From assembly GCA_045597605.1 (NCBI GenBank), contig JAZLKN010000042.1, forward strand, positions 15,504 through 79,503: a DNA stretch of 64,000 bases, in the 5' to 3' direction. Every line of letters starts with the position of its first letter. The first letter of the stretch is position 1. Made by a program: the position numbers and the translations under genes. Shown here piece by piece: positions 1 through 64,000 of the stretch. The DNA comes from Candidatus Cryptobacteroides sp. (GTDB taxonomy: Bacteria > Bacteroidota > Bacteroidia > Bacteroidales > UBA932). The notes under the pieces were generated by a model. That model did not search any database, was not told where the DNA came from, and saw only the letters and a list, made by a program, of their open reading frames with translations.

Positions 1-751
1 TGAGAATAAAATCCTTTCCGAGGCCATCCTCCAATGCCGCCGTTATCACTGCCGCATCGGCACCTCCCTTTATCTCGGGCCTGTAGGAAATGGCCACCGA
101 TTCGGCCCCTCCGCTCAGCAGGGAGTAATATGAGGCAACCGCGTTACAAAGAGCATCGGCGAAATTCTGCCTGCATTGCATAATGACTGCACCGGCCTCT
201 CCCATCTGCGCATCGGTGATTTCGAACAGAGCCTTGTCCGGAGCCGCTTCCTTCAAAAGACGGTTCCTCTGTGCCAGCAGCCTGTTGTAACGCTGAAGGG
301 CTGCCAGATAGCCGGCATCCATCTGGGACAGCACGGTATTCACAAAGCGGCGCCTTTCCTCACCGCTTTCACAGACAAGGGAGGAATCCTGCGGGGACAC
401 CATCACTACCGGCAGCGTACCTATATGCTCGCTCAATTTGCGGCAGACTTTGTCATCCCTTTTGACAATCTTGGAGTCCCGGCCTGTATTTACGACAAAA
501 CGGGAAACCGTACCGTCGTGCATAAGATATTCCCCCGCAAGGGAGAAAGAATCCGCCCCGTGACGTATGCAGAAGCTGTCAGGGGTGTTCAAGGCACTGC
601 GCGTTATGGAAAGATAATGTATGGCATCCAGAAGGTTGGTCTTGCCCTGACCGTTTTTTCCGCATATGCAGTTGATGCCCGGACAGAACGGCAGCTCCGC
701 AAAAGCTATGTTGCGGAAATTCTGCACAATGATTTTTTTGAGCGATGCCAT
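1..751 (-). CDS. recF: DNA replication/repair protein RecF (5' part; runs off window start)
   Basis: Manual translation of minus strand from ATG at 751: MASLKKIIVQNFRNIAFAELPFCPGINCICGKNGQGKTNLLDAIHYLS, the RecF N-terminus with Walker A GKNGQGKTN. Absent from the ORF track because the stop lies outside the window. Confidence 0.93.
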   Translation of the reverse strand, partial: MASLKKIIVQNFRNIAFAELPFCPGINCICGKNGQGKTNLLDAIHYLSITRSALNTPDSFCIRHGADSFSLAGEYLMHDGTVSRFVVNTGRDSKIVKRDDKVCRKLSEHIGTLPVVMVSPQDSSLVCESGEERRRFVNTVLSQMDAGYLAALQRYNRLLAQRNRLLKEAAPDKALFEITDAQMGEAGAVIMQCRQNFADALCNAVASYYSLLSGGAESVAISYRPEIKGGADAAVITAALEDGLGKDFIL

Positions 752-839
752 CAATGCAAATATATCGAAATTATTGCAGAATTGAACGAAAAAGTTTATT
801 TTTGCACTTCGTTTTTCAGGAATATAAACAAACAGTCAT

Positions 840-1505
840 ATGGCAAAAGAAGTTAAAACCGAGAACGAGGCCGTTGTTTCCGCTGTCAGCAAAGTGGAAA
901 TCTTCCTCGACGAGAACAAAAAGACCATTTGGGGCATCATTGCCGCCATCGCAGTTGTCGCCGGCGCATCATACCTCTATTATAAGTTCGCCTTCCTTCC
1001 CAAGAAGGCCGAGGCCCAGGCCGAGATGTACAAAGCAGAGTCTTCTTTCCGCGACGGAAACTATGAACTGGCTCTGAACGGCGACGGTAACGTATTGGGT
1101 TTCAAGGATATCATCAGTGAGTACGGCTCCAAGGCCGGCAAATCCGTTTATTTCTATGCAGCTGTTTGCGAGCTTCAGGCAGGCAATGCCGATGAGGCTC
1201 TGGAGTATATTTCCAAGTACAGCACCAAGGACAAGGTTCTGGGCGGACGTGCAGAGGCCCTGAAGGGTGACGCCCACTGCAATAAGGAAGAGTACGCTAA
1301 GGCAGCTTCCTGCTTCGAGAAGGCCGCAAGGATTTCCGACAACCTGTTCAGCGCCACATATCTTCTCAAGGCGGGACAGGCCTACGAGGCTCTCGGAGAC
1401 AACGCAAAGGCTCTCAAGGCCTACAGGACTATCAAGGACCAGTATGCCGGAAGCATCGAGGCTTACGATATTGACAAATATATCACACGCTTGGAAGTTA
1501 AGTAA
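840..1505 (+). CDS. Membrane-anchored tetratricopeptide-repeat protein (YfgM-like)
   Basis: N-terminal hydrophobic helix (TIWGIIAAIAVVAGASYLYY) followed by TPR-like helices (YLLKAGQAYEALGDNAKALKAY). Confidence 0.8.
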   Translation: MAKEVKTENEAVVSAVSKVEIFLDENKKTIWGIIAAIAVVAGASYLYYKFAFLPKKAEAQAEMYKAESSFRDGNYELALNGDGNVLGFKDIISEYGSKAGKSVYFYAAVCELQAGNADEALEYISKYSTKDKVLGGRAEALKGDAHCNKEEYAKAASCFEKAARISDNLFSATYLLKAGQAYEALGDNAKALKAYRTIKDQYAGSIEAYDIDKYITRLEVK

Positions 1506-1507
1506 TT

Positions 1508-2242
1508 ATGGGACGCGCATTCGAATTCAGGAAAGAACGCAAGTTCAAACGCTGGGGCCACATGGCCAAGACCTTCACCAAGATAGGCAAGGAAATCACC
1601 ATAGCCGTAAAACAGGGAGGTCCCGACGTTACAGGCAACCCCCGTCTCCGTTCGCTGATTGCAACCGCACGCAGCGAGAATATGCCTAAAGAGAATGTCG
1701 AGAGGGCTATCAAAAGAGCAAGCGAGAAGGATCAGGCCGATTACAAGGAGGTTGTACTGGAAGGACGCGCTCCCCACGGAGTTGCCGTACTCGTGGAGTG
1801 CACCACTGACAACAACAACCGCACAGTGGCCAACGTACGCAGCTATTTCACAAAATTCGGCGGCAGCCTCGGCACCAGCGGTTCGGTTGAATATATGTTC
1901 GACCGCAAATGCTTCTTCCGTATGAAATCCGACAAGCCCGTCGATATGGAGGAACTCGAACTGGAGCTCATCGACTATGGCGTTGACGAGGTATTCGAAG
2001 AGTACGACGAGGAGAAGGACGAAAAGATTATCTGCGTGTACGGTGAGTTCACCGCATACAACAACATCCAGAAGTTCATCGAGGACAACGGATACGAGCT
2101 GGTTTCAGCCGAGTTCACCAGACTCCCCAACTGCGAACTCAAGGAGTGCTCTGAGGAGGAGAGGGCAGGAATCGACAAACTGCTCGAGAAACTCGAAGAG
2201 GATGAGGACGTACAGAACGTTTACCACACAATGAAAGAATAA
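1508..2242 (+). CDS. yebC: YebC/PmpR family protein
   Basis: MGRAFEFRK..FTKIGKEITIAVKQGGPD..NPRLR, ECTTDNNNRT and LEEDEDVQNVYH signatures. Confidence 0.95.
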   Translation: MGRAFEFRKERKFKRWGHMAKTFTKIGKEITIAVKQGGPDVTGNPRLRSLIATARSENMPKENVERAIKRASEKDQADYKEVVLEGRAPHGVAVLVECTTDNNNRTVANVRSYFTKFGGSLGTSGSVEYMFDRKCFFRMKSDKPVDMEELELELIDYGVDEVFEEYDEEKDEKIICVYGEFTAYNNIQKFIEDNGYELVSAEFTRLPNCELKECSEEERAGIDKLLEKLEEDEDVQNVYHTMKE

Positions 2243-2246
2243 TAGC

Positions 2247-2283
2247 AGAACCGCCGGATCGAAAACCCGGCGGTTCTCTATTT
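2247..2283 (+). terminator. Intrinsic terminator after yebC
   Basis: AGAACCGCCGG (2247-2257) / CCGGCGGTTCT (2267-2277) perfect stem followed by CTATTT. Confidence 0.7.
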
Positions 2284-2289
2284 GGAACC

Positions 2290-2309
2290 TGTTGATAACT
2301 TGTTGATAA
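2290..2309 (-). repeat. Tandem TGTTGATAA (reverse complement TTATCAACA, DnaA-box-like) pair
   Basis: TGTTGATAACT repeated twice with 11-bp period at 2290 and 2301. Confidence 0.5.
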
Positions 2310-2397
2310 CTTGACCGGGAACGATTTGCCGGGCCCGTGTCTAAGCAGTAAATTTGCACCATATATTATAAATCTCATTAACCAATTAAATTCATCT

Positions 2398-5300
2398 ATG
2401 AGCAAAACAATCTTGCGTTTGAGTTCCGTATTCGCCGGACTCATTGTCTTCGTTGTTTCTGCCTACGCGCAGATTACAACATCCGCTCTGAATGGTAAAA
2501 TTTCCGATCAGAACGGAGATCCGATTGCGGGTGCTACGGTTGTTGCCGTACACACCCCCTCTGGTACACAGTACTATGCTGTTGCCAATGCCGAAGGACG
2601 TTATGCCATCAACGGTATGCGCGCCGGCGGTCCCTACGAGGTGAAAGTTGACTGTCTCGGTTACCAGACCGTCACTTACACCGACATCACCCTCACTCTT
2701 GCAGAGAACTACGCCCTCAGTGCAGCTCTCGCCGATGATTCCAAGGTCCTGGAAGAGGCTGTAGTCATCTCCACCGCCAGCAGCAAGTTCGCAGGCGAGA
2801 AGATGGGTTCTTCCACCAACATCAACAACAAGCAGATTACTGAGCTGCCCACAGTTACCAGGAACATCACCGACGTTACCCGCCTTTCTCCTTACGGCGG
2901 CAACGGTATGACCTTCGCAGGTGCTGACGGACGTACCGCCAACTTCACCGTCGACGGTGCCGACTTCAACAACAATTTCGGTCTGAGTTCGAACCTTCCC
3001 GGCGGCGGCAGCCCTATCTCCATCGATGCAATCGAGGAAATGCAGGTTGTTATCTCCCCCTTCGACGTACGTCAGACCAACTTCATCGGCGGTGGCGTGA
3101 ACGCCATCACCAAATCAGGTACCAACAAGTTCAAAGGTTCCGCCTACGTATATCACCGCAACGAATTTATGCGCGGTGACACGATTGAAGGCGAGCAGAT
3201 TTCAGGCGCACGCGCAAAGGACCGCACTACTACTTACGGTGCAACTCTCGGCGGTCCCATCGTCAAGAACAAGCTCTTCTTCTTCGCCAACTTCGAAATG
3301 ACCAAGACTCCTACCGAGGTAAACCGCTGGAGAGGTTCGAAAGACGGTGTCGCTGATGCCAACAACTATATTTCCCGCACTAAAGAGAGCGACCTTCAGG
3401 CCGTTTCCGACTATGTCGCCAAGAAATACGGTTACAGCACAGGTTCATGGACCAGCTATCCTGCCGACGAGAGCAACATGAAACTCCTCGCCCGCTTAGA
3501 CTGGAACATCACCGACAACCATCACCTTGCAGTCCGTTACAACTACACCCTGAACAAGGCCTGGAACCCTACCAATGGAACTTCAATGGACGGTGGTACT
3601 CGTATGAGCGGTTCCCGTCTGTCACAGTACTCAATGGCTTTCGCCAACTCACTGTACTCAATGGACAACATCGTTCATACAGCTGCCATCGATCTCAACA
3701 GCCGCATCAGCAACGAACTGTCCAACCAGTTCCTTGCCACATTCTCAAAGCTTGACGATGTCCGCGGCTCCACTTCAGACGAGTTCCCCTTCATCGACAT
3801 CACCAAGGGCGGCAACAACTACATGGCCCTCGGTTACGAGCTCTTCACCTGGAACAACGGTGTGCACAACAACGTGCTCAACATCAAGGACGACCTTACC
3901 TGGATCAAGGGCAACCACAAGCTCACAGGCGGTCTCTCATACGAATATCAGATGGCCGACAACGCTTATATGCGTAACGGTACCGGTTACTATCGTTATA
4001 ACTGGGAGGATGGTATGACTGTAGAACAGCTGTTCAACCAAACCCCCGAAGTTGTCTGCCTCACCTACGGTTACGGCGGAGAAACCAACCCCGCGGCCCG
4101 TGTACGCTTCCACAAGGCCGGTCTCTATGCACAGGACGAGTGGTCTGCCAGCGACAAGGTGAAACTCACCTATGGTCTGCGTCTCGACGGTCTGTTCTTC
4201 GACAATCAGGACCTGATGACCAACAACGAAATTCTGAAGCTCGACTATAACGGCCGCAGTGTGGACACCGGCAAATGGCCCAAAGGTCAGATCATCGTTT
4301 CACCCCGTCTCGGCGTGGTATGGGACGTGCTCGGCGACAAGAGCCTGAAGGTTCGCGGCGGTACGGGTCTGTTCAGCGGACGTCTTCCCCTCGTATTCTT
4401 CACCAATATGCCGACCAATAGCGGTATGGTTCAGTACCAGGCCCAGATAAACGCATCAGAGGCTGCAAAGAAAGGCTACTCAATGGATGTTTTCAACGGC
4501 GGTCCTTTAACCAGCATCGACGCTCTGCGCAACAAGCTCATCGGCCTCGGTTATCCTGAGACCATCAGCCCTGAAGATGGTACCACGCCTTCAGCTGTGA
4601 ACGGCGTTGACCCCAACTTCAAGATGCCTCAGGTATGGAAGACCTCTCTCGCTATCGACTACTCCTTCCCTACCTCATTCCCCTTCACCATCTCTGCTGA
4701 GGGTATCTTCAACAAGACCATCAACGGTGTATGCATCTCTGACTGGGCTATCCCTTCAGTAGGCGGCTTCGCACGCTTCAACGGTGTTGACAACCGTCCC
4801 ATCTATCCTGCAGGCTTCAGAGGCAGCCTCCCCAAGGCATTCGTCCTTGAGAACACCAATCAGGGCTATGGCTGGTCTGCCAACGTGACCTTGAACATCC
4901 GTCCCATCGAGGGTCTGAGCATCATGGCAGCCTACACCCACACTGCCAGCAAGGAAATCACCGGTATGCCCGGTTCTGCCGCTGAATCTGCATTCACCTA
5001 TGTTCCCACTTCAGAGGGTCCCAACAACATCAAGCTGCACAACTCAGAGTACGTTACCCCCGACCGCGTTGTCGCTTCACTCACTCACAACGACAAGTCA
5101 GGCAACCACTTCAGCTTCATCTATGAGGCCTGGAGAGGAGGTTACAACTACTCTTATATGACTACCAACGACATGAACGGCGACGGCTATGCTTATGACG
5201 CAGTTTATGTTCCTACAGACGAGCAGGTTGCCAGCAAGCAGATGAGGTTCAAATCTCAGGACGATGCTGACCGCTACCTCGCCTTCATCCACAACGACGC

Positions 5301-5679
5301 ATACCTGAGCAAACATCAGGGACAGTATGCAGAAGGCTACAGCGTTTATTCTCCTTGGGTTCACAGGGTTGACTTCAGCTACAAGCACGACTTCCTCCTC
5401 AACAAGAAGGAGCGCAAGAACAGCAACGTTCTCCAGCTCTGCTTCGACATCAAGAACGTTCTCAACCTCTTCAACTCCAGCTGGGGCGTAAGCAAATACC
5501 TCAACCCCGCCATCGGTTCAGAGGCACGCATCCTCAAGTACGAAGGTGTTGACGCAGAAGGCTACGCCACATTCTCTACTCCTGCAGCCATCAACGGCTC
5601 TACCGAGACCTTCGTTTGCAGCCACGGCATAGGCCAATGCTGGAACGCCTCAATCGGTATCAAATATTTGTTCAACTAA
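2398..5679 (+). CDS. TonB-dependent outer-membrane receptor, Oar-like, with N-terminal carboxypeptidase-regulatory-like domain
   Basis: Signal peptide ending AYA|Q; GATVVAVHTPSGTQY..GRY..GMRAGGPY; plug motif FTVDGADFNNNFGL; GGGVNAITKSGTN; C-terminal YLFN. Start placed at ATG 2398 downstream of TAAATTTG (2349-2356). Confidence 0.92.
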   Translation: MSKTILRLSSVFAGLIVFVVSAYAQITTSALNGKISDQNGDPIAGATVVAVHTPSGTQYYAVANAEGRYAINGMRAGGPYEVKVDCLGYQTVTYTDITLTLAENYALSAALADDSKVLEEAVVISTASSKFAGEKMGSSTNINNKQITELPTVTRNITDVTRLSPYGGNGMTFAGADGRTANFTVDGADFNNNFGLSSNLPGGGSPISIDAIEEMQVVISPFDVRQTNFIGGGVNAITKSGTNKFKGSAYVYHRNEFMRGDTIEGEQISGARAKDRTTTYGATLGGPIVKNKLFFFANFEMTKTPTEVNRWRGSKDGVADANNYISRTKESDLQAVSDYVAKKYGYSTGSWTSYPADESNMKLLARLDWNITDNHHLAVRYNYTLNKAWNPTNGTSMDGGTRMSGSRLSQYSMAFANSLYSMDNIVHTAAIDLNSRISNELSNQFLATFSKLDDVRGSTSDEFPFIDITKGGNNYMALGYELFTWNNGVHNNVLNIKDDLTWIKGNHKLTGGLSYEYQMADNAYMRNGTGYYRYNWEDGMTVEQLFNQTPEVVCLTYGYGGETNPAARVRFHKAGLYAQDEWSASDKVKLTYGLRLDGLFFDNQDLMTNNEILKLDYNGRSVDTGKWPKGQIIVSPRLGVVWDVLGDKSLKVRGGTGLFSGRLPLVFFTNMPTNSGMVQYQAQINASEAAKKGYSMDVFNGGPLTSIDALRNKLIGLGYPETISPEDGTTPSAVNGVDPNFKMPQVWKTSLAIDYSFPTSFPFTISAEGIFNKTINGVCISDWAIPSVGGFARFNGVDNRPIYPAGFRGSLPKAFVLENTNQGYGWSANVTLNIRPIEGLSIMAAYTHTASKEITGMPGSAAESAFTYVPTSEGPNNIKLHNSEYVTPDRVVASLTHNDKSGNHFSFIYEAWRGGYNYSYMTTNDMNGDGYAYDAVYVPTDEQVASKQMRFKSQDDADRYLAFIHNDAYLSKHQGQYAEGYSVYSPWVHRVDFSYKHDFLLNKKERKNSNVLQLCFDIKNVLNLFNSSWGVSKYLNPAIGSEARILKYEGVDAEGYATFSTPAAINGSTETFVCSHGIGQCWNASIGIKYLFN

Positions 5680-5697
5680 TAAAATCCGATTACGAAT

Positions 5698-7755
5698 ATG
5701 AAAGCAAAATATATAATTGCATCGCTTGTAGCCGCTTGCGCTCTTGCAATCGGATGTACAAAGGAAACTCCTACCCTTCTTGATGAGGTTCAGGTTGATT
5801 CTTCCTACATTGGTCTTACCAACAGCGAAGGGACCAACAGCAAAACCATCACTGTGACCGCAATTGACTCGTGGTCAATCAACTCCATCCCCGAGTGGCT
5901 CACAATCGCTCCCCAGAGCGGATCAGCCGGCGAAACAAAGGTGACTTTCACTGCAGAAAAAGCTGCCGCAACCCGCGAGGCTACCGTAAAGATTGCCTGT
6001 GCTGGAAAGGAACAGACCATTATCGTTAAACAGGAAGCCGAGAAAGTCGAGCCCAAAACCTTGACCGTCGCAGAGGCTATTGAGATTTGCAATGGTCTTG
6101 CAGACAAGGAAATAGCATCTGGTGAATATCGCGTCAAAGGTATTGTTTGCAGCATTGTAGAAATCAGTGTGCAGTATGGAAACGCCACTTTCTGGCTTTC
6201 CGACAATGGTAAATTCGAGAGCGGCAAGACTTTCGAGGTTTATCGTGCACTTTGGCTCAACGGTGCCGCAGTCAAGGCTGGCGACAGCGTTGATGTCGGC
6301 GACGAGGTAATCATCGAGGGCAAGATCATGAAGTATGGTACAACTCCCGAAACAGCTGAAAAGCAGGCTTACGTTTACCAGATCAACAAGTCCCTCATCA
6401 AATGCGACTCTCTGGTATTCAACGGCGTGAAACTGGAGGCTCTCCCCATCGAGGGCGGCGAATTCGAGGCTGCACTCGTATGCAAGGGCAACGGTGTTTC
6501 CGTAACCATTCCCGATGATGCCAAATCTTGGCTCTCAGTTACCGGAATTCAGACTTCTGGTGATAAGGCAACCGTTACCTTCCTCGCAGCCGAGAATACG
6601 GGCGGTGACCGCAGCGCAGATCTTACCTTCGTCACAACAGACGGAGGCAAAGAATACACTGCAGCCGCATCTGTAGCACAGAAAGGCGCTATCCTCGAGG
6701 TCAGCATCGCCGAGTTCAATGCTGCTCCCAAGAGCTCTACCGTTTACAGAATCAGCGGTTTCGTTACCAAGATTGATGATGCTACCAAGGGTAATTTCCA
6801 CCTTAAGGACTACTCTGCCGAGACTTATGCCTACAAGGCCACCAATTTTGCTGACTTCAGCACTCTCAAGGTCGGTGACCTCGTTACAATCATCGGTAAC
6901 AGGGATGAATACAACACTACCATCGAGCTCACCAACGGTGTAATCGAGGATGTCAAGACCGTTACAGTCAAGACAGTTGCCGAAGCAGATGCTCTTGAAG
7001 ATGACGACAAGAACGACCCTAAGAACTACATTATGATAACCGGTACCGTCAAGGATGGCACTGCAAAATCAGGACACAAGTTCGATCTTACCAACTATGG
7101 CAACTTCGACCTTGCTGATGAAACTGGCGAAATCTATGTATACGGTGTTTCTACAGGCTGGAAAGGTGCCAAAGGAAGCGGTGCATTTGCAACTCTCGGT
7201 GTCAAGGAAGGTGACAAGATTACTATCATTGCCTACAAGACCAGCTACAATGGCCTGAACCAGCTCGTAGGATATTACTATTCACACGAGTCCGGCGATA
7301 CTCCCGAACCGGTAGTTTCCGAGTATTCAATCGATCTGGCTTATGAAAAAGGAGAAAATTCCTATGATGACGGCATTGCCACAATCAATGACGTGGAGAA
7401 CCAGAAAGTGCTGAAGATCGGCACCAGCAGCAAGCGGGGCTCACTTACTTTCACCGTGCCTGCAGGATCAACCAAAGTGACCGCCTATGCCATTGCATGG
7501 AAAGGCAAAGCCACAACGCTTGAATTCAAGGTTGGTGACCAGGTGATTGGAACTCAGGCCATTGCAGCCAACGACGGTGCTACGAACATCAGCCCCTATA
7601 CAATCACCGTTGCAGATTCTGACAAATACACTCTCGACCTCGGCGGTGCACTGCCTGCTGACACACAGGTAACTGTTACAACTCCCGAAGATACTGCATC
7701 TGACAAGCAGCGTGCAATCCTCTTCGGTGTAAAAGCCCTTACAGAGAAGAAATAA
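5698..7755 (+). CDS. Surface lipoprotein with two BACON-like domains and three OB-fold-like repeats
   Basis: Lipobox LAIGC at Cys20; BACON-like PEWLTIAPQSGSAGETKVTFTA..REATVKI and SWLSV..VTFLAAENTGGDRSA; three repeats of the pattern xV/I-AE..Y.V/I.G.V...GNF/A..L.D...Y.Y..V/L.VGD.V.I.G...Y. Confidence 0.7.
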   Translation: MKAKYIIASLVAACALAIGCTKETPTLLDEVQVDSSYIGLTNSEGTNSKTITVTAIDSWSINSIPEWLTIAPQSGSAGETKVTFTAEKAAATREATVKIACAGKEQTIIVKQEAEKVEPKTLTVAEAIEICNGLADKEIASGEYRVKGIVCSIVEISVQYGNATFWLSDNGKFESGKTFEVYRALWLNGAAVKAGDSVDVGDEVIIEGKIMKYGTTPETAEKQAYVYQINKSLIKCDSLVFNGVKLEALPIEGGEFEAALVCKGNGVSVTIPDDAKSWLSVTGIQTSGDKATVTFLAAENTGGDRSADLTFVTTDGGKEYTAAASVAQKGAILEVSIAEFNAAPKSSTVYRISGFVTKIDDATKGNFHLKDYSAETYAYKATNFADFSTLKVGDLVTIIGNRDEYNTTIELTNGVIEDVKTVTVKTVAEADALEDDDKNDPKNYIMITGTVKDGTAKSGHKFDLTNYGNFDLADETGEIYVYGVSTGWKGAKGSGAFATLGVKEGDKITIIAYKTSYNGLNQLVGYYYSHESGDTPEPVVSEYSIDLAYEKGENSYDDGIATINDVENQKVLKIGTSSKRGSLTFTVPAGSTKVTAYAIAWKGKATTLEFKVGDQVIGTQAIAANDGATNISPYTITVADSDKYTLDLGGALPADTQVTVTTPEDTASDKQRAILFGVKALTEKK

Positions 7756-7772
7756 TTACTTCTTACACCTTT

Positions 7773-7808
7773 AAAGGAACGGACCCTCATCGGGCCCGTT
7801 CTTTTTTT
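7773..7808 (+). terminator. Intrinsic terminator
   Basis: GAACGGACCC-TCATC-GGGCCCGTTC stem followed by T7. Confidence 0.85.
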
Positions 7809-7871
7809 GTCTGATATATTCCGGAAACTGTAAATTATCTTATCTTTGTAGAGATATTGAACGATGGGAAT

Positions 7872-8303
7872 ATGAAGATAGACATTTCATTCAAGGCAGC
7901 AGAAGGCTGGACCGTTGAGAACGACGTTTATACCGATGAAAGCGGAATGGAAATCAGTCATATAGAGGCTGACTGTACCGCTGACGGATCCTTTGTGGAG
8001 ATTCACGCAGGGCCTATGCCTGAGGGCGAGACTGCCGAAGACCAGGCTTTTGCCAATTACGCGGAGTCCGTGGGATTCGATGACGACAGCGAGGACTCCC
8101 CTATCGTGAAATTCAAGTTCAACGGCAAGAATGCCTGGGGGTTCGATGCCCTCTGCGAAGATGACAAACCTCTCAGGCTGATATGCCAGGAGGCTAAAAG
8201 CGGAGTGCTTGCAGTAATAATACTAGGAGCATCGGATGACGCCAAACTGGAAGAACTGACTTCCTTTGTCGAGTCCAAATTGAGAATCAACATCTTGCAA
8301 TAA
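7872..8303 (+). CDS. Acidic hypothetical protein
   Basis: ORF with its own TATCTTTG promoter upstream and a stop overlapping the next start (TAATG); no recognised motif. Confidence 0.7.
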   Translation: MKIDISFKAAEGWTVENDVYTDESGMEISHIEADCTADGSFVEIHAGPMPEGETAEDQAFANYAESVGFDDDSEDSPIVKFKFNGKNAWGFDALCEDDKPLRLICQEAKSGVLAVIILGASDDAKLEELTSFVESKLRINILQ

Positions 8304-8938
8304 TGAAAAGATTCAGCATCGTCGCAGTAGCGGTTTCTGCTTTTCTAGCTGTTTCAGCAAACGCCCAGACCTATGATTACGTTCTTACCAAGGGCAAGGA
8401 GACATCAAGCGTCAGATGGGTTGAAACGGACGAGGGAAACGGCAGAACAATCGATATACATGTAGGCGGACAGATTTTCAGGCAAACTGTGGACAATGAC
8501 AGGAAGACCACATACTGGCACTACATCTACGATAGGGAGAACACTGATTACGAGGTTACCCTGAAGGACGGCATCTACACTTTCAAGGGCAGACTCAAAG
8601 ACAGGACATTGAACAAGACCGAGAAGAGCAAGGGTCATCACTGGTATCAGAACATTTCCTACAAGGCGGGAGTGACTCTCAAGAACACGGGTGAATCGCT
8701 CGTCTATGAATGCATAAGAATGGACAATGCGAGTCTCAATGTGATGCAGGTTACGAACATAGGGCAGGAACCCGTCAATGGCAAGATGGCTAACCATCTG
8801 AAAATCACCCCTACGGGTGCTCTGGCAAAGCTCTGGACCTGCCACGAATACTGCGACCCCGATACAGGTGTAATGGTATCCTACAGTGCCGTTGAAGGCG
8901 TTCCCGGCACTCCCGAAACCAAATGGACGATAAAGTAA
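8303..8938 (+). CDS. Secreted hypothetical protein
   Basis: Signal peptide MKRFSIVAVAVSAFLAVSANA|Q; beta-rich composition; TAATG coupling on both sides. Confidence 0.75.
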   Translation: MKRFSIVAVAVSAFLAVSANAQTYDYVLTKGKETSSVRWVETDEGNGRTIDIHVGGQIFRQTVDNDRKTTYWHYIYDRENTDYEVTLKDGIYTFKGRLKDRTLNKTEKSKGHHWYQNISYKAGVTLKNTGESLVYECIRMDNASLNVMQVTNIGQEPVNGKMANHLKITPTGALAKLWTCHEYCDPDTGVMVSYSAVEGVPGTPETKWTIK

Positions 8939-9438
8939 TGACAGAAGAGCTGGAAAACAGGATACAGAAGTCCGTAGAGTATTTTATGACCGGTTATGGC
9001 TGCGGCCAGAGTGTTGTTGCCGCCTTCGCTGATTTGTACGGTATGGATGAGGCAACGGCTCTCAAGATCGGTAATGGCTTCGGCGGTGGTGTCGGCAAGA
9101 TGAGGATGATGTGCGGCGCCGTGTCAGGTATGGTTATACTGGCGGGACTGGAGAGCTGCAAGGGTTCAGACGATGGCGCTTCTGACGGCAGTGCCGCAGA
9201 CGGTATCCGGGCAGACAAGGCCCAATGCTATCGTTTGGTTCAGGATCTTCTGGAAGCCTTCAAGCAGGCCAACGGCTCGATAATCTGCGCAGAACTGCTG
9301 GGATTGACCGGAAAACCGGTCGCCGGTGATTTCGTCCCCTCAGAGCGCAACGCACATTACTACAAGACCCGCCCCTGTGCCGCCAAGGTCGAGTCTGCCG
9401 CCCGCATATTCGCCAAATATCTTCAGTCCAGGAATTAA
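8938..9438 (+). CDS. C_GCAxxG_C_C family putative redox protein
   Basis: GYGCGQSV, CGAVSG, SIICAELL and RPCAAKV motifs. Confidence 0.9.
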   Translation: MTEELENRIQKSVEYFMTGYGCGQSVVAAFADLYGMDEATALKIGNGFGGGVGKMRMMCGAVSGMVILAGLESCKGSDDGASDGSAADGIRADKAQCYRLVQDLLEAFKQANGSIICAELLGLTGKPVAGDFVPSERNAHYYKTRPCAAKVESAARIFAKYLQSRN

Positions 9439-9448
9439 TAACCGTTTT

Positions 9449-9524
9449 ATTACGGCAGTACCACCACTTCAGGCGGGCATAACCCATGATCAAAAGCCCC
9501 CTGAAATGGTGGTACTGCCGTAAT
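9449..9524. repeat. Long palindrome, loop-conserved family copy 1
   Basis: Arms 9449-9473 and 9500-9524 (25 bp, 1 mismatch), inner GGGC/GCCC, loop ATAACCCATGATCAAAA. Confidence 0.9.
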
Positions 9525-9536
9525 TATGTGTTTTGC

Positions 9537-9581
9537 GTACTCACTCCCTCACTTCTCCAAGGAAGTAGCCACAACTTCAGG
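9537..9581. repeat. Degenerate REP-like inverted doublet
   Basis: GTACTCACTCC (9537-9547) and GGAAGTAGCCAC (9561-9572) resemble the units at 12099-12209. Confidence 0.6.
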
Positions 9582-9636
9582 AGATTCCGCACAGGAATTA
9601 AACTGTTTTGCCGACTGATTTCGATAAGAGAAGCCA

Positions 9637-10965
9637 TCAATGCCTCATCCGGCGGGCCATCTGCATCATCGCAGCCGGGTTGATTGCCATCTTCATCATC
9701 TTGCGGCTGCTCTCGAACTGCTTGAGAAGCTGATTGACTGCCTGGAGAGACGTTCCTGAACCGTCCGCGATGCGCTTGCGACGGCTGCCGTTGATTATGT
9801 CAGGGTTTTCTCGCTCGTATGGCGTCATTGAAAGAATTATGGCCTCAGTGCTCTTGAAGGCCTTGTCATTATCGATTTCTATGTCCTTGATCGCCTTACC
9901 AACCCCAGGAATCATACCGGCCAAATCCTTTATATTACCCATCTTGCGCACCTGCTGTATCTGATTGTAGAAATCCTGGAGATTGAACTGATCCTTGGCA
10001 ATCTTCTTCTTCATCTCACGGGCCTGTTTCTCGTCAAACTGGGCCTGGGCCTTCTCCACGAGGGAGACGACATCACCCATACCGAGTATTCTGTCGGCCA
10101 TACGTGCCGGATGGAATACATCGAGAGCATCCATTTTCTCTCCAGCGGAAACAAACTTGACAGGTTTTCCCGTAACAGCCTTTATTGACAAGGCGGCGCC
10201 ACCGCGTGTGTCTCCGTCCATTTTTGTCAGAACAACACCCGTAACTGACAATCTCTCATTGAATATTTTTGCTGTTTCTACGGCATCCTGGCCAGTCATC
10301 GCATCAGCAACAAACAGCGTCTCAGTAGGATTTATAGCCTTTGAAAGAGTCTCAATTTCATTCATCAACTCCTCATCAACGCTCAAACGTCCGGCTGTAT
10401 CAACTACGACCACGCTGAATCCGTTTGATTTTGCATAGGTGACGGCGTTCTTTGCTACTTTAACGGGGTCTTTCTCACCTTCCTCACTATAGACGGGAAC
10501 TTCGACACTTTCAGCAAGGACTTTCAACTGATCTATTGCCGCAGGACGGAAGGTGTCACAGGCAGCAAGCACCACCTTCATTCCTTTCTTGCTCTTTATG
10601 TAATTGGCAAGTTTGCTGCTGAGTGTGGTTTTACCGGAACCGTTCAGACCGGCAACCAGAATGATTGCGGGACTGCCTTTCACTTTGAGCTCGCTGGCCT
10701 CGCTTCCCATCAGTGCAGCGAGTTCATCGTGCACAATCTTTATCATCATCTGACCGGGATTAACTGCCGTCAGAACATTGGCTCCCATTGCCTTGGCTTT
10801 TACATCATCGCAGAAACCCTTGGCCACCTTATATGACACGTCGGCATCCAGCAAAGCCCTGCGGACTTCCTTCAAAGTTTCGGCGACGTTGATTTCAGTA
10901 ATCTTTCCCTGGCCCTTCAGTATTTTGAGCGAACGCTCAAGCTTGTCCTGTAAGTTCTCGAACAT
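9637..10965 (-). CDS. ffh: Signal recognition particle protein Ffh
   Basis: MFENLQDKL, GLNGSGKTT, DTAGR, TKMDGDTRGGAALS and M-domain motifs. Confidence 0.98.
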   Translation of the reverse strand: MFENLQDKLERSLKILKGQGKITEINVAETLKEVRRALLDADVSYKVAKGFCDDVKAKAMGANVLTAVNPGQMMIKIVHDELAALMGSEASELKVKGSPAIILVAGLNGSGKTTLSSKLANYIKSKKGMKVVLAACDTFRPAAIDQLKVLAESVEVPVYSEEGEKDPVKVAKNAVTYAKSNGFSVVVVDTAGRLSVDEELMNEIETLSKAINPTETLFVADAMTGQDAVETAKIFNERLSVTGVVLTKMDGDTRGGAALSIKAVTGKPVKFVSAGEKMDALDVFHPARMADRILGMGDVVSLVEKAQAQFDEKQAREMKKKIAKDQFNLQDFYNQIQQVRKMGNIKDLAGMIPGVGKAIKDIEIDNDKAFKSTEAIILSMTPYERENPDIINGSRRKRIADGSGTSLQAVNQLLKQFESSRKMMKMAINPAAMMQMARRMRH

Positions 10966-11190
10966 ATCAATCCGTGTTAAATCCAGTCAAATTTCAAATT
11001 AAGACGCTTCAGCCTTAAATGAAGACGTTCGCAAAGATAGTGTGTTTGTCGGTATAATCAATGAAAACGGTATCGTTTTTCAGAAAAAGTACAGAGTTCA
11101 GGCCAAATGTCATTTTTCGGGGTCTTGAACAGTATTGAATAAACCGCTAAGTTTGCGATTCATAACTGAACCACAAACTGCTTTAGAATT

Positions 11191-12123
11191 ATGAATTACT
11201 TCAATGAAAATGACGATTACGGATGCAATCCTATCCGTTTTTATCACGTATGTACCGATGGGGAGGATAATGGCATTGTGTACACATCTGAAAACGATTA
11301 CAGGCAAGCTGTCACGATAAGCGCAATCTGTGCTTACAAAGCAGATGTCAAAATCGTTTGCTTCTGCCATATGTCAACCCACTCACATTTTGTGATTTGG
11401 AGCGACAGCTACGATAAGGCTGAATGTTTTTCCAATTCATTCAAGCGGGATTATTCAAGGTATTTCGTTCTGAAATATAGGGCAGATCCGGTATATTGCG
11501 GAATTTCGGCAAAACCGATTTTAATTGCTGATCGGTTTTACCTGATGAACTGTATTGCGTATGTACTGAACAACCCGGTTGCCGCAAAGATTACTTCCAG
11601 GGCAGAGGATTACAGGTGGTCATCATTCAATGCATATTTCAACGAATCATCCGACGACAGTGTACCTATCGAACACTTGGGAGTAAGAAATATCCGCAAT
11701 ATTCTTCAAACCAAGACAAAATTGCAAAATTCCGGATTCCGTATCAATACGGACGGCTCGATACATTTAAAGTCGTACATCGATTATGGGATTGTGGAAA
11801 GAATTTATGGTGGCAAGAAAGAATTCTACCGTTCGATGGCGATGACCGACAGCGCCGTCGAAGAGATGAGATATGTTTCGCACGTTGTCCGTTTCACCGA
11901 TACTGAATTGTACGCGGAAGCACTGGAAATAGCACGCCGGAAATACTCCACAAATACCTTGAACCTTCTTACAAAAGAACGGAAGATTGCTCTTGTCATA
12001 CCTTTGCAGCGAAAAACCAAAGCATCTGTCGAAAGGATAGCACGCATTCTCAGAATTAGTCCGAAAGAGGTAAAAAGATATGCAGGATTGATAGAGGATG
12101 TGGCCACTCCTTCAGAAAAGTAA
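11191..12123 (+). mobile_element. HUH/Y1 tyrosine transposase, REP-associated (RAYT/TnpA-REP) type
   Basis: FYHV N-terminal strand, HUH motif CHMSTHSHFVI, catalytic-Tyr motif AYVLNNPVAA, AEDYRWSSF (RAYT-type xEDYxWSS), C-terminal helical extension; about 40-42% GC in sampled lines versus about 50-55% in core genes; own TAAGTTTG promoter; no tnpB nearby. Confidence 0.85.
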
Positions 12124-12209
12124 GGGAGTAGCCACGCAACCGGCCTTATAGCATGTTGTGTTAAGGTGAAGTGTGGCCACTCCATACACAAACCGAGGGA
12201 GTGAGCACA
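12099..12209. repeat. BIME-like array of four alternating inverted REP-like units
   Basis: TGTGGCCACTCC (12099-12110, fwd), GGAGTAGCCAC (12125-12135, rev), GTGTGGCCACTCC (12171-12182, fwd), GGAGTGAGCACA (12198-12209, rev). Confidence 0.85.
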
Positions 12210-12322
12210 TCTGACGAAAGTATCTTTCTTTTTCCGGCAAATATTACTATATTTGTCAGTATTTTACGTGCGAACGTCAGAAAAAATAAGAACTATAAAA
12301 TATAAACTAAAAATATCGCATT

Positions 12323-15300
12323 ATGGCACAAAAGAAATTCATTACCTGCGATGGCAACTGGGCAGCTGCCCACATTGCTTACCTGTTCAGTGAGCATGCT
12401 GCCATCTACCCCATCACCCCTTCATCTACTATGGCTGAAAATGTGGACGAATGGGCTGCCGCAGGTAAAAAGAACCTTTTCGGTGAGGTTGTGAAAGTCA
12501 CCGAGATGCAGAGCGAAGGCGGTGCAGCCGGAGCAGTTCACGGTTCACTTCAGGCCGGTGCTCTCACCACGACCTTCACGGCATCACAGGGACTTCTTCT
12601 GATGATCCCCAATATGTACAAGATTGCCGGTGAACTGCTCCCTACAGTTTTCCACGTATCCGCACGCGCGCTCGCCACACACGCCCTGTCCATCTTCGGT
12701 GACCATCAGGATGTAATGGCCTGCCGTCAGACCGGTTTCGCCTTCCTGGCATCAGCATCCGTACAGGAAGCCCTCGACCTCGCCGCTGTGGCTCATCTGT
12801 CAACCATCAAGAGCAGCATCCCCTTCGTACACTTCTTCGACGGATTCCGCACTTCACACGAGATACAGAAAATCGAGCTCATCGACGAGGACAAGCTGAA
12901 GGAAATGATTTCCGATAAAGCCCTGCAGAACTTCCGCAAGAGAGCATTGAACCCCGATGCGCCCGTTACCCGCGGTACTGCACAGAACGGTGACGTCTAT
13001 TTCCAGAATACCGAGGCCCGCAACAAATACTACAGCGAGGTAGATGATATCGTCGCCCGTTATATGGGTGAGATTTCCGAGCTTACAGGCCGCGACTACC
13101 GTCCTTTCGACTACTACGGCGCACCCGATGCCAAGAAGGTCATCATAGCGATGGGCTCCGTAACGGAGACCGTCAAGGGCGTTGTGGACAAACTCGCAGC
13201 AGAAGGCAAGAAGGTCGGTCTGATGATTGTACGCCTCTACCGTCCTTTCTCTGCTAAGTATTTCTTCAAGGCATTGCCCAAGACTGTCAAGAGAATTGCC
13301 GTCCTGGACCGCTGCAAAGAGCCCGGCGCTCTCGGAGAGCCCCTCTATCTCGACATCAAGGCCCTCTTCCAGGGCGAGGATAAAGCTCCCGTAATAGTAG
13401 GCGGCCGCTACGGTCTGTCCTCAAAGGATACCACTCCTTCACAGATTCTCGCCGTTTATGAGAACCTCGATGCAAAGGAACCCAGGAACAACTTCACCAT
13501 CGGTATCGTGGATGACGTGACTTTCCTGTCACTCCCCCAGAAAGAGGAATTTTCAATCGTTAAGGAAGGCACGACAGAATGCCGTTTCTACGGTCTGGGT
13601 TCAGACGGTACGGTAGGCGCCAACAAGAACACCATCAAGATCATCGGTGACAACACCACACTTTATGCACAGGGTTATTTCGATTACGACTCCAAGAAGT
13701 CAGGCGGATACACCTGCAGCCATCTTCGTTTCGGCAAAGAACCCATCAAGGCTCCTTACCTTGTAAGCACTCCCGACTTTGTGGCCTGCCACGTGCCCTC
13801 ATACCTCAGCAAATATGACGTTCTCGAAGGTATCAAGGAGAACGGTACCCTGCTTCTGAACAGCCTCTGGGACGAAGAAGAGACGCTCAAGCGTATTCCC
13901 GACCACGTAAAGGGCATCATCGGCCGCAAGAACATCAAGCTCTACGTCATCAACGCAACCAAGATTGCAGCTGAGATTGGTCTGGGCGGACGCACCAACA
14001 CCATACTCCAGAGTGCATTCTTCAAGATTACCGGCATAATTCCCTACGAGGAGGCCGTGGGTCATATGAAGCACGCCATCGACAAGAGCTACGGCAAGAA
14101 GGGTGAGAATGTCGTGAAGATGAACTACGCGGCCGTTGACCGCGGCGGAGAGTATATCGAGGTAGCCGTTCCCGCAGAATGGAAGGAAATCACTGCCAAG
14201 TTCGAGATTCCCGGCAAGGAGCGTATGGCTCCCACATTCGTCAAGGAGATTGCCGATGTCTGCAACTCACAGAACGGTAACAAACTGCCCGTCAGCGTAT
14301 TCACAGTGGACGGCACAATGCCTGCCGGTACTGCAGCATACGAGAAACGCGGAATCGCCGTCAAGGTTCCCGCCTGGGACTCTGAGAAATGTATCCAGTG
14401 CAACACCTGCGCCATCGTCTGCCCTCACGCCGTCATACGTCCTTTCCTTCTGAGCGAAGAGCATGCCGCCAAGGCTCCCAAGACCATTATGCTCCTTCCC
14501 GTCAAGGGCGCTCCCGCAGGAAGCGATGCAAAATACTACACTCTCGCCTTCTCCAATGCTGACTGTACCGGTTGCGGCAACTGCGTGGATTACTGCCTCG
14601 CAAAGGAGAAAGCCCTGTCAATGGTTCCCTACGATTCAGAGGACGACAAGGCTCAGAAAGAATACGATTATCTCGACAAGAAAGTCGGCTACACTGCAAT
14701 AGAGGCTGCAAAGGCCAATATGAAGACCTCACAGTTCAACCAGCCCTACTTCGAATTCAGCGGAGCCTGCGCAGGTTGCGGCGAGACTCCTTATATCAAG
14801 GCCATCACCCAGCTCTTCGGTGACAGGATGATGATTTCCAACGCCACAGGATGTTCATCCATCTACGGCGCATCCTATCCCGCATCACCCTACTGCACAA
14901 ATGCAGAAGGTCACGGCCCCGCCTGGCAGAACTCTCTCTTCGAGGATTTCTGCGAATTCGGTCTGGGTATGCACGTAGGTTCAGACCGTGCACGTCAGAC
15001 AGTAGCCAGACTGATGACGCAGGGTCTGGAGTGCGACTGCTGCGGTGACGAAATCAAAGCCCTGTTCAAGCAGTGGCTCGACGCTCCCCAGAATGCGGCT
15101 TCAACCCGTGAGGTTGCCGACAAGCTCGTTCCCCTTATGAAAGAATGCGGCTGCGACATCTGCAGGCAGCTTCTCGACTACGAGCATTTCATTCCTTCAC
15201 GCAGCCAGTGGATTATCGGCGGTGACGGTGCCAGCTATGACATCGGTTACGGCGGACTCGACCACGTACTGGCCAGCGGCGAAAACGTGAACATCCTGGT

Positions 15301-15847
15301 TCTCGACACCGAGGTTTACTCCAACACAGGCGGACAGAGCAGCAAATCGACGCCTGCCGGCGCTATCGCCAAGTTCGCAGCTTCAGGCAAGAAGGTACGC
15401 AAGAAAGACCTTGGAATGATGGCTATGAGCTACGGATACGTCTATGTCGCACAGGTTGCAATGGGAGCATCACAGGTTCAGTTCATCAATGCAATCAAGG
15501 AAGCCGAGGCTTATGACGGTCCTTCAATCATCATAGCCTATGCGCCTTGCATCAACCACGGTCTGAAAGCCGGTATGGGTCTGAGCCAGCGCGAGGAGAA
15601 ACTCGCCGTAGAGTGCGGCTACTGGCAGCTCTACCGCTACAACCCCGCCCTGATTGAAGAAGGCAAGAATCCTTTCACTCTCGACTCCAAGGAGCCCGAC
15701 TGGAGCAAGTTCCAGGACTTCCTCAAAGGTGAGGTGCGTTTCGCATCCCTCTACAAGATGTTCCCCGGACAGGCAGACGAACTCCTTCAGAAGACTGAGG
15801 AATTCGCCAAGATCCGTCTTGAGAACTACAAACGACTTGCGAAATAA
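12323..15847 (+). CDS. nifJ: Pyruvate:ferredoxin (flavodoxin) oxidoreductase
   Basis: AIYPITPSS, EMQSEGGAAG, two CxxCxxCxxxC ferredoxin motifs, FSGACAGCGE, TPP-binding GGDG..YDIG..LDTEVYSNTGGQ. Confidence 0.98.
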   Translation: MAQKKFITCDGNWAAAHIAYLFSEHAAIYPITPSSTMAENVDEWAAAGKKNLFGEVVKVTEMQSEGGAAGAVHGSLQAGALTTTFTASQGLLLMIPNMYKIAGELLPTVFHVSARALATHALSIFGDHQDVMACRQTGFAFLASASVQEALDLAAVAHLSTIKSSIPFVHFFDGFRTSHEIQKIELIDEDKLKEMISDKALQNFRKRALNPDAPVTRGTAQNGDVYFQNTEARNKYYSEVDDIVARYMGEISELTGRDYRPFDYYGAPDAKKVIIAMGSVTETVKGVVDKLAAEGKKVGLMIVRLYRPFSAKYFFKALPKTVKRIAVLDRCKEPGALGEPLYLDIKALFQGEDKAPVIVGGRYGLSSKDTTPSQILAVYENLDAKEPRNNFTIGIVDDVTFLSLPQKEEFSIVKEGTTECRFYGLGSDGTVGANKNTIKIIGDNTTLYAQGYFDYDSKKSGGYTCSHLRFGKEPIKAPYLVSTPDFVACHVPSYLSKYDVLEGIKENGTLLLNSLWDEEETLKRIPDHVKGIIGRKNIKLYVINATKIAAEIGLGGRTNTILQSAFFKITGIIPYEEAVGHMKHAIDKSYGKKGENVVKMNYAAVDRGGEYIEVAVPAEWKEITAKFEIPGKERMAPTFVKEIADVCNSQNGNKLPVSVFTVDGTMPAGTAAYEKRGIAVKVPAWDSEKCIQCNTCAIVCPHAVIRPFLLSEEHAAKAPKTIMLLPVKGAPAGSDAKYYTLAFSNADCTGCGNCVDYCLAKEKALSMVPYDSEDDKAQKEYDYLDKKVGYTAIEAAKANMKTSQFNQPYFEFSGACAGCGETPYIKAITQLFGDRMMISNATGCSSIYGASYPASPYCTNAEGHGPAWQNSLFEDFCEFGLGMHVGSDRARQTVARLMTQGLECDCCGDEIKALFKQWLDAPQNAASTREVADKLVPLMKECGCDICRQLLDYEHFIPSRSQWIIGGDGASYDIGYGGLDHVLASGENVNILVLDTEVYSNTGGQSSKSTPAGAIAKFAASGKKVRKKDLGMMAMSYGYVYVAQVAMGASQVQFINAIKEAEAYDGPSIIIAYAPCINHGLKAGMGLSQREEKLAVECGYWQLYRYNPALIEEGKNPFTLDSKEPDWSKFQDFLKGEVRFASLYKMFPGQADELLQKTEEFAKIRLENYKRLAK

Positions 15848-15860
15848 AACAAAATTCTGA

Positions 15861-15899
15861 CAAAAAGTCTGTGTCATTATTGTTTGGCACAGACTTTGT
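15861..15899 (+). terminator. Terminator-like hairpin after nifJ
   Basis: AAAGTCTGTGTCA / TGGCACAGACTTT stem. Confidence 0.65.
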
Positions 15900-15928
15900 T
15901 ATTGAGAAACAATAAATTCTTATTGAAA

Positions 15929-18733
15929 ATGAAGAAATATTTCCTCTCAATCGTTGCCTTTGCTATGGCGGCAACGTTTGCATTCGGACAGACTCCCCTG
16001 CCCAACGACCCTGAGGTCAAGACCGGTAAACTCGAAAACGGAATGACCTACTACATCCGTCACAACGCTCTTCCCGAAGGACGCTGCGAATTCTATCTTG
16101 CAACAAACGTCGGCGCAATTCAGGAGGCTCCTGACCAGGACGGTCTCGCCCACTTCCTGGAGCATATGTGCTTCAACGGTCTCAAGAACCTTCCCGGCAA
16201 GCAGATGCTCGATTATCTGCAGCACATCGGCGCAGAATTCGGCCGCAACATCAATGCTTCAACGGGCGTTGAGCATACCCAGTATATGCTCAACAATATG
16301 CCTGTCACACGCGAGGGCATACTTGACACCTGTCTTCTGGTAATGCATGACTATTCTCATTTCGTGCTCAACGATCCCGAGGAAATCGATGCAGAGCGCG
16401 GAGTCATACTCGAGGAGAAGCGCACACGCAATACAGCTTCCTGGCGTATGTTCGAGCAGAGCGCTCCCTATATCTACGGCGAGAGCAGCAAATATGCCAA
16501 ATGCAACATCATCGGCAGCGAAGAGAACCTTAAGACCTTCAAGCCTTCAAGCCTCGAGACTTTCTACAAGACCTGGTATCAGCCTGATATGCAGGCTCTC
16601 ATCATTGTCGGCGACATTGACGTAGAGCAGGTTTACGACAAGGTCGTCAAACTGTTCGCAGACATTCCCGCACCCGCACAGCCCACAGTGAAGGTAATGC
16701 CGGCAGTCGAAATCAACGAGGAACCCGTCGTGGCAGTCCTTACTGACAAGGAGAACACTTCAACCAACCTCGAGTTCATCTGGAAGCTGGGTGAACCCAC
16801 ACCCAAGGCCATGAACGGTACCGATATGGGTTACTTCGAGAGGATACTCAAGCGCATTATCAGAGGCGTGATGAACGAAAGGCTCAGCGACATCGCTTCA
16901 AAGGCTGACGCTCCTTTCCTCGGCGCAGCCCTGGGTGTTTACAACCTTTCCGAAACTTGCGAGGCCGTGGACGGTTCCGTGTACTGCGACAACGCCAAGA
17001 CTCTCGAGGCAGCCAAAGTCTTCCTCACCGAGATGGAGAAGATGAAACGCTACGGCTTCAACGACGGTGAAGTCAACCGTGTCAAGGAGAACATCATCAA
17101 ATCATTGAAAGACAAGGTTGCAGGCGTCAGCACACGCAAGAACCCCGAATTCATATATCCCATTATGGAACATTTCTTCGGCGGTTATTCATATCTCGCT
17201 CCCGAGACCGAACTCCAGATTGCACAGGCACTCTGCTCACAGGTCAGCGCTGCTCTCGTCAACCAGGTTCTTCCTCAGATTTTCACAGGCGAACACCTTA
17301 CCATATTATATACCGGCGTTGACCAGGAAGGTCAGGTTCATCCTACGAAGGAACAGCTTCTTGCCGTCGTTGAAGAGGTAAAGAATGCAGAAATCCAGGC
17401 AAATGCCGCCGAGGAGATAAGCAGTGATTTCATGGCCGGAATCACCCTCAAGGCCGGCGCTGTAAAGAAGGCTGCTGCAGGCGATTACGGAGCAACCGTA
17501 TGGACGCTGAAGAACGGCCTCAAGGTGGTTGTCCTTCCTACTGAATACAAGAAAGATCAGGTTGTCTTCGAACTGACAAAGAAAGGTGGACGCAGCCTTG
17601 TTCCCGCACAGGACGTGTATTCATTCGACGGCACGATTGCACAGATCTTCGATTCCAACTGCGGTATCGCATCCTACAGCAACACCACAGTCTCCAAAAT
17701 GCTTACGGGCAAGACATTAACCGTAGCTCCTTTCATTACGGGTTCACGCAACGGTGTCAGGGGCAACAGCACTCCCGAAGACTTCGAGACTGCCCTGCAG
17801 CTTGTCAACCTGTATTTCACCAATCCCCGTTTCGACCAGGAAGAATGGAACGTCGGCATCAACCAGATAAACGCCATTCTGCCCAATATGATCAGCACGC
17901 CTGACTACAAGTTCTCGGATCACCTGTACAAGGGCCTGTTCGGAAACAGCCCCTATGCCTCATACATTTCAGTGGAGACCGTGCAGAAGGCAAGTCTTGA
18001 CATCTATGCCAAATACTACAGACAGATGTTCAATGATATTGCAGGCGCAACCCTTTACATTGTGGGCAACGTCGATGTCAATGCAATCAAGCCCCTCGTG
18101 GAGAAATACTGCGGCAGCCTTGCAAAGGGCAGGAAGGCCGCAAACTGGAATGCGGCAAATATTGCGGTGCCTGTAAAGGGTACGGTTCAAGACATCTTCA
18201 AGACTGCCATGACCACGCCCAAGGCAACAGTTCTCCAGGTTTTCACTGCAGACCTCCCCTACACCCTGCAGAAAGAAGTCAACCTCGATGCCGCAGGCTT
18301 CATCCTCAATATGATTTACACCGAGACTCTGCGTGAGCAGGAAGGCGGCACATACGGCGCCTCAGCTGTATTCAACATCGGGTACGAGCCTTTCGAGGAT
18401 GCAATGCTCCAGGTTTACTTCGACACCAATATCGACCAGCAGGAGAAACTTCGCGAGCTGGCTCTCAAAGGTCTGAACGGCCTTGCAACCGACGGTCCCA
18501 CCGAGGAGCAGCTCACCCGCGCAATCGAGAACGCCAAGAAGAACCTTCCCGAGAAGCGCATCACAAACTCCTATTGGGTTGGCGCGTTCAAGTACAATGC
18601 CAACCATGGCGGAAACTACGATGCAGAGTACGAGGCTGCCATCAACAACATCACAGCTGACGGCATCAAGGCCGCCGTCAAGGAAATTGTTGACCAGCAG
18701 AACTTCTTTGAAATCGTAATGCTTCCCGAATAA
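15929..18733 (+). CDS. M16 family zinc peptidase (PqqL/pitrilysin-like)
   Basis: Signal peptide AFG|Q; inverted zinc motif GLAHFLEHMCFNG; ERGVILEE; second half WTLKNGLKVV..LREQEGGTYG. Confidence 0.95.
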   Translation: MKKYFLSIVAFAMAATFAFGQTPLPNDPEVKTGKLENGMTYYIRHNALPEGRCEFYLATNVGAIQEAPDQDGLAHFLEHMCFNGLKNLPGKQMLDYLQHIGAEFGRNINASTGVEHTQYMLNNMPVTREGILDTCLLVMHDYSHFVLNDPEEIDAERGVILEEKRTRNTASWRMFEQSAPYIYGESSKYAKCNIIGSEENLKTFKPSSLETFYKTWYQPDMQALIIVGDIDVEQVYDKVVKLFADIPAPAQPTVKVMPAVEINEEPVVAVLTDKENTSTNLEFIWKLGEPTPKAMNGTDMGYFERILKRIIRGVMNERLSDIASKADAPFLGAALGVYNLSETCEAVDGSVYCDNAKTLEAAKVFLTEMEKMKRYGFNDGEVNRVKENIIKSLKDKVAGVSTRKNPEFIYPIMEHFFGGYSYLAPETELQIAQALCSQVSAALVNQVLPQIFTGEHLTILYTGVDQEGQVHPTKEQLLAVVEEVKNAEIQANAAEEISSDFMAGITLKAGAVKKAAAGDYGATVWTLKNGLKVVVLPTEYKKDQVVFELTKKGGRSLVPAQDVYSFDGTIAQIFDSNCGIASYSNTTVSKMLTGKTLTVAPFITGSRNGVRGNSTPEDFETALQLVNLYFTNPRFDQEEWNVGINQINAILPNMISTPDYKFSDHLYKGLFGNSPYASYISVETVQKASLDIYAKYYRQMFNDIAGATLYIVGNVDVNAIKPLVEKYCGSLAKGRKAANWNAANIAVPVKGTVQDIFKTAMTTPKATVLQVFTADLPYTLQKEVNLDAAGFILNMIYTETLREQEGGTYGASAVFNIGYEPFEDAMLQVYFDTNIDQQEKLRELALKGLNGLATDGPTEEQLTRAIENAKKNLPEKRITNSYWVGAFKYNANHGGNYDAEYEAAINNITADGIKAAVKEIVDQQNFFEIVMLPE

Positions 18734-18762
18734 TCGCCATCACGATTCTGGCTTTCAGGAAT

Positions 18763-19833
18763 TCAGTCGATTATTCCCGCAAAGAACAGATTTACAATCG
18801 GACGCTGAGGCGAATTCGTAGTAAGCGTCACTATCACAAGAGCCTCCCCTTTCGGGAGGTTCTTTGTATCCAGGGTGACGGTAAGCGTGTCTTCCTCGCC
18901 GGGAGCAACATCTTTGACAGGATTTGTTGCGCTCAGACCTTCATAATCGGAATCCACCTTATATATGTGGAGAGGGGCGGCACCCTTGTTGACACATTTG
19001 AACGTTGCGCAGACCTTCGCACCCTGTTTCCTGTGGCCGAAGGACCAGGTGCTCTCCGCGAAGACAGGGCGGCTGCCCTTGCTCTTCTGCTCGCGTGTAA
19101 GGGAGCTGAAGTTTTCCGTCGTGTGAGCTGTTACATTGATGCTCCTGCCGGTGCTCTTGCCGTTCACCACGGGTATGGCATTGTAAAGGTTCCGGCCCCA
19201 TTTTCCGGGTATGGATGACACTGTATAATATAAGGTGGCGTGTCCTCCTGCCGGCACGGGATTGGGTTTTACCTCGACCTTCAAGCCGTCGCTGACTCCC
19301 GTAAAAGTCACCTTCGCCGGGCTGTCTGAAAGGTTTGCGATGGTAGTCTGATCTCCCCTGCTTTCGCCCTGCTCTATGTTCACGCACTTGAAACTGTCAG
19401 AGGGCAATGCCAAGGCATTTCCATACTTGAATGTATAGATTTCCGCATCGCTCTTGAGCCTTTCCATCGCAACCCCGCGAAGATGGAGTATCACGGGGCA
19501 TCTTGTACCGGCAATGTTCACCGTCAACGTCTTGTCGAAAGGGTAAGGACCTTCGTCATTTGAATATGTAGCGCTGACTTTCGTGGACATCCCCGGTGCT
19601 ATGGGGTCATGGTCCCACCTCACGGAGGTGCATCCGCAGGAGGAAACCACGCTCTGAATCACCGCAGGCGAAGATGATACGTTGACGGCCTCGAAACTGC
19701 AGCTGACAGGGCCGACGGATATCAGCACCTGTCCGAAATCGTGCACGGTGCTCTCGAAACGGAATATCTCCTGCGCACCGGCATTGGAGGATACGCAGCA
19801 GATTACTGAAAGTAAAGTGACAAATCGCCTCAT
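18763..19833 (-). CDS. DUF1573-domain protein
   Basis: Signal peptide; HDFGQV..FEAVN..VVSSCGCTS..PIAPG..GPYPFDKTLTV Ig-like repeat pattern, repeated near the C-terminus. Confidence 0.85.
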   Translation of the reverse strand: MRRFVTLLSVICCVSSNAGAQEIFRFESTVHDFGQVLISVGPVSCSFEAVNVSSSPAVIQSVVSSCGCTSVRWDHDPIAPGMSTKVSATYSNDEGPYPFDKTLTVNIAGTRCPVILHLRGVAMERLKSDAEIYTFKYGNALALPSDSFKCVNIEQGESRGDQTTIANLSDSPAKVTFTGVSDGLKVEVKPNPVPAGGHATLYYTVSSIPGKWGRNLYNAIPVVNGKSTGRSINVTAHTTENFSSLTREQKSKGSRPVFAESTWSFGHRKQGAKVCATFKCVNKGAAPLHIYKVDSDYEGLSATNPVKDVAPGEEDTLTVTLDTKNLPKGEALVIVTLTTNSPQRPIVNLFFAGIID

Positions 19834-19890
19834 AACATTTGCAAAGATAAACTGATTTGATTATTTTTGCATATAACTAATACAAAAATT

Positions 19891-20061
19891 ATGGCATACA
19901 AGATTTCTAATGACTGTGTAGCTTGCGGCACTTGCATAGGCGAATGCCCTACAGGCGCCATTTCCGAAGGTGAAATTTACAAAATAGACCCGAACGTCTG
20001 CATTGACTGCGGTACTTGCGCTGATGCATGCCCTTCAGGTGCTATCGCTCCCGAGGAATAA
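19891..20061 (+). CDS. 2x[4Fe-4S] ferredoxin
   Basis: CVACGTCIGECP and CIDCGTCADACP motifs in 56 aa. Confidence 0.97.
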   Translation: MAYKISNDCVACGTCIGECPTGAISEGEIYKIDPNVCIDCGTCADACPSGAIAPEE

Positions 20062-20078
20062 GCAGCTCCACAAGTGAA

Positions 20079-20110
20079 GAGGCCGGCCAAAATAACTTTT
20101 GGTCGGCCTC
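20079..20110. terminator. Terminator-like hairpin
   Basis: GAGGCCGGCCAAAA-TAAC-TTTTGGTCGGCCTC; core nearly identical to the hairpin at 60818-60845. Confidence 0.7.
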
Positions 20111-20157
20111 CTCGTTTATGCCATATTCCACCGTACAGGCGAATGAACGGATTATCA

Positions 20158-20253
20158 AAACGGGCCATAGCACTTCACGGCACGTTTATCATGGGTTATG
20201 TGCCGTGAAGTGCTATGGCCCGTTTCCTCAATGTCACCGAAGTGGCATAGGCA
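20158..20253. repeat. Long palindrome, loop-conserved family copy 2, plus conserved flank
   Basis: Perfect 26-bp arms 20158-20183 / 20200-20225, loop GTTTATCATGGGTTAT; flank 20226-20253 matches 60732-60759 in reverse complement (24/28). Confidence 0.95.
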
Positions 20254-20270
20254 ATTTTATTGATGTACTG

Positions 20271-21107
20271 TCAGAGAGTCAGCTCGGAAATGATGGACTC
20301 GAAGAGGGCTGACATCTTGTCTGCGGCGGCATCTGCGGCTGCAACTACCTCGGCACCATCGATGACGAAATCATCGTCACGTGTCTCCGTGGCAACGTCG
20401 GTGATTATGGACACACCGAAAACGGAAATGCCGCAATGGCGGGCGACGATAACCTCGGGAACGGTACTCATTCCTATGGCGTCACCGCCCATTATTCGAT
20501 AGCAATGGCACTCTGAAGGAGTCTCGTAAGTGGGGCCTGTAACCGACACGTAAACACCTTTGGTAACCGATATACCCAGTTTGAGAGCGCATTGTTCGGC
20601 AAGCTTGATGATTGCGGGGCTGTAGGGACGGCTCATATCCGGGAAACGGGGGCCGAAATTGTCGAGATTGGGGCCTATAAGCGGGCTGGGTGCCATATTG
20701 ATATGGTCCCTTATAATCATAAGGTCACCGATATTGTAATTCAGGTTCAAGCCGCCGGCTGCATTCGAAACGAAGAGATAGCGTATGCCGAGAACTGACA
20801 TCACGCGCTGGGGCAGAGTGACCTGCTGCATCGTATAGCCTTCGTAGAAATGGAAACGTCCCTGCATCGCCAGAACAGTTTTTCCGGCCAGGTTGCCTAT
20901 AATCAGATTACCCTTGTGACCTATGGCCGTGCTCTCAGGGAATCCCGGTATCTCCTTATAAGGTATTACCGTCGTATCTGTTATATTGTCTGCGAGTTTG
21001 CCCAGACCACTACCCAGGATGATGGCAATCTGAGGTTTTCTGTCGTCTTTCGATCTGATGTAGGCGGCCGCCTCGTTAATCAGTTTCACATAGCTTGCAA
21101 CGTCCAT
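20271..21107 (-). CDS. punA: Purine-nucleoside phosphorylase (trimeric type)
   Basis: IILGSGLG, GHKGNL, MQGRFHFYEGY, SNAAGG, GPTYET, GMSTVPEV. Start placed at ATG 21107. Confidence 0.96.
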   Translation of the reverse strand: MDVASYVKLINEAAAYIRSKDDRKPQIAIILGSGLGKLADNITDTTVIPYKEIPGFPESTAIGHKGNLIIGNLAGKTVLAMQGRFHFYEGYTMQQVTLPQRVMSVLGIRYLFVSNAAGGLNLNYNIGDLMIIRDHINMAPSPLIGPNLDNFGPRFPDMSRPYSPAIIKLAEQCALKLGISVTKGVYVSVTGPTYETPSECHCYRIMGGDAIGMSTVPEVIVARHCGISVFGVSIITDVATETRDDDFVIDGAEVVAAADAAADKMSALFESIISELTL

Positions 21108-21197
21108 ATCTTTCTTCTTAAAATTTTTCAAATATAGCAAAATTTCCACAAAAAAAATGTTAACTTTGCAAACAAGTGATTCAAATTGGTGTATTGT

Positions 21198-21467
21198 ATG
21201 CTTGAGGAACTTCAAAACAATCTGAATATTCTTATCAGCGCATATGAAACACAGAAAGAACGCGCGGACAAGGCAGAGAAGGAGCTTGAGAGATACAAAG
21301 CACGATTTGAAGAAGCGAACACCAAAGTTAAAGAACTGGAAGGAAATATTGGCAACCTTAGTTTGAAGAATGTGTTCACGTCTTCATCAGCAGACAAAAC
21401 TGAGGCCAAGGCCAGGATTGACAAACTCATAAAGGAGATTGATACAGCGCTGGCATTGCTGAAGTGA
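21198..21467 (+). CDS. Coiled-coil protein, ZapB-like
   Basis: Heptad-rich sequence; typical position directly upstream of zapA. Confidence 0.7.
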   Translation: MLEELQNNLNILISAYETQKERADKAEKELERYKARFEEANTKVKELEGNIGNLSLKNVFTSSSADKTEAKARIDKLIKEIDTALALLK

Positions 21468-21468
21468 T

Positions 21469-21759
21469 ATGGGACAGGAACACAGAATAAAGGTCAAGAT
21501 AGCGGATCGCAGTTACAACCGGACAATACACTCCGAGTTGGAAGAGGAAGCAATCAGAAAGGCTGCGCAGGGGATAAATGAAAAAATAGTCAAATTGTCC
21601 AGACTATACACCCAAGTGCCTCTGATTGACATTATTACAATAGTTGCCCTCAATGAGGGCATTGAAAAGTTTGAAATCCGGAAGAAACTGGACGAAAACG
21701 ATTCAGGAATAAGCAGGCTTTCCGCAGACTTGAAAAACTATGTCGAGTCATTGAAATAG
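21469..21759 (+). CDS. zapA: Cell division protein ZapA
   Basis: IKVKIADRSY..EEEAIRKAA..INEKI pattern and synteny with rny. Confidence 0.85.
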   Translation: MGQEHRIKVKIADRSYNRTIHSELEEEAIRKAAQGINEKIVKLSRLYTQVPLIDIITIVALNEGIEKFEIRKKLDENDSGISRLSADLKNYVESLK

Positions 21760-21938
21760 CCGTCAGAGATTTTTTTGCCGAAATCACTGAAGCAAAAGTT
21801 AAAGGGGTAACCTCGATGCCGGATGACGGACCTATGTAACCTCACGACGTGAGGGATTCTGCAAAGGACGGAGGATGTCTGAACGTTATCGGAGCCTAAA
21901 TCTTACATGATAAGATTTCCCGGACAAAACTGACGGCT
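21758..21938 (+). ncRNA. ssrS: 6S RNA (SsrS) candidate
   Basis: 181-nt segment closed by AGCCGTCAG (21758-21766) / CTGACGGCT (21930-21938), lying between zapA and rny, the usual 6S position. Confidence 0.72.
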
Positions 21939-21965
21939 TTTTACCCTTCCACAAAACAAATTATT

Positions 21966-23510
21966 ATGAGCAGCATAGTATTGTGTATCCTGTGCAGTGT
22001 GCTGTCGGCAATCGTAGCGATTGTCCTGTACATTGTGGTCAGAAAATCTGTCCAGAAAGGCAGAAAGGACGAAATCATCCGTCAGGCAGAGCTTGAGGGA
22101 GAGAAAATCAAGAACGAGAAAATCTTCCAGGCCAAGGAGAAATTCCTTCACCTGAAAGAAGAGCACGAAAAGGTAATCAACGAAAAGAACAACGCTATCC
22201 GCGAGGCCGAGAACCGCGTCAAGCAGAAAGAGAATGCGCTGAACCAGCAGAATTCCGAGCTTGGAAGGAAGAACAAGGAGGCGGATGCAATACGCGAGAA
22301 CCTGAAGGCCCAGCTGGAGGTTGTCGCCAAGAAAGAGGAGGAATACGAAAAGCTGCGCGCCCAGGCCATATCGCAGATTGAGAACATCGCCGGCATGAGT
22401 GCCAAAGAGGCTAAGGAACAACTTATCCAGAGTATGAAGGATGAGGCAAGGACCGAGGCCCAGAGCTACATCAACGACGTTATGGACGAGGCCCGTCTCA
22501 CGGCGTCCAAAGAGGCCAAGAGAATAGTCATAAATACCATACAGCGTACAGCCACGGAGACTGCCATCGAGAATTCAGTTTCCGTATTCCACATTGACAA
22601 CGACGAGGTGAAAGGCCGTATCATAGGACGTGAAGGACGCAACATACGCGCTCTGGAGGCTGCCTGCGGTGTGGAAATCGTCGTGGATGACACTCCGGAT
22701 GCAATATTGATTTCCGGTTTCGACCCGGTGCGCAGGGAGATTGCCAGACTTTCGCTCCATCAGCTGGTCGTAGACGGACGTATCCATCCCGCAAGGATTG
22801 AAGAGGTCGTGACCAAAGTGACCAAGCAGATAGAGGATGAGATAATGGAAACCGGCAAGCGTACCTGCATCGACCTTGGCATACACGGTCTCAGCCCTGA
22901 ACTCGTACGTCTGGTCGGCCGTATGAAATATCGTTCGTCATACGGACAGAACCTGTTGAAGCACAGCCGTGAGGTGGCCAATATCTCCGCGATAATGGCA
23001 GCTGAGCTCGGTCTCAACACCAAAATTGCAAAAAGGGCCGGTCTGCTCCACGATATAGGTAAGGTAAGCGAGGAAGAGCCTGATCTGCCTCACGCACTTC
23101 TGGGTATGAAGCTCGCAGAGCAGTACAAGGAGAAGCCCGAGGTTTGCAATGCAATCGGTGCGCACCACGAGGAAATAGAGATGCTGACCACCATAGCACC
23201 CATAGTAATGGTTGCTGATGCCATTTCAGGTGCCCGTCCCGGAGCACGCCGGGAAGTCATAGAGTCCTACATCAAGAGGCTCAACGATATGGAGAACATC
23301 GCATCTTCATACAACGGCGTGACCAAGGCCTATGCAATACAGGCAGGCCGCGAGCTCAGGGTAATCGTGGGTGCGGATCAGGTCAGCGACGCGGATGTCG
23401 AGAAGATGAGTGCTCAGATAGCCAAGCAGATACAGGACGAAATGACATATCCCGGACAGGTGAAGATCACCGTAATCAGGGAAATACGTTCCGTGGCTAT
23501 AGCCAAATAA
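21966..23510 (+). CDS. rny: Ribonuclease Y
   Basis: N-terminal TM helix, coiled coil, KH motif [15 protein letters not shown] motif [19 protein letters not shown]. Confidence 0.98.
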
Positions 23511-23512
23511 AA

Positions 23513-24610
23513 CTAAAGATTATACTTCACGCAGATCATCTGGCGTGAACCTGCAAAGCCTCCGTTGAACTGGAAGTCGAGCTGAATGCGGAAAGTAAGC
23601 CGCCTGACGATGAAAGGTTCGTAATAAACGGAGACTTTGTCGTATATGCCGCAGGCTTTTCCGCCTCTGTTGCGGAGAAAAGGGTCACGCATATACAGAT
23701 CCGTACCATACGGTGTCCCCTCGGGCGAAACTGCGTCAAAAAGAGTGAGCAGATCGCCTCCCACGTACAGATCATTGATTATGCCTACATTCCAATTGCG
23801 TATCTCCAGATACAACTCCCCTTTGGCCGGCGAAAGAAGATCACCGGAGACGTTTCTGTCGCGCTGGAAAGCCTGCAGATAGCCCATACGGGCCAGAAGC
23901 TTCTGGACGTGCGCATAGTGGGCCGCATTGTACTCTATATAGGGATTCACGAGAATGTCATCTACCACGCCCTGCGCCTTGATGGAATTGGCATAATGAT
24001 GAAGATGGGCACTGTATCCCAGTCTCAATCCGGGCAGAAATGTATGATGACCTGCAGAATATACCATGAACTGCTCCCTGGTGTCCGGGAAAGTCCGGCT
24101 CAGCATTCCCATCCAGTCCACACCGAACTCATATCCGAAATTCCTCCCTTTCCAGGAGAACTGCAAACCATCGTAAGTATCCTTCAGGAATCGTGCTCTT
24201 TCGCTGTAGAACGCTTCGGAGTAATACTCCGTGGATTTGGATCTGGGAAAGGCACCGGCAACTATGCTGAACCTGCATCTCTTCAGCGGAGCCGACATTT
24301 CGTACCACAGGAGAGGCTCCACTGTCCATCCGCCGCCGAATTCGTACAAGGGGTCCGCACCGGCAAGCAAACGCTGCTTCACCTTTGAACTGTCACTGCC
24401 GATTCTAATGCCCAGGCCCGCCTGAGCCCTTACCCCGAACAGGGTCCGGGAAATATCCAGTCCATCGCTCCTGTCATATTCACGGTTGTCAAATACGGTC
24501 TGGAAAGCCACATCGTAATCGAACTTGACAGACTGTCTCTCCCCTGCCCCGGCAAAAGAATAAACGGCACAGACGAGTGTGCCGCTTAAAAGTAGTTTCT
24601 TCATAATCAA
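23513..24610 (-). CDS. Outer-membrane beta-barrel hypothetical protein
   Basis: Signal peptide, alternating aromatic beta-strands, FDNREY motif. Confidence 0.65.
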   Translation of the reverse strand: MIMKKLLLSGTLVCAVYSFAGAGERQSVKFDYDVAFQTVFDNREYDRSDGLDISRTLFGVRAQAGLGIRIGSDSSKVKQRLLAGADPLYEFGGGWTVEPLLWYEMSAPLKRCRFSIVAGAFPRSKSTEYYSEAFYSERARFLKDTYDGLQFSWKGRNFGYEFGVDWMGMLSRTFPDTREQFMVYSAGHHTFLPGLRLGYSAHLHHYANSIKAQGVVDDILVNPYIEYNAAHYAHVQKLLARMGYLQAFQRDRNVSGDLLSPAKGELYLEIRNWNVGIINDLYVGGDLLTLFDAVSPEGTPYGTDLYMRDPFLRNRGGKACGIYDKVSVYYEPFIVRRLTFRIQLDFQFNGGFAGSRQMICVKYNL

Positions 24611-26484
24611 CGACGTCGGTAATTCGCTTTCTGCTGCTGTTCAGCCATCTTCTGCGCAGCCTCCAGCCGCTGTTGCCATTTGCTCTTCGGTAGGGGCTTG
24701 CCCTTGCTCGCCTCTATCTGAGCCATTATCTTCTCCGGCTTTACAATCCATTTCTTGATGATGAAATTCTGCACCATCATTACCAGGTTGCTGAGCAGAT
24801 AATAATAGCTCAAACCTGAAGACAGGCTGTTGCAGATGAAGAACATCATTATAGGCATAATCCAGACACTCATAAAGCGCATCGGAGCCATCTGAGGGTC
24901 ACTGCTCTTGGGCATCGTCATCCAGGAATAGAGCCACATAGTCACAGCCATAAGCAGAGCGAAAAGACTAAGGTGGTCCATACCGAGGAACTTGAAGCCG
25001 AAGTCGCAGATGGAATCGTACGCACTCAAATCCTCTGCCCACAGGAAAGGCTGCTGACGCAGCTCTATGGACACGGGGAAGAAGCGGAACATCGCCCAGA
25101 GTATAGGAATGGTCAGAAGCATAGGCAGGCAGCCTCCGGCAGGATTTATACCCGCCCTCTTGTAGAGTTCCATCTGGGCCTGCTGCTTTTTCATCGCCTC
25201 CTTCTGGTCAGAAGCGGCCTTGGGGAATTTCTCGTTCAACTTGTCAATCTCGGGCCTGATGGCATTCATCTTGGCCGAAGACATATAGGACTTCATTGTC
25301 AGAGGAGATATCACCAATTTGATAAGTACAGTCATTATCAAGATGATGACACCAAAATTGGCTATCCTTGCACTGAGCCATTTGAAGCAGGGAATTATCA
25401 CAAATCGGGTGATAAGACCTATTATATTGCCACCTATGGTGATGGTCTTCTCGTATTTGCGGTCGTAGCTGCGGAGTTCGTAGTAATCATTCGGTCCGAA
25501 ATAGAACTCGTAATCATACTTTGCATCTCCGTTCTGAAGGGTAATTTCCTCCCTTAGCTTTGCCGAACAGGTCATCAGGGCACCCTGAGCATCATTCTCC
25601 TGAGCGAAGGCAAGACCTACCTCACCGTTGGAAAAGCCTGCGGGAGCAGTGAGGATAGCGCTGAAGAACTGCTGATTGAAGTCTATCCACTCCAGCCTGC
25701 TGTCATAACGTTTGCTGCCGTCACGGCCACCCTTGCCTACAACCTCAGGCTTCTTGTCACCGGGACAGTATATCTCAATCTTGGAATACTGCTTCTCGTT
25801 CTTGTAGCCTTTCTCTAATCTGGGTATCTTCAGCGTCCAGTCTATGTCGAACATCGACACATTCCTCGGGATATTGTTTTGCATCCCGTTGAATGACAGT
25901 TCGTTGTAAACCATATAGGAGTCAGCGGGAAGCGTATATTTCTGCTGGATATAACCGCCGTCAGCGAATACCAGCCTCATCACGGCAACGCTGTCCGACG
26001 CCTCCACGAGCTGGAAGTTGAAATCACGGGTATTGATGTACTCGCCGGTATAGACGCTGATACCGTAATCGCTCCACTGAGGTTTCACAAGCATCAGGGA
26101 GTCTCCGCCGTATGCCTTGTAACCGAGAACGTTGACACTGTAGGGCTGGGCGCCCTTGGTCGTCAGAACGACTTCAACCTTTTCATTGCGAAGGAACACC
26201 AGAGACGCATCCTCTCCGGCGGCAACACCGAGGGACTCATCCTTGTATATATTTGTCCTCTGTTCCGGCTCGGACACGACGGTCTGTGATGCTGCATTCC
26301 CCGCCTGCATGGCCGCCAGTGAATCAAGAGCGATTCTCTGCATAGCCTCCATCCTTGCAACAGAGTCTATCTGTGCCTGTGCCTGAAGCTGTTTTTCATA
26401 CTGTTTGGACTGATACCAGCCGAAGCCGAAAATTATGGCGGCTATGAGTACCAGTCCTATAATCGAATCCTTATTCATTGCCAC
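24607..26484 (-). CDS. yidC: Membrane protein insertase YidC
   Basis: [52 protein letters not shown]. Confidence 0.97.
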   Translation of the reverse strand: MAMNKDSIIGLVLIAAIIFGFGWYQSKQYEKQLQAQAQIDSVARMEAMQRIALDSLAAMQAGNAASQTVVSEPEQRTNIYKDESLGVAAGEDASLVFLRNEKVEVVLTTKGAQPYSVNVLGYKAYGGDSLMLVKPQWSDYGISVYTGEYINTRDFNFQLVEASDSVAVMRLVFADGGYIQQKYTLPADSYMVYNELSFNGMQNNIPRNVSMFDIDWTLKIPRLEKGYKNEKQYSKIEIYCPGDKKPEVVGKGGRDGSKRYDSRLEWIDFNQQFFSAILTAPAGFSNGEVGLAFAQENDAQGALMTCSAKLREEITLQNGDAKYDYEFYFGPNDYYELRSYDRKYEKTITIGGNIIGLITRFVIIPCFKWLSARIANFGVIILIMTVLIKLVISPLTMKSYMSSAKMNAIRPEIDKLNEKFPKAASDQKEAMKKQQAQMELYKRAGINPAGGCLPMLLTIPILWAMFRFFPVSIELRQQPFLWAEDLSAYDSICDFGFKFLGMDHLSLFALLMAVTMWLYSWMTMPKSSDPQMAPMRFMSVWIMPIMMFFICNSLSSGLSYYYLLSNLVMMVQNFIIKKWIVKPEKIMAQIEASKGKPLPKSKWQQRLEAAQKMAEQQQKANYRRR

Positions 26485-27955
26485 GCTCCTCTTCTATGCT
26501 ACGAATCTTCTCTTCCAGAGACTTAAGTTCCAGTTTTGCATCGTCTATGCCTTTCTTCATCTGCTCAACAAGGGCATTCCCGGCACCACGGGCGAAGAAA
26601 AGAATGTTGTTTTCCTTTGTTGCAATCTCCTGTTCGAGCGACTTGTACTTCGCAACGAGTTTCTCCCTTTCGGTAAGAACTCTCGCAGCTGGTCTCAAAG
26701 ACTGACGGGTCTGTCTCTGTTCCCTTGAAGTCTTGAAGTTCTTCTCCTTTTCCTCGAAGAACTCGTCACAGGCAGCGCGGAATCTCTTCCACAGGGCATC
26801 TGACTTCTTGCGGGGAACGGCACCTATCTCCTTCCACTTCTTCTGAAGGTCAATGAACTGGTCAGTAGCCTTCTTCCATTCCTGTGAAGTTTTCAGCTGC
26901 TCGGCTGCCTCGCAGATGGCAATCTTCTTGTTGAGGTTTTCCTCCATATCATCCTTGAAACTCGCGTAGAAGTCGCGCTTGCGTCCGTAGAATTTATCGC
27001 AGGCGGCACGGAAGCGTTCATATATCTTCTGATTTTCCTTCCTTGTAGCGTAGCCTATCTTCCTCCACTCCGCCTGAACGGATTCGATTTCCTTGCTGAG
27101 ACTGTTCCACAGCTTGGAATCACCGATTTCCCTTTCGGCTATTTCCTCAACCTTGACACAAAGCTCCTGCTTCTTGGTAAGATTCTCCTCCTGCTCTTCT
27201 TTCACCGTCTCGAAATAGCCCTGATATTTTTTGTTAATCACGGCTGTTGCAACCTTGAATCTCTCCCATATCTCCTCACGATACTGCTTTGCAACGGGGC
27301 CGAGATCCTTCCAGGCATCGTGAAGCCTCTGCAGCTCCCTGAACGCCTCCATCACGTTCTCGCTTTCGGCCAGTTTCTCCGCCTTGCCGCACAAATCCAG
27401 CTTAGCCTCGAGATTCTTCTTGAAATCCAGGTCACGAAGCTCACGGTTAATCTTCAACCTGTCATAGAATTGTTCCACATAGAGCTGATAGGTATTGTTG
27501 ATGTCCCTGAAGTTCTGTGCAGGCACGGCTCCGATTTCTCTCCACCTGTCCTGTATAGCACGGAAATCAGGCAAGGTAGTGCTCACGTCCTCATCCTTTT
27601 CCAGAAGGGCCTTGAGGTCTTCGATGACCGTCTGTTTGGCCTTCAGATTGTCTTCTTTCTGGGCATCCAGCTGCTTGTTGTACGCGGCCTTCTCTTTCTT
27701 ATAGGCGGCATACAGGGCCTTGAAATTCTCCTCCACGGTCACGAGTACGTCCTGCGCCGTTTCCTCGACCTTCTCCTTTTCCTTGAGGAGGGTCTTGTAG
27801 AATGCGGACTTCAGGGCCTCGGCATCCTTGGCTCTCTGGAGACGGTCTTCACTGGTTGCAAATTGATGGAACAACTCCGAAAGTTCGGCGAGGGACTTTC
27901 CGGAATAATCGACTACTTCTGATTTTTGAACATCAGGATTAATGTTTTCGCTCAT
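26471..27955 (-). CDS. DUF349 repeat protein
   Basis: Repeats of K..W..IG.VP....LW.RF..A.D.FF; start placed at ATG 27955. Confidence 0.9.
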
Positions 27956-28053
27956 TGTGTTATTGTATTTTAATTCACAAATATACAAATCTTTTGCAAA
28001 AAACATCTATTTTTGCAGCGTCAAACACAACATTTCACATATCTGATACCAGT

Positions 28054-28731
28054 ATGCGCATCGATATACTCACAGTAGTGCCGGAACTCCTCGACAGCCC
28101 GCTCAACCATTCCATAGTAGGAAGAGCCGTGAAAAAGGGCCTTGTCGAGATTCACATACACAACCTCCGCAAATACGGTCTGGGGCCGCGCAAGAACGTA
28201 GATGACTACAGCTATGGCGGAGATGCCGGAATGGTTCTTATGGTGGAGCCGGTTTTCCGTATGATAGAAGAGCTCAAGGCGGAAAGGGAATATGATGAAG
28301 TCATATATATGTCCCCCGACGGGGAGATACTGGACCAGCCTATGGCCAACGAGCTGTCCCTCAAGGGCAACATAATCATACTGTGCGGCCACTATAAAGG
28401 CATCGACCACCGCATTCGCGAGCATCTGGTGACTAGGGAGATATCCATAGGCGACTATGTGCTGAGCGGGGGCGAAATACCGGCCGCGGTAGTAGTCGAT
28501 TCCATTGTGAGACTGATTCCGGGTGCGCTGACGGACGAGACCTCCGCCCTGTCGGACTCCTTCCAGGACAGTCTCCTATCCCCTCCCGTATATACCAGGC
28601 CGGCCTCGTTCAACGGATGGGACGTCCCCGAAGTGCTTCTATGCGGCGACCCGCGCAAGATTAAGGCATGGCAGGACGAGCAGGCGCTGGAAAGAACGGC
28701 CAAGCTTCGTCCAGAGTTGCTGAAAAAATAG
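28054..28731 (+). CDS. trmD: tRNA (guanine-N1)-methyltransferase
   Basis: [45 protein letters not shown]. Confidence 0.98.
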
Positions 28732-28790
28732 AATTTCCGTTTTCAGATTAGCGAAATTTTGGTATCTTTGCATCCCATAAAAACAAATTT

Positions 28791-30272
28791 ATGGGCAAAA
28801 TCGGTTTCGATAACGAGAAGTATCTTCGCATACAATCAGAACACATCAAAGAGCGCATAGCGCAGTTCAACGGCAAGTTGTATATGGAATTCGGAGGCAA
28901 GCTGGCCGATGATTACCACGCTTCACGCGTGCTCCCCGGTTTCGAACCGGACAGCAAGATAAAGATGCTGATGCAGCTCAAGGACTGTGCAGAAGTAATC
29001 ATAGTCATCAGCGCCATAGACATCGAGAAGAACAAGATACGCAGCGACTACGGCATCACCTACGACGAGGATCTTCTCAGGCTCAGGGACGAGTTCATGG
29101 ACTGCGGCTTGGAGGTCAACAGCGTGGTAATCACACATTTCAACGGACAGGAAAGCGCCATTGCCTACAGACAGCGTCTGGAAAGGACAGGCGTGAACGT
29201 ATATTATCACCACACCATCAAGGACTACCCCAACAACGTCCCCCTGATAGATTCGGAAGAGGGCTTCGGCAAGAACGATTACGTCAAGACGACACGCCCT
29301 CTGGTAGTTGTGACCGCCCCCGGCCCAGGCAGCGGCAAAATGGCCACCTGTCTGAGCCAGCTCTACCACGACCACAAGCACGGCATCAAGGCCGGATATG
29401 CCAAGTTCGAGACCTTCCCTATCTGGGATCTGCCGCTTAAACACCCCATACACCTGGCCTACGAGGCAGCCACGGCGGACTTGGACGACGTGAACATGAT
29501 TGACCCCTTCCATCTGGAAGCCTATGGAAAACTTGCCGTCAATTATAATAGGGACATAGAGATATTCCCCGTGCTGGACGCAATATTCACAGGCATCTTC
29601 GGAGAAAATCCCTACAAGTCCCCTACCGATATGGGTGTCAATATGATAGGCAGCTGCATCTGCGATGACGAAGTCTGCAGCGAAGCCGCGCGTCAAGAAA
29701 TAATCAGACGATACTACAAGGCGCTGAACGCCTTTGCTGACGGTAAGGCCAACGATGCTGAAATCAATAAGATAACCCTGCTGATGAGACAGGCCGGCAT
29801 CACGCCCGACAACAGGGCCGTTGCCGTTGCGGCTAAGGCAAAAAAGGAGGAATCCGGGATTTCGTCAGCAGCCATCGAACTGAACGACGGAACGGTGATT
29901 ACAGCCAAGTCCATCCCGCTTCTGGGAGCAAGCGCATCGCTGCTGCTCAACGCAACCAAGTATCTGGCCGGCATAGACCACCACATAAACCTGATACCTT
30001 CAAAAATGATAGAGCCCATACAGAAGACCAAGGTGAACTGCCTGGGAGGCCACAATCCCCGCCTGCACACCGATGAAGTTCTGATAGCCCTGTCAATGCT
30101 CAGCGTCTATGACGACAACTGCGCCAAGGCACTCGAACAGCTTCCCAAACTGAAGGGATGCCAGATTCACACCACCGAGATGCTCAGCGAGGTGGATTGC
30201 AACGTTTTCCGCAAACTTGGGATAGACCTCACCAGCGAACCTATCAGGAAACGCAAGAAACGCTACAATTAG
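28791..30272 (+). CDS. DUF1846 family protein
   Basis: MGKIGFDNEKYL, LYMEFGGKL, TAPGPGSGKMATCLSQLY, GYAKFETFPIW. Confidence 0.92.
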   Translation: MGKIGFDNEKYLRIQSEHIKERIAQFNGKLYMEFGGKLADDYHASRVLPGFEPDSKIKMLMQLKDCAEVIIVISAIDIEKNKIRSDYGITYDEDLLRLRDEFMDCGLEVNSVVITHFNGQESAIAYRQRLERTGVNVYYHHTIKDYPNNVPLIDSEEGFGKNDYVKTTRPLVVVTAPGPGSGKMATCLSQLYHDHKHGIKAGYAKFETFPIWDLPLKHPIHLAYEAATADLDDVNMIDPFHLEAYGKLAVNYNRDIEIFPVLDAIFTGIFGENPYKSPTDMGVNMIGSCICDDEVCSEAARQEIIRRYYKALNAFADGKANDAEINKITLLMRQAGITPDNRAVAVAAKAKKEESGISSAAIELNDGTVITAKSIPLLGASASLLLNATKYLAGIDHHINLIPSKMIEPIQKTKVNCLGGHNPRLHTDEVLIALSMLSVYDDNCAKALEQLPKLKGCQIHTTEMLSEVDCNVFRKLGIDLTSEPIRKRKKRYN

Positions 30273-30347
30273 CGTTCTGCTGCCGGTTGTTGGTTCGGAT
30301 TGCAATACTTCCAAGGTTTTTTTCAAAATCTCCCACCGTTTTTCTCT

Positions 30348-30385
30348 CAGACCCCACAGTTGGTGATTAAATACCGTGGGGTCTG
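30348..30385. terminator. Hairpin between convergent DUF1846 and hipT genes
   Basis: CAGACCCCAC / GTGGGGTCTG perfect 10-bp arms, 18-nt loop. Confidence 0.5.
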
Positions 30386-30541
30386 TGATTACAAGATATG
30401 GGGTCCCTGACTCTGAAGAGTGAGTCACAGTGGAGCGGAGCAAGATGGAAAGTAATCGTTGTTCATAGGCACGGACAAAATTTCTCCCACATATTCCGTT
30501 TCTGGTTCATCAGTACAGACGAATGAACTCGTATGCAACGC

Positions 30542-31546
30542 TCAGTCTGATGTTCTGGTAAACCTCGCTATCCTTTCGTTTACAATTCTCAGGTAATGCC
30601 TTCTTGTCTTATCAGTCAAGAAGCTGCGTCTGGCGAGGTCCGCAGATGCCTGAGGAAATTGCATGTACTTATCCAGAATTCTGGAGACACGTGATTCAAG
30701 AATTCCTATGCGGACGCCGAAACGCTCGAAGTCCAAACGGCAGGGATGTCCCGTTCTTTCGTAAACATCACTATGTTCGATATAAGGTGAAAGTCCGCCA
30801 TCCAGCCCCAGATCTTCCCCGTTCACGTGGACGCTTGTATTCAACAAATCATATGCAGGAGCCAGACGGTAATCCTCTCCCTGCAGAATCAGGGAGAAAT
30901 TTTTCAGATGGTCGTCCCCGTTCGCGTAGATGTAGTTGAACACCACAAGGTCGAAAAATCTTTCCATATCCACCCTCCATGCTGATACATTCTTCCGAAT
31001 GGCATCAGCTATGTCTTCGTAGCATCCGCTGTACTTGAAATGCTTCCCGCCCTCCTGCTCGTTACGGCCGATAACCGATGCAAAGTCTTCCATAGGAAGT
31101 TTCAATCCGTCGGGAAGTATGTCAAAACGTTTCGTGATATACACAATCTCGCCTTTTGGCGTGAAGCATAGACCGTTTTCAGCCGTTCTGATACCATACA
31201 CCTGAGAGGCAATCTGCATCGTCAGATTCTCATTGGCAGGGATCTGCTTGCGATCCACAAGGGACCTGTCCCACGGTGCCGGTTTAAGAATAAATGTAGA
31301 GCGTTCATTGTCATCGGCAATCCTTATCTTGGAATCCTTGATAACAGCAGGGAATTTTTCCTGAACTCCGGATACCGAAATTCGATGCACAGCTTCGGCG
31401 ATGTCTCCGGTAGTATGAAACTCATCTACGTTGAAATCAAGAAGGTGGCTTATTTTCTGGCCGTCAAAAAGAGTCTTGCGGGCTTTCGAGCTATATGTTG
31501 AAAAGTCTGCTGCAAGGGTTGAAGGACAATTTACGATATCTATCAT
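30542..31546 (-). CDS. HipA-family kinase toxin, C-terminal-domain only (HipT-like)
   Basis: ISVSGVQEK, ILKP, NENLTMQIA, YITKRFD, NGDDHLKNFS and LAPAYDLLNT kinase motifs. Confidence 0.92.
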   Translation of the reverse strand: MIDIVNCPSTLAADFSTYSSKARKTLFDGQKISHLLDFNVDEFHTTGDIAEAVHRISVSGVQEKFPAVIKDSKIRIADDNERSTFILKPAPWDRSLVDRKQIPANENLTMQIASQVYGIRTAENGLCFTPKGEIVYITKRFDILPDGLKLPMEDFASVIGRNEQEGGKHFKYSGCYEDIADAIRKNVSAWRVDMERFFDLVVFNYIYANGDDHLKNFSLILQGEDYRLAPAYDLLNTSVHVNGEDLGLDGGLSPYIEHSDVYERTGHPCRLDFERFGVRIGILESRVSRILDKYMQFPQASADLARRSFLTDKTRRHYLRIVNERIARFTRTSD

Positions 31547-31548
31547 CT

Positions 31549-31869
31549 TTATATGGCTTTAACGTGAACCGCGCCTATGAAATCCTTCCCTGCCATAGCC
31601 GAAAGCATACCGAAGAAATCATTTTCGTCTATTCTGAGATGCCGGCAGATAATACTGCGATTGGCTCCTTCCGGCAGCATGTTGGTAAAGAACGGGAAAA
31701 GCGCCTCTGATTCGAATTTCTCCCTGTTCCTTGGAAGAGTCACCGATATCGACTTCCCGCCCGAAAGCAGATATATCGGGTCATAGCGGAACTCATAACC
31801 CCTTCCGGAATTCTGCTCAGTCAGCACACCGGCCTTTGTGTTGTTGTAATATACACTCAGCTGTCTCAT
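31549..31869 (-). CDS. HipA N-terminal domain protein (HipS-like)
   Basis: AGVLTE..YEFRYD..Y..ISVTLP..LFPFFTNMLPEG. Confidence 0.92.
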   Translation of the reverse strand: MRQLSVYYNNTKAGVLTEQNSGRGYEFRYDPIYLLSGGKSISVTLPRNREKFESEALFPFFTNMLPEGANRSIICRHLRIDENDFFGMLSAMAGKDFIGAVHVKAI

Positions 31870-32078
31870 TATTCATCAACGATTGTATTTCTCACTTTAT
31901 AAATGACTTCCAGCCCGAGGACATCCATAATCTTTGACACGGTTGCAATCGAAGGGTTGCCTTTTCCCCGCTCTACATCCTTTATCGTTGCCAGACTCAA
32001 CTGAGCCATTTCAGCAAGGTCATTCTGGGAAAGGGAAAGTATCTTTCTACGTTCTTTTACAGTATTCTGTAGATCCAT
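31869..32078 (-). CDS. XRE-family HTH antitoxin (HipB-like)
   Basis: KERRKILSLSQNDLAEMAQLSLATIKDVERGKGNPS; start placed at ATG 32078 downstream of TATCTTTG. Confidence 0.9.
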   Translation of the reverse strand: MDLQNTVKERRKILSLSQNDLAEMAQLSLATIKDVERGKGNPSIATVSKIMDVLGLEVIYKVRNTIVDE

Positions 32079-32190
32079 GCGTCTATTATACCATACTTTT
32101 ATTGCAAAGATATGATAAATAATTGTTTTTACCAAGTAAAAGTATATTATCCCAAGTCGGGCGGATAGGTCTGAGCGGGGAAAGTATGTG

Positions 32191-34425
32191 CTAGTTAGAT
32201 TTAATATTAACGGTTCCTCCGTTATGGGTAAATTTCGTATTGCTGTCAACAACCTGATGCCAATTTGACGTAAATGAGCCTCCGTTCATAACAATCTCAC
32301 CAAACAGATCATCTCCAAGCCATCCAAAATTCCCGGCAGTAGAAATTTCTCCGCCATTTATCTCTACAGTATTGTTTTCGCCTTGGTATCCATCAGAATC
32401 TCCATAAAAAACAACAGCATAGCTGGTATGTGTCTTGATAACACCATTGTTGACAATAACTTTTGAGTTAGTCCCAGTTGAATGAACAAATTCAAAAGCT
32501 CTATTATAGTTACCAGTGGTTGCAGCAAGAACGGAACCGCCATCCATAGTGAATGTAGAGTTCTTAAGTTTTACAACGCGATAATTTGTACTAGACGTAT
32601 TAGAATATTCCGCCGCTAATATGCCATTTTTAAGATTCACATTGGAATTTTCAACATATAATACAGCCTGTGCATATGTGTCAGCAATTTTTCCATTTTT
32701 CTCAGTGCTAGAATCGACAATGGTCAAAGTGGAATTCATTACTTCGAACACACCGTATTTGTTTAACCCATATCTATGTTTGATAGTATGTCCATTCAAA
32801 TCGAGAGTGATGGTCTTATTTGAAATAACATACGTTTCACGATCCGAGTTATCGCTTTTTACTTCTCTGATTATGTCCTTGCACAGCACTATTACATCGT
32901 TGTACGATGCATTGTCAATAGCTGCTTTAATTGCATCACTGAGTGTAAAGAAATTCTGGGTGCCGATGACGGCTTCCGAATTGGTGGTAGGTTGATTATC
33001 ACTTCTCTTCACTTCTCCAGTGCCCGTGCCGGCAGAAGCTACTTTAACGGTTTCCTTAACTTCATCCGGAACAGCAACATTCACCTCAGCATCAGTATTG
33101 TTCACTATGACAACATTGGCGCTGGTTGTGATACCACCGTTCTCTCCGCCTGTTCCTGAGGTTCCAATAGTTGCATTATCAGCAATGGTAATCTGGACGG
33201 GAGCGGAAGAGCCATCGGCAGTTGCATCAGCTGCGACTTCGATAGCCTTGACATTGTCGCCACCTGAAATCCCGCCGGTGATTTCAACGTTTCCACCCTT
33301 GACTACTAGTTTTTCGCTAATTTTTGCAGGAGCAATGATTTTGAAGGTCGTTGCAGAAGTTTTAAGACTGGCAGTGACTATTTCTCCCTGATCAAATTCC
33401 ACGTGCGTATCAGGAAGATCACCGCTTACATTTACTTTATTCCCATCCTTAACCTTAAGACAGAGTTTTTTAGGAAGTTGGGAACCGTCGGCATACTTAA
33501 GTTTGATTTCATCCTCAGTGCTAGGATTCTGTTTTCCTTCAAAGTATAGAATAACGCTGTCCGCTTTAGGCAAGATGTACTCACCTACTGTATCGGAAGG
33601 AACCGACGTCAATAAATATCCGCCATCCGGAACGGCACCTATCGTAGACGCCGGCATTATCAGAATATCCTTTCGTCCAACGGTCTGCCCGCTGATGCCT
33701 TCAAATTCATACAGAGGATTAGCAGTATCGCCATTGCCCAGCAACTTAAAAGCGAACTTAGGATATGTCCCGCAAGGGAGAGGAATGTAAAATGCCATAT
33801 TCTTTGCCTCAGAAAGATTAAAGCTCAGAGTGTACGATGAATTGGCATTGCCGCTGTCATCAGCTGTTTCAATGTACTTGATGTTGTCTGTGCCGGTTTT
33901 GAAATCGAATTCTCCCGTGATCTTCTTTCCCGGTGTGGAGAATACGAATTTCTTCGCATTCGCCGGAACACCGTTGAGAGTTACCTTGACAACACCTCCC
34001 AGATGCTTGAAAGCCACATTGTCTCCATCCACGCTGCCGAACATCGAGCAATTCGTATTGCCTTCCGACCACTCGCGCGATGCCGGAATCTTTATTTTCG
34101 ACTCCGAATCGAAAATGTCTGCCGGATAAGTGGCATAGTCGCCAAGAGTTCCGGAATAGTTTGCGCTGAAGGTTGCGGACGCGGTTCCGGCACCGGTCTT
34201 TAAATTGAACTGTGCATGACCTTCACTGGTTGCGACCTCGATAACATCACCTGTCTGCCAGGTTAAACTGCCGTCCGTGTCGGAAAGTGCCGCCTTTGAA
34301 ATGGAAGGGTATACTTCCATTGAAGCTCCGATAATCATTTCGCCCGCTTCGATTCCTGTAAGTTCTGTTTTAGTACAGGAGCAAAGGACGAGAGCGATAA
34401 TTAATCCAAAATATATTTTTTTCAT
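32191..34425 (-). CDS. Fimbrillin-like surface lipoprotein with C-terminal beta-helix/adhesin-like module
   Basis: Lipobox LCSC; fimbrillin-type SKAAL..LTWQTGDVI, FKHLGGVVKV, ITGEF, FYIPLP..Y..F.F; C-terminal module starting AVIGTQNFFTLSDAIKAA..IVLCKDI..ITLDLNGHTI. Confidence 0.75.
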   Translation of the reverse strand: MKKIYFGLIIALVLCSCTKTELTGIEAGEMIIGASMEVYPSISKAALSDTDGSLTWQTGDVIEVATSEGHAQFNLKTGAGTASATFSANYSGTLGDYATYPADIFDSESKIKIPASREWSEGNTNCSMFGSVDGDNVAFKHLGGVVKVTLNGVPANAKKFVFSTPGKKITGEFDFKTGTDNIKYIETADDSGNANSSYTLSFNLSEAKNMAFYIPLPCGTYPKFAFKLLGNGDTANPLYEFEGISGQTVGRKDILIMPASTIGAVPDGGYLLTSVPSDTVGEYILPKADSVILYFEGKQNPSTEDEIKLKYADGSQLPKKLCLKVKDGNKVNVSGDLPDTHVEFDQGEIVTASLKTSATTFKIIAPAKISEKLVVKGGNVEITGGISGGDNVKAIEVAADATADGSSAPVQITIADNATIGTSGTGGENGGITTSANVVIVNNTDAEVNVAVPDEVKETVKVASAGTGTGEVKRSDNQPTTNSEAVIGTQNFFTLSDAIKAAIDNASYNDVIVLCKDIIREVKSDNSDRETYVISNKTITLDLNGHTIKHRYGLNKYGVFEVMNSTLTIVDSSTEKNGKIADTYAQAVLYVENSNVNLKNGILAAEYSNTSSTNYRVVKLKNSTFTMDGGSVLAATTGNYNRAFEFVHSTGTNSKVIVNNGVIKTHTSYAVVFYGDSDGYQGENNTVEINGGEISTAGNFGWLGDDLFGEIVMNGGSFTSNWHQVVDSNTKFTHNGGTVNIKSN

Positions 34426-34452
34426 GAGTACTGTATAAATCGTTGTTGATTT

Positions 34453-34617
34453 TTACCATCCGGGGAATTTAGTACCTCCACCTTCGAGAGTACTTCCAGG
34501 GCTTGATTCAAGAATCGCATTTCTTGTAGTCATTCCTATCACCTTCATCTCCGGTGAAACATACGGAATCTGCGCACAGTCTTCGTCAATTGAATATTTT
34601 TCTTTATTCATGTTCAT
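34453..34617 (-). CDS. Small (~54 aa) protein upstream of the fimbrillin-like gene
   Basis: ORF MNMNKEKY..PYVSPEMKVIGMTTRNAILESS..FPGW ending 27 bp before the adhesin start. Confidence 0.65.
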   Translation of the reverse strand: MNMNKEKYSIDEDCAQIPYVSPEMKVIGMTTRNAILESSPGSTLEGGGTKFPGW

Positions 34618-34836
34618 ATTGAAATAAAAAACCACATCCTGACTCCAATACCTGTGGACTCAAGATATTAACGGAAGTTTGATATGCTAAATCGCTGGTT
34701 GGCAGACACTTAAATACCCCCCCCCGACAGAGAAGGATATGCATTGATTTTTTTGGGTGTGCACTGCCATGACGTTTCTGGCAATTTACAAAAAAATCTG
34801 ATACAATGAAGCTTTTCAATAAAAAAATCGTAAGAA

Positions 34837-35625
34837 TCAGCGTTCCGATACGCTGACCTTGAAGAGCCAGGGCCAGTTCTTGCCCGTAAGATAGATTTCA
34901 ATGCCACCATCCTCCGAAGGTCGGGCCGCGATGCCGTTGAGGACATCCATTGACGGAGTGCGCTTTTCCTGCGGAATAAGTCCGCTACAATCGATTTTAC
35001 CCGTTACATTACCTGTAAGGGGATCTATGATGACAATAAGGTCCGTTGTATAGACATTCGCCCATATCTTGCCGTCTATCCATTCCAGCTCGTTAAGAAG
35101 CCGCACGGGGCGGCCGTCAAGCCTGACGGTGAGAGACTTCACGGCAGAAAGTTTCCTGTCAAGAAAAAAAATGGTAGAACTGCCGTCCGAAGCCACCATA
35201 ACTGCATTATTGAACTCGCTCCTTCGATCTTCCGGTATAGAAGTCAAGCCCCATCCCTCCCGTGGATACGAGAGCATCTTCTCGTATTTGAAGCTATCGA
35301 TGTCATACACCAGTGCCAGCCTGTTCGTCCAGGTCAGCACGTATATCTTTCCGTCAACGACGCAGGAGCCTTCGCCGAAATACCTTGATCCTATGGGAAT
35401 GTTCTTCAAAACCTTACCGCTTGTCAGGTCGACTGTGCGCACGCTGCTCTGCCCGTACTGACCTGTTGTCTCATATAGTGTTCCGTCATGGAAAAACAGT
35501 CCCTGGGTATATGCGGAAGCATCGTGCGGGTATCTGTCCAGCACCTGCAGCCTGTAATCCTTCACGGCTGCCGTGCCAGCCGCACTTATGAAAAAGAAAA
35601 TCAGCAATTGGCAAAGTCTTTTCAT
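34837..35625 (-). CDS. Glutaminyl-peptide cyclotransferase (plant/bacterial beta-propeller type)
   Basis: YPHDASAYTQGL, YETTGQYGQS, FGEG, EGWGLT, LNELEWI, VLNGIA, TGKNWP. Confidence 0.96.
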   Translation of the reverse strand: MKRLCQLLIFFFISAAGTAAVKDYRLQVLDRYPHDASAYTQGLFFHDGTLYETTGQYGQSSVRTVDLTSGKVLKNIPIGSRYFGEGSCVVDGKIYVLTWTNRLALVYDIDSFKYEKMLSYPREGWGLTSIPEDRRSEFNNAVMVASDGSSTIFFLDRKLSAVKSLTVRLDGRPVRLLNELEWIDGKIWANVYTTDLIVIIDPLTGNVTGKIDCSGLIPQEKRTPSMDVLNGIAARPSEDGGIEIYLTGKNWPWLFKVSVSER

Positions 35626-35638
35626 ATCGCATCGTACA

Positions 35639-37096
35639 TTACTGGCTTACAGGCCATTCGAGTTTATTGTAATTGACCAGATACACCCGTTTCGCGGCCC
35701 GCGTAAGAGCTGTATACAACCATTTCAGGTCATCGGTAGTCAATTCATCCTGCCAGAAAGCGCTGTCGATGAAGACGCATTCCCACTGGCCGCCCTGGCT
35801 CTTGTGGCAGGTGATGGCGTTGGAATATTTCAGTTGAAGCGCATTAAAATACGGATCTTCTCTCACCGCTTCGTAGCGTTTCTTCTTGGATGTCTGCCAG
35901 GAATAGTCCTCGTTCACGCCCAGATACAACTGATTGCTCTGCTCGTAGGTCAGCGAAGGACTTTCCGAGTCAAGGGTGTCAAGTATGACCTTTGCCCTGA
36001 TTCCGACATCGTCATAATCCGGGAAGGACAATTTGGCCGTTGCGAAGTGCAAGCCGTAGCGTTCCTCAAAATCACTGATACGCAACAACTTGACTATATC
36101 GCCATTGGCTATGTAACTCATTTTTTCTACATTCTCGAGGAACTGGTAACAGTTTTTCACCACCATCAGCCTGTCCCCTTTCACAAGTCTGTCCTCCTTG
36201 AACTGGACCTGGGCGCGGAGGCCGGCATTGTAGCGTATTGCCCTCTTGTTGCTTCGGGTCAGAACAATGGTCTGGTCATCGCCATACTTGGAATAGGCGT
36301 CGGAAATCGTCTCGATGAGCTCCGTTCCGCTTACCGTGGAAATGTCGTCAAAACCGTCCAATTCAAGCCTTAGAGTGGCGGAAGAACGGCCGCCCCCGGA
36401 CATCGAGGATATGATTTCGCGTATGACAGTGGCATTGTGCAATATTCCTGATTCGTGAGCCTGACGCACGACCGTGGTCATCGAACTGAACATAACCCCG
36501 CCGAAGGTGGAATCCATATAATCACGGCTCAGTGCAGGGCTCTCGTCAAGCCCGATGGGAGGCAGCTGTGCGCTGTCGCCCACAAGCATAAGCCTGCAGT
36601 CCACCCCGCTTCTGACGAAATCGACAAGGTCTCCGAGCAGGTTACCGCTGCCGAATGACGCCGATGAGGGGCCTTTGGCACTGTCCGCATCAATTCCCAG
36701 CAATGACACCTCATCCACGACGAAAAGCGTGCCTTTGGACTTGTTTGGAGCAAGGGAGAACTGTCCGAAACCGTCCCCACCCACACTCTTCTGTCTGTAT
36801 ATGTGCTTGTGCACCGTATAGGCTTCCTGCCCGGCATAGGAACTGAGCACCTTGGCGCTGCGTCCCGTTGGAGCAAGAAGTATGCATTTGGTTCCAAGTG
36901 ATTTGAGCGCCTGCACGACCGCCGCCACCGCACTGGTCTTTCCAGTGCCCGCAAAGCCTGACAGGACAAGGATGTCGTGATCAGCGGAACAGGCGAAAGA
37001 CGCAACGTCCGCCATGAACTGTCTCTGACAGGAAGTCGGTTCGAATTTCAGGGCATCGAGGAATGATTTTTCCAGAAATTTCTCCCTTCCCATCAC
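35639..37096 (-). CDS. RecD-like SF1 helicase (AAA_30 + UvrD_C_2)
   Basis: GFAGTGKTS, LLAPTGRSAK, VVDEVS, GDSAQLPP, AITCHKSQGGQW, WLYTALTRA. Confidence 0.92.
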   Translation of the reverse strand: MMGREKFLEKSFLDALKFEPTSCQRQFMADVASFACSADHDILVLSGFAGTGKTSAVAAVVQALKSLGTKCILLAPTGRSAKVLSSYAGQEAYTVHKHIYRQKSVGGDGFGQFSLAPNKSKGTLFVVDEVSLLGIDADSAKGPSSASFGSGNLLGDLVDFVRSGVDCRLMLVGDSAQLPPIGLDESPALSRDYMDSTFGGVMFSSMTTVVRQAHESGILHNATVIREIISSMSGGGRSSATLRLELDGFDDISTVSGTELIETISDAYSKYGDDQTIVLTRSNKRAIRYNAGLRAQVQFKEDRLVKGDRLMVVKNCYQFLENVEKMSYIANGDIVKLLRISDFEERYGLHFATAKLSFPDYDDVGIRAKVILDTLDSESPSLTYEQSNQLYLGVNEDYSWQTSKKKRYEAVREDPYFNALQLKYSNAITCHKSQGGQWECVFIDSAFWQDELTTDDLKWLYTALTRAAKRVYLVNYNKLEWPVSQ

Positions 37097-38547
37097 CTGT
37101 CACGCTTGAAAATGAGTGAAACTGCTATGAGCAGCGGATAGATTTCTATACGCCCGAGGTACATGTCGAGAGTGAAAATAAGTTTTGCAGCCACAGGCAT
37201 CGTGTCATAGTTGCCGGCGGCGGATATTCCGCCCAGACCGGGACCGACATTTCCAAGACAGGCAATTGAACCCGAGACCGCCTCGATGCCACCCACATCC
37301 AAAGTCAGAAGGAGCCCTGTTGAAAGCATTATTATAAGGAAATACAGGACTATATACAGAAGAATAGGAAGCACGTGATCTTCAGGCATATACGAGGAAC
37401 CGAGTCTGATGCGTCTAGTAGCTGCCGGATGCAGGTTGGAAAGTATCTGACGATGGATGCTCTTGAATACAATCATCATCCTGTCCACCTTGATACCCGA
37501 AGACGTGGAACCGGCTGTCGCGCACTGGATGGAAACATACATCAGAACTATGCAGGAGAGGAAGGGCCAGGCACTGTTGTCTGCGAATGTGAAGCCCGTC
37601 GTGGTCATATAGCTCACAGTGGTGAGGAAACCGTCCGAAATAGCCTTGCCCCAGCTCATCCCGTCGCCCTGAAACCTCAGGGAAAGCACAACGATGACGG
37701 ATGTCACCAACATGGACGTCAGATAGAAACGAACTGTATGACTACTGGTGAAAGGCTTGAAGGACCTCCGTATCACACAACTGTAGATGAGTACGAAATT
37801 GGTGGTAGCGATTATCATCGTCAGCAGGGCCACTGCATTGACGGCAACCGAGTCATAGGCAGCAATCGAGGCATTCCTGATACTGAATCCGCCCGTGGCA
37901 CAGAGGCTGAGACCGTGGTTTATTGCATCGAATAGCGGCATTCCCGCCAGGAAAAGGGATACGGTGGCCAGAAGAAAAATGCCGAGATATACGAAAGTGA
38001 TGATATATACCAGCTTTCTGCTCTGGATGTTGGCCGAATCCCTGAACAGGGATGAAACCTCTATCTTGGTCAGTCTCTGACGGAAAGGGCTTGCGGAAGG
38101 CACTACCAGCAGCATAAATACCACAACACCGAGGCCTCCGATGAAATGCGTGCAACTTCTCCAGAAAAGAAGGCTTCTGGGCAGCGATTCTATGTCGTTG
38201 AGAATAGTGGCACCGGTAGTGGTGAACCCGGAAACGCTCTCGAACCAGGCATCGGCTATGGACATCTCCCCTCCCCACATCGCATACGGCAACATACCGA
38301 AAACGAATGACAGCAGCCAGGACAGGGCAATTATGACAAAACCGTCCTGGAGGCTTATGGGCTGGCTCCTACGTACGAAAATCAAGGGGAAAATTCCGAA
38401 AAGCGCGGTTATTATGCAACTTATGGACAAAGCACCGAAAGCCGAATCCCGGCCAAATATGACAGATACGACAACACTCAACAGCATGAAGAGGCTGCTG
38501 ACAAGCAGGGCCAGGCCCACGTTTCTTGTTACTGCCTTAACATTCAC
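37093..38547 (-). CDS. trkH: Trk potassium uptake membrane protein
   Basis: FESVSGFTTTGAT, IGGLGVVV, ATGGFS, SSGIK, GNVGPG, GRIEIYP pore motifs. Confidence 0.96.
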   Translation of the reverse strand: MNVKAVTRNVGLALLVSSLFMLLSVVVSVIFGRDSAFGALSISCIITALFGIFPLIFVRRSQPISLQDGFVIIALSWLLSFVFGMLPYAMWGGEMSIADAWFESVSGFTTTGATILNDIESLPRSLLFWRSCTHFIGGLGVVVFMLLVVPSASPFRQRLTKIEVSSLFRDSANIQSRKLVYIITFVYLGIFLLATVSLFLAGMPLFDAINHGLSLCATGGFSIRNASIAAYDSVAVNAVALLTMIIATTNFVLIYSCVIRRSFKPFTSSHTVRFYLTSMLVTSVIVVLSLRFQGDGMSWGKAISDGFLTTVSYMTTTGFTFADNSAWPFLSCIVLMYVSIQCATAGSTSSGIKVDRMMIVFKSIHRQILSNLHPAATRRIRLGSSYMPEDHVLPILLYIVLYFLIIMLSTGLLLTLDVGGIEAVSGSIACLGNVGPGLGGISAAGNYDTMPVAAKLIFTLDMYLGRIEIYPLLIAVSLIFKRDR

Positions 38548-39313
38548 GGTCTCTCAGTCTTCTTTTGAGGCTTGCATTCTCTTCGGTTATCTCTTTCAGG
38601 TCGGAATTGAGTTCCTGAAGCTGATCGTCCCCTTCGAAGGCGACGTTGTACGTATTCGAATAACGCTTGTAGGAATCGGCTGCCTTAAGCATTTTCTTCA
38701 ACGGCCTGATATAGAACTCCAATATGAAGAACAACAGCAGCAAAGATAGTATTATGGCGACCGACACGCTGACCACGGTAGGTGTTATGCTGCGGTAGAA
38801 ACTGTCGTCAAAACTGATGGAGTTGTCCTGAAGGTCTTCGTTGATACCCTTGTTAAGTTTGTCATGCCATTTCCTGAACTCATTGTACTGAGGCTGGAGA
38901 ACTGTAAAATACCAGTCTCTGGTATCCACGAAATCGCTCACAACGATGCTGTCGAGCTGGAGCGACGTGGATGTGTAGCGGGTGAACGAGGCCCTGAGCG
39001 AATCGGCATGGTCCAGCCTTGCGGCGGAAAGCTCCGAAATCAGACTGTCGGCCAGAGTGAGGTACGGCTTGGGATCCAGACCCGAAACCACCAGGCTGTC
39101 CGCCTCCCCCACTACCGAGAGTATGCTTATATTGTATTCGTCTACAATGACTGCGAGCTCGGTACTCACGTTCACGCAGGAAATATTTTCGGATATGCGG
39201 TCGCTGACATAATGGCTCATTCTCCTGAATTCGAAGATGGAAATCAGGCCTGAAACCAGCAGCACTGCAACTATGGAGCCGACGGCAAAAGTCAGTTTTG
39301 AGGACATTCCCAT
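38537..39313 (-). CDS. Two-TM protein with periplasmic four-helix (MCP-type) sensor-like domain, no kinase domain
   Basis: TM1 FAVGSIVAVLLVSGLISIF, TM2 VVSVSVAIILSLLLLFFI, short coiled-coil tail; start placed at ATG 39313 (the ORF-track extension is antisense to the next gene). Confidence 0.65.
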   Translation of the reverse strand: MGMSSKLTFAVGSIVAVLLVSGLISIFEFRRMSHYVSDRISENISCVNVSTELAVIVDEYNISILSVVGEADSLVVSGLDPKPYLTLADSLISELSAARLDHADSLRASFTRYTSTSLQLDSIVVSDFVDTRDWYFTVLQPQYNEFRKWHDKLNKGINEDLQDNSISFDDSFYRSITPTVVSVSVAIILSLLLLFFILEFYIRPLKKMLKAADSYKRYSNTYNVAFEGDDQLQELNSDLKEITEENASLKRRLRDREC

Positions 39314-39385
39314 AAATACGGATGTTTTATTCTCTGCAAATATAATTGATTTTTGTATCTTTGTGAATATTGTAAGGGAAAAGAT

Positions 39386-40087
39386 ATGGACAGACATACG
39401 GCGGACAGGCTGCTGGACTGGGCGGAAAAATACAACAACATACGTTACTTCACCACCGATCCCATATCGTTCCCGCGCCGTTTTGCACAAGATATGGAAG
39501 ACGGCCGGGCCGTACTTCAGGATGTGGAGATTGCCGGATTGCTGGCCGCACACCTTGCCTGGGGCCGTAGGGAAATGATAGTCAGGGACTCCCGAAGGCT
39601 CTTCGACGAAATGAATTGGCACCCATACGAATACGTGATGGGCGGCAACTGGAAGAATGATTCCGTGAGCCTTCACAGGACCATAAAATGGAGTGAGATT
39701 GCCGCAATCTGTGAAAGATTGCGCGACATATACCGTCAGACAAGTTCGGTCGAGACGCTGACCGTCGCCGAAATCCGACGGGACATATTCGGCTCGCGAG
39801 ACGATGCCGAAGCCGCAAACAAGAAAATCAACATGTTCAGGCGCTGGATGGTCAGGGATGACGGAAAAGTGGACCTTGGTCTGTGGAAGCACAGTGACAA
39901 AGGAGCGTTGCTCATTCCGCTGGATGTGCACGTACACCGCAGTGCACTCGAACTCGGACTGACGACAAGGAAAGGTACGAATCTGAAAACAGTCGTCGAG
40001 ATAACCGACGCTTTCAGAGAGATCTTCCCCACAGACCCCTGCAAGGGGGATTTTGCTCTGTTCGGATACGGAATCGCAGGAAAATGA
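39386..40087 (+). CDS. TIGR02757/DUF2400 family protein
   Basis: DPISFP, EIAGLLAAHLAWG, KKINMFRRWMVR..DLGLW, IPLDVHV, DPCKGDFALFGYG. Confidence 0.92.
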   Translation: MDRHTADRLLDWAEKYNNIRYFTTDPISFPRRFAQDMEDGRAVLQDVEIAGLLAAHLAWGRREMIVRDSRRLFDEMNWHPYEYVMGGNWKNDSVSLHRTIKWSEIAAICERLRDIYRQTSSVETLTVAEIRRDIFGSRDDAEAANKKINMFRRWMVRDDGKVDLGLWKHSDKGALLIPLDVHVHRSALELGLTTRKGTNLKTVVEITDAFREIFPTDPCKGDFALFGYGIAGK

Positions 40088-41508
40088 GAGACGAAGGATA
40101 TTTTATGAACCTTTTCAAGGTGACGCGAAGGGATATGGAAACGGTGACCGCCGCAGCAATGTCCTGCGGGGCTTCCTATGCCGACCTGTATTTCGAGCAC
40201 ACCATATACCGCAACCTTATCCTCAGGGACGGAGAGGTGGGTTCAGGCGGTTTCCACATAGATTACGGCGTGGGTATCAGGGCATTGGACGGAGAGAGGA
40301 CAGGCTATTCATATTGTGAGACCACGAATATGCGGGAAATGCTCAAGGCTGCGAAGTCTGCTGCAGCTATAGGCGATGGCGGCAGAACGTCCGTATCGGT
40401 GTACTCCCCTACGGCCCATCACCGGCCAGCCAACGATTTCTACAGTTGTCCCATCGGGTGGGAGCACACCGACGTAAACTCCGTGTCGGGCTTTCTCAAG
40501 CGTCTGGAACAGGCCATAATTTCCAAGGATACGCGCATTTCCAAGGTGGCGGCATCCTTCTCGGCCTCACACAGCAGCGTAATGATGTTCAACAACTTGG
40601 GCGAACTGTGCACCGACACACGCCCGATGTGCAGCATTTCTGCCAGAATCGTTTTTTCGAATGGCAGGACAACTGACAGCCGCAGCACATCCAGAAGTTT
40701 CAGGAAAGGCCCTGAAATGCTCACGGACGGGCTTGCCGGGGAGATTGTCTCCGAACTGTGCGGGGGTATTGACAACTGTCTGGCGGCAGGCAGGCCGAAG
40801 GGTGGAAAAATGCCCGTTGTAATGGGAGCCGGAGCTTCCGGAATACTGCTGCACGAGGCTATGGGACATGCATTCGAGGCGGATTTCAACCGAAAGGGTC
40901 AGTCTGTATTCTGCGGAAAAATCGGCAGGCAGGTATGTTCTTCCAATATAAGCATAGTCGATGACGCCACTTGGGAATTCAACCGGGGAGCCTGCAATTT
41001 CGACGATGAAGGCGTTTCCGGGCAGAAAACATATATGGTGAAGGACGGCATACTTTCGTCCTACCTCCATGACAGGATAAGCGCCTCGCATTTCGGAGTA
41101 AGCCCCACAGGCAACGGCAGACGTGAGAGTTTCCGCTACTACCCTATTCCCAGGATGAGGCTGACATATATGGAGAACGGTGACTGCAGTGCTTCGGACA
41201 TCATTTCTTCAGTGAAAAAAGGCATATACGTGGATGATTTCACGGGCGGACAGGTGAACATAGGCCAGGGCGACTTCACCTTTTTCGTAAAATCGGGTTT
41301 CCTGATAGAGTCAGGTCGGCTGACAAGGCCGGTCAAGGATATCAACGTCATTGGAAACGGCCCCCGCGCCCTGGAGGATATCACGGCTGTGGGCAATGAC
41401 CTGAAGATAAGTGACGGCAGATGGACCTGCGGCAAAGACCAGAATGTGCCTGTGGGCTGTGGTATGCCGACGGTTCTTGTACGGGAACTGACTGTAGGAG
41501 GAGAATAG
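40084..41508 (+). CDS. tldD: TldD metalloprotease
   Basis: YADLYFE, GILLHEAMGHAFEAD, NGRRESF..PIPRMRLTY, CGKDQNVPVG.GMPT. Confidence 0.96.
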   Translation: MRDEGYFMNLFKVTRRDMETVTAAAMSCGASYADLYFEHTIYRNLILRDGEVGSGGFHIDYGVGIRALDGERTGYSYCETTNMREMLKAAKSAAAIGDGGRTSVSVYSPTAHHRPANDFYSCPIGWEHTDVNSVSGFLKRLEQAIISKDTRISKVAASFSASHSSVMMFNNLGELCTDTRPMCSISARIVFSNGRTTDSRSTSRSFRKGPEMLTDGLAGEIVSELCGGIDNCLAAGRPKGGKMPVVMGAGASGILLHEAMGHAFEADFNRKGQSVFCGKIGRQVCSSNISIVDDATWEFNRGACNFDDEGVSGQKTYMVKDGILSSYLHDRISASHFGVSPTGNGRRESFRYYPIPRMRLTYMENGDCSASDIISSVKKGIYVDDFTGGQVNIGQGDFTFFVKSGFLIESGRLTRPVKDINVIGNGPRALEDITAVGNDLKISDGRWTCGKDQNVPVGCGMPTVLVRELTVGGE

Positions 41509-41509
41509 T

Positions 41510-42874
41510 ATGGCGGCAAAGGGAATAATAGGTGAAGAGGAAAAGAGAATGGCCTCTCTGTGCATGGAAACCGCCCTCGGCAAAGGCGCTTCGGCAGTGC
41601 GCATCACGCTGGAAAAGACGGTACAGAACAGCATCAGTGTGCTTGACGGCCGTGTTGACAGGATTTCCTGCAGCAGGGACAGATCGCTGTACGCAAGCTT
41701 GTTTGTGGACGGAGCCTACGGGCATTTCAGCACGAACAGGCTTGAGAGAGAATCCCTCGAATCCTTCATATCAGAGGCCATAGAACACGTGAGGCTTCTG
41801 GCAAAAGACCCTTGCAGGACACTTCCGGAGAAGGAATCCAAGGCATACGGCTGCAGCGAGGGGGACGAGCTCGGCCTCTATGATGCCTCTTTCGATACGC
41901 TCAGCCAGAGTGAAAGGATGGATATGGCCCTCAAAGCTGCACGCAACACGGGAACGGTACCGGCAGGATGCACTCTGGAGACGGTGGAAGCCGAATACTC
42001 CGATTCCTGTGAAGACGAATATATGACGGACTCCGACGGATTCGAAGGCCGTCATATCGAGACTTCCTTCGGATTCTGTGCCGAAGCGACCGTGAAGGAC
42101 AGCCGGGAAAACAGATATTCCGGGTACTGGTGGGATTCGTCGCCATCCCTTGCCTCTCTGGACATAAGCGGCGTAACGGCAGAGGCCATACAGCGCGCTG
42201 CAGGCAAGATTGCACCCTCCCCTATCCGGTCCGGCAGATACAGCATAGTGGTCGACCCTTCCTGTGCCAGCCGTCTGGTATCTCCCATAATCCAGGCTCT
42301 CAGCGCCGAAAACATACAGCAGAACAATTCCTTTCTGAAAGACAGTCCGGGCCGGAAAGTTTTTTCCGAATATCTTACGGTCAAGGACATTGCCGTGGAG
42401 AAATACCGCGCCGGGAGCAGGCTGTACGACAGCGAGGGAACGGCGACGGCCAACAGGACCGTGATAGACAGAGGCGTGGTAAATATGTTTTTCGCCAACA
42501 CGCATATGGCGGCGAAAACGGGTATGAAACATACGGTCGACAACATGTCGCGGGCCTGTGTGGAACCTTTCATTTGGAATTGCCGCAAAAAAGAGATAAA
42601 TTTGAAAGATATTATGTCTTCCCTGCGGGATGGAGTGTATGTCACCGGCTTCAATGGAGGCAACTGCAATGAAGGTACCGGCGATTTCTCCTTCGGAATA
42701 GAAGGGGTGCTGTTCAAGGACGGTCATCCCGTTCATCCGGTCAGTGAAGTCATAATGACAGGGAATATGCTCGGGCTGTGGAACTCGGTTGTAGCGGCGG
42801 GCAGCGACCCCAGAAAATGTACCAGATGGCAAATCCCGTCCCTTGCCTTCCGCGATGTTGAACTTGATGCATAA
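41510..42874 (+). CDS. pmbA: PmbA/TldE subunit
   Basis: Follows tldD; SRLYDSEG, GDFSFGIEG, IMTGN; lacks the HExxxH motif. Confidence 0.92.
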   Translation: MAAKGIIGEEEKRMASLCMETALGKGASAVRITLEKTVQNSISVLDGRVDRISCSRDRSLYASLFVDGAYGHFSTNRLERESLESFISEAIEHVRLLAKDPCRTLPEKESKAYGCSEGDELGLYDASFDTLSQSERMDMALKAARNTGTVPAGCTLETVEAEYSDSCEDEYMTDSDGFEGRHIETSFGFCAEATVKDSRENRYSGYWWDSSPSLASLDISGVTAEAIQRAAGKIAPSPIRSGRYSIVVDPSCASRLVSPIIQALSAENIQQNNSFLKDSPGRKVFSEYLTVKDIAVEKYRAGSRLYDSEGTATANRTVIDRGVVNMFFANTHMAAKTGMKHTVDNMSRACVEPFIWNCRKKEINLKDIMSSLRDGVYVTGFNGGNCNEGTGDFSFGIEGVLFKDGHPVHPVSEVIMTGNMLGLWNSVVAAGSDPRKCTRWQIPSLAFRDVELDA

Positions 42875-42887
42875 AACTGGCATTATA

Positions 42888-43496
42888 ATGAAAATTGAAG
42901 ACAAAAAAGTTGTAGCTCTCATATACGAGCTCAAGGTAAACGGAGAAATCGTTGACAAGACCACAAGGGAAAAGCCTCTGGACTTCATTCAGGGTATGGG
43001 ATACCTGCTTCCCCTGTTCGAAAAGAACATAGAGGGAAAGGAACCCGGCGACAAGTTCGCCTTCACGCTCGAGCCCAAGGACGGCTACGGAGTATGGGAG
43101 GAAGACAGGGTGATAGACCTTCCCAAGCAGGCATTCGAGGTCGACGGGCAGATGCGCGAGGACCTTATGGTTGTGGGCAACACCATTCCCCTCGTCAACC
43201 AGATGGGCGGTGTCGTTCCGGGCAAGATTCTGGAAATCGGTGAACAGAGCGTAAAGATAGACATCAACCATCCTATGGCAGGCAAGACACTTGACTTCAG
43301 CGGAGAAATCGTGACGGTCAGGGACGCCACGGAAAAAGAACTTTCTGAGGGTCTGCACGGCGAATTCGCCCAACACCACGAGTGCAGATGCGGAGGCGGC
43401 TGCCATGATTGCGGAGGCGACTGCGACGGCGAATGCAAGGAAGAGGGAGAATCCTGCTCAAAGGACGAATGCAAGGGAGGTTGCCATAAAAAGTAA
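42888..43496 (+). CDS. slyD: FKBP-type peptidyl-prolyl isomerase SlyD
   Basis: PLDFIQG.G.LLP, FAFTLEP.DGYG, DINHPMAGKTLDF; Cys/His-rich C-terminal tail. Confidence 0.95.
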   Translation: MKIEDKKVVALIYELKVNGEIVDKTTREKPLDFIQGMGYLLPLFEKNIEGKEPGDKFAFTLEPKDGYGVWEEDRVIDLPKQAFEVDGQMREDLMVVGNTIPLVNQMGGVVPGKILEIGEQSVKIDINHPMAGKTLDFSGEIVTVRDATEKELSEGLHGEFAQHHECRCGGGCHDCGGDCDGECKEEGESCSKDECKGGCHKK

Positions 43497-43502
43497 TAAG
43501 CA

Positions 43503-44762
43503 TTGACAACTGACATCGTCATACTCAACTGGAACGGAAGGAACTTTCTGGAAAAGTACCTTCCTTCGGTTTGCACGACTGTGTCAGGTCTTGACGGAGT
43601 AAGGGTTGTCGTCGCTGACAACGGTTCAGATGACGGCTCCGAAGAATTCGTACGCGGCACGTTCCCGAATGTAGAATTCCTTCCTCTCGGCAGAAATTAT
43701 GGCTTTGCAGAGGGTTATAACAGGGCTTTAAACAAATTGGAGGCCGATTGTTTCCTGCTTCTGAACAGCGATGTCGAAGTCAGTGAAGGCTGGCTCTCCC
43801 ATCTCCTGGAGTGGATGGAGCTGCACCCGGAATGCGGGATATGCGGCCCCAAGATTCACAGGATTGATGACAGGGACAGTTTCGAATACGCGGGTGCGGC
43901 CGGCGGCCTGATAGACAGGTACGGCTATCCTTTCTGCCGCGGGCGCGTGCTCGGGCATCTGGAGAAGGACACAGGACAATACGACATTCCGGCCGATGTC
44001 CTATGGGTAAGCGGTGCGGCCCTTATGATACGCAGTAGCGTATTCTTTACGCTTGGCGGCTTCTGCCGCAGATTCTTCGCCCATATGGAAGAGATAGACC
44101 TGTGCTGGCGGGCCAGATTGGAGGGATGGAAAGTGACCGTCGTGCCACGCAGCACCGTATATCACCTCGGAGGAGGCTCACTGCCTCAGGATTCCCCCTA
44201 CAAGCTCTTTCTCAACTACAGGAACAATCTGCTTATGATGGCCCGCTGTCTGCCGAAGACATACGCCGTGGCATACGCATTCAATCTTACCGGAAAGTTC
44301 GCAAGCCCTGATGAAGGTCCGGACATGCTGCGCAACTGTTCGGATTTCTTCAATGAAAATGACAAGACATTCCGGAAAGATCTCGCCGATGCCATCGCCA
44401 GGCTGGGAATAAGGAAAGCGGAGCATACCGTTTTCAAGCGCATGTTGCTCGATGCCGTCGCCGCCGTGGTCTATCTCGTGCAGGGGAAAACCGAATGCTT
44501 CAAGGCCGTGCGGAACGCCCATCGCGAATTCAGACATATGAGGGAGACTGCGGACAGGAAAAAATTGCGTCAGTACATACAGTCCATATTGGACGGAGGT
44601 CGTCTTGACATAGCGGGAATTCTGTTGACAGACGAGCCGGGCACCGGCAACCAGATGGCCGGGACCTTCGGACTCAGGTCAATGTGGAACAGGTGGACGG
44701 TATGGGCAAACTTCAGAAAAATAGACTCGATATTCGAATATATCAAAGATACAGTGGTATGA
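43503..44762 (+). CDS. Family 2 glycosyltransferase
   Basis: IVILNWNG, VVADNGSDDGS, NYGFAEGYN, LLNSDVE, WVSGAAL, HMEEIDLCWR; TTG start. Confidence 0.93.
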   Translation: MTTDIVILNWNGRNFLEKYLPSVCTTVSGLDGVRVVVADNGSDDGSEEFVRGTFPNVEFLPLGRNYGFAEGYNRALNKLEADCFLLLNSDVEVSEGWLSHLLEWMELHPECGICGPKIHRIDDRDSFEYAGAAGGLIDRYGYPFCRGRVLGHLEKDTGQYDIPADVLWVSGAALMIRSSVFFTLGGFCRRFFAHMEEIDLCWRARLEGWKVTVVPRSTVYHLGGGSLPQDSPYKLFLNYRNNLLMMARCLPKTYAVAYAFNLTGKFASPDEGPDMLRNCSDFFNENDKTFRKDLADAIARLGIRKAEHTVFKRMLLDAVAAVVYLVQGKTECFKAVRNAHREFRHMRETADRKKLRQYIQSILDGGRLDIAGILLTDEPGTGNQMAGTFGLRSMWNRWTVWANFRKIDSIFEYIKDTVV

Positions 44763-46120
44763 AAATAATTATTGCCGGAGCGGGAGAAGTTGGCGCGCAC
44801 CTGGCCAAGATGCTGAGTGGCGGAGCACACGACATAACAGTAATCGACACGGATTCCGTAAGGCTTCAGGCGTTGTCCGCGACGGCGGACATAATAGCCG
44901 TGGAGGGCAATCCCGTCTCAATAGAAGTGCTGAAACAGGCTGAAGCCGACAAGGCGGACCTGTTCATTGCGGTATATCCTTCCAGTTCGCAGAACGTCAA
45001 TATCGTTTCCGCCCTGCTGGCAAAGAAGATGGGCAGCAAGAAGGTGACCGCACGCATCAACAACGAGGAATATCTGTCGTATGACAACCGCTATCTTTTC
45101 ACGGAAATGGGAATAGACCTGCTGTTCTACCCGGAAAAGATTGCTGCTGGCGAGATTCTGGATCTGCTCACGCACACGGCAGCTACCGACTCAATGGATT
45201 TCGGCCGTGGAAAACTGCAGATGGCCGTTTTCAAACTTGTAGACGATTCCCCCGTCATCGGTCTTACACTTCAGGAGTTCGCACAGAACGCCGCTCCTAC
45301 GGACAATCTTCAGTTCAGAGTAGTCGCGATTTCCCGCAACGACGAGACCTTCATCCCGAAGTCCGAAACCAAATTCAAATACAATGACCTGCTGTTCATA
45401 ATAGCCAAACGCGAAGGAATTGACCCTCTGATGCAGTTTGTTGGCAAGAGCAATATCGCTGTTAAGAGCGTTATGATAATGGGAGGCAGTCCCATAGGGG
45501 AAATGGTTGCAAAGTCGCTCCACGAAAGGGGCTTCACAGTGAAAATCATTGATAATGACAAGGAGCGCTGCACCCAGCTTGCTGAATCACTGCCCGATGA
45601 CGTTATGATCATCAATGGGGACGCACGCGATTCGGACCTTCTCGTGGATGAAAATATCCGCGATTTCGATGCATTCGTAGCCCTCACGAAGAGTTCTGAA
45701 GCCAATATTCTCGCCTGTGTTGCAGCCAAGAAAATGGGAATGGGACGCACCATAGCCCAGGTGGAGAATCTGGAATACATCTCCCTTGCCGAAGGGATGG
45801 GTGTGGATGCGATAATCAACAAGAAACTGATTACCGCCGGCAGGATATTCAAGTTCACCCTTTCCGACAAAGTACGTTTCGTGAAATATATGAGCGGGAC
45901 CAACGCGGAGGTTATAGAATTCATCGTGGCTCCCGACAGCAAGATTACCAAGGCAGCACTGAAAGACCTTGATTTTCCCGCAAACGCAATAATAGGAGGC
46001 GTGATACGCGGCGGCGATTCATTCATAGCAGTCGGAAACACCAAGATTCAGGCATACGACCGCGTGGCCGTTTTCGCTATGCCGGATTCTGTAAAAGAGG
46101 TTGACAAATGGTTTAAATAG
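44759..46120 (+). CDS. trkA: Trk potassium uptake NAD-binding subunit
   Basis: MKIIIAGAGEVG, second RCK domain IMGGSPIG, IGGVIRG..GNTKIQAYDRV. Confidence 0.96.
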   Translation: MKIIIAGAGEVGAHLAKMLSGGAHDITVIDTDSVRLQALSATADIIAVEGNPVSIEVLKQAEADKADLFIAVYPSSSQNVNIVSALLAKKMGSKKVTARINNEEYLSYDNRYLFTEMGIDLLFYPEKIAAGEILDLLTHTAATDSMDFGRGKLQMAVFKLVDDSPVIGLTLQEFAQNAAPTDNLQFRVVAISRNDETFIPKSETKFKYNDLLFIIAKREGIDPLMQFVGKSNIAVKSVMIMGGSPIGEMVAKSLHERGFTVKIIDNDKERCTQLAESLPDDVMIINGDARDSDLLVDENIRDFDAFVALTKSSEANILACVAAKKMGMGRTIAQVENLEYISLAEGMGVDAIINKKLITAGRIFKFTLSDKVRFVKYMSGTNAEVIEFIVAPDSKITKAALKDLDFPANAIIGGVIRGGDSFIAVGNTKIQAYDRVAVFAMPDSVKEVDKWFK

Positions 46121-46133
46121 AACACTTTACAAT

Positions 46134-47804
46134 ATGGAAAACAATTACAGACAGACAGCCGGAAGCTGGCTTACAGGCAATTTCGACGCACAGACAAAGG
46201 AAGAAGTCAAAAAATTGATGGAAGGTGACCCCGTAGCGTTGGAGGACGCATTCTACCGCAATCTCGAGTTCGGAACGGGCGGACTGCGCGGAGTGATGGG
46301 AGTAGGTACCAACCGGATGAACAAATATGTCGTCGGAATGGCCACCCAAGGGCTTGCGAACTACATCAGGAAGAACGTTGAACGCCAGGAACTTTCAGTA
46401 TGCATTTCCTTCGACTCGCGCAATCACAGTGAGGAATTCGCCAAAATATCCGCCGAAATTCTCGCAGCCAACGGCCTTGACGTTTACCTTTTCGAATCCT
46501 TGCGTCCCACCCCGGAACTCAGCTACTCAATCAGGAGCACGCACAGCATAGCAGGAATCATGGTGACAGCATCCCACAATCCCGCTGAATACAACGGTTA
46601 CAAGGTATTCTGGGAAGACGGCGGGCAGATAACCTCTCCCGTGGACAAGGACGTCGTTGCGGAAGTGAACAAAATTACAGACCCTTCTCTAATACTGTAC
46701 AAGGCTCCGGAAGGCTCACGTCAGGGCAAGATTACGATTATGGGCAAGGAGATGGACGAAAAATATTTGGGCGACATCCTCTCGCTCACTCTTTCCCCCG
46801 AAGCGTGCGAGGCTCACAGCGACATAAAATTCGTTTACACCCCTCTCCACGGCACAGGCGTGCATCTTGTTCCCGAATGTCTCAAGAGGCTCGGCTTCAA
46901 GAACGTTTATCACGTACCCGAGCAGGACGTCAATGACGGCAACTTCCCCACTGTCGTCTCCCCCAACCCCGAAGAGGCTTCAGCCTTGAAGATGGCGCTG
47001 GAGGTAGCGGAAAGGGAGAATGCCGACATTGTACTGGCAACTGACCCCGATGCCGACCGCATGGGTATAGCCGTGCGCGACAATGAAGGCAGAATGATAT
47101 TGCTCAACGGCAACCAGACGGCATCCATCCTTACATATTATATACTCACCCGCTGGAAGGAACTTGGCAAACTCAACGGTAAACAATATATTGTAAAGAC
47201 CATCGTGACTTCCGAGCTCCTGCGCGAGATTGCGGAAAGCTTCGGTGTCAAGTGTTATAATGTGCTCACTGGTTTCAAATACATCGCGGAGGTCGTGCTC
47301 AAGAACGAAGGCAAGGCTGAGTTCATCTGCGGAGGCGAAGAAAGCTACGGTTTCAACGTGGGCGAATTCGTAAGGGACAAAGACGCCCCGGTTGCCTGCT
47401 CGATGCTGACCGAATGTGCAGCATGGGCCGCAACAAAGGGCAAATCCCTCTATCAGTTGCTTCAGGACATATATGCGGAATACGGATATCGCAAGGAAGC
47501 CCTCGCCTCAGTAGTTCGCAAAGGCAAGACAGGTGCGGAAGAGATAGAAAAGATAATGTCAGACCTCAGAAGCAACGCCCCGAAAGAACTTGCCGGCAGA
47601 AAAGTCGTCAGGACTGTGGATTATCTCGAGACTGAAAAGACTGGCCTTCCGAAGAGCAATGTGCTCCAGTTCTTCAGCGCAGAAGGAGATGTCGTCACCG
47701 TACGTCCTTCAGGAACTGAACCTAAGATCAAGTTCTATTTCGGAGCCAAGGGCAGCGATGCTGACGCTAAAATAGCCCGCCTCAAAGAACAGTTTACGAT
47801 ATGA
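46134..47804 (+). CDS. pgm: Phosphoglucomutase/phosphomannomutase family enzyme
   Basis: FGTGGLRG, TASHNP, DPDADR, GEESYG, RPSGTEPKIKFY. Confidence 0.95.
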   Translation: MENNYRQTAGSWLTGNFDAQTKEEVKKLMEGDPVALEDAFYRNLEFGTGGLRGVMGVGTNRMNKYVVGMATQGLANYIRKNVERQELSVCISFDSRNHSEEFAKISAEILAANGLDVYLFESLRPTPELSYSIRSTHSIAGIMVTASHNPAEYNGYKVFWEDGGQITSPVDKDVVAEVNKITDPSLILYKAPEGSRQGKITIMGKEMDEKYLGDILSLTLSPEACEAHSDIKFVYTPLHGTGVHLVPECLKRLGFKNVYHVPEQDVNDGNFPTVVSPNPEEASALKMALEVAERENADIVLATDPDADRMGIAVRDNEGRMILLNGNQTASILTYYILTRWKELGKLNGKQYIVKTIVTSELLREIAESFGVKCYNVLTGFKYIAEVVLKNEGKAEFICGGEESYGFNVGEFVRDKDAPVACSMLTECAAWAATKGKSLYQLLQDIYAEYGYRKEALASVVRKGKTGAEEIEKIMSDLRSNAPKELAGRKVVRTVDYLETEKTGLPKSNVLQFFSAEGDVVTVRPSGTEPKIKFYFGAKGSDADAKIARLKEQFTI

Positions 47805-49866
47805 CGCTGTAGTCGCACTGAGCATACTTCCCGGAGCGCAGTGCGGCCAGCAGCAATTCATTTGCAGGATTGGACAGCTGGGGATCCCTCTCCAGTATTC
47901 TTGACGCATAATCCCTTGCTTCAGAAAGGAGCACGCCGTCGCGTGCAATGGACGCGATGCGCAGGTCTATGGGCAGTCCGCTCTGCTGGGTGCCTTCGAG
48001 GTCACCGGGGCCCCTGAGCTTCATATCCTCCTCGGCCAGCTCGAAACCGTTGTCGGTAGAGCACATGAGTTCTATGCGGCGCTTGCTCTCTTTGGACAGT
48101 TTGAAATCCGTCATCAATATGCAATAGGATTGTTCGGATCCCCTGCCGACACGGCCTCGCAACTGGTGAAGCTGTGCAAGTCCGAAACGTTCCGCACTCT
48201 CGATTACCATCACACTCGCATTCGGAACATCCACACCCACTTCGATTACACTGGTAGCGACCATTATGTCGGCACGCCCGGCGACAAAGGCATCCATATT
48301 GAACGTCTTGTCCTGAACAGGCTGTTGTCCGTGTACTATTGCTGTCCTGAAGGGAGGATATGGAAAAGCGGAAACTATCTGTTCATACCCCATCTCCAGA
48401 TTCTTGTAATCCATCTTTTCGCTCTCGAATATGAGTGGATATACCACGAATATCTGTCGTCCCGCCGCTATCTGCTCCTTCATGAACTTGAATACGGCCG
48501 GACGTTTGCCCTCATAGCAGTGTATGGTTTTGATGGGAGTTCTGCCCGGGGGCATTTCATCGAGTACTGACACATCAAGGTCACCGTAAAGGGTCATCGC
48601 GAGTGTTCTGGGTATAGGAGTGGCTGTCATTACCAGCACGTGGGGAACAAATCCGTCTGAACGTTTCTGCCAAAGTCTGGCCCTCTGGTCCACTCCGAAG
48701 CGGTGCTGTTCGTCAATCACCGCAAAGCCAAGATTGTTGAAACGAACGTCATCTTCAATCAGAGCGTGTGTACCCACGATTATTCCTATGGAACCGTCCT
48801 CAAGTCCCTCGTGTATGGAGCGCCTTTCCGCTGCCTTGGTGGAACCGGTCAACAAAGCGCAGGAGACTCCCGTAGGTCCAAGATAACGCGATATGTTTCT
48901 GTAATGTTGCTGGGCCAATACCTCGGTGGGAGCCATTATACAGGCCTGATAGCCGTTCCCGCAGGCTATGAGCGAAGACAGGACGGCGACCATCGTCTTT
49001 CCGCTACCCACGTCTCCCTGAAGCAGACGGTTCATCTGCCGGCCGCTCTGCATATCGGTGCGTATCTCCTTTATCACACGTTTCTGAGCACCGGTAAGTT
49101 CGTATGGCAGAGCCTTGTAGCAATCATTGAACGCCTTCCCAACCGCTGTCATTTTCAATCCGTTGGACGAGCGCATGCGAACGAACTTTGCCTTCAGCAG
49201 GGACAACTGCAGCAGGAAGAGTTCCTCGAATTTGAGTCTTCTCTGAGCTTTCACAAGGGCATCGGTCGATTGAGGGAAATGTATGTTGCGCAGGGCAAAC
49301 TGCACAGGGACAAGTCTGCGTCCCTTAATGACGTAATCCGGCAGAGTTTCCTGCATCTGCGGAAGGGCCAGGTTCAGGGCGCCCTCCATTATCCTGTTCA
49401 TCACCTTGCCGGTAATTCCGGCATTCTTGAGCTTTTCCGTGGAAGGATATACGCCGGTCATCGAACCGCTGCGTCCCTCATCGGAAGGAGCGTCGATTTC
49501 CGGGTGCACGATGTTAACCGTGGAATTGAAAACCGATGGTTTGCCGAAGAAAATGAACTCGGCTCCGGGTTGAAGCTTTGCGGACACATACTTGATACCT
49601 TTGAAAAACACCAGTTCCATTCGTCCGGAACCGTCTTCAACCCATACGCTCAGACGCTTGGGCTTTTCTTCGCGGCTCACTACCCTGGCCTTTATCTGCA
49701 CGTAGGCGGCATCCGGCACAATATCGGCAATGCGGACTATTGTGCTACGGTCTATGTAGCGTGTAGGAAAAAAATGAATCAGGTCATCTATGGTAGCGAT
49801 GCCCAGTTCGCTGCTCAGCAGCGCCGCACGCTTTGCCCCGACACCCTTCAGGTACTGAATATCCAT
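47794..49866 (-). CDS. recG: ATP-dependent DNA helicase RecG
   Basis: MDIQYLKGVG, QGDVGSGKT, MAPTEVLAQQH, IDEQHRFGV, MTATPIPRTL, QLRGRVGRG; start placed at ATG 49866. Confidence 0.97.
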   Translation of the reverse strand: MDIQYLKGVGAKRAALLSSELGIATIDDLIHFFPTRYIDRSTIVRIADIVPDAAYVQIKARVVSREEKPKRLSVWVEDGSGRMELVFFKGIKYVSAKLQPGAEFIFFGKPSVFNSTVNIVHPEIDAPSDEGRSGSMTGVYPSTEKLKNAGITGKVMNRIMEGALNLALPQMQETLPDYVIKGRRLVPVQFALRNIHFPQSTDALVKAQRRLKFEELFLLQLSLLKAKFVRMRSSNGLKMTAVGKAFNDCYKALPYELTGAQKRVIKEIRTDMQSGRQMNRLLQGDVGSGKTMVAVLSSLIACGNGYQACIMAPTEVLAQQHYRNISRYLGPTGVSCALLTGSTKAAERRSIHEGLEDGSIGIIVGTHALIEDDVRFNNLGFAVIDEQHRFGVDQRARLWQKRSDGFVPHVLVMTATPIPRTLAMTLYGDLDVSVLDEMPPGRTPIKTIHCYEGKRPAVFKFMKEQIAAGRQIFVVYPLIFESEKMDYKNLEMGYEQIVSAFPYPPFRTAIVHGQQPVQDKTFNMDAFVAGRADIMVATSVIEVGVDVPNASVMVIESAERFGLAQLHQLRGRVGRGSEQSYCILMTDFKLSKESKRRIELMCSTDNGFELAEEDMKLRGPGDLEGTQQSGLPIDLRIASIARDGVLLSEARDYASRILERDPQLSNPANELLLAALRSGKYAQCDYSVIS

Positions 49867-49871
49867 AGACG

Positions 49872-49898
49872 CAAATATAACAAAAATTGCTATCTTTG
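49872..49898. promoter_or_regulatory. Back-to-back Bacteroidetes -7 promoter elements (recG / pdxA)
   Basis: TATATTTG on minus (49872-49879) and TATCTTTG on plus (49891-49898), both matching TAnnTTTG. Confidence 0.7.
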
Positions 49899-49917
49899 CA
49901 CATATAACTGTAATGCA

Positions 49918-50997
49918 ATGAATAGAAAAATCATAGTAGGCATCACCCAGGGTGACGGCAACGGAATAGGCTACGAAGTCATAATCAAGGCACTCGCCGA
50001 CGAGCGTATGCTGGAGATGTGCACTCCGGTAATCTACGGATCCTCCAAACTGTTCGGTTTCTACAAGAAGACCATACACAACATCGAACAGATAAACACA
50101 AACATAATAAACTCCGTGAATGATATCAAGCCGAAAGTGGTGAATATCATAAACTGCCTGCCCGAGAACGTGTATGTAGAGCCCGGACAATCCACTCCGG
50201 AATCCGCCAAATGTGCAATGAAGGCTCTGGAATGTGCGGTTGAGGATGCAAAGAACGGCAAAATCGACGTACTCGTCACGGCCCCCTTCAACAAGAAGGC
50301 AATGAACTCCGAAGGTTTCGGCTTCACGGGGCACACGGAATTCCTCGAAAAAAAATTCAACGTCAACGAAGTTGTGATGCTCATGGTTGCAGACCAGCTG
50401 AAAGTTGCGGTGGCCACACAGCACATCCCGCTTCGCGAAGTGCCCAAAGCTCTCAACAAGGAAATGCTTGTAAAGAAGCTGAAGACCATAAAAAGCGCAT
50501 TGGAACAGGATTTCGGCATCTATGAACCAAAAATCGCCGTGCTCGGGCTGAACCCCCACTGCGGTGACGGAGGCCTTATCGGCGATGAAGAAAAGGAAAT
50601 CATCCTCCCCGCAGTTCAGGAGGCACAGGCAGCCGGTGTAATGGCATTCGGACCCTACTCTCCCGACGGTTTCTTCGGACTGGGCAACTACAGCCGCTAC
50701 GACGCCATACTTGCGATGTATCACGATCAGGGTCTCACTCCTTTCAAGGCACTCGCATTCGAGCTTGGAGTCAACTATACGGCAGGTCTGCCCATAGTCA
50801 GAACATCTCCTGACCACGGCACCGCCTACGAACTCGCAGGACGTGACGAAGCAGACCCCCGCAGTATGATTTCAGCCATCTACACAGCCATAGACGTATT
50901 CAACAAACGAACTGAGTACAAAGAGATTATGGCCTCACGTCCTGTACTCAAAACCAATGCCGGCGAATTCAGCGAAAAAGGAGATGTCGCCGAATAA
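49918..50997 (+). CDS. pdxA: 4-hydroxythreonine-4-phosphate dehydrogenase
   Basis: GITQGDGNGIGYE, VTAPFNK, GHTE, GLNPH, AMYHDQG, RTSPDHGTA; start placed at ATG 49918. Confidence 0.96.
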   Translation: MNRKIIVGITQGDGNGIGYEVIIKALADERMLEMCTPVIYGSSKLFGFYKKTIHNIEQINTNIINSVNDIKPKVVNIINCLPENVYVEPGQSTPESAKCAMKALECAVEDAKNGKIDVLVTAPFNKKAMNSEGFGFTGHTEFLEKKFNVNEVVMLMVADQLKVAVATQHIPLREVPKALNKEMLVKKLKTIKSALEQDFGIYEPKIAVLGLNPHCGDGGLIGDEEKEIILPAVQEAQAAGVMAFGPYSPDGFFGLGNYSRYDAILAMYHDQGLTPFKALAFELGVNYTAGLPIVRTSPDHGTAYELAGRDEADPRSMISAIYTAIDVFNKRTEYKEIMASRPVLKTNAGEFSEKGDVAE

Positions 50998-51469
50998 GCC
51001 CACCATCACACTCTACACTGACGGAGCCGCCAGCGGCAATCCCGGTCCCGGCGGATACGGAATTGTACTCCAGTGCGGTAATTACGTCAAGGAATTCAGC
51101 GGAGGATTTGCACTGACCACAAACAACAGGATGGAACTTCTCGCCGTCATCATAGGTCTGGAAACCATAAAATGGGATAATGCCACAGTAAATGTGATCA
51201 GTGACAGCACCTATGTCGTCAAAGCCGTAAATGAAGGCTGGCTGGAAAAATGGCGCTGGAACGGCTTCAAGAAAGCAAAGAATCCCGATTTATGGATAAG
51301 GTTTCTGGAGATTTCTTCGAAACACAACGTTTCGTTCACCTGGGTGAAAGGCCACGCAGGCCATCCATACAACGAACGTTGCGATGCCCTGGCCACCGCT
51401 GCATACAGGCAGCCGGACCTTCCCGTCGACGAAGGCTACACCCACGCCGCACAGGACACGCTCATATAG
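50984..51469 (+). CDS. rnhA: Ribonuclease HI
   Basis: YTDGAASGNPGPGG, TTNNRMEL, SDSTY, WVKGHAG..NERCD. Confidence 0.97.
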   Translation: MSPNKPTITLYTDGAASGNPGPGGYGIVLQCGNYVKEFSGGFALTTNNRMELLAVIIGLETIKWDNATVNVISDSTYVVKAVNEGWLEKWRWNGFKKAKNPDLWIRFLEISSKHNVSFTWVKGHAGHPYNERCDALATAAYRQPDLPVDEGYTHAAQDTLI

Positions 51470-51917
51470 TTTTCCAGAAAATCGAGGTGATATCTTCCCT
51501 GTGGTGATACAGACGCTGGTTTGTGCCGGGATTGTTCAGAGGGCCGAATTCCTTTATGTAAGGGCCAACTTTCACGAAATCAAACAAATCGAACAATTCT
51601 TCCTCGACCTCCACCCTGCCACTGTAAAGAGCAGAATCAATGCCCGGGTGAGCCTGACGTATATGGCCCGCTATCCCCTTCAGCGCCTCATAGTCCTTTC
51701 CCTCACCCAGAAGCAAGACGCAGTTCACACCGAAATTATCCTCTATAAGTCTGTCAACAACATCCGGGGTAAGTTCTTCGCCAATATCTTCGCGAAGAAA
51801 AGGAGAATGGCAGCCTATACAATTACCTTGGCAGTTGGAAATCTCCAATGCCAAGGTAACTCTGTGGGGTATTTCCTCCATCACGATGTCGGTGAGGGAG
51901 GGCACATATTTTATCAT
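51462..51917 (-). CDS. nrdG: Anaerobic ribonucleotide reductase activating protein
   Basis: Radical-SAM CQGNCIGCHS, KVGPY, TNQR; directly follows nrdD. Confidence 0.93.
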   Translation of the reverse strand: MIKYVPSLTDIVMEEIPHRVTLALEISNCQGNCIGCHSPFLREDIGEELTPDVVDRLIEDNFGVNCVLLLGEGKDYEALKGIAGHIRQAHPGIDSALYSGRVEVEEELFDLFDFVKVGPYIKEFGPLNNPGTNQRLYHHREDITSIFWKTI

Positions 51918-51918
51918 C

Positions 51919-54132
51919 CTACTGCTCGGCTTTTGTGTCGGCAGCTTCTTTTGCGGTGTAATAACGTATGCCGGCTTCGGTCTGACGGGCCTCGCTGAAT
52001 GATGAAATCCTCTTTAAATATCCTATGATACGGGTCAGATAGTCAAGGTTTTCGCTTCCGCACTTAGGGCACTTCTTCAACGTATCCTTGCTGATGAAAC
52101 CGCAGTCATTGCAAACAGTGTTGCGGCAATTGAAAGTGAAGTAGTTCGTGCCGTAGTGGGCGGCTGTATTCATCAGGGCACGGTACTGCTCCTTGCTGAG
52201 ATGCTCCGCAATATTCATATGAAGGGCACTTCCGCCGTCCAGATATCTTACGAACTCCTCTCCGTGAAGCTTGAACTTGTCTATCATTGAGGTGTTCGTA
52301 TCCTCGGGATTGTAGAAATATGAACTGTAGAGGTTATGCTTTGAAGAAACGAAATAACCGTCTTTCTTGTCCCATTTGTAGTTCTTGGCGGCAAGATTCT
52401 CCGCAGGAACAAACTCGGTGTTGAACATTGCATCCGGTGTACGATCCTGTCTGTTGCTGATGTTGATGGTCTCCAGAATGGTATTCACGAAATGCTTGTA
52501 ATCGTCATTGGGAGACACTTCCAGACCAAGGAATTCGGCAGCTTCGGTAAGGCCGTTCACTCCGACGGTAAGATACTGCTTCTTCATATTTATGAAGCCT
52601 GCACGGTACACGTCGAGCATATCGGCTTTGAGGAAATCCTTTATGATTTCATTGAAGGCAATCTGATACTTGTGCACGCGTTCCGTCATACTGCGTATGT
52701 CAGCGGCGATATAGTTCTCGTACAGGTCTTCCTTGTTTGCGGTAGGGCTTGCGGGTACCGGAGCACCGGCGGCCAGATTGACGCCTTTCTTCTCGCGATA
52801 GTAGCGGCGAGTGGCATCCTGAATAAGCCTGTTGAGGTTTATGGTCATAACTGACTTGGAACCGGTGGCAACCGAGGCTGTACCCATAGAGTACTGATGG
52901 GTGGTCACATTGTGTGATGTGTCTTCCATATCCTTGATGGAATTGCGAAGCCTGCAGCAGCTGCTCAGGGAATCCGGGCTGTTGGACAGATAGCAGAAGA
53001 AACTGTGTCCCTTGGACCACATCTCGGCTGTGAAATCCGCATACTCCTTGTCTGCAAAGTCATCCTTGCCGTCGGTAAGGAGAGCCATAGTCTCCACGGG
53101 GAAGGTCAGAATGTAATGCAGACGCTCCTCGTTGAACCAGTTCATGAAGTGTTTCTGGAGCCAGGAAAGGGTTTCCCATATGGGAGCCGTCCCGTCAGGG
53201 AAACGGAATTCTCCGAACACGCCGTCAAAGTAGGGCTTGTCGAAATAGCCTATGTTCCAGAACACGGTCTGGTATCCACGGTTACCGGCTGGCATATTCA
53301 TCGAGTGTACCACCTGCTGGAAGCAGTTGTCTATGACTTTCTCCAGAGTACGCTGCTTGCGGTTGTTCTCAACCACGTCATCCAGATGCTCGATATAGTC
53401 GTCTCCGTAATCCTTACGTATGAAATAGTCCAGATACATCAGGAATTCGGGAGTCGCTACGGCACCCATGAACTGTGAAGAAACACTGTAAACCAGATTG
53501 ATAAACTCGCCGCAGAAGGACTTGAGGTCGGTAGGGGCTACTGATACGCCGCCAAGTTCCTTGAGTCCGCTCACCAGGAAAGGATACATCGTGATTGCGA
53601 CACAGTAGGGATAACCGGGCGTACCGCTCTCATCGTGCTTGTACAGTACGTGGCTCTTCAGGTCAGCGAGATACTGCTGGGCCAGATCGCGTCCGTAAAT
53701 GGATTTGATCTTGTCCACCATGATATAGCGGTTCTGCTTGATGTTGTTCTCCTTGTACAGCTCGTTTCCAAGCGTCACGATATTCTTGGAAGTGATATTG
53801 GCGTTGGAATCGAACTTGCTGCCGGTGGCGGCATTGGAAGCGGCAATGTAATCCTTTATGAAGTCACGCTTCTTGCGCAGGTCGACATCCGCATCGAACT
53901 TCTCGATATAGGCAAGGGCAACCCTCTTGTTGATGCCCATCAACGCCTCTTCGACCTGACGGCGTATCTCGCTGCTGGCGATACCGTCATATATATAGAG
54001 GTTATCGATTATCGACCTTACAATTGCGTCATCGCAATATTCTCCTGCGGATTTGTATGCCTCGTGGATACCACGGTTCAACTTCACCTTATCATAGTCT
54101 TCCAGAGACCCGTTGGTTTTTCGTACATCCAT
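51919..54132 (-). CDS. nrdD: Class III (anaerobic) ribonucleoside-triphosphate reductase with ATP cone
   Basis: N-terminal ATP cone VRKTNGSLEDYD, SCCRL, C-terminal CNDCG..CPKC and glycyl-radical RIIGYL. Confidence 0.97.
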   Translation of the reverse strand: MDVRKTNGSLEDYDKVKLNRGIHEAYKSAGEYCDDAIVRSIIDNLYIYDGIASSEIRRQVEEALMGINKRVALAYIEKFDADVDLRKKRDFIKDYIAASNAATGSKFDSNANITSKNIVTLGNELYKENNIKQNRYIMVDKIKSIYGRDLAQQYLADLKSHVLYKHDESGTPGYPYCVAITMYPFLVSGLKELGGVSVAPTDLKSFCGEFINLVYSVSSQFMGAVATPEFLMYLDYFIRKDYGDDYIEHLDDVVENNRKQRTLEKVIDNCFQQVVHSMNMPAGNRGYQTVFWNIGYFDKPYFDGVFGEFRFPDGTAPIWETLSWLQKHFMNWFNEERLHYILTFPVETMALLTDGKDDFADKEYADFTAEMWSKGHSFFCYLSNSPDSLSSCCRLRNSIKDMEDTSHNVTTHQYSMGTASVATGSKSVMTINLNRLIQDATRRYYREKKGVNLAAGAPVPASPTANKEDLYENYIAADIRSMTERVHKYQIAFNEIIKDFLKADMLDVYRAGFINMKKQYLTVGVNGLTEAAEFLGLEVSPNDDYKHFVNTILETINISNRQDRTPDAMFNTEFVPAENLAAKNYKWDKKDGYFVSSKHNLYSSYFYNPEDTNTSMIDKFKLHGEEFVRYLDGGSALHMNIAEHLSKEQYRALMNTAAHYGTNYFTFNCRNTVCNDCGFISKDTLKKCPKCGSENLDYLTRIIGYLKRISSFSEARQTEAGIRYYTAKEAADTKAEQ

Positions 54133-54210
54133 AATTCTTTCCTAGATTTTAGTGTCGGGGAGACAAAGTTATGGAAATAGAGTTTGAAAAAAGACTATGT
54201 CTGAAATGAG

Positions 54211-54231
54211 TTTTCAACAAAGTTATCCACA
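54211..54231 (+). promoter_or_regulatory. Tandem DnaA-box-like pair upstream of nrdD
   Basis: TTTTCAACA (54211-54219) and consensus TTATCCACA (54223-54231), about 40-60 bp upstream of the nrdD -7 element TAACTTTG (54164-54171, minus). Confidence 0.6.
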
Positions 54232-54233
54232 CC

Positions 54234-55046
54234 CTATTCCAATAACTTGGAGAGGGCTTCAGTATCGAGATTGCGTCCGATTATCACCCCGTTTTCATCT
54301 ACAAGAAACAGACGCGGAGTCTGTATGACCCCATAAGCCGTGGCGTATTCGGTGAGTCCCCCGCGCAGATGACGGACATTTACCGAAGGTGCCGTTATGG
54401 CCAGTTCCCTTTCCGTGTACAGCTGCCAGGCAGCCTCATCCTCACCCGTGTATATGGTGAAAAGATCCAGGTCAGGATTGCTTTCATTCAGGTATTTGGA
54501 CATCGTCAGGCTGATATACAGGCATTTGGGGCAGCCTACGCTGTAAAAGAAGACAATCGACCTGCGACCGTCGGATGAGGGCACGGCCAGAGTGTCACCG
54601 TCCGCGTTTTCGAAAAGAAGTTCCGGAGCTCTGCATCCTATCAGGCTCCTCCGGTTCACGAAAGCATAGAGTTCAGCTTCGTCCAGCTCGTCAATATTGT
54701 CGAACACGGCCTTGTAAGACGCGAACCACCTGTCATATATATGTATGGCGACATTTTCGCTGCCCATATGCTTCGAGGCCCTGAAATGTCTGTAGGCTTC
54801 CACTGCTGCCCTGTTTCGGAAACTGGAATCCCCTATCGCGGATATCATATAGTCCGCCTCGGCCTCGGCCTCCGGAATCGACAGACTGTCCATCGCATTC
54901 AGGTATTCTGCCATCCTGACGAACAGAACTTCCCTGCCCTCGTCAGGCGTGTGTACCCGTGCCGTATCATCGGCTACGGCACGGAAAACGCAGGGACAGG
55001 AAATGAATGCGGCGGCAACGGCAAGTATGACGGACAGGCGTTTCAC
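54234..55046 (-). CDS. Secreted thioredoxin-fold (AhpC/TSA-like) protein
   Basis: Signal peptide; GCRAPELLF, FFYSVGCPKC (CxxC), YGVIQTPRLFLVD; GTG start. Confidence 0.8.
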   Translation of the reverse strand: MKRLSVILAVAAAFISCPCVFRAVADDTARVHTPDEGREVLFVRMAEYLNAMDSLSIPEAEAEADYMISAIGDSSFRNRAAVEAYRHFRASKHMGSENVAIHIYDRWFASYKAVFDNIDELDEAELYAFVNRRSLIGCRAPELLFENADGDTLAVPSSDGRRSIVFFYSVGCPKCLYISLTMSKYLNESNPDLDLFTIYTGEDEAAWQLYTERELAITAPSVNVRHLRGGLTEYATAYGVIQTPRLFLVDENGVIIGRNLDTEALSKLLE

Positions 55047-55504
55047 AGTTTGATTCCCTTGGGTATGAATGCAGAAGTATCACCTCCGTGTCTCAGCACG
55101 TCCCTGACGGCCGTCGAGGAAATATGCGCATATTCCTGTGCCGTAGGGATGATTATGGTCTCGACCCTGGAATTAAGCTTCCTGTTTGCATCAGCGATGG
55201 CCTTTTCGTTGTCGAAGTCAACGAAGTTACGCACTCCCCTGACTATATGATGTATCCCGTGCCGCCTGCAATAATCCACAGTAAGGCAATCGTACTTGTC
55301 AACAACCACTCCTTCCAGGCCCTCCGTGGCCTGCCGTATGATGTCCATCTTCTTTTCAATGTCGAACATACCCGTCTTGTTTTGGTTCACACCGACGGCA
55401 ACCACTACTTTGTCAAACATGGTCAAAGCCCTTTTCAAGATGTTCAGGTGTCCGAGAGTGAAAGGATCGAAGGAACCGGGAAACAATGCTGTTTTCTTTG
55501 TCAT
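55043..55504 (-). CDS. coaD: Phosphopantetheine adenylyltransferase
   Basis: LFPGSFDPFTLGH, IVRGVR, ISSTAVR. Confidence 0.97.
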   Translation of the reverse strand: MTKKTALFPGSFDPFTLGHLNILKRALTMFDKVVVAVGVNQNKTGMFDIEKKMDIIRQATEGLEGVVVDKYDCLTVDYCRRHGIHHIVRGVRNFVDFDNEKAIADANRKLNSRVETIIIPTAQEYAHISSTAVRDVLRHGGDTSAFIPKGIKL

Positions 55505-56169
55505 AATGTCCAGTTTATCGGTGTTCTGTCTTTCGAGGCAAGATATTCGTTGGCTTTGGAAAAATGCCGGCAGCCGAAGAAAGCTCCGCCTGCAAGCGGT
55601 GAGGGATGAGCGGCTTCGAGCACGAGATGGCGCGAGGAATCGATGAGAGCTTTCTTGCTTCTTGCGAAATTGCCCCACAGCATGAAGACGGTTCCGTCGC
55701 AATGCTCGCTAACGTACGAAATGACGGCATCCGTGAACTCCTGCCATCCTATCCTGCTGTGCGAGGCGGCGGCTCCGGCCTGTACTGTCAGAATGGCATT
55801 CAGAAGCAGGACTCCCTGCGATGCCCAGGGACTGAGATCCGTCCTACCGCTCATCGTCACGCCACAGTCCGTGCTTATCTCGCGGAATATATTCTTCAGT
55901 GACGGAGGGGCGGGGATGCCTTCAGGCACGCTGAAACTCAAGCCCATAGCCTGACCTGCACCATGATACGGGTCCTGCCCCAGTATCACCACCTTGACCC
56001 TGTCCACGGGACACAGTTCGAAAGCCTTGAATATATCCCCTCCACGCGGATAAATCACCCTCCCGGCATCCTTCTGCAAATGCAGAAATGACACTATCTG
56101 CCCGAAATACGGTTTCGAGAACTCGCTATCCAGTGCTTTCTTCCAGCTTTCTTCTATCCTGACGTCCAT
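55501..56169 (-). CDS. ung: Uracil-DNA glycosylase
   Basis: ILGQDPYH, PPSLKNI, GVLLLN, HPSPL; start at 56169 or 56199. Confidence 0.97.
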   Translation of the reverse strand: MDVRIEESWKKALDSEFSKPYFGQIVSFLHLQKDAGRVIYPRGGDIFKAFELCPVDRVKVVILGQDPYHGAGQAMGLSFSVPEGIPAPPSLKNIFREISTDCGVTMSGRTDLSPWASQGVLLLNAILTVQAGAAASHSRIGWQEFTDAVISYVSEHCDGTVFMLWGNFARSKKALIDSSRHLVLEAAHPSPLAGGAFFGCRHFSKANEYLASKDRTPINWTL

Positions 56170-56188
56170 CACTGCAGAATTTACGATG

Positions 56189-58597
56189 TCAGAAGACAAA
56201 GTCTATGACATCATTAATGGTATTCACATAGTGGAAGTCCAGCCCCTTAACGTAAATCTGAGGGATATCCTCCACGTCCTTGCGGTTCTCTTCACTTATA
56301 ACTATGGTCTTGACTCCCGCCCTCTTTGCGGCAAGAATCTTCTCCTTGATACCGCCCACAGGCAGTACACGGCCCCTGAGTGTCATTTCGCCGGTCATCG
56401 CCAAGGCTTTCCTGACCTGTTTCCCTCGGAAGGCGGAAACCATCGAGGAAACAAGGGTGATACCGGCGGAAGGGCCGTCCTTGGGGGTTGCGCCCTCAGG
56501 AACATGCACGTGCACGTCCTTCTCGATGAACTGGTCATAAGTCAGTCCTGTCATTTCCGGATGGGCCTTGAGATACTGGTAGGCTATCGTAGCGGACTCC
56601 TTCATAACATCACCCAACGAACCGGTCATAGTCAGCACTCCCTTGCCCTTGGACACGCTGGTCTCTATGAAGAGTATTTCTCCCCCGACCTGAGTCCAGG
56701 CAAGACCGGTCACGACACCAATCGCCTCATTTCCCTTCTGCCTGTCGAAACTTGCAAGCGGCAGTCCGAGATATTCCTTCAAGTCTTCCGGCCTGATTTC
56801 GGGATTGTATTCCTGCTCCATCGCAATCTTCCTGGCCACCATCCTGCATATCTTCGCAATCTGCTTTTCAAGCCCGCGCACACCGCTCTCGCGAGTGTAG
56901 TCGGAAATCACGGCGTTTATGGTATCCTTAGAAAGTTTGATGGTGCCCTTGCCCAGTCCGTGTTCCTCCAACTGCTTGGGCAACAAGAAATTCTTTGCGA
57001 TATGATATTTCTCCTCGGCAAGATATCCCGTGACGTTGATCATCTCCATACGGTCTCTCAAGGCCGGTTGAATGGTGCTGATATCATTGGCCGTAGTGAT
57101 AAACATCACCTTGGACAGATCATAGTCTATGTCCAGATAATTGTCGTGGAAAGCATTGTTCTGCTCGGGGTCGAGAGCCTCGAGAAGAGCCGATGACGGA
57201 TCTCCCTTGAAATCCTGTCCCACCTTGTCAATCTCGTCAAGCACAATGACAGGATTGGACGTACCTGCCTTGTTCAGGGCGTTGAGTATGCGACCGGGAA
57301 GCGCGCCGATATAGGTCTTGCGGTGTCCCCTGATCTCGCTCTCGTCGTGCAGACCACCAAGTGAAATCCTCTGGTATTTGCGGCCCAGAGACCTTGCTAT
57401 GCTCTTGCCCAGCGAAGTCTTGCCCACGCCCGGAGGGCCCCAGAGGCACAGTATGGGCGACTTCATATTGCCCTTGAGTTTAAGGACCGCAAGATATTCT
57501 ATAATGCGTTCCTTTACCTTGTCGAGACCGTAATGGTCATTATCGAGCACCTTCTGGGCATGTTTCAGGTCCAAATTGTCTTTGCTCATCTCACCCCAGG
57601 GCAAATCGAGCATAAACTCTATGAAGTTGTATTGGTTGCTGTAGTCGGGCGAAGTGGGATTGAAGCGCTCCAGCTTGGCCATTTCCTTCTCGAAGACAAC
57701 TCCCACCTCTTCCGGCCAATCCTTCTGGGCAGCTCTGGCACGCAGCTGTTCGAACTCCATTTCATCATCCATTCCGAGCTCTTCCTGGATGGTCCTAAGC
57801 TGATTGTTCAGGTAATATTCCCTCTGCTGCTGGTCTATCTCGCTCTTGACCTTGTTGTTGATATCCTGCTTTATCTTGAGCAACTGTATCTGGGTATCAA
57901 GTACGCCGAGAAGCTTCATGCCTCTCGTCCTGATATCGCCATACTGGAGCAGTTCCATCCTTTCGGTGAAGTTCTCCACCTCCACCGTCGTCGCCACAAA
58001 ATTCACGAGAAAGGCGAAATCGTCTATGCCCCTGAGGGCGTCAGCGGCCTCCTTGGGAGCGAAGGAGCTCATCCGTATCACAGAGCCGGCCTTCTCCTTG
58101 ATGGATTTGGCAAGCATCCTGACTGTATTGTCGGAAGGATCCGTATCGGCATCGTAAGGATATGACACAATACCAAGCATATACGGATTGTAGCGTGTGA
58201 TGCTGAGCAGTTCGAAACGCTTGAAGCCCTGCAGTATGGCAGTGATGGTGCCGTCGGGCATATCAATGGTTTTCAGAACCTTGGCCACGGTTCCGAATTT
58301 GAACATATCCTCAGCCTGAGGTTCTTCCACAACGGCATCGAGTTGCGGCACAGCACCTATGAAATTGTTGTGTTTCTGGGCGTCCTCGATAAGTTTGATG
58401 CTTTTAGGCCTGCCTATGGTTATGGGGAACACGGTACCGGGAAAAATCACGGCATTGCGCAAAGCCAGCAAGGGAAGGGCATCCGGAAGATCGCCTTCGT
58501 CAATTCTCACCCCTTCCGCACCCTGCACGACAGGTATTATGCTTACATCCGGTCCCATTGAGGACAAATAATTCGTTATATCTTTCATTTCTGTCAT
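56189..58597 (-). CDS. lon: ATP-dependent Lon protease
   Basis: LON domain, GPPGVGKTS, LDEIDK, PKDGPSAG (catalytic Ser), VGGIKEK (catalytic Lys); start placed at ATG 58597. Confidence 0.98.
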   Translation of the reverse strand: MTEMKDITNYLSSMGPDVSIIPVVQGAEGVRIDEGDLPDALPLLALRNAVIFPGTVFPITIGRPKSIKLIEDAQKHNNFIGAVPQLDAVVEEPQAEDMFKFGTVAKVLKTIDMPDGTITAILQGFKRFELLSITRYNPYMLGIVSYPYDADTDPSDNTVRMLAKSIKEKAGSVIRMSSFAPKEAADALRGIDDFAFLVNFVATTVEVENFTERMELLQYGDIRTRGMKLLGVLDTQIQLLKIKQDINNKVKSEIDQQQREYYLNNQLRTIQEELGMDDEMEFEQLRARAAQKDWPEEVGVVFEKEMAKLERFNPTSPDYSNQYNFIEFMLDLPWGEMSKDNLDLKHAQKVLDNDHYGLDKVKERIIEYLAVLKLKGNMKSPILCLWGPPGVGKTSLGKSIARSLGRKYQRISLGGLHDESEIRGHRKTYIGALPGRILNALNKAGTSNPVIVLDEIDKVGQDFKGDPSSALLEALDPEQNNAFHDNYLDIDYDLSKVMFITTANDISTIQPALRDRMEMINVTGYLAEEKYHIAKNFLLPKQLEEHGLGKGTIKLSKDTINAVISDYTRESGVRGLEKQIAKICRMVARKIAMEQEYNPEIRPEDLKEYLGLPLASFDRQKGNEAIGVVTGLAWTQVGGEILFIETSVSKGKGVLTMTGSLGDVMKESATIAYQYLKAHPEMTGLTYDQFIEKDVHVHVPEGATPKDGPSAGITLVSSMVSAFRGKQVRKALAMTGEMTLRGRVLPVGGIKEKILAAKRAGVKTIVISEENRKDVEDIPQIYVKGLDFHYVNTINDVIDFVF

Positions 58598-58771
58598 AAT
58601 ATTTCGCAAATATACTGCCAATTTGGCACAATTCATTCTTTTCGCCTACAAATATATTATTCAGTCAATCTCCGTGCCATAATAAGTCATTCATAATTTT
58701 GCAATTAAAAAAAAAGATTGCTAACTTTGCAAGCCAATTCGGATTCAATTAAATTTTAGAAATATACAATT

Positions 58772-59041
58772 ATGACTAAAGCTGACATCGTAAATGAAGT
58801 TGCAAAGGCAACAGGCATCGAAAAAGTAGTTGTTGCCAGTGTCGTTGAGTCGACTATTGAGAGCATCAAGAATGCAGTAAGCAAGGAAGAAGCCGTTTAC
58901 CTTCGTGGTTTCGGTTCTTTCATCATCAAGAAACGCGCTCAGAAGGCCGCACGCAACATCACAAAGGGCATCACTATCACTATCCCCGCACACAAGGTAC
59001 CCGCATTCAAACCCTCAAAGGCATTCACAATTAAAAAATAA
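58772..59041 (+). CDS. hup: HU family DNA-binding protein
   Basis: MTKADIVNEVA, LRGFGSF, RNI..VPAFKPSK. Confidence 0.96.
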   Translation: MTKADIVNEVAKATGIEKVVVASVVESTIESIKNAVSKEEAVYLRGFGSFIIKKRAQKAARNITKGITITIPAHKVPAFKPSKAFTIKK

Positions 59042-59049
59042 ATACAACC

Positions 59050-59139
59050 ATGCCTAACGGTAAAAAACATAAACGCCACAAAATGGCTACGCATAAACGC
59101 AAGAAACGTTTACGCAAGAACAGACACAAGAAGAAATAA
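59050..59139 (+). CDS. 29-aa basic protein, ribosomal bS22 / AURKAIP1-COX24 (mS38)-like
   Basis: Manual translation MPNGKKHKRHKMATHKRKKRLRKNRHKKK-stop, between hup and rne; below the ORF-track size cut-off. Confidence 0.85.
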   Translation: MPNGKKHKRHKMATHKRKKRLRKNRHKKK

Positions 59140-59147
59140 TCTTCTGA

Positions 59148-60716
59148 ATGGAATCTGAGGCAGTAAAAGATCTGATAGTCGACGTCGAGACAGCGGAAGT
59201 TGCCATCGCATTACTGGAAAACCACCGCCTCATAGAGTACAGCAAAGAATCAACCGGAGGCAGAAGTTGCGGCGTAGGGGACGTTTATCTTGGCAAGGTC
59301 AAGAAAATACTCCCGGCCCTGAACGCTGCCTTCGTTGATATTGGTGATACCAAGGAAGCATTTGTACACTATCTGGATCTTGGTTTATACTTCAACGCCT
59401 TCGACCAGTTCGTAAGGAAGCTGAATCCCAACACCGACGCTAAGCGCTTGTTTGAAAGCATCAAGACTGGTCCCGCTCTCGGCAAAGAGGGCAGGATTGA
59501 GAATGTGTTGTCCGTCGGACAACCGCTAATCGTCCAAATCGAGAAGGAGCCCATCAGTACGAAGGGAAGCCGCCTGACAGCCGAAATATCGATGGCTGGA
59601 CGCAATGTGGTACTTCTCCCCTTCGCCGACAAAGTCAGTGTATCACAGAAAATACAGTCCAAGGAGGAGAGACGCCGCCTTGAATCGCTCGTACGCGCAA
59701 TTCTGCCCCCCAACTACGGAGCAATCATACGTACGGCGGCCGAAGGTAAATCAGCATCGATTCTTGACAACGAGCTCATCTCCCTCATCGGAAAATGGGA
59801 AGAATCCTGGAAGAAGATTGCGGCCGGCAAGGGCGTGAAACTGCTGTTCAACGAATACAGCAAGACGACGACCGTCCTTCGCGACCTTCTGAACGACAGT
59901 TTTACAAACGTCTATGTCAATGACAAGACGGTTTTTGAAGAAATTAGCAAGTACGTCGCACTCATCTCCCCCGAACAGGAGAAGATAGTCAAGTTGTACT
60001 CCGGCCATGAGCCAATTTTCGATCATTTCGAAATCACACGCCAGATAAAGAGTTCGTTCGGTAAGACTGTCCCTTTGAAACAGGGGGCGTATCTGGTCAT
60101 CGAGCATACGGAAGCCCTGCATGTGATTGACGTGAATTCCGGTACCCGCGGCCAGAACAAGGAGCAGGAGCAGAACACCTACGACGTGAACTGCTATGCA
60201 GCCGAAGAGATTGCGCGTCAGATGCGTCTGAGGGATATGGGAGGCATAGTCATCATCGATTTCATCGATATGGAAAGCGCCGAACACCGCACACTCCTTT
60301 ACAACTATATGGTGGATCTGATGAAGACCGACAGGGCGAAGCACAACGTGCTGCCCCTGACAAAGTTCGGCCTGATGCAGATTACGCGCCAGAGAGTACG
60401 TCCCGCAACGGAGATATCCACCATAGAGGTTTGCCCCTGCTGCAACGGCACCGGCAAGATAACGGCCAGCATACTTATTGATGAAAAGATAGAAAGGGAA
60501 ATGTCGTTCTTCGTCACCGAGAACGGACTGCGCCATTTCACCATCAAGGTCAATCCCATTCTGGGAGCTTATCTGACACGAGGCAGCCTGATGCGCCCCT
60601 CGATTGTACGCAGATGGGAAAAGAAATATTCCATCAAGGTGGTTATCGAGGAACACTCTACCCTATCCCTGCTCCAATACGAAATAGGAGACAGCCAGGG
60701 AGTCAAGTTGGAATAA
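59148..60716 (+). CDS. Rne/Rng family ribonuclease
   Basis: S1 domain YLGKVKKI..AAFVDIG, KEPISTKGSRLT, DVNSG, GGIVIIDFIDM. Confidence 0.96.
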   Translation: MESEAVKDLIVDVETAEVAIALLENHRLIEYSKESTGGRSCGVGDVYLGKVKKILPALNAAFVDIGDTKEAFVHYLDLGLYFNAFDQFVRKLNPNTDAKRLFESIKTGPALGKEGRIENVLSVGQPLIVQIEKEPISTKGSRLTAEISMAGRNVVLLPFADKVSVSQKIQSKEERRRLESLVRAILPPNYGAIIRTAAEGKSASILDNELISLIGKWEESWKKIAAGKGVKLLFNEYSKTTTVLRDLLNDSFTNVYVNDKTVFEEISKYVALISPEQEKIVKLYSGHEPIFDHFEITRQIKSSFGKTVPLKQGAYLVIEHTEALHVIDVNSGTRGQNKEQEQNTYDVNCYAAEEIARQMRLRDMGGIVIIDFIDMESAEHRTLLYNYMVDLMKTDRAKHNVLPLTKFGLMQITRQRVRPATEISTIEVCPCCNGTGKITASILIDEKIEREMSFFVTENGLRHFTIKVNPILGAYLTRGSLMRPSIVRRWEKKYSIKVVIEEHSTLSLLQYEIGDSQGVKLE

Positions 60717-60731
60717 AGTTCGAACCGCAAG

Positions 60732-60812
60732 TGCCTGTGCCACTTCGGGGACGTTGAAGAAACGAGGCATAGCACTTCACGACACGTTTTATCATGGGTT
60801 ATGTGCCGTGAA
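60732..60812. repeat. Long palindrome, loop-conserved family copy 3 (right arm truncated)
   Basis: Flank 60732-60759, left arm 60760-60785 (23/26 identical to the 20158 arm), loop GTTTTATCATGGGTTAT, only 10 nt of right arm (GTGCCGTGAA). Confidence 0.9.
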
Positions 60813-60817
60813 CACAA

Positions 60818-60845
60818 AAAAGCCGGCCAAAATTGGTCGGCTTTT
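60818..60845. terminator. Bidirectional intrinsic terminator (rne / rpsU)
   Basis: AAAAGCCGGCCAA-AA-TTGGTCGGCTTTT. Confidence 0.8.
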
Positions 60846-60865
60846 CCGTTTATTGATGAATTTAA

Positions 60866-61063
60866 TTACATTTCGTCCTCTTCGAGACGGAGATGGTTCA
60901 CGTAAATCGCTTTCATCTTTGCGATACGGTTCTTTACTGAAGGTTTGGTAAACTCCCTGCGTGAACGGAGTTCGCGCACAGCACCTGTCTTTTCGAATTT
61001 GCGTTTGAATTTCTTCAATGCCTTCTCAATGTTCTCACCTTCTCTTACCGGTACAATAATCAT
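60866..61063 (-). CDS. rpsU: 30S ribosomal protein bS21
   Basis: MIIVPVREGENIEKALKKFKRKFEKTG..F.KPSV. Confidence 0.97.
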   Translation of the reverse strand: MIIVPVREGENIEKALKKFKRKFEKTGAVRELRSRREFTKPSVKNRIAKMKAIYVNHLRLEEDEM

Positions 61064-61069
61064 TTTAAA

Positions 61070-61080
61070 TCACCTCCTTT
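61070..61080 (-). promoter_or_regulatory. Extended Shine-Dalgarno sequence of rpsU
   Basis: Minus strand reads AAAGGAGGTGA-TTTAAA-ATG. Confidence 0.85.
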
Positions 61081-61113
61081 TTTTCTTCGGGCAGCAAAGA
61101 TAGGAATATTTAT

Positions 61114-62250
61114 TCAATCTGCAAAATATTCTTTTCTCAGCCAATATTCAAACAGAGGATCCTGTATATGAGGCACATCCTGATCGTCAAACCAGACCAG
61201 TTCCTTCTTTACAAGGGCATCCTTGAGACGTTTTACATTTGCGGACGAACTGAGCCCGTATCTGTCAATCACTGATGCGGCACTGAGACGTGTCTCTCCG
61301 TCCACAATGGCCCTGAGCATACGAAGCTGGAAATCGGTCAGGGAATACACGTTGCGGAGGAAACCGGGTTTGTATATGGACAGCATCACGACAAACGAGT
61401 CTGTGACCAGACCTGGTGTGATGTAGCCCTTAGCTATCGAATCCACCAGCGAGAAAAGATGGTTCACATATCTCAGATTGCAGCGGAGCAACTCAGCGGC
61501 GCCGGAAACGATATCCCGCTGCAGTACCTTTCCGTATGCCTGAAATGCACTGTTGACGTACTCGGCTATCTGCGCAGGCTCCACCCTTGATGGTTTCAAT
61601 CTGAAAATGGAACGCCAGAAATATCTTTTCTCGTCGAAAATCTCCCTGAGTCTGTTGTATTGAGAGCCCATAAATATGAAGGGACAGTCCGTGTCCCTGC
61701 GCTCGACAACCTTCTCGAGGCTACGCAGAAGCAGGTCCGAATCCTCTGGGAAAAGAATGTTCTGGAACTCACGTACCTGTATGATGAGTCTGGCTTGCCT
61801 GTACGAAGACAGTGTGGACGGCAGTTCGAAGACCTTTGCAATGTCTATCTCGTCCGGCATCCAGTTCAGAGACACCACACATCCGGATTTGTCATACTGT
61901 TCCTGATCAAACACAAAGTGTGTTCCCTGCAGGAATTTTTCAACTATCTCACGGTACTGCGAGGGTGAAGTGGCGCAGGCCCTGATAAAACCGTCAGCAA
62001 ACTGCACAAGCACATCTTCAGTGGTTCGCACGCGGGACAGGTCTATGTCAGCAACGGAGAAATCCGACTTATGCATTTTAAGCCTGGTCAGGGATTCCTT
62101 CACGAGGGATTTGCAGCCAATACCGGGTTCCCCATAGACAACGATGCCTTCACCTGTGGTCAACAGATTGCATATCAAGTCGATATCTTTCCTTCTCCCG
62201 ACAAAGGCATGACCTGTGACAGGCTCGTTGAATATAAAAAGAGTATTCAT
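61114..62250 (-). CDS. AAA/archaeal-type ATPase-family protein with degenerate Walker motifs
   Basis: PVTGHAFVGR, YGEPGIGCKS, VREFQNI, IFMGSQ, C-terminal winged-helix-like DPLFEYW. Confidence 0.8.
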   Translation of the reverse strand: MNTLFIFNEPVTGHAFVGRRKDIDLICNLLTTGEGIVVYGEPGIGCKSLVKESLTRLKMHKSDFSVADIDLSRVRTTEDVLVQFADGFIRACATSPSQYREIVEKFLQGTHFVFDQEQYDKSGCVVSLNWMPDEIDIAKVFELPSTLSSYRQARLIIQVREFQNILFPEDSDLLLRSLEKVVERRDTDCPFIFMGSQYNRLREIFDEKRYFWRSIFRLKPSRVEPAQIAEYVNSAFQAYGKVLQRDIVSGAAELLRCNLRYVNHLFSLVDSIAKGYITPGLVTDSFVVMLSIYKPGFLRNVYSLTDFQLRMLRAIVDGETRLSAASVIDRYGLSSSANVKRLKDALVKKELVWFDDQDVPHIQDPLFEYWLRKEYFAD

Positions 62251-62388
62251 ATCACAAATGTAAGAAATAATTTTTTCTTCGGGAAATATTGATTATCTTT
62301 GCAGGCCAATTATGAAGGCTGACAGGCTCGAAAAGAGGCTCGCAAGAGTCCGCCTGCTGCCAAAAACTATTAAGTTTTTTGATTTACA

Positions 62389-62700
62389 ATGTACGCAATT
62401 GTAGAAATCGGAGGTCACCAGTTCAAGGTTGAACCTTCACAGGAAATCTTTGTTAACCGCCTTGCGGATAAGAAAGGTGCTGCCATTGAGTTTGACAAGG
62501 TTCTTCTCGTGGATGCTGACGGCAAAGTAAAGGTCGGCAGTCCCTATGTGAAAGGAGCAGTTGTCAAAGCTACTGTTCTCTGCGACGAATGCAAAGGAGA
62601 CAAGGTTCTCGTTTTCAAGAAGAAACGTCGCAAGAGTTACAAAAAACTGAACGGTCACCGTCAGTATCTCACAAAACTTCAGATTAACGAAATCATCTAA
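62389..62700 (+). CDS. rplU: 50S ribosomal protein bL21
   Basis: [22 protein letters not shown]....GHRQ. Confidence 0.98.
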
Positions 62701-62712
62701 AAGACACGAGTT

Positions 62713-62973
62713 ATGGCACATAAGAAAGGTGTGGGTAGTTCAAAGAACGGCCGTGAATCACAAAGCAAACGACTTGGACTTAAGAAGTTCGGATCTGAGG
62801 TAGTTAAGGCTGGCAACATCCTGGTTCGCCAGAGAGGTACCAAAACCAACCCCGGCCTCAATGTAGGAATGGGTAAGGACCATACTCTGTATGCTCTTAT
62901 CGACGGTACTGTAAAGTACACAAAGAAGGCAGAAGGCAAATCGTACGTGTCGGTAGTTCCTTTCCAGAACTAA
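62713..62973 (+). CDS. rpmA: 50S ribosomal protein bL27
   Basis: [22 protein letters not shown]. Confidence 0.98.
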
Positions 62974-63000
62974 CGCTCCCGGGGATTTGTACAAACATCA

Positions 63001-63036
63001 AAAGGACTGTACCCCGATGCGGGCACGGTCTTTTTT
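63001..63036 (+). terminator. Intrinsic terminator after rpmA
   Basis: AAAGGACTGTACCC / GGGCACGGTCTTT stem followed by a T run. Confidence 0.8.
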
Positions 63037-63079
63037 GTTAACAGACAACTGTTTCTGAAAATATAAAATAATACATATC

Positions 63080-64000
63080 ATGTTGACACTCAAAGCACTC
63101 CGTGAAAATACGGAAGATATTGTAAGGAAACTTGCAAAGAAAGGATATCAGGCGGAAGATGACGTTAAATTCATCCTCAGTCTGGATGATGAACGTAAAA
63201 AAATACAGCAGGAGCTCGACAATCTGAAAGCCGAGCAGAACAAGCTCGCCGCTCAGATTGGTGCATATATGAAACAAGGACTGCGCGACGAGGCCGAGAA
63301 AGCAAAGACCGCCGTCGCTTCGCTCAAGGACAAGACAGCCGAGCTGACCGTAAAGGCCGAAGAGAATATCAAGGAATTGGAAAGCCGTCTCGTGCTTCTG
63401 CCCAATACTCCCTGCGACCTTGTGCCGGAAGGCAGGACAGCGGAAGATAACGTTGTAGTCAAACAGGGTGGCGTGATTCCCGAATTAGGCTCTGACGCAC
63501 TCCCCCACTGGGATCTGGCAAAGAAGTTCGACCTCATTGACTTCGACCTCGGAGTGAAGATTACCGGAGCCGGCTTCCCCGTTTACAAGGGAAAGGGTGC
63601 CAAACTCCAGCGCGCGCTCATCAATTTCTTCCTCGACTGCAACACAAAGGCAGGTTATCTCGAGGTGGAACCTCCCGTAATGGTCAACGAGGCTTCAGGA
63701 TTCGGCACCGGCCAGCTTCCCGACAAGGAGGGACAGATGTACTTCGCCAGTCTGGACAAATTCTATATGGTACCTACAGCCGAAGTTCCCGTAACCAACA
63801 TATTCAGGGATGTTATTCTCCAGAACTCACAGCTGCCCCAGAAGCTCACTGCCTACACTCCCTGCTTCCGCCGCGAGGCAGGTTCATACGGCAAGGACGT
63901 GCGCGGCCTGAACAGGCTTCACCAGTTCGACAAGGTGGAAATCGTCAGAATCGAGAAACCGGAAAACAGCTATGCCGCTCTCGACGAAATGGTTGCTCAC
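63080..64000 (+). CDS. serS: Seryl-tRNA synthetase (5' part; runs off window end)
   Basis: Manual translation from ATG 63080: MLTLKALRENTEDIVRKL..LPNTPCDLVPEGRTAEDN..PHWDL..GVKITGAGFPVYKG..GTGQLP..AYTPCFRREAGSYG. Confidence 0.96.
   Translation, partial: MLTLKALRENTEDIVRKLAKKGYQAEDDVKFILSLDDERKKIQQELDNLKAEQNKLAAQIGAYMKQGLRDEAEKAKTAVASLKDKTAELTVKAEENIKELESRLVLLPNTPCDLVPEGRTAEDNVVVKQGGVIPELGSDALPHWDLAKKFDLIDFDLGVKITGAGFPVYKGKGAKLQRALINFFLDCNTKAGYLEVEPPVMVNEASGFGTGQLPDKEGQMYFASLDKFYMVPTAEVPVTNIFRDVILQNSQLPQKLTAYTPCFRREAGSYGKDVRGLNRLHQFDKVEIVRIEKPENSYAALDEMVAH

Follow-up and report, generated by a model that had tools for sequence, protein, structure and literature searches.

We have found, in Candidatus Cryptobacteroides sp., a RAYT-like gene that is conserved beside ffh and whose last codons run into a double-hairpin repeat, here called family A, with further copies dispersed through the genome. 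The gene lies in the window, by which we mean the whole 64,000-nt stretch of DNA that was analysed. Its product is probably a domesticated class-2 Y1 HUH enzyme that recognises folded family-A hairpins and spreads the 109-nt family-A units in trans. Judged from the sequences, the family-A element is the best explanation of what the cognate DNA of the RAYT-like protein may be. The family to which the protein belongs is large, carries no annotation, occurs mostly in Bacteroidales and has members of about 300 aa.

Positions of the gene, its motifs, its neighbours and the repeats of the window are collected in Table 1. An ORF scan of the window found no interruption across the 310 aa, in agreement with a sequence-only reading of this DNA that had described an intact gene. 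The HSH, YVLNNP and EDYRWSS motifs picked out by that reading are not chance matches, as their key residues stay conserved when 94 homologs, 21-46% identical to the query, are aligned. It had also claimed a -7 promoter box, a GC content lower than that of the neighbours and the absence of tnpB, and each of these was found. TAnnTTTG is the Bacteroidetes -7 promoter consensus, and on the strength of this consensus the box TAAGTTTG is predicted to be the promoter of the RAYT-like gene. GC content is 42.0% in the RAYT-like ORF, compared with 49.4% in ffh, 53.9% in nifJ and 51.0% in the genome. Among the ORFs of the window, none of TnpB size lies between or beside ffh, the RAYT-like gene and nifJ.

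Table 1. Features of the RAYT-like locus and palindromic repeats in the window (positions counted from the first nucleotide of the window)
Feature	Position	Strand	Remarks
RAYT-like gene, 310 aa	11191-12123	+	Y1 HUH domain at about residues 15-150 (N-terminal), followed by a helical C-terminal part
-7 box, TAAGTTTG	11148-11155	+	36 nt upstream of ATG; matches TAnnTTTG
HUH motif, H64-S65-H66	11380-11388	+	Read directly
Catalytic-tyrosine motif, Y124-VLNNP	11560-11577	+	Family consensus YVLRNP
EDYRWSS, the Y-x-W-S-S tail	11605-11625	+	Follows the Y motif
C-terminal HTH-like helical unit	11974-12081	+	About residues 262-297; helices in models
ffh (SRP54)	9637-10965	-	Divergent from the RAYT-like gene, inside the hairpin-bounded block
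nifJ	12323-15847	+	Downstream neighbour of the RAYT-like gene in the window
Family-A hairpin 1, GTGGCCACTCC-N13-GGGAGTAGCCAC	12100-12135		36 nt
Family-A doublet spacer	12136-12172		37 nt, conserved; orientation opposite to the post-gene spacer of four relatives
Family-A hairpin 2, GTGGCCACTCC-N13-GGGAGTGAGCAC	12173-12208		Starts 73 nt downstream of the start of hairpin 1
Single degenerate family-A hairpin	9537-9572		nhmmer E = 6e-4; beyond ffh, at the other border of the ffh+RAYT block
Family-B palindrome, variant	9449-9524		
Family-B palindrome	20157-20225		
Family-B palindrome	60760-60812		

Across the 94 homologs H64, H66, Y124 and N128 are invariant, and H19, Y141, W143, F150, L260 and R285 nearly so. 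The HUH motif stands in the context THSHF in the query clade as against NH[VFL]HF in most of the family; the other family motifs are YVL[RN]NP and Y-x-W-S-S. These three motifs are class-2 (TnpA-REP) signatures in Quentin et al. 2018 (PMC6006769), where the 'SS' motif belongs to the tail of the class-2 (TnpA-REP type) enzymes. The invariance of His, His and Tyr over such divergent proteins indicates that catalysis has been retained, and on this ground we infer that the RAYT-like protein is catalytically active.

Curated models recognised the protein only weakly. The query alone scored E = 0.064 and 13.8 bits (cut-off 23) against Pfam Y1_Tnp, and E = 5.7e-5 and 23 bits (cut-off 80) against NCBIfam REP_Tyr_transpos (NF047646), which places it outside the curated REP_Tyr_transpos equivalog and makes it a member of the wider kind only. 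When the 94 members were scanned individually, NF047646 matched 84 of them (best 1e-12), all below the curated cut-offs, the IS200 model matched eight, and Pfam Y1_Tnp matched 52. A search of PDB sequences with the single query protein gave no match, and the relationship to 4ER8, E. coli TnpA-REP (YafM/RayT) bound to a REP hairpin, emerged only through profiles and fold. The profile of the 94 homologs matched 4ER8 with E = 9e-4 over a stretch that begins in the HUH region and takes in the Y motif and the W-x-S tail, and IS200-type PDB chains with E of about 0.08; in it the Y124 motif falls on the Y motif of 4ER8, and EDYRWSS on its segment W-P-F-S-T. For the AF2 model of the protein (pLDDT 86.4), 4ER8 was likewise the best PDB match in Foldseek (E = 7e-4, probability 1.00, target TM 0.58); below it come the IS608, ISDra2 and IS200 transposases, and Y1 transposase chains dominate these lower ranks. 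By predicted fold and HMM matches, the protein is thus classed as a Y1 HUH enzyme closer to TnpA-REP/RAYT than to IS200 TnpA. The earlier designation as a RAYT/TnpA-REP HUH nuclease holds in so far as fold and HMMs lean to the REP type, and has to be weakened in that the scores lie far below the curated RAYT and Y1 cut-offs.

Close homologs of the RAYT-like protein number 38. At E <= 1e-3 the family comprises 3,656 clusters (50% identity) among 1.84 billion representatives, nearly all of 280-320 aa and aligning end to end. No name for it was found in the databases, where homologs are labelled 'hypothetical protein' at most and the majority carry no label. Much of the length lies beyond the nuclease domain: residues ~155-310 form an additional conserved helical part (~160 aa) with the HTH-like unit at its end. 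Modelled separately, this part reached pLDDT 75; a fold search with the model gave no significant match, and HTH-type matches were weak only. Pfam Bac_DnaA_C, HTH_23 and HTH_28 were found in 0 of the 94 members at E <= 0.01. DnaA domain IV, considered as an identity for the C-terminal part, was supported by neither the fold search nor these Pfam scans.

The genome (G000) is a 1.80-Mb MAG in 65 contigs that is 96% complete, so that about 4% may be absent from the assembly. It holds three members of the family, namely the RAYT-like gene and two paralogs on contigs C43 and C50 that are 21-25% identical to it; a canonical IS200 was not found in the genome. The RAYT-like gene is single copy: near-identical copies occur neither in its own genome nor, for the family, in seven other genomes sampled. 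Orthologs with 79-86% identity are present on seven related metagenome contigs, the related genomes being known from short contigs only; a JGI metagenome scan returned no relatives. On six of the seven contigs ffh lies divergent from the ortholog, and the seventh, L057, starts just 53 nt upstream of the gene. With four genomes compared, dN/dS is 0.10-0.23 for the RAYT-like gene and 0.02-0.06 for ffh, ratios that place the gene under purifying selection. Domestication, as proposed by the sequence-only reading, is supported by a chromosomally fixed place beside ffh together with this constraint. That the gene is inserted between ffh and nifJ stands for one side: the linkage to ffh is conserved, whereas adjacency to nifJ occurs only in the window and L055, the block being reversed in L015, L016, L017 and L057.

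Searched against 60 other species of the GTDB genus, the RAYT-like protein finds nothing closer than 32% identity, and the Ffh proteins of other species of the genus are 72-78% identical to that of the window, with different neighbour genes. We looked for synteny or an empty site at ffh in ten other members of the genus and in one species from another family of the order; the genes around ffh are entirely different there, and an empty site could therefore not be defined. A fixed place, conservation and a single copy, all inside one narrow clade, give the gene the pattern of a RAYT and not that of an IS.

Several further observations concern sequence divergence at the locus. L055 and the window are 99% identical in the NifJ N-terminus and 95% in Ffh, and just 86% in the RAYT-like protein. 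Relative to L016, dS is 0.59 for the RAYT-like gene and 0.33 for ffh, and for more distant pairs dS of the gene is lower than that of ffh. Such out-of-step divergence may possibly reflect rapid evolution or inter-lineage exchange. At C49:9551-10150 there is a 78% identical counterpart of the nifJ 5' part (window 12300-12897; C42:27803-28400), and the genome thus has a second nifJ-like gene.

The family-A unit consists of 109 nt, in which two 36-nt hairpins (GTGCYCACTCCC-loop-GGGAGTGRGCAC) stand 73 nt apart with a conserved 37-nt spacer between them. Genome-wide there are eight doublets and three single copies, giving 11 loci with 19 hairpins, and the period is 73 nt from start to start in all eight doublets. 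Four doublets lie less than 800 nt from contig ends (contigs C6, C8, C15 and C47), and one related contig, L056, terminates within hairpin 1; since the MAG is fragmented as well, the family-A count is a lower bound. It appears that short-read assemblies break at these repeats. At nine of the 11 loci there is no overlap with a stop-to-stop frame of at least 150 aa, the remaining overlaps being with the 3' end of the RAYT-like gene and with two probably spurious frames in repeat-rich spacers. As single-stranded DNA the units are well folded, with z = -3.3 for the window copy and z = -4.5 for a dispersed copy; the preferred fold is one long nested hairpin for the former versus two separate hairpins for the latter.

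At the RAYT-like gene, the left arm and loop of hairpin 1 encode the last seven residues (VATPSEK) and the stop codon. Family-A hairpin sequence occurs at the stop codon of the ortholog on all seven related contigs, including L056 with its incomplete first hairpin. On the 5' side the partner hairpin or hairpins lie beyond ffh, in the window as in the relatives, and there is no family-A hairpin directly 5' of the gene. None of the 60 other species of the genus has the family-A unit, and none has an ortholog above 32% identity. Gene and repeat thus co-occur across genomes, a correlation that is confined to one narrow clade and therefore counts as a single evolutionary event.

These data bear on whether the gene is simply the transposase of an IS200/IS605-type IS, stuck in place or newly arrived, with the hairpins as its left and right ends. 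We regard this as very improbable. The fold is shared with the IS608 and ISDra2 TnpA proteins, the GC content is below that of the neighbours, and in several members of the family (L018, L021 and L022) both flanking hairpins stand in direct orientation, as the ends of an IS200 do. Against this, the near-identical copies expected of an IS were found neither in this genome nor in the seven others, the site beside ffh is constant in six related contigs under the dN/dS given above, hairpin units stand without the gene at 10 other loci, the essential ffh would lie between the two 'ends', tnpB is absent, and the HMMs favour the REP type by 84 members to eight.

Hairpins beside the gene are a feature of the wider family. 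About 30 other members were inspected, in G086, G097, G102, G113, G138, G147, G150 and GCA_045599265 and on the P0011 contig, and bracketed members occur in each of these. In at least 12 members a long hairpin, alike left and right, flanks the gene; its sequence is particular to the member, and several are doublets. The P0011 protein (49% identity), for example, is bracketed by GTGCCCACC...GGTGGGCAC doublets. The member-specific hairpins also occur elsewhere in five of seven genomes tested: G086 has at least 15 further hairpin loci, and G102 has doublets 73-74 nt apart at two further loci. For G138 and G147 no hairpins were found in the genome other than those beside the gene. As far as these sequences go, related proteins have related stems, and the hairpin sequence changes along with the protein. 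Identity is at most 59% between paralogs within a genome and 80-91% between orthologs of different genomes. Together with the member-specific hairpins, these values fit the description of RAYTs as several diverged copies per genome, each with its own REP family (PMC6006769).

Many of the cognate hairpins start with GTG and end with CAC (GTGCTC...GAGCAC, GTGGAAG...CTTCCAC-like, GTGTTTA...TAAACAC); these ends are perhaps a conserved foot and would then resemble GT[AG]G in classical REPs. Beside the C43 paralog (L002), two hairpins AATCAGTG(C/T)(G/A)TTT...AAACGCACTGATT follow the gene 51 nt apart (C43:500-716), with no copies elsewhere in the genome. At the C50 paralog (L003), with repeats at C50:12735-12790, the direct repeat AGTGCCCGCAGTGGT stands twice after the gene and ATTTCAG..GCGAGCCGGA twice ahead of it. 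Both paralogs belong to a second subfamily (NHLHF / YINRNG / YPWG), many members of which carry one or two in-frame stops (e.g. G133:C31, G129:C82, G102:C59 and G118:C27) and are probably decaying copies.

A different function for the protein has to be weighed here. It might have lost its action on the repeats and been exapted as a DNA-binding or regulatory protein by way of its C-terminal HTH-like part, or as a replication or repair protein, and the hairpins would then be terminators or recombination hot spots that were spread by other means. The conserved divergent linkage to ffh, the long conserved C-terminal part with its HTH-like helices, the small number of repeat copies and the doublet at the position expected of a terminator all speak for such a role. 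We nevertheless think it quite unlikely, since the catalytic His, His and Tyr are invariant in 94 very divergent homologs, and since hairpins that bracket genes and change with the protein are unexpected for ordinary terminators.

We favour the reading of a domesticated class-2 enzyme with family A as its substrate. The protein would bind family-A hairpins that have folded in single-stranded DNA, as they might at replication forks. The pair of His residues would hold the metal, and Tyr124 would cut and rejoin at the foot of the hairpin. Family-A units would in this way be copied or moved in trans, while the gene itself would stay in place. Against the enzyme-substrate reading stand the low scores with the curated models and the restriction of the gene-repeat correlation to one clade. 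In addition, the middle residue of the HUH motif is Ser and not hydrophobic, and the 5' partner hairpin lies beyond ffh. Classical REP/REPIN families have tens to hundreds of copies, compared with the 11 loci of family A.

The sequence-only reading had further proposed that the gene may be the source of the palindromes across the window. This can apply only to the doublet and the single family-A hairpin, whose family is tied to the gene; the long palindromes belong to a separate family, B. Family B measures 70 nt, with a 26-bp stem AAACGAGCCATAGCACTTCACGGCAC and a conserved loop ATAACCCATGA.AAAAC, and has 30 copies in the genome. Rfam, applied to 9300-12400, gave nothing but a spurious, sub-threshold mir-458 match to the palindrome at 9446-9527.

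The RAYT-like gene might also, or instead, mobilise the family-B palindromes and so be the source of most palindromes of the window. This is doubtful, although it merits more weight than the two alternatives above. Family B is as species-specific as the gene, with no copy in the other 60 species of the genus; at four of the 11 family-A loci a B copy stands less than 150 nt away, and the B variant abuts the family-A hairpin at 9449-9572. Neither the C43 nor the C50 paralog is flanked by B copies. Set against these points, the B and A stems have no clear sequence in common, no B copy touches the RAYT-like gene (or either of the other two family genes), and none was found on the three 5-8 kb contigs tested (L015-L017). 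Assignment of family B to the gene by elimination of the paralogs was attempted and fails, because for the C43 and C50 paralogs, too, the genus offers no close orthologs (best matches at most 44% and 56% identity); moreover, about 4% of the genome may be absent from the assembly. A link between the RAYT-like gene and family B is possible.

Other short repeat families, such as GCAAAAGTACCTATGCCACTTCGGGAAC, CATCCGT.CA.ACGGATG and GTAAACAGCATACGTTT, co-cluster with A and B, for instance at C1:31165-31225, C19:19834-19878 and 20069-20125, and C31:2902-3020. Together with A and B they form intergenic mosaic repeat islands.

Comparison of the related contigs revealed an inversion of the 2.6-kb ffh+RAYT block with both breakpoints within family-A units. 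The type I arrangement (window and L055) is C_GCAxxG> (hairpin) <ffh RAYT> (doublet) nifJ>, and type II (L015 and L017, with one side each in L016 and L057) is C_GCAxxG> (doublet) <RAYT ffh> (doublet) nifJ>. In type II each doublet is the inverted repeat of the other. Type I retains only three hairpins and one spacer, and this spacer has turned round with respect to both the gene and nifJ. As a cause of the block inversion we considered one reciprocal crossover between the inverted doublets, which predicts the type II spacer orientation; the window and L055 have the opposite one, which contradicts that scheme and calls for at least two events. The inversion may have been made either by the enzyme or by ordinary recombination. 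Breakpoints within repeats on both sides of an ffh block show that family-A elements shape gene order.

Tentatively, and with rather little confidence, we also raise the idea that the enzyme, probably as a dimer, treats the 109-nt double hairpin as one unit and so rearranges a block that contains an essential gene. The C-terminal HTH-like part would then read the conserved spacer or fix the 73-nt spacing. Since every arm can pair with every other, an enzyme acting on whole units could flip or exchange DNA between them, which would account for the inverted ffh+RAYT block and for the separately flipped spacer. If true, the repeat system would rearrange an essential-gene block, an effect beyond the copying of small repeats.

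To our knowledge, REP/RAYT systems have been studied almost solely in Proteobacteria. If our reading is right, the RAYT logic of a fixed single-copy nuclease gene with its own dispersed palindromes extends to gut or rumen-type Bacteroidales. Naming the family would improve the annotation of many Bacteroidales genomes and explain assembly breaks at the repeats, and one protein with one 36-nt hairpin offers a testable pair for repeat recognition and movement by RAYTs.

Among known systems, the IS200/IS605 TnpA proteins (IS608, ISDra2) resemble the RAYT-like protein in fold and, by inference here, in chemistry on hairpin-bearing single-stranded DNA. Those elements are multicopy and mobile, often with tnpB, whereas this gene is single copy and fixed, with hairpins dispersed without it; near-identical copies, variable location and tnpB, by which IS200/IS605 elements are known, were not found for it. 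The likeness to RAYT/TnpA-REP proteins with their REP, BIME or REPIN repeats (E. coli YafM/RayT, Pseudomonas REPIN-RAYT; class 2, PMC6006769) goes further. They share the Y1 HUH fold with a motif of the NH-x-H kind, and in each a single catalytic Tyr lies in Y-x-x-x-N-P ahead of a W-S-S tail. Both have a single-copy, vertically inherited gene joined to extragenically dispersed palindromic repeats, and in both families each paralog has its own repeat family and repeats are paired. The differences lie in length (~310 aa with an extra ~160-aa helical part, versus ~150-240 aa in RAYTs), in the H-S-H form of the HUH motif, and in curated models that are missed by a wide margin. The repeats differ in consisting of two complete 36-nt hairpins with a fixed 73-nt period and a conserved spacer, at 11 loci only, and the locus differs in having hairpin 1 within the coding sequence and the 5' partner past an essential gene.

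Within class 2, three subclasses were compared by description. In subclass 2.4 (Bertels group 4; Cyanobacteria and Bacteroidetes) the Y motif is YIxNNP, and the REPs have a 'double foot', GT[AG]G at the 5' end and C[TC]AC at the 3' end (PMC6006769). YVLNNP fits YIxNNP, the gene-adjacent hairpins GTGG...CCAC have a double foot, and REP sequence is tolerated within the reading frame of the gene in that subclass as well (PMC6006769); however, its members average 194 aa and have no C-terminal extension, unlike this protein, and the dispersed family-A copies start with GTGC and end with GCAC, unlike its feet. Subclass 2.1 (Bertels group 1, including TIRYTs) has C-terminal Bac_DnaA_C, HTH_23 or HTH_28 domains and is reported to lack REPs nearby (PMC6006769). 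Like our wider family, it has the NHVH-type HUH motif, an SS tail and, at the C-terminus, an extension with an HTH-like end; it differs in that hairpins are the rule here and 0 of 94 members match those three domains. Subclass 2.6 (Bertels group 5) is dominated by Bacteroidetes and has flanking 'atypical secondary structures' that recur in the genome (PMC6006769); phylum, SS tail and unusual flanking hairpins with further genomic copies are alike, but its average of 179 aa and its YIH[QN]NP motif contrast with ~300 aa and YVL[RN]NP.

The gene and its repeats are a RAYT/REPIN-like system in fold, motifs, copy number, inheritance and repeat dispersal, with scores that fall short of the curated cut-offs. 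Relative to published systems, four traits are new: a long form extended by the additional C-terminal part, a repeat unit of two phased hairpins, a hairpin within the reading frame and an essential gene inside a hairpin-bounded block.

Follow-up and report, generated by a model that had tools for sequence, protein, structure and literature searches.

RAYT-REP is the textbook case of a domesticated transposase that lives with its own repeat population, and it is known mainly from Proteobacteria. Quentin et al. (2018) split the Y1 proteins into subclasses, of which the REPtron-type proteins are short and associated with GT[AG]G REPs, whereas members of subclass 2.1 have C-terminal HTH domains and "no REP-like sequences", and subclass 2.6 in Bacteroidetes is associated with "atypical secondary structures" (PMC6006769). 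Di Nocera et al. (2013) described relatives flanked by terminal inverted repeats as well as repeats that extend over the 3' end of the gene (PMC3733652). A search of the literature on RAYT proteins in Bacteroidales returned nothing specific, and the published surveys give no hairpin partners for long Y1 proteins with C-terminal DNA-binding extensions.

Here, we describe a locus in a stretch of 64,000 nt from Candidatus Cryptobacteroides sp., which we refer to as the window. In this locus, the gene for a Y1 HUH protein, P0001, is followed by a 113-nt module that consists of a hairpin, a 37-nt linker, and a second hairpin (Table 1). We consider it probable that the module is the cognate DNA substrate of the adjoining gene product, in a REPtron-like manner, and that the gene encodes a domesticated, single-copy nuclease of the RAYT-type Y1 HUH family. 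As in the REPtrons of E. coli (YafM, PDB 4er8) and Pseudomonas (RAYT-REPIN), the gene is present in a single copy, is inherited vertically, and is flanked by imperfect palindromes, which are also scattered between other genes. Further similarities are that the stems are conserved and the loops variable, that doublets decay to singlets, that each paralogue has a repeat type of its own, that the best fold match is 4er8, and that the 3' end of the gene runs into the repeat, as it does in the "3'ov" cases (PMC3733652).

The system thus works like a REPtron and differs from it in protein family, repeat design, and copy number. P0001 is a protein of about 310 amino acids, of which about 160 form an extra, helical domain at the C-terminus, and it scores 23 bits against a RAYT cut-off of 80 bits. 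The repeat unit is a hairpin, a conserved 37-nt linker, and a hairpin and lacks a conserved GT[AG]G, its hairpins vary in their relative orientation where REPtrons have 2 strictly inverted REPs, and the copy number is about 1 to 11, compared to tens to hundreds. Placed against the definition of a REPtron, the Y1 HUH core, the single vertically inherited gene, the flanking repeats, and the intergenic dispersal (in low number) were all found here, whereas the curated RAYT and Y1_Tnp thresholds were not reached and the 5' GT[AG]G foot was absent.

The system was also compared to other Y1 systems. The TnpAY1 proteins of subclass 2.1 and the TIRYTs are also long and are extended at the C-terminus by a helical or HTH-like region (PMC6006769, PMC3733652), and like P0001 they are present in few copies, with divergent paralogues in the same genome. 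However, they are reported to be associated with terminal inverted repeats containing GGGGWSAS and with no REP-like hairpins, in contrast to the hairpin doublet described here, in which the arms GGGAGTGA or GGGGAGTG do not fit GGGGWSAS. Moreover, their motif is NH[VYF]H, compared to T-H-S-H in P0001, for which the C-terminal HTH matches were only sub-threshold. Subclass 2.6 belongs to the same phylum and has structures without GT[AG]G and copies elsewhere in the genome (PMC6006769), but its proteins are about 179 amino acids long, carry NH[LIV]H and YIH[QN]NP motifs, and have no long C-terminal domain; this comparison covered the proteins and the published description of the repeats. Finally, IS200/IS605 TnpA proteins and their miniature derivatives share the Y1 HUH chemistry, the imperfect hairpins, and the presence of 2 like hairpins per short element, but the gene studied here is neither multicopy nor located inside the element, and the locus is stable over species divergence.

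Table 1. Features of the locus and of the related repeats. Positions without a prefix refer to the window.
Feature	Position	Strand	Basis or comment
RAYT-like Y1 HUH protein gene, 310 aa (P0001)	11191..12123	+	ORF, motifs, fold
Whole hairpin-linker-hairpin module	12099..12211	+	nhmmer profile of 7 other copies; 73-nt spacing
Hairpin 1	12099..12136	+	5' arm 12100-12110, loop 12111-12124, 3' arm 12125-12135
Linker, 37 nt	12136..12172	+	81% mean pairwise identity among copies
Hairpin 2	12171..12210	+	5' arm 12172-12183, loop 12184-12197, 3' arm 12198-12209
ffh (SRP54)	9637..10965	-	enclosed with the Y1 gene between two modules
Degenerate single hairpin, second-module remnant	9537..9572	.	orthologous to hairpin 2 of the G162 doublet
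Long palindrome, type B	9446..9527	.	occupies the place of left-module hairpin 1 and linker in G162
Second module, intact copies	L060:2430-2539 (G162), L021:159-271, L022:1380-1490, L023:1292-1404		
Seven further doublets in G000	C1:31042, C6:666, C8:456, C15:18611, C19:19895, C26:8277, C47:393		73-nt spacing
Single hairpins in G000	C3; C31; window 9533-9573		profile, E=2e-9; E=1.5e-7; E=0.088 (marginal)
GGGCCCGGAAGGTTCCGAAAAATTTCAGG family copies	G000 C50:11532-11689, C24:7774-8168, C33:11307-11511; L038:1-135 (G162)		

The initial annotation had described an array of 4 inverted units at the end of the gene, and this array was confirmed at 12099 to 12211. The units TGTGGCCACTCC (12099 to 12110), GGAGTAGCCAC (12125 to 12135), GTGTGGCCACTCC (12171 to 12183), and GGAGTGAGCACA (12198 to 12209) lie where they had been placed, with unit 2 starting at 12125 rather than at about 12126 as implied. 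Also as described, unit 1 overlaps the last codons of the ORF: the 5' arm of hairpin 1 codes for the last residues of P0001, and the TAA stop codon (12121 to 12123) is located inside its 14-nt loop. Hairpin 1 has a single C.A mismatch (C12105/A12130) and hairpin 2 has two mismatches that are adjacent to each other. Unit 1 recurs as a direct repeat in unit 3, at a distance of 73 nt (repeat family D1), and GTGGCCACTCC, allowing at most one mismatch, was found at 4 sites in the window compared to 0.82 expected, a number reached by 1 of 100 shuffles.

A stretch of 141 nt folded better than its shuffles, with z = -3.2 as DNA and z = -5.9 as RNA. Its minimum-energy fold was the nested 1-4/2-3 pairing with the inner CCTTA/TAAGG stem of the initial annotation. 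However, the inner stem is specific to this copy and absent from the others, and it was therefore rejected as a conserved feature. An intrinsic terminator, with a short-loop GC-rich hairpin and a T run, was also rejected, since no terminator-like site was found in 12090 to 12230; no T tract follows the module and the loops are 13 to 14 nt long. Downstream of the module, TATATTTG at 12240 to 12260 fits the Bacteroidetes -7 promoter motif for the pyruvate:ferredoxin oxidoreductase (PFOR) gene (12323 to 15847), which would place the module between the stop codon of the Y1 gene and that promoter.

To examine the wider occurrence of the module, we searched the genome of the window, here called G000, which is a draft assembly of 1.80 Mb in 65 contigs with an estimated completeness of 96%. 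A total of 8 doublets, including the window copy, and 3 single hairpins were identified, all of which were intergenic, and the motif therefore has further genomic copies. The window copy is a member of this family: an nhmmer doublet profile built from the seven other G000 copies, with the window copy left out, recovered it with E=4.4e-16 over profile positions 3 to 115, and the 73-nt spacing was common to all 8 doublets. The genes around the copies include those for a GH95 glycosidase, a HipA-like protein, a PAP2 phosphatase, RNase HII, a Fic protein, and others, and the copies are inserted in both orientations relative to the neighbouring genes. The mean pairwise identity was 85% to 94% for the arms and 81% for the linker, but only 43% to 47% for the loops. 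Four of the 8 doublets were located at most about 700 nt from a contig end, and copies may thus be undercounted in the draft assembly.

The copies at C8 and C19 were 100% identical over 113 nt, whereas their left flanks were unrelated and diverged exactly at 5'-GTGTG, which points to one or more recent duplications that ended sharply at the foot of the hairpin. The C3 site contained a single hairpin in G000 and a doublet at the orthologous position in G147, suggesting that singlets arise by deletion between the two hairpins. Furthermore, the C26 site was filled in G000, G162, and G153, as was the C3 site in G000 and G147. Some of the insertions are therefore older than speciation, and with several of them orthologous across species the module is rarely mobile at best. 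No clean empty site was found in G162, G147, or G153 for the C19, C1, and C8 copies, and the sequences flanking the C1 and C8 copies were not located in these genomes.

It was also noted that some of the copies share flanking sequences. Flank X (G000 C6:776-815, C3:5073-5112, C47:503-542, C8:566-590) and flank Y (G000 C8:415-452, C19:20007-20044) were found solely beside doublets and in differing combinations (X-module-Y, Z-module-Y), suggesting that the duplicated unit sometimes exceeds the module or that flanks have been exchanged at the hairpins. In addition, an 871-nt block (L036:1003-1873; G000 C19:19394-20264) was absent at the same site in G153. This block contains an ORF for a membrane protein of 144 amino acids, a doublet, and nested long palindromes, so that the repeats and a small gene appear to come and go together.

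Support for the stems was obtained from an alignment of 25 hairpins from 12 modules. Here, 88% of the stem cells were paired compared to 76% in the shuffles (0 of 500 reached 88%) and to 29% to 59% when the partner columns were slid as a control, and 11 of the 13 stem pairs had changed on both sides. A mismatch recurred at one mid-stem position in these hairpins, and the mismatches were C.A on one strand and G.T on the other. The hairpin feet were GTGG...CCAC in the window and L021 and GTGC or GTGT in the dispersed copies, and only GTG...CAC was conserved across the family. Since the feet vary between copies, a conserved GT[AG]G or GTAG foot was rejected. The GTAG that the initial annotation had likened to the tetranucleotide of classical REPs is a single G-to-A change in unit 2, which creates the C.A mismatch and is not conserved; at this place, L021 has GTGG and the dispersed copies have GTGA.

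The period of 73 nt, with a 36-nt palindromic repeat and a 37-nt spacer, and the strong RNA fold could also indicate an RNA element, such as a small RNA or a 3'-UTR structure, or a degenerate two-repeat CRISPR-like array. We consider this extremely unlikely. No Rfam family matched the module, and the only sub-threshold matches, to miRNA precursors, were to the long palindromes described below. The copies are found in both orientations relative to their neighbours, and the C.A and G.T mismatches show no consistent bias to the sense strand of the gene. The CRISPR-like mini-array was rejected because the 37-nt "spacer" is the same conserved sequence (81%) in all copies and there are never more than two repeats.

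The gene next to the array encodes a protein with an N-terminal nuclease domain (H64-S-H66, Y124), followed by the C-terminal helical domain at residues ~150 to 310 in the AF2/AlphaFold model (pLDDT 86.6). This C-terminal domain may contain a putative HTH, as judged from sub-threshold matches with E-values of 0.02 to 0.07, none of which falls in Bac_DnaA_C, HTH_23, or HTH_28. The HUH motif is T-H-S-H, with Ser rather than a hydrophobic residue at the middle position, and residues H64, H66, Y124, and N128 were invariant in 25 homologues. The topology of the model fits the IS200-like fold, and its best match in the PDB was the REP-bound E. coli RAYT (4er8_A, a complex with the hairpin; E 7.9e-4, TM 0.54 relative to the target), followed by IS608, ISDra2 TnpA, and IS200 transposases. 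A PDB search by sequence profile identified only spurious protein A repeats. P0001 scored 23.0 bits against the RAYT model NF047646 and 13.8 bits against Pfam Y1_Tnp, which is below the cut-offs of 80 and 23 bits, respectively.

At the DNA level, the P0001 gene is single-copy in G000. Its sole other relatives in this genome are the C43 and C50 paralogues, which are 21% to 25% identical to P0001, and no canonical RAYT or IS200 genes were found elsewhere in G000, only the three divergent paralogues. Orthologues in G162 and in the metagenome contigs L021 to L023 were 79% to 95% identical and all located divergently beside ffh, and in total a P0001-type gene adjoins ffh in 5 related genomes or contigs. 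The dN/dS ratios were 0.10 to 0.18, at dS values of up to 0.76, which is indicative of purifying selection. The single copy, the synteny with ffh, and the low dN/dS ratios are the behaviour of a domesticated gene rather than of an insertion sequence, and the invariance of the HUH and Tyr residues under purifying selection implies a role in DNA cutting.

With clusters drawn at 50% identity, a profile search for the wider family retrieved 10,195 of them at E<=1e-3 and 1,913 at E<=1e-10. Nine of 10 sampled members matched the RAYT model with E-values of 1e-6 to 5e-11, all below its cut-off, and 4 of the 10 passed the Pfam Y1_Tnp cut-off. The few deposited relatives of P0001 are named "hypothetical protein" at NCBI. 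A family annotated as hypothetical is here consistently paired with a distinct hairpin-linker-hairpin repeat, which provides a defined substrate for testing the enzymes.

This pairing was seen across the family. Within the genus, the P0001 clade (43% to 95% identity) is present in 8 of 301 genomes, counting G000, and all 7 of the 7 genus members examined had a hairpin-linker-hairpin of their own after or overlapping the stop codon, with lineage-specific stem sequences. The overlap of hairpin 1 with the gene end was also seen in the orthologues in L021 to L024. More distant relatives, down to 21% identity, had their own module after the stop codon as well (L002, L004, L006, L015, L029, and the C43 paralogue). 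An automatic doublet detector, which was kept deliberately simple and undercounts in that it missed clear cases, identified doublets at 9 of 31 homologue loci compared to 1 of 393 control ORFs and 0 of 620 shuffles. The initial reading of the array as a REP/BIME-like element tied to the HUH gene is supported and was largely right.

The number of own-module copies varied among the family members, from 1 in G207 and 2 to 3 in G078 to 2 in G308, with one on each side of the gene, and 11 in G215, where they were clustered on both sides of the gene and also dispersed. In many members, such as G207 and the C43 and C50 paralogues, the gene-adjacent module was the only one, which fits a purely local cis role equally well. 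The module could then be a passive structural repeat that was spread by ordinary recombination or replication slippage and serves as a cis element of the gene, for example as a binding site for the C-terminal domain (autoregulation) or as a 3' stabiliser of the mRNA, with the nuclease uninvolved in its spread. Such an explanation would also account for the old dispersed copies that are orthologous between species, for the X and Y flanks common to some copies, as expected from segmental duplication or gene conversion, and for the strong RNA fold (z = -5.9). We nevertheless regard it as unlikely. The module has no terminator-like T tract, its loops are 13 to 14 nt long, and modules are located on both sides of the gene in G215, G308, G162, and L021 to L023. 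Furthermore, the sequences to the left of the identical C8 and C19 modules differ, with a boundary that falls sharply at the foot of the hairpin, and the invariant catalytic HUH and Tyr residues under purifying selection point to a role in DNA cutting.

The cognate substrate reading is also consistent with the organization of the ffh locus. A second intact module was identified beyond ffh in the sister genome G162 and in contigs L021, L022, and L023, and the flanked unit is therefore module-ffh-gene-module. In the window, this second module is reduced to a degenerate hairpin. The initial annotation had linked the short repeats to cores at 9458, 9565, and 20163, and of these the stretch at 9565 is indeed a true relative, as it corresponds to hairpin 2 of the second module, whereas homology to the long palindromes at 9458 and 20163 was not supported.

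Relative to the genes outside it, the 2.7-kb module-ffh-gene-module cassette is oriented one way in the window and G162 and the opposite way in L021 and L023. These outside genes are those for proteins of 171 and 211 amino acids on one side and the PFOR gene on the other, and L022 agreed with the orientation of L021 and L023 on the side covered by its contig. The inversion breakpoints coincided with the two hairpin modules (window 9446-12211 compared to L021, L022, L023, and L060). The linker next to the gene was inverted as well: it is in the forward direction relative to the family consensus in the window (12136 to 12172) and G162 (28 to 31 of 37 positions), but reversed at the same locus in L021 (2797-2890) and L023 (3934-4020), with 26 to 29 of 37 positions. 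Where the linker was flipped, hairpin 1, which encodes the C-terminus of P0001, had kept its orientation, and both the linker flip and the cassette inversion end in near-palindromic hairpins and may have been made by the enzyme or by ordinary recombination. The string CACTTCAC was restricted to the linker of the window/G162 lineage, and the other copies had CACACCCCACC. The modules can be flagged as breakpoints of inversions in gut Bacteroidales by which essential genes, ffh among them, are reoriented; ffh itself is a resident gene and not part of the mechanism.

A gene enclosed by two modules could also be the remains of an IS200/IS605-type insertion sequence, in which the gene would be the transposase, the module its right end, and the doublets miniature derivatives (palindrome-associated transposable elements). 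A hairpin, a linker, and a hairpin is the expected look of a minimal IS200/IS605 derivative with a left-end and a right-end hairpin, the TnpA proteins of IS608 and ISDra2 are the next-best fold matches, and the gene in G308 is located between two directly oriented modules. A decayed insertion sequence is nevertheless very unlikely in our judgement, given that the gene is single-copy with two other paralogues of only 21% to 25% identity, and that one locus beside ffh has been kept across species at dS values of up to 0.76. In addition, each module is complete and located outside the gene, the essential ffh gene is part of the flanked unit, and there is no tnpB gene.

If the module is the substrate of P0001, as we favour, the hairpins would be extruded on single-stranded DNA, for example on the lagging-strand template, and a protein dimer would bind with one hairpin per subunit. 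Tyr124, with a metal held by His64 and His66, would then cut at or beside the hairpin foot, after which the ends would be rejoined. We infer the binding and cutting of the hairpins by P0001, including the strand and the site, from the features described above. Occasionally, the module would be copied or moved to other intergenic sites, and a deletion between the hairpins of a doublet would later leave a single one. The hairpins, which are nearly palindromic, would also serve as breakpoints at which the 37-nt linker and the 2.7-kb ffh-gene cassette become inverted. A stronger version, in which the Y1-HTH protein uses the modules as live recombination sites and itself drives the inversions of the linker and the cassette, seems quite unlikely to us. 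If true, a large unannotated family would represent an HUH-based genome-rearrangement system in gut Bacteroidales that reorients resident genes.

Doublets of the G000 type were detected in 4 of the 301 genus genomes. In addition to G000, the gene was present in G162, with 3 doublets in an assembly of 84% completeness, two of which flank the ffh-gene cassette and one of which is located at C23:212-324. G147 contained 1 doublet, and no orthologue was found in its 95% complete assembly, which has a different gene beside ffh. G153 also contained 1 doublet and showed no orthologue, in an assembly whose contig ends 322 nt beyond ffh. These numbers fit a dependence of the module counts on the gene, in a comparison of four close kin of which two have incomplete assemblies.

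The long palindromes in the window had been suggested to form one family with the short repeats, which our results do not bear out. The likeness of the 16-mer GTGGCCACACTTCACC to the sequences at 9458, 9565, and 20163 was at chance level: the named sites match at 9 to 10 of 16 positions, and matches at >=10 of 16 positions were found at 167 sites in the window compared to 210 +/- 14 in shuffles. Nor did the doublet profile match any long palindrome, and a sequence link between doublets and long palindromes was therefore rejected. The long palindromes instead constitute a separate and far larger network of about 95 repeat regions in G000, of which type A alone accounts for 46 candidates. Type A candidates were also found in G162 (4) and G147 (1), and in none of the 298 other genus genomes searched. 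The palindromes, types A to D, are located at 20162-20221, 60729-60812, and 9446-9527 in the window and at about 90 other places in G000. A CACTTC[AG]G core and loops of the kind ATAACCCATGATAAAAC are common to them, and the loop of type C often contains a nested type A palindrome, as in G000 C10:40377-40519. Long palindromes were often found beside doublets (C1, C19, C26, and C31), making these loci mosaic in the BIME sense.

The paralogues in G000 are accompanied by repeats of other types. The C43 paralogue is followed by two ATCAGTGC...GCACTGAT hairpins after the stop codon (G000 C43:530-620) and the C50 paralogue by a direct repeat, AGTGCCCGCAGTGGT (G000 C50:12735-12790), neither of which has another copy in the genome. 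Another repeat family contains GGGCCCGGAAGGTTCCGAAAAATTTCAGG and has about 10 to 13 copies of up to about 400 nt. One of these copies is located directly upstream of the C50 Y1 paralogue, and G162 and G153 contain members of the family as well.

Follow-up and report, generated by a model that had tools for sequence, protein, structure and literature searches.

Long palindromic repeats with a conserved loop in a Candidatus Cryptobacteroides genome: a probable lineage-restricted family of REP/REPIN-type DNA elements

The DNA analyzed here (the window, 64,000 nucleotides) is the segment C42:15504-79503 of the 1.80-Mb, 65-contig assembly of an uncultured gut Candidatus Cryptobacteroides sp. (G000; 51% G+C). 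A preliminary description of its sequence had proposed that three far-apart sites share a 12-nt loop core, and this was borne out: the core ATCATGGGTTAT is present at 9479-9490 on the minus strand and at 20188-20199 and 60791-60802 on the plus strand, whereas 0.25 matches are expected, and three or more were obtained in 0 of 100 shuffles. All three sites lie between convergent genes, as had also been described, namely C_GCAxxG_C_C/ffh, ferredoxin/PNP, and RNase E-G/S21. When strain variants were sought through exact matches to the PNP protein, no record was returned; the start codon chosen for this protein may be wrong. The features at these sites and at a RAYT-like gene, P0001, are as follows, with letters A to F denoting the hairpin types discussed below.

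9449..9524, no strand assigned: subfamily-B long hairpin, with loop ATAACCCATGATCAAAA at 9479-9495 in the opposite orientation
9537..9572, plus strand: E-type small hairpin GTACTCACTCCCTC...GGAAGTAGCCAC, the remnant of an E doublet and the left boundary of the inverted ffh-RAYT segment
11191..12123, plus strand: RAYT-like HUH-Y1 gene P0001, 310 amino acids, with HSH at 64-66, Y124VLNNP, and Y141RWSS
12100..12208, minus strand: E-hairpin doublet (12100-12135 and 12173-12208, 73-nt period), the first unit of which overlaps the last codons of P0001
20079..20110, plus strand: terminator-like hairpin of the ferredoxin gene itself, distinct from the repeat
20125..20156, no strand assigned: F-type imperfect hairpin flank ATTCCACCGTACAGGCGAATGAACGGATTATC, the same flank being found at C36:38480, C1:6386, and C1:8617
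20158..20225, no strand assigned: subfamily-A long hairpin, with arms 20158-20183 and 20200-20225 and loop GTTTATCATGGGTTAT at 20184-20199
20226..20253, no strand assigned: half of an outer C-type element, consisting of a CCTCAAT loop remnant and the right arm GTCACCGAAGTGGCATAGGCA
60730..60812, no strand assigned: truncated C::A composite, with left C arm 60730-60752, GTTGAAG at 60753-60759, A left arm 60760-60785, loop 60786-60802, and right-arm stub 60803-60812
60816..60845, plus strand: separate terminator-like hairpin AAAAAAGCCGGCCAAAATTGGTCGGCTTTT, downstream of the RNase E/G gene

The hairpin at 20158 has the perfect 26-bp arms that were claimed for it, closed by a 16-nt loop. Folded as DNA, it reaches −34.9 kcal/mol (z = −11.5), and it is a member of alignment A1 and of the covariance model R1, with 84.9 bits. 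Of the span 20158-20253 that had been singled out, positions 20226-20253 lie outside the hairpin and derive from an outer C-type element, only one half of which is present: its left C arm is missing, in contrast with full C::A composites such as those at C19:20136 and C10:40417. The F-type flank at 20125-20156 usually adjoins C-type elements and makes the 20158 copy chimeric. The F hairpin proper is imperfect and 24 nt long (GTTCAYCCGT-ATGG-ACGRATGAAC), and it borders C-type elements on one or both sides elsewhere (C36:38440-38580, C1:6350-6480), which suggests that a full C unit may be ~140 nt.

The copy at 60786 contains the loop core but is not the full hairpin that had been described, given that its right arm stops after 10 nt (60803-60812) and its z score is only −2.6. 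Both the 20158 and the 60786 copy are half-composites, the former having the F-type flank on its left and the C arm on its right. The copy at 9449-9524 behaves as described, with an outer stem that is unrelated to that of the 20158 copy and yet nearly fully paired (1 mismatch and 1 bulge, z = −9.7). The terminator-like hairpins at 20079-20110 and 60816-60845 have common arms, GCCGGCCAAAA / TTGGTCGGC; this arm motif occurs 5 to 7 times in the genome and may represent another small repeat family.

Across the 1.8-Mb genome, ATCATGGGTTAT has 30 exact matches where ~0.2 are expected. When up to one mismatch was allowed, 45 matches were found, 44 of which sit in the loop of a long hairpin, so that the core is far more frequent than chance and is embedded in long inverted repeats. 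Searches with nhmmer gave 59 copies, and the covariance model R1 gave 94 strand-matches. Moreover, a blind scan of the genome for hairpins with arms of at least 18 bp and loops of 12 to 22 nt retrieved 57 hairpins, ~54 of which constitute one superfamily. The dispersed REP- or MITE-like palindrome family that had been suspected from three sites is thus real and comprises ~62 elements in four subfamilies (A to D). The unit is a 66- to 72-nt hairpin with arms of ~26 bp and a loop of 16 to 18 nt.

Subfamily A: left arm AAACGAGCCATAGCACTTCACGGCAC, loop GTTTTATCATGGGTTAT
Subfamily B: left arm ACGGCAGTACCACCACTTCAGGGGAC, loop TTTGTATCATGGGTTAT
Subfamily C: left arm AAAGTACCTATGCCACTTCGGGAAC, loop GTTTTAACATGGGATATT
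Subfamily D: arms C-like, extended by CCT, loop GGAGAAAGGGTATA

The inner (proximal) part of the stem, CACTTC-N-GG-N-AC, is common to the four subfamilies, whereas the outer 13 bp are wholly different between them and still paired. At the foot of the stem, subfamily B begins with RCGGCAG and subfamilies A, C, and D begin with AAA(A/C)G. Three or four T residues are found on both sides of A, C, and D elements, and none at B elements. The family matches none in Rfam: there were no matches at the gathering score across the window, and an E-value scan of the hairpin against Rfam returned only sub-threshold look-alikes of microRNA precursors.

The contrast between an invariant loop and covarying stems, on which the original proposal rested, is measurable. 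In an alignment of 35 copies from subfamilies A, B, and C, RNAalifold predicts 26 pairs, 24 of which show compensatory changes. Within subfamily A (24 copies), 29 compensated double changes were counted versus 32 single-arm changes, several of the latter contributed by just two copies, one with an indel and the other truncated. The 12-nt loop core of this subfamily is changed at 5 of 288 positions (1.7%), compared with 7.2% in the arms, which makes the loop core approximately four times more conserved than the arms. Conservation in A-D elements is highest at the loop and inner stem and not at the outer termini. Compensated changes are also in place in orthologous copies of the sister species introduced below. 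A mini-ORF in the A/B loop and stem (ATG GGT TAT GTN CCN TGA, encoding MGYVP and a stop) was rejected, given its random orientation and given that neither subfamily C nor the other species have it.

The arrangement of the copies points to mobility at the DNA level. Some 15 of the 24 A copies are adjoined by a C arm, always at the same position of the C loop (GTTKRAG, then A, then TGWCATGGGATATT; the empty C loop reads GTTTTGTCATGGGATATT). The nested A elements occur in both orientations, and the outer C-arm variants differ among copies. Judged from the sequences, these two observations favor repeated insertion of A into C loops; a C::A composite could also have arisen once and then spread as a unit.

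Further evidence comes from the sister species G163, a horse-feces Bacteroidales metagenome-assembled genome (JAKSKP01; 84% complete) that is 80 to 88% identical to G000 and is the only other genome with many copies. None of its ~20 elements is of A type, all being B, C, or D, which indicates that subfamily A is a recent burst in G000. At C36:9707, G000 has a precise empty site relative to the filled site of G163 (L031), where an 81-nt insert directly follows a TAA stop; no clear target-site duplication was found in this comparison. The B copy at 9449 is absent from the orthologous site of G163, where an E hairpin is found instead. At C29:20873-20947, G000 has an A-type element, whereas the same intergenic site of G163 (L036) has a C-type element with its loop in the opposite orientation; this site stays occupied while its occupant is swapped between subfamilies. 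Colinearity with G163 is lost around the copies at 20158 and 60786; at the former locus G163 contains an additional 3.3 kb of genes, and its sequences flanking the latter are on different contigs. An integron attC-like reading was considered and rejected, given that the flanking genes are core genes and that the 3.3-kb indel is not bounded by hairpins. At C59:455-568, where G163 has a single hairpin, two B elements lie side by side in G000: one is intact, and the other, which lacks its left arm, directly adjoins it with its loop and right arm.

The long hairpins are themselves targets of insertion. An ISL3-family element of 1532 bp that generates 8-bp duplications is inserted inside one A and one B hairpin, with the duplications GTTATGTG and TGAAGTGC, and a third copy adjoins another palindrome. 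The element is seen at C36:53323-54854 (DDE_Tnp_ISL3, apparently frameshifted), with junctions at C50:47934, C43:17040, C2:117, and C63:116. Several contigs terminate inside hairpins. Breaks at the loops could result from the general fragility of palindromes without the action of a site-specific enzyme.

The genomic positions of 49 elements were classified on a crude gene map of longest ORFs. Twenty-four are convergent, 23 tandem, and 2 divergent, compared with 212, 910, and 215 intergenic regions, respectively, genome-wide (p = 7e-8 for the convergent excess), and 47 of the 49 lie 3′ of a gene, mostly 5 to 70 nt past the stop codon. The loop has no strand bias: its orientation relative to the upstream gene in tandem contexts is about 11:9, and relative to local GC skew it is 24:25 (n = 49). 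Since a loop-specific RNA function would need a fixed orientation, the random orientation of the loop indicates a DNA-level element and not a loop-specific RNA, and the structured-RNA motif that had been offered as an option is disfavored. The hairpins behind stop codons probably also act as passive bidirectional structures at transcript ends. Compared with intrinsic terminators, which combine a short GC-rich stem, a loop of 3 to 8 nt, and a T run in a fixed orientation behind a gene, they present a mixed picture: their stems are 26 bp and their loops 16 to 18 nt, T residues are present on both sides of A, C, and D and at none of the B elements, and separate canonical terminator hairpins adjoin two of the window copies (20079-20110 and 60816-60845).

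Beyond this genome, the covariance model R1 matched G000 only among 40 relatives, and it had matches in 7 of 201 sampled species of the genus, which is a lower bound because few candidates were scored per genome. The matches in G079, G095, G166, G191, and G216 have unrelated stems of 21 to 33 bp and loops of 16 to 17 nt, and they keep the loop theme ATAAaCCC-N5-AAAA and the inner stem type TTCGGGGAC. The exact A/B loop and stem pattern had no match in 185,579 GTDB species genomes or in JGI metagenome contigs. This pattern is too strict, given that the G163 copies differ from it by one stem base, and the genus-wide covariance model is the fairer test. A single match in IMG/VR lies inside a coding region, lacks a model match, and is a chance hit.

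The protein encoded at 11191-12123 had been put forward as the obvious reader of the loop. That it is a genuine HUH-Y1 protein with a RAYT-like fold is supported by several observations. Within its family, H64-x-H66, Y124, N128, Y141, W143, and S145 are invariant, and P129 and S144 are conserved in at least 90% of members. P0001 has no Pfam match at 1e-3, with a weak match to Y1_Tnp, and a sequence search of the PDB returned nothing useful; with the NCBIfam model REP_Tyr_transpos (NF047646), it scores 23 bits against a cut-off of 80. The AlphaFold model (pLDDT 86.9) has as its best PDB fold match 4er8_A (E = 8.8e-4), the E. coli RAYT bound to a REP, followed by the transposases of IS608 and ISDra2. 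A helical C-terminal domain of ~150 amino acids extends beyond the HUH-Y1 part. The other half of the claim fared less well, since the hairpins adjoining the gene are of E type and not long hairpins of the A-D type. The three HUH genes of G000 have no A-D hairpin within 1.5 kb, and the long hairpin nearest to P0001 is 1.7 kb off and absent from that site in G163.

The E hairpin measures 36 nt (GTGCTCACTCCCTC-loop-GAGGGGAGTGGGCAC). G000 contains 17 E hairpins, all of exactly this length, arranged as doublets (period, 73 nt; conserved spacer, 37 nt) at 8 loci (C1:31042, C6:666, C8:456, C15:18611, C19:19895, C26:8277, C47:393, and 12100-12208 in the window), an arrangement that resembles BIMEs or REPINs. 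The E remnant at 9537-9572 lies on the far side of ffh in inverted orientation. E doublets follow or overlap the P0001-clade gene in G000, G163, L023, L024, and G216, and G079 has a single such hairpin. The bracket recurs in G163 and in the metagenome contigs L023 and L024, the P0001 orthologues of these two contigs being 86% and 80% identical, and the 44%-identical homologues of G216 and G079 have E-like hairpins of another sequence behind the gene. On this comparative evidence, E is the positional, coevolving partner of P0001. The 2.6-kb segment containing ffh and the RAYT-like gene (9537-12208) is inverted in G000 and G163 relative to L023 and L024, and its ends are inverted E doublets.

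Whether the same protein has a part in the biology of the long hairpins was addressed through co-occurrence, as had been suggested. The P0001 clade, defined at E ≤ 1e-45, is found in 6 of 201 species, with one copy per genome. R1 hairpins are present in 4 of the 6 clade-positive genomes versus 3 of the 195 others (Fisher p = 8e-6, with phylogeny ignored). This correlation stands, but it is incomplete: the genomes G191, G095, and G166 have long hairpins without a P0001-clade gene, and two clade-positive genomes have no model match. At 5 of ~10 E loci, an A-D hairpin is found within 150 nt (p = 0.01), and a CACTYC stem core is common to the E and A-D families; this clustering and the common core are the sole direct hints that one enzyme might serve both. 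The link of P0001 to the long hairpins, through co-occurrence and the CACTYC core, is plausible but only correlative. Two more HUH paralogues are encoded in G000, at C50:11749-12732 and C43:756-1577, with an NHLH motif and ~22% identity to P0001. Genomes of the genus have 1 to 11 very divergent HUH paralogues, some bracketed by unrelated hairpins of their own (L018 in G009, L019 in G010).

The A-D hairpins are best explained as lineage-restricted, nonautonomous palindromic DNA repeats of the REP/REPIN type, with the HUH-Y1 class as the likeliest source of the enzyme; we assign this reading a probability of about 0.6. The active form would be a folded single strand or an extruded cruciform. The loop core, together with CACTTC-N-GG-N-AC, would be the module read by a mobilizing or processing protein, the distal stem needing only to pair, and the loop would, in addition, be where new copies preferentially land. 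The RAYT-like HUH-Y1 nucleases of the genus would be the likeliest enzyme class, with P0001 as one tentative candidate, about on a par with another paralogue or an unknown enzyme. The lack of a GC-skew bias gives no support for strand-specific insertion of single-stranded DNA, and flipping of the loop between perfect arms could erase such a bias. A more specific proposal, which we regard as unlikely, is that the repeats form a distinct REP-type class in which the loop and inner stem, and not a tetranucleotide at the foot, are recognized and an HUH-Y1 protein nicks or docks in the loop, so that the loop would serve for processing and also be favored for integration. Such a double role would explain the nesting, the overwriting of one subfamily by another, and the loop theme shared across unrelated stems.

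The rival explanations differ in the enzyme, in the nucleic acid, or in the mode of transposition. The long hairpins may be REP-like mobile DNA while P0001 serves the E doublets only, the mover being one of the NHLH paralogues (C50 or C43) or an unrelated enzyme. This is a genuine, if minority, possibility: E or E-like hairpins overlap or follow the stop codon of the P0001-clade gene in all six genomes and contigs examined, their sequence changing with the protein; three genomes have long hairpins without the clade; and the genus has a reservoir of 1 to 11 divergent paralogues per genome, some with bracketing hairpins of their own. It is countered by G163, in which ~20 hairpins of the A-D type coexist with a P0001 that is 95% identical and in which the C50 paralogue has no homologue at E ≤ 1e-10 (in a genome that is 84% complete), and by the fact that neither NHLH paralogue has an A-D hairpin nearby.

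That the elements are mainly RNA, i.e., a 3′-UTR or terminator motif with a loop bound by an RNA-binding protein and dispersed by selection, would fit their position 5 to 70 nt after stops, the convergent enrichment, the A and T runs that flank A, C, and D in the manner of bidirectional terminators, and the strong covariation. With an orientation of ~11:9, however, half of the transcripts would bear the complement of the loop, the flanking genes retain canonical terminators of their own at 20079-20110 and 60816-60845, T tracts are missing from subfamily B, and Rfam gives no match at threshold. Nesting, truncation, presence/absence, and subfamily replacement are, moreover, DNA-level behaviors, and we consider the RNA explanation quite improbable. 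We hold it very improbable that the elements are MITEs. In that case, the arms would correspond to the terminal inverted repeats of a DDE transposon, and a transposase encoded at another site would move the elements as double-stranded DNA. Long near-perfect inverted repeats around a short internal segment, and a dispersed, noncoding distribution that varies between species, are what this would predict. Against it, the clean empty/filled pair has no clear target-site duplication, the flanks are inconsistent across copies, and the 96%-complete assembly contains no isolated arm or full-length element with these ends. The only IS seen, ISL3, has unrelated ends (GGCTCAGGRG...), and conservation peaks in the loop and inner stem, whereas inverted repeats read by a transposase are expected to be conserved at their outer termini.

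The REP/REPIN-type assignment is consistent with what is found in the REP/REPIN-RAYT systems of Proteobacteria (REP/BIME with RayT in E. coli, REPINs in Pseudomonas), which are likewise dispersed intergenic palindromes in tens of copies, lineage specific, located at gene 3′ ends, with concerted evolution of the arms, mosaic clustering alongside further palindromic units as in BIMEs, and a single-copy HUH-Y1 gene with a RAYT-like fold in the same genome. REP elements are also targets of IS insertion (PMC1525189), as the A-D hairpins are here. The differences are substantial. A REP is an imperfect palindrome of 20 to 40 nt with a GTAG/CGTC foot, whereas the A-D unit is a long, near-perfect hairpin with 26-bp arms and a conserved 16- to 18-nt loop, and no conserved GTAG/CGTC foot or flanking tetranucleotide was seen among the A-D copies. 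Unlike REPs, the A-D elements are most conserved in the loop and inner stem and can be nested, one copy within the loop of another, and the RAYT-like gene has hairpins of a separate family, E, on its flanks. P0001 itself departs from RAYTs in its length of 310 amino acids, its extra C-terminal domain, and its score of 23 bits against the cut-off of 80.

Quentin et al. (2018) described, within class 2 of TnpA-Y1, subclass 2.1 with a C-terminal HTH, for which no REP was found ("TIRYT"), and subclass 2.6 from Bacteroidetes with "atypical secondary structures" (PMC6006769). By description, P0001 resembles subclasses 2.1 and 2.6 in its YxxxNP followed by SS, C-terminal helical extension, low copy number, and atypical flanking hairpins; its HuH motif is T-H-S-H, as opposed to their NH[LIV]H. 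Long fixed-loop hairpins are not described in that study (PMC6006769). With IS200/IS605 elements (IS608, ISDra2), P0001 shares the HUH-Y1 fold, and the hairpins of these IS are recognized as folded single strands, as the A-D hairpins would be. Unlike in those elements, no tnpA lies between A-D hairpins, the gene is single copy rather than multicopy and identical, and no cleavage tetranucleotide was seen. Correia elements of Neisseria and other MITEs are likewise short, noncoding, bounded by inverted repeats, dispersed, and often located at transcript ends; the A-D elements differ in that neither a TA or other duplication nor a parent IS was found, and their most conserved part is the internal segment, of only 17 nt. 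A long-stem, fixed-loop design was not found in Rfam or in the REP/RAYT papers PMC6006769, PMC3116915, PMC3733652, and PMC12306157. The combination of a long near-perfect stem, a conserved loop and inner stem, loop nesting, and fast subfamily turnover is a previously undescribed variant of the REP/REPIN theme.

The biology of REP/REPIN-RAYT systems is known almost wholly from Proteobacteria. Bacteroidales, an abundant gut order, has palindromic repeats of its own and of a different design, with a long perfect stem and a fixed loop. Their turnover is fast, with the burst of subfamily A absent from the sister species and sites reoccupied by other subfamilies. Synteny breaks, an inversion, and IS insertions are all found where the repeats lie, so that the repeats probably influence genome rearrangement; they probably also break metagenome assemblies, as several contigs end in hairpins. 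In this family the loop, the inner stem, and the outer stem are naturally separate variables, which would allow a clean test of recognition by HUH-Y1 proteins.
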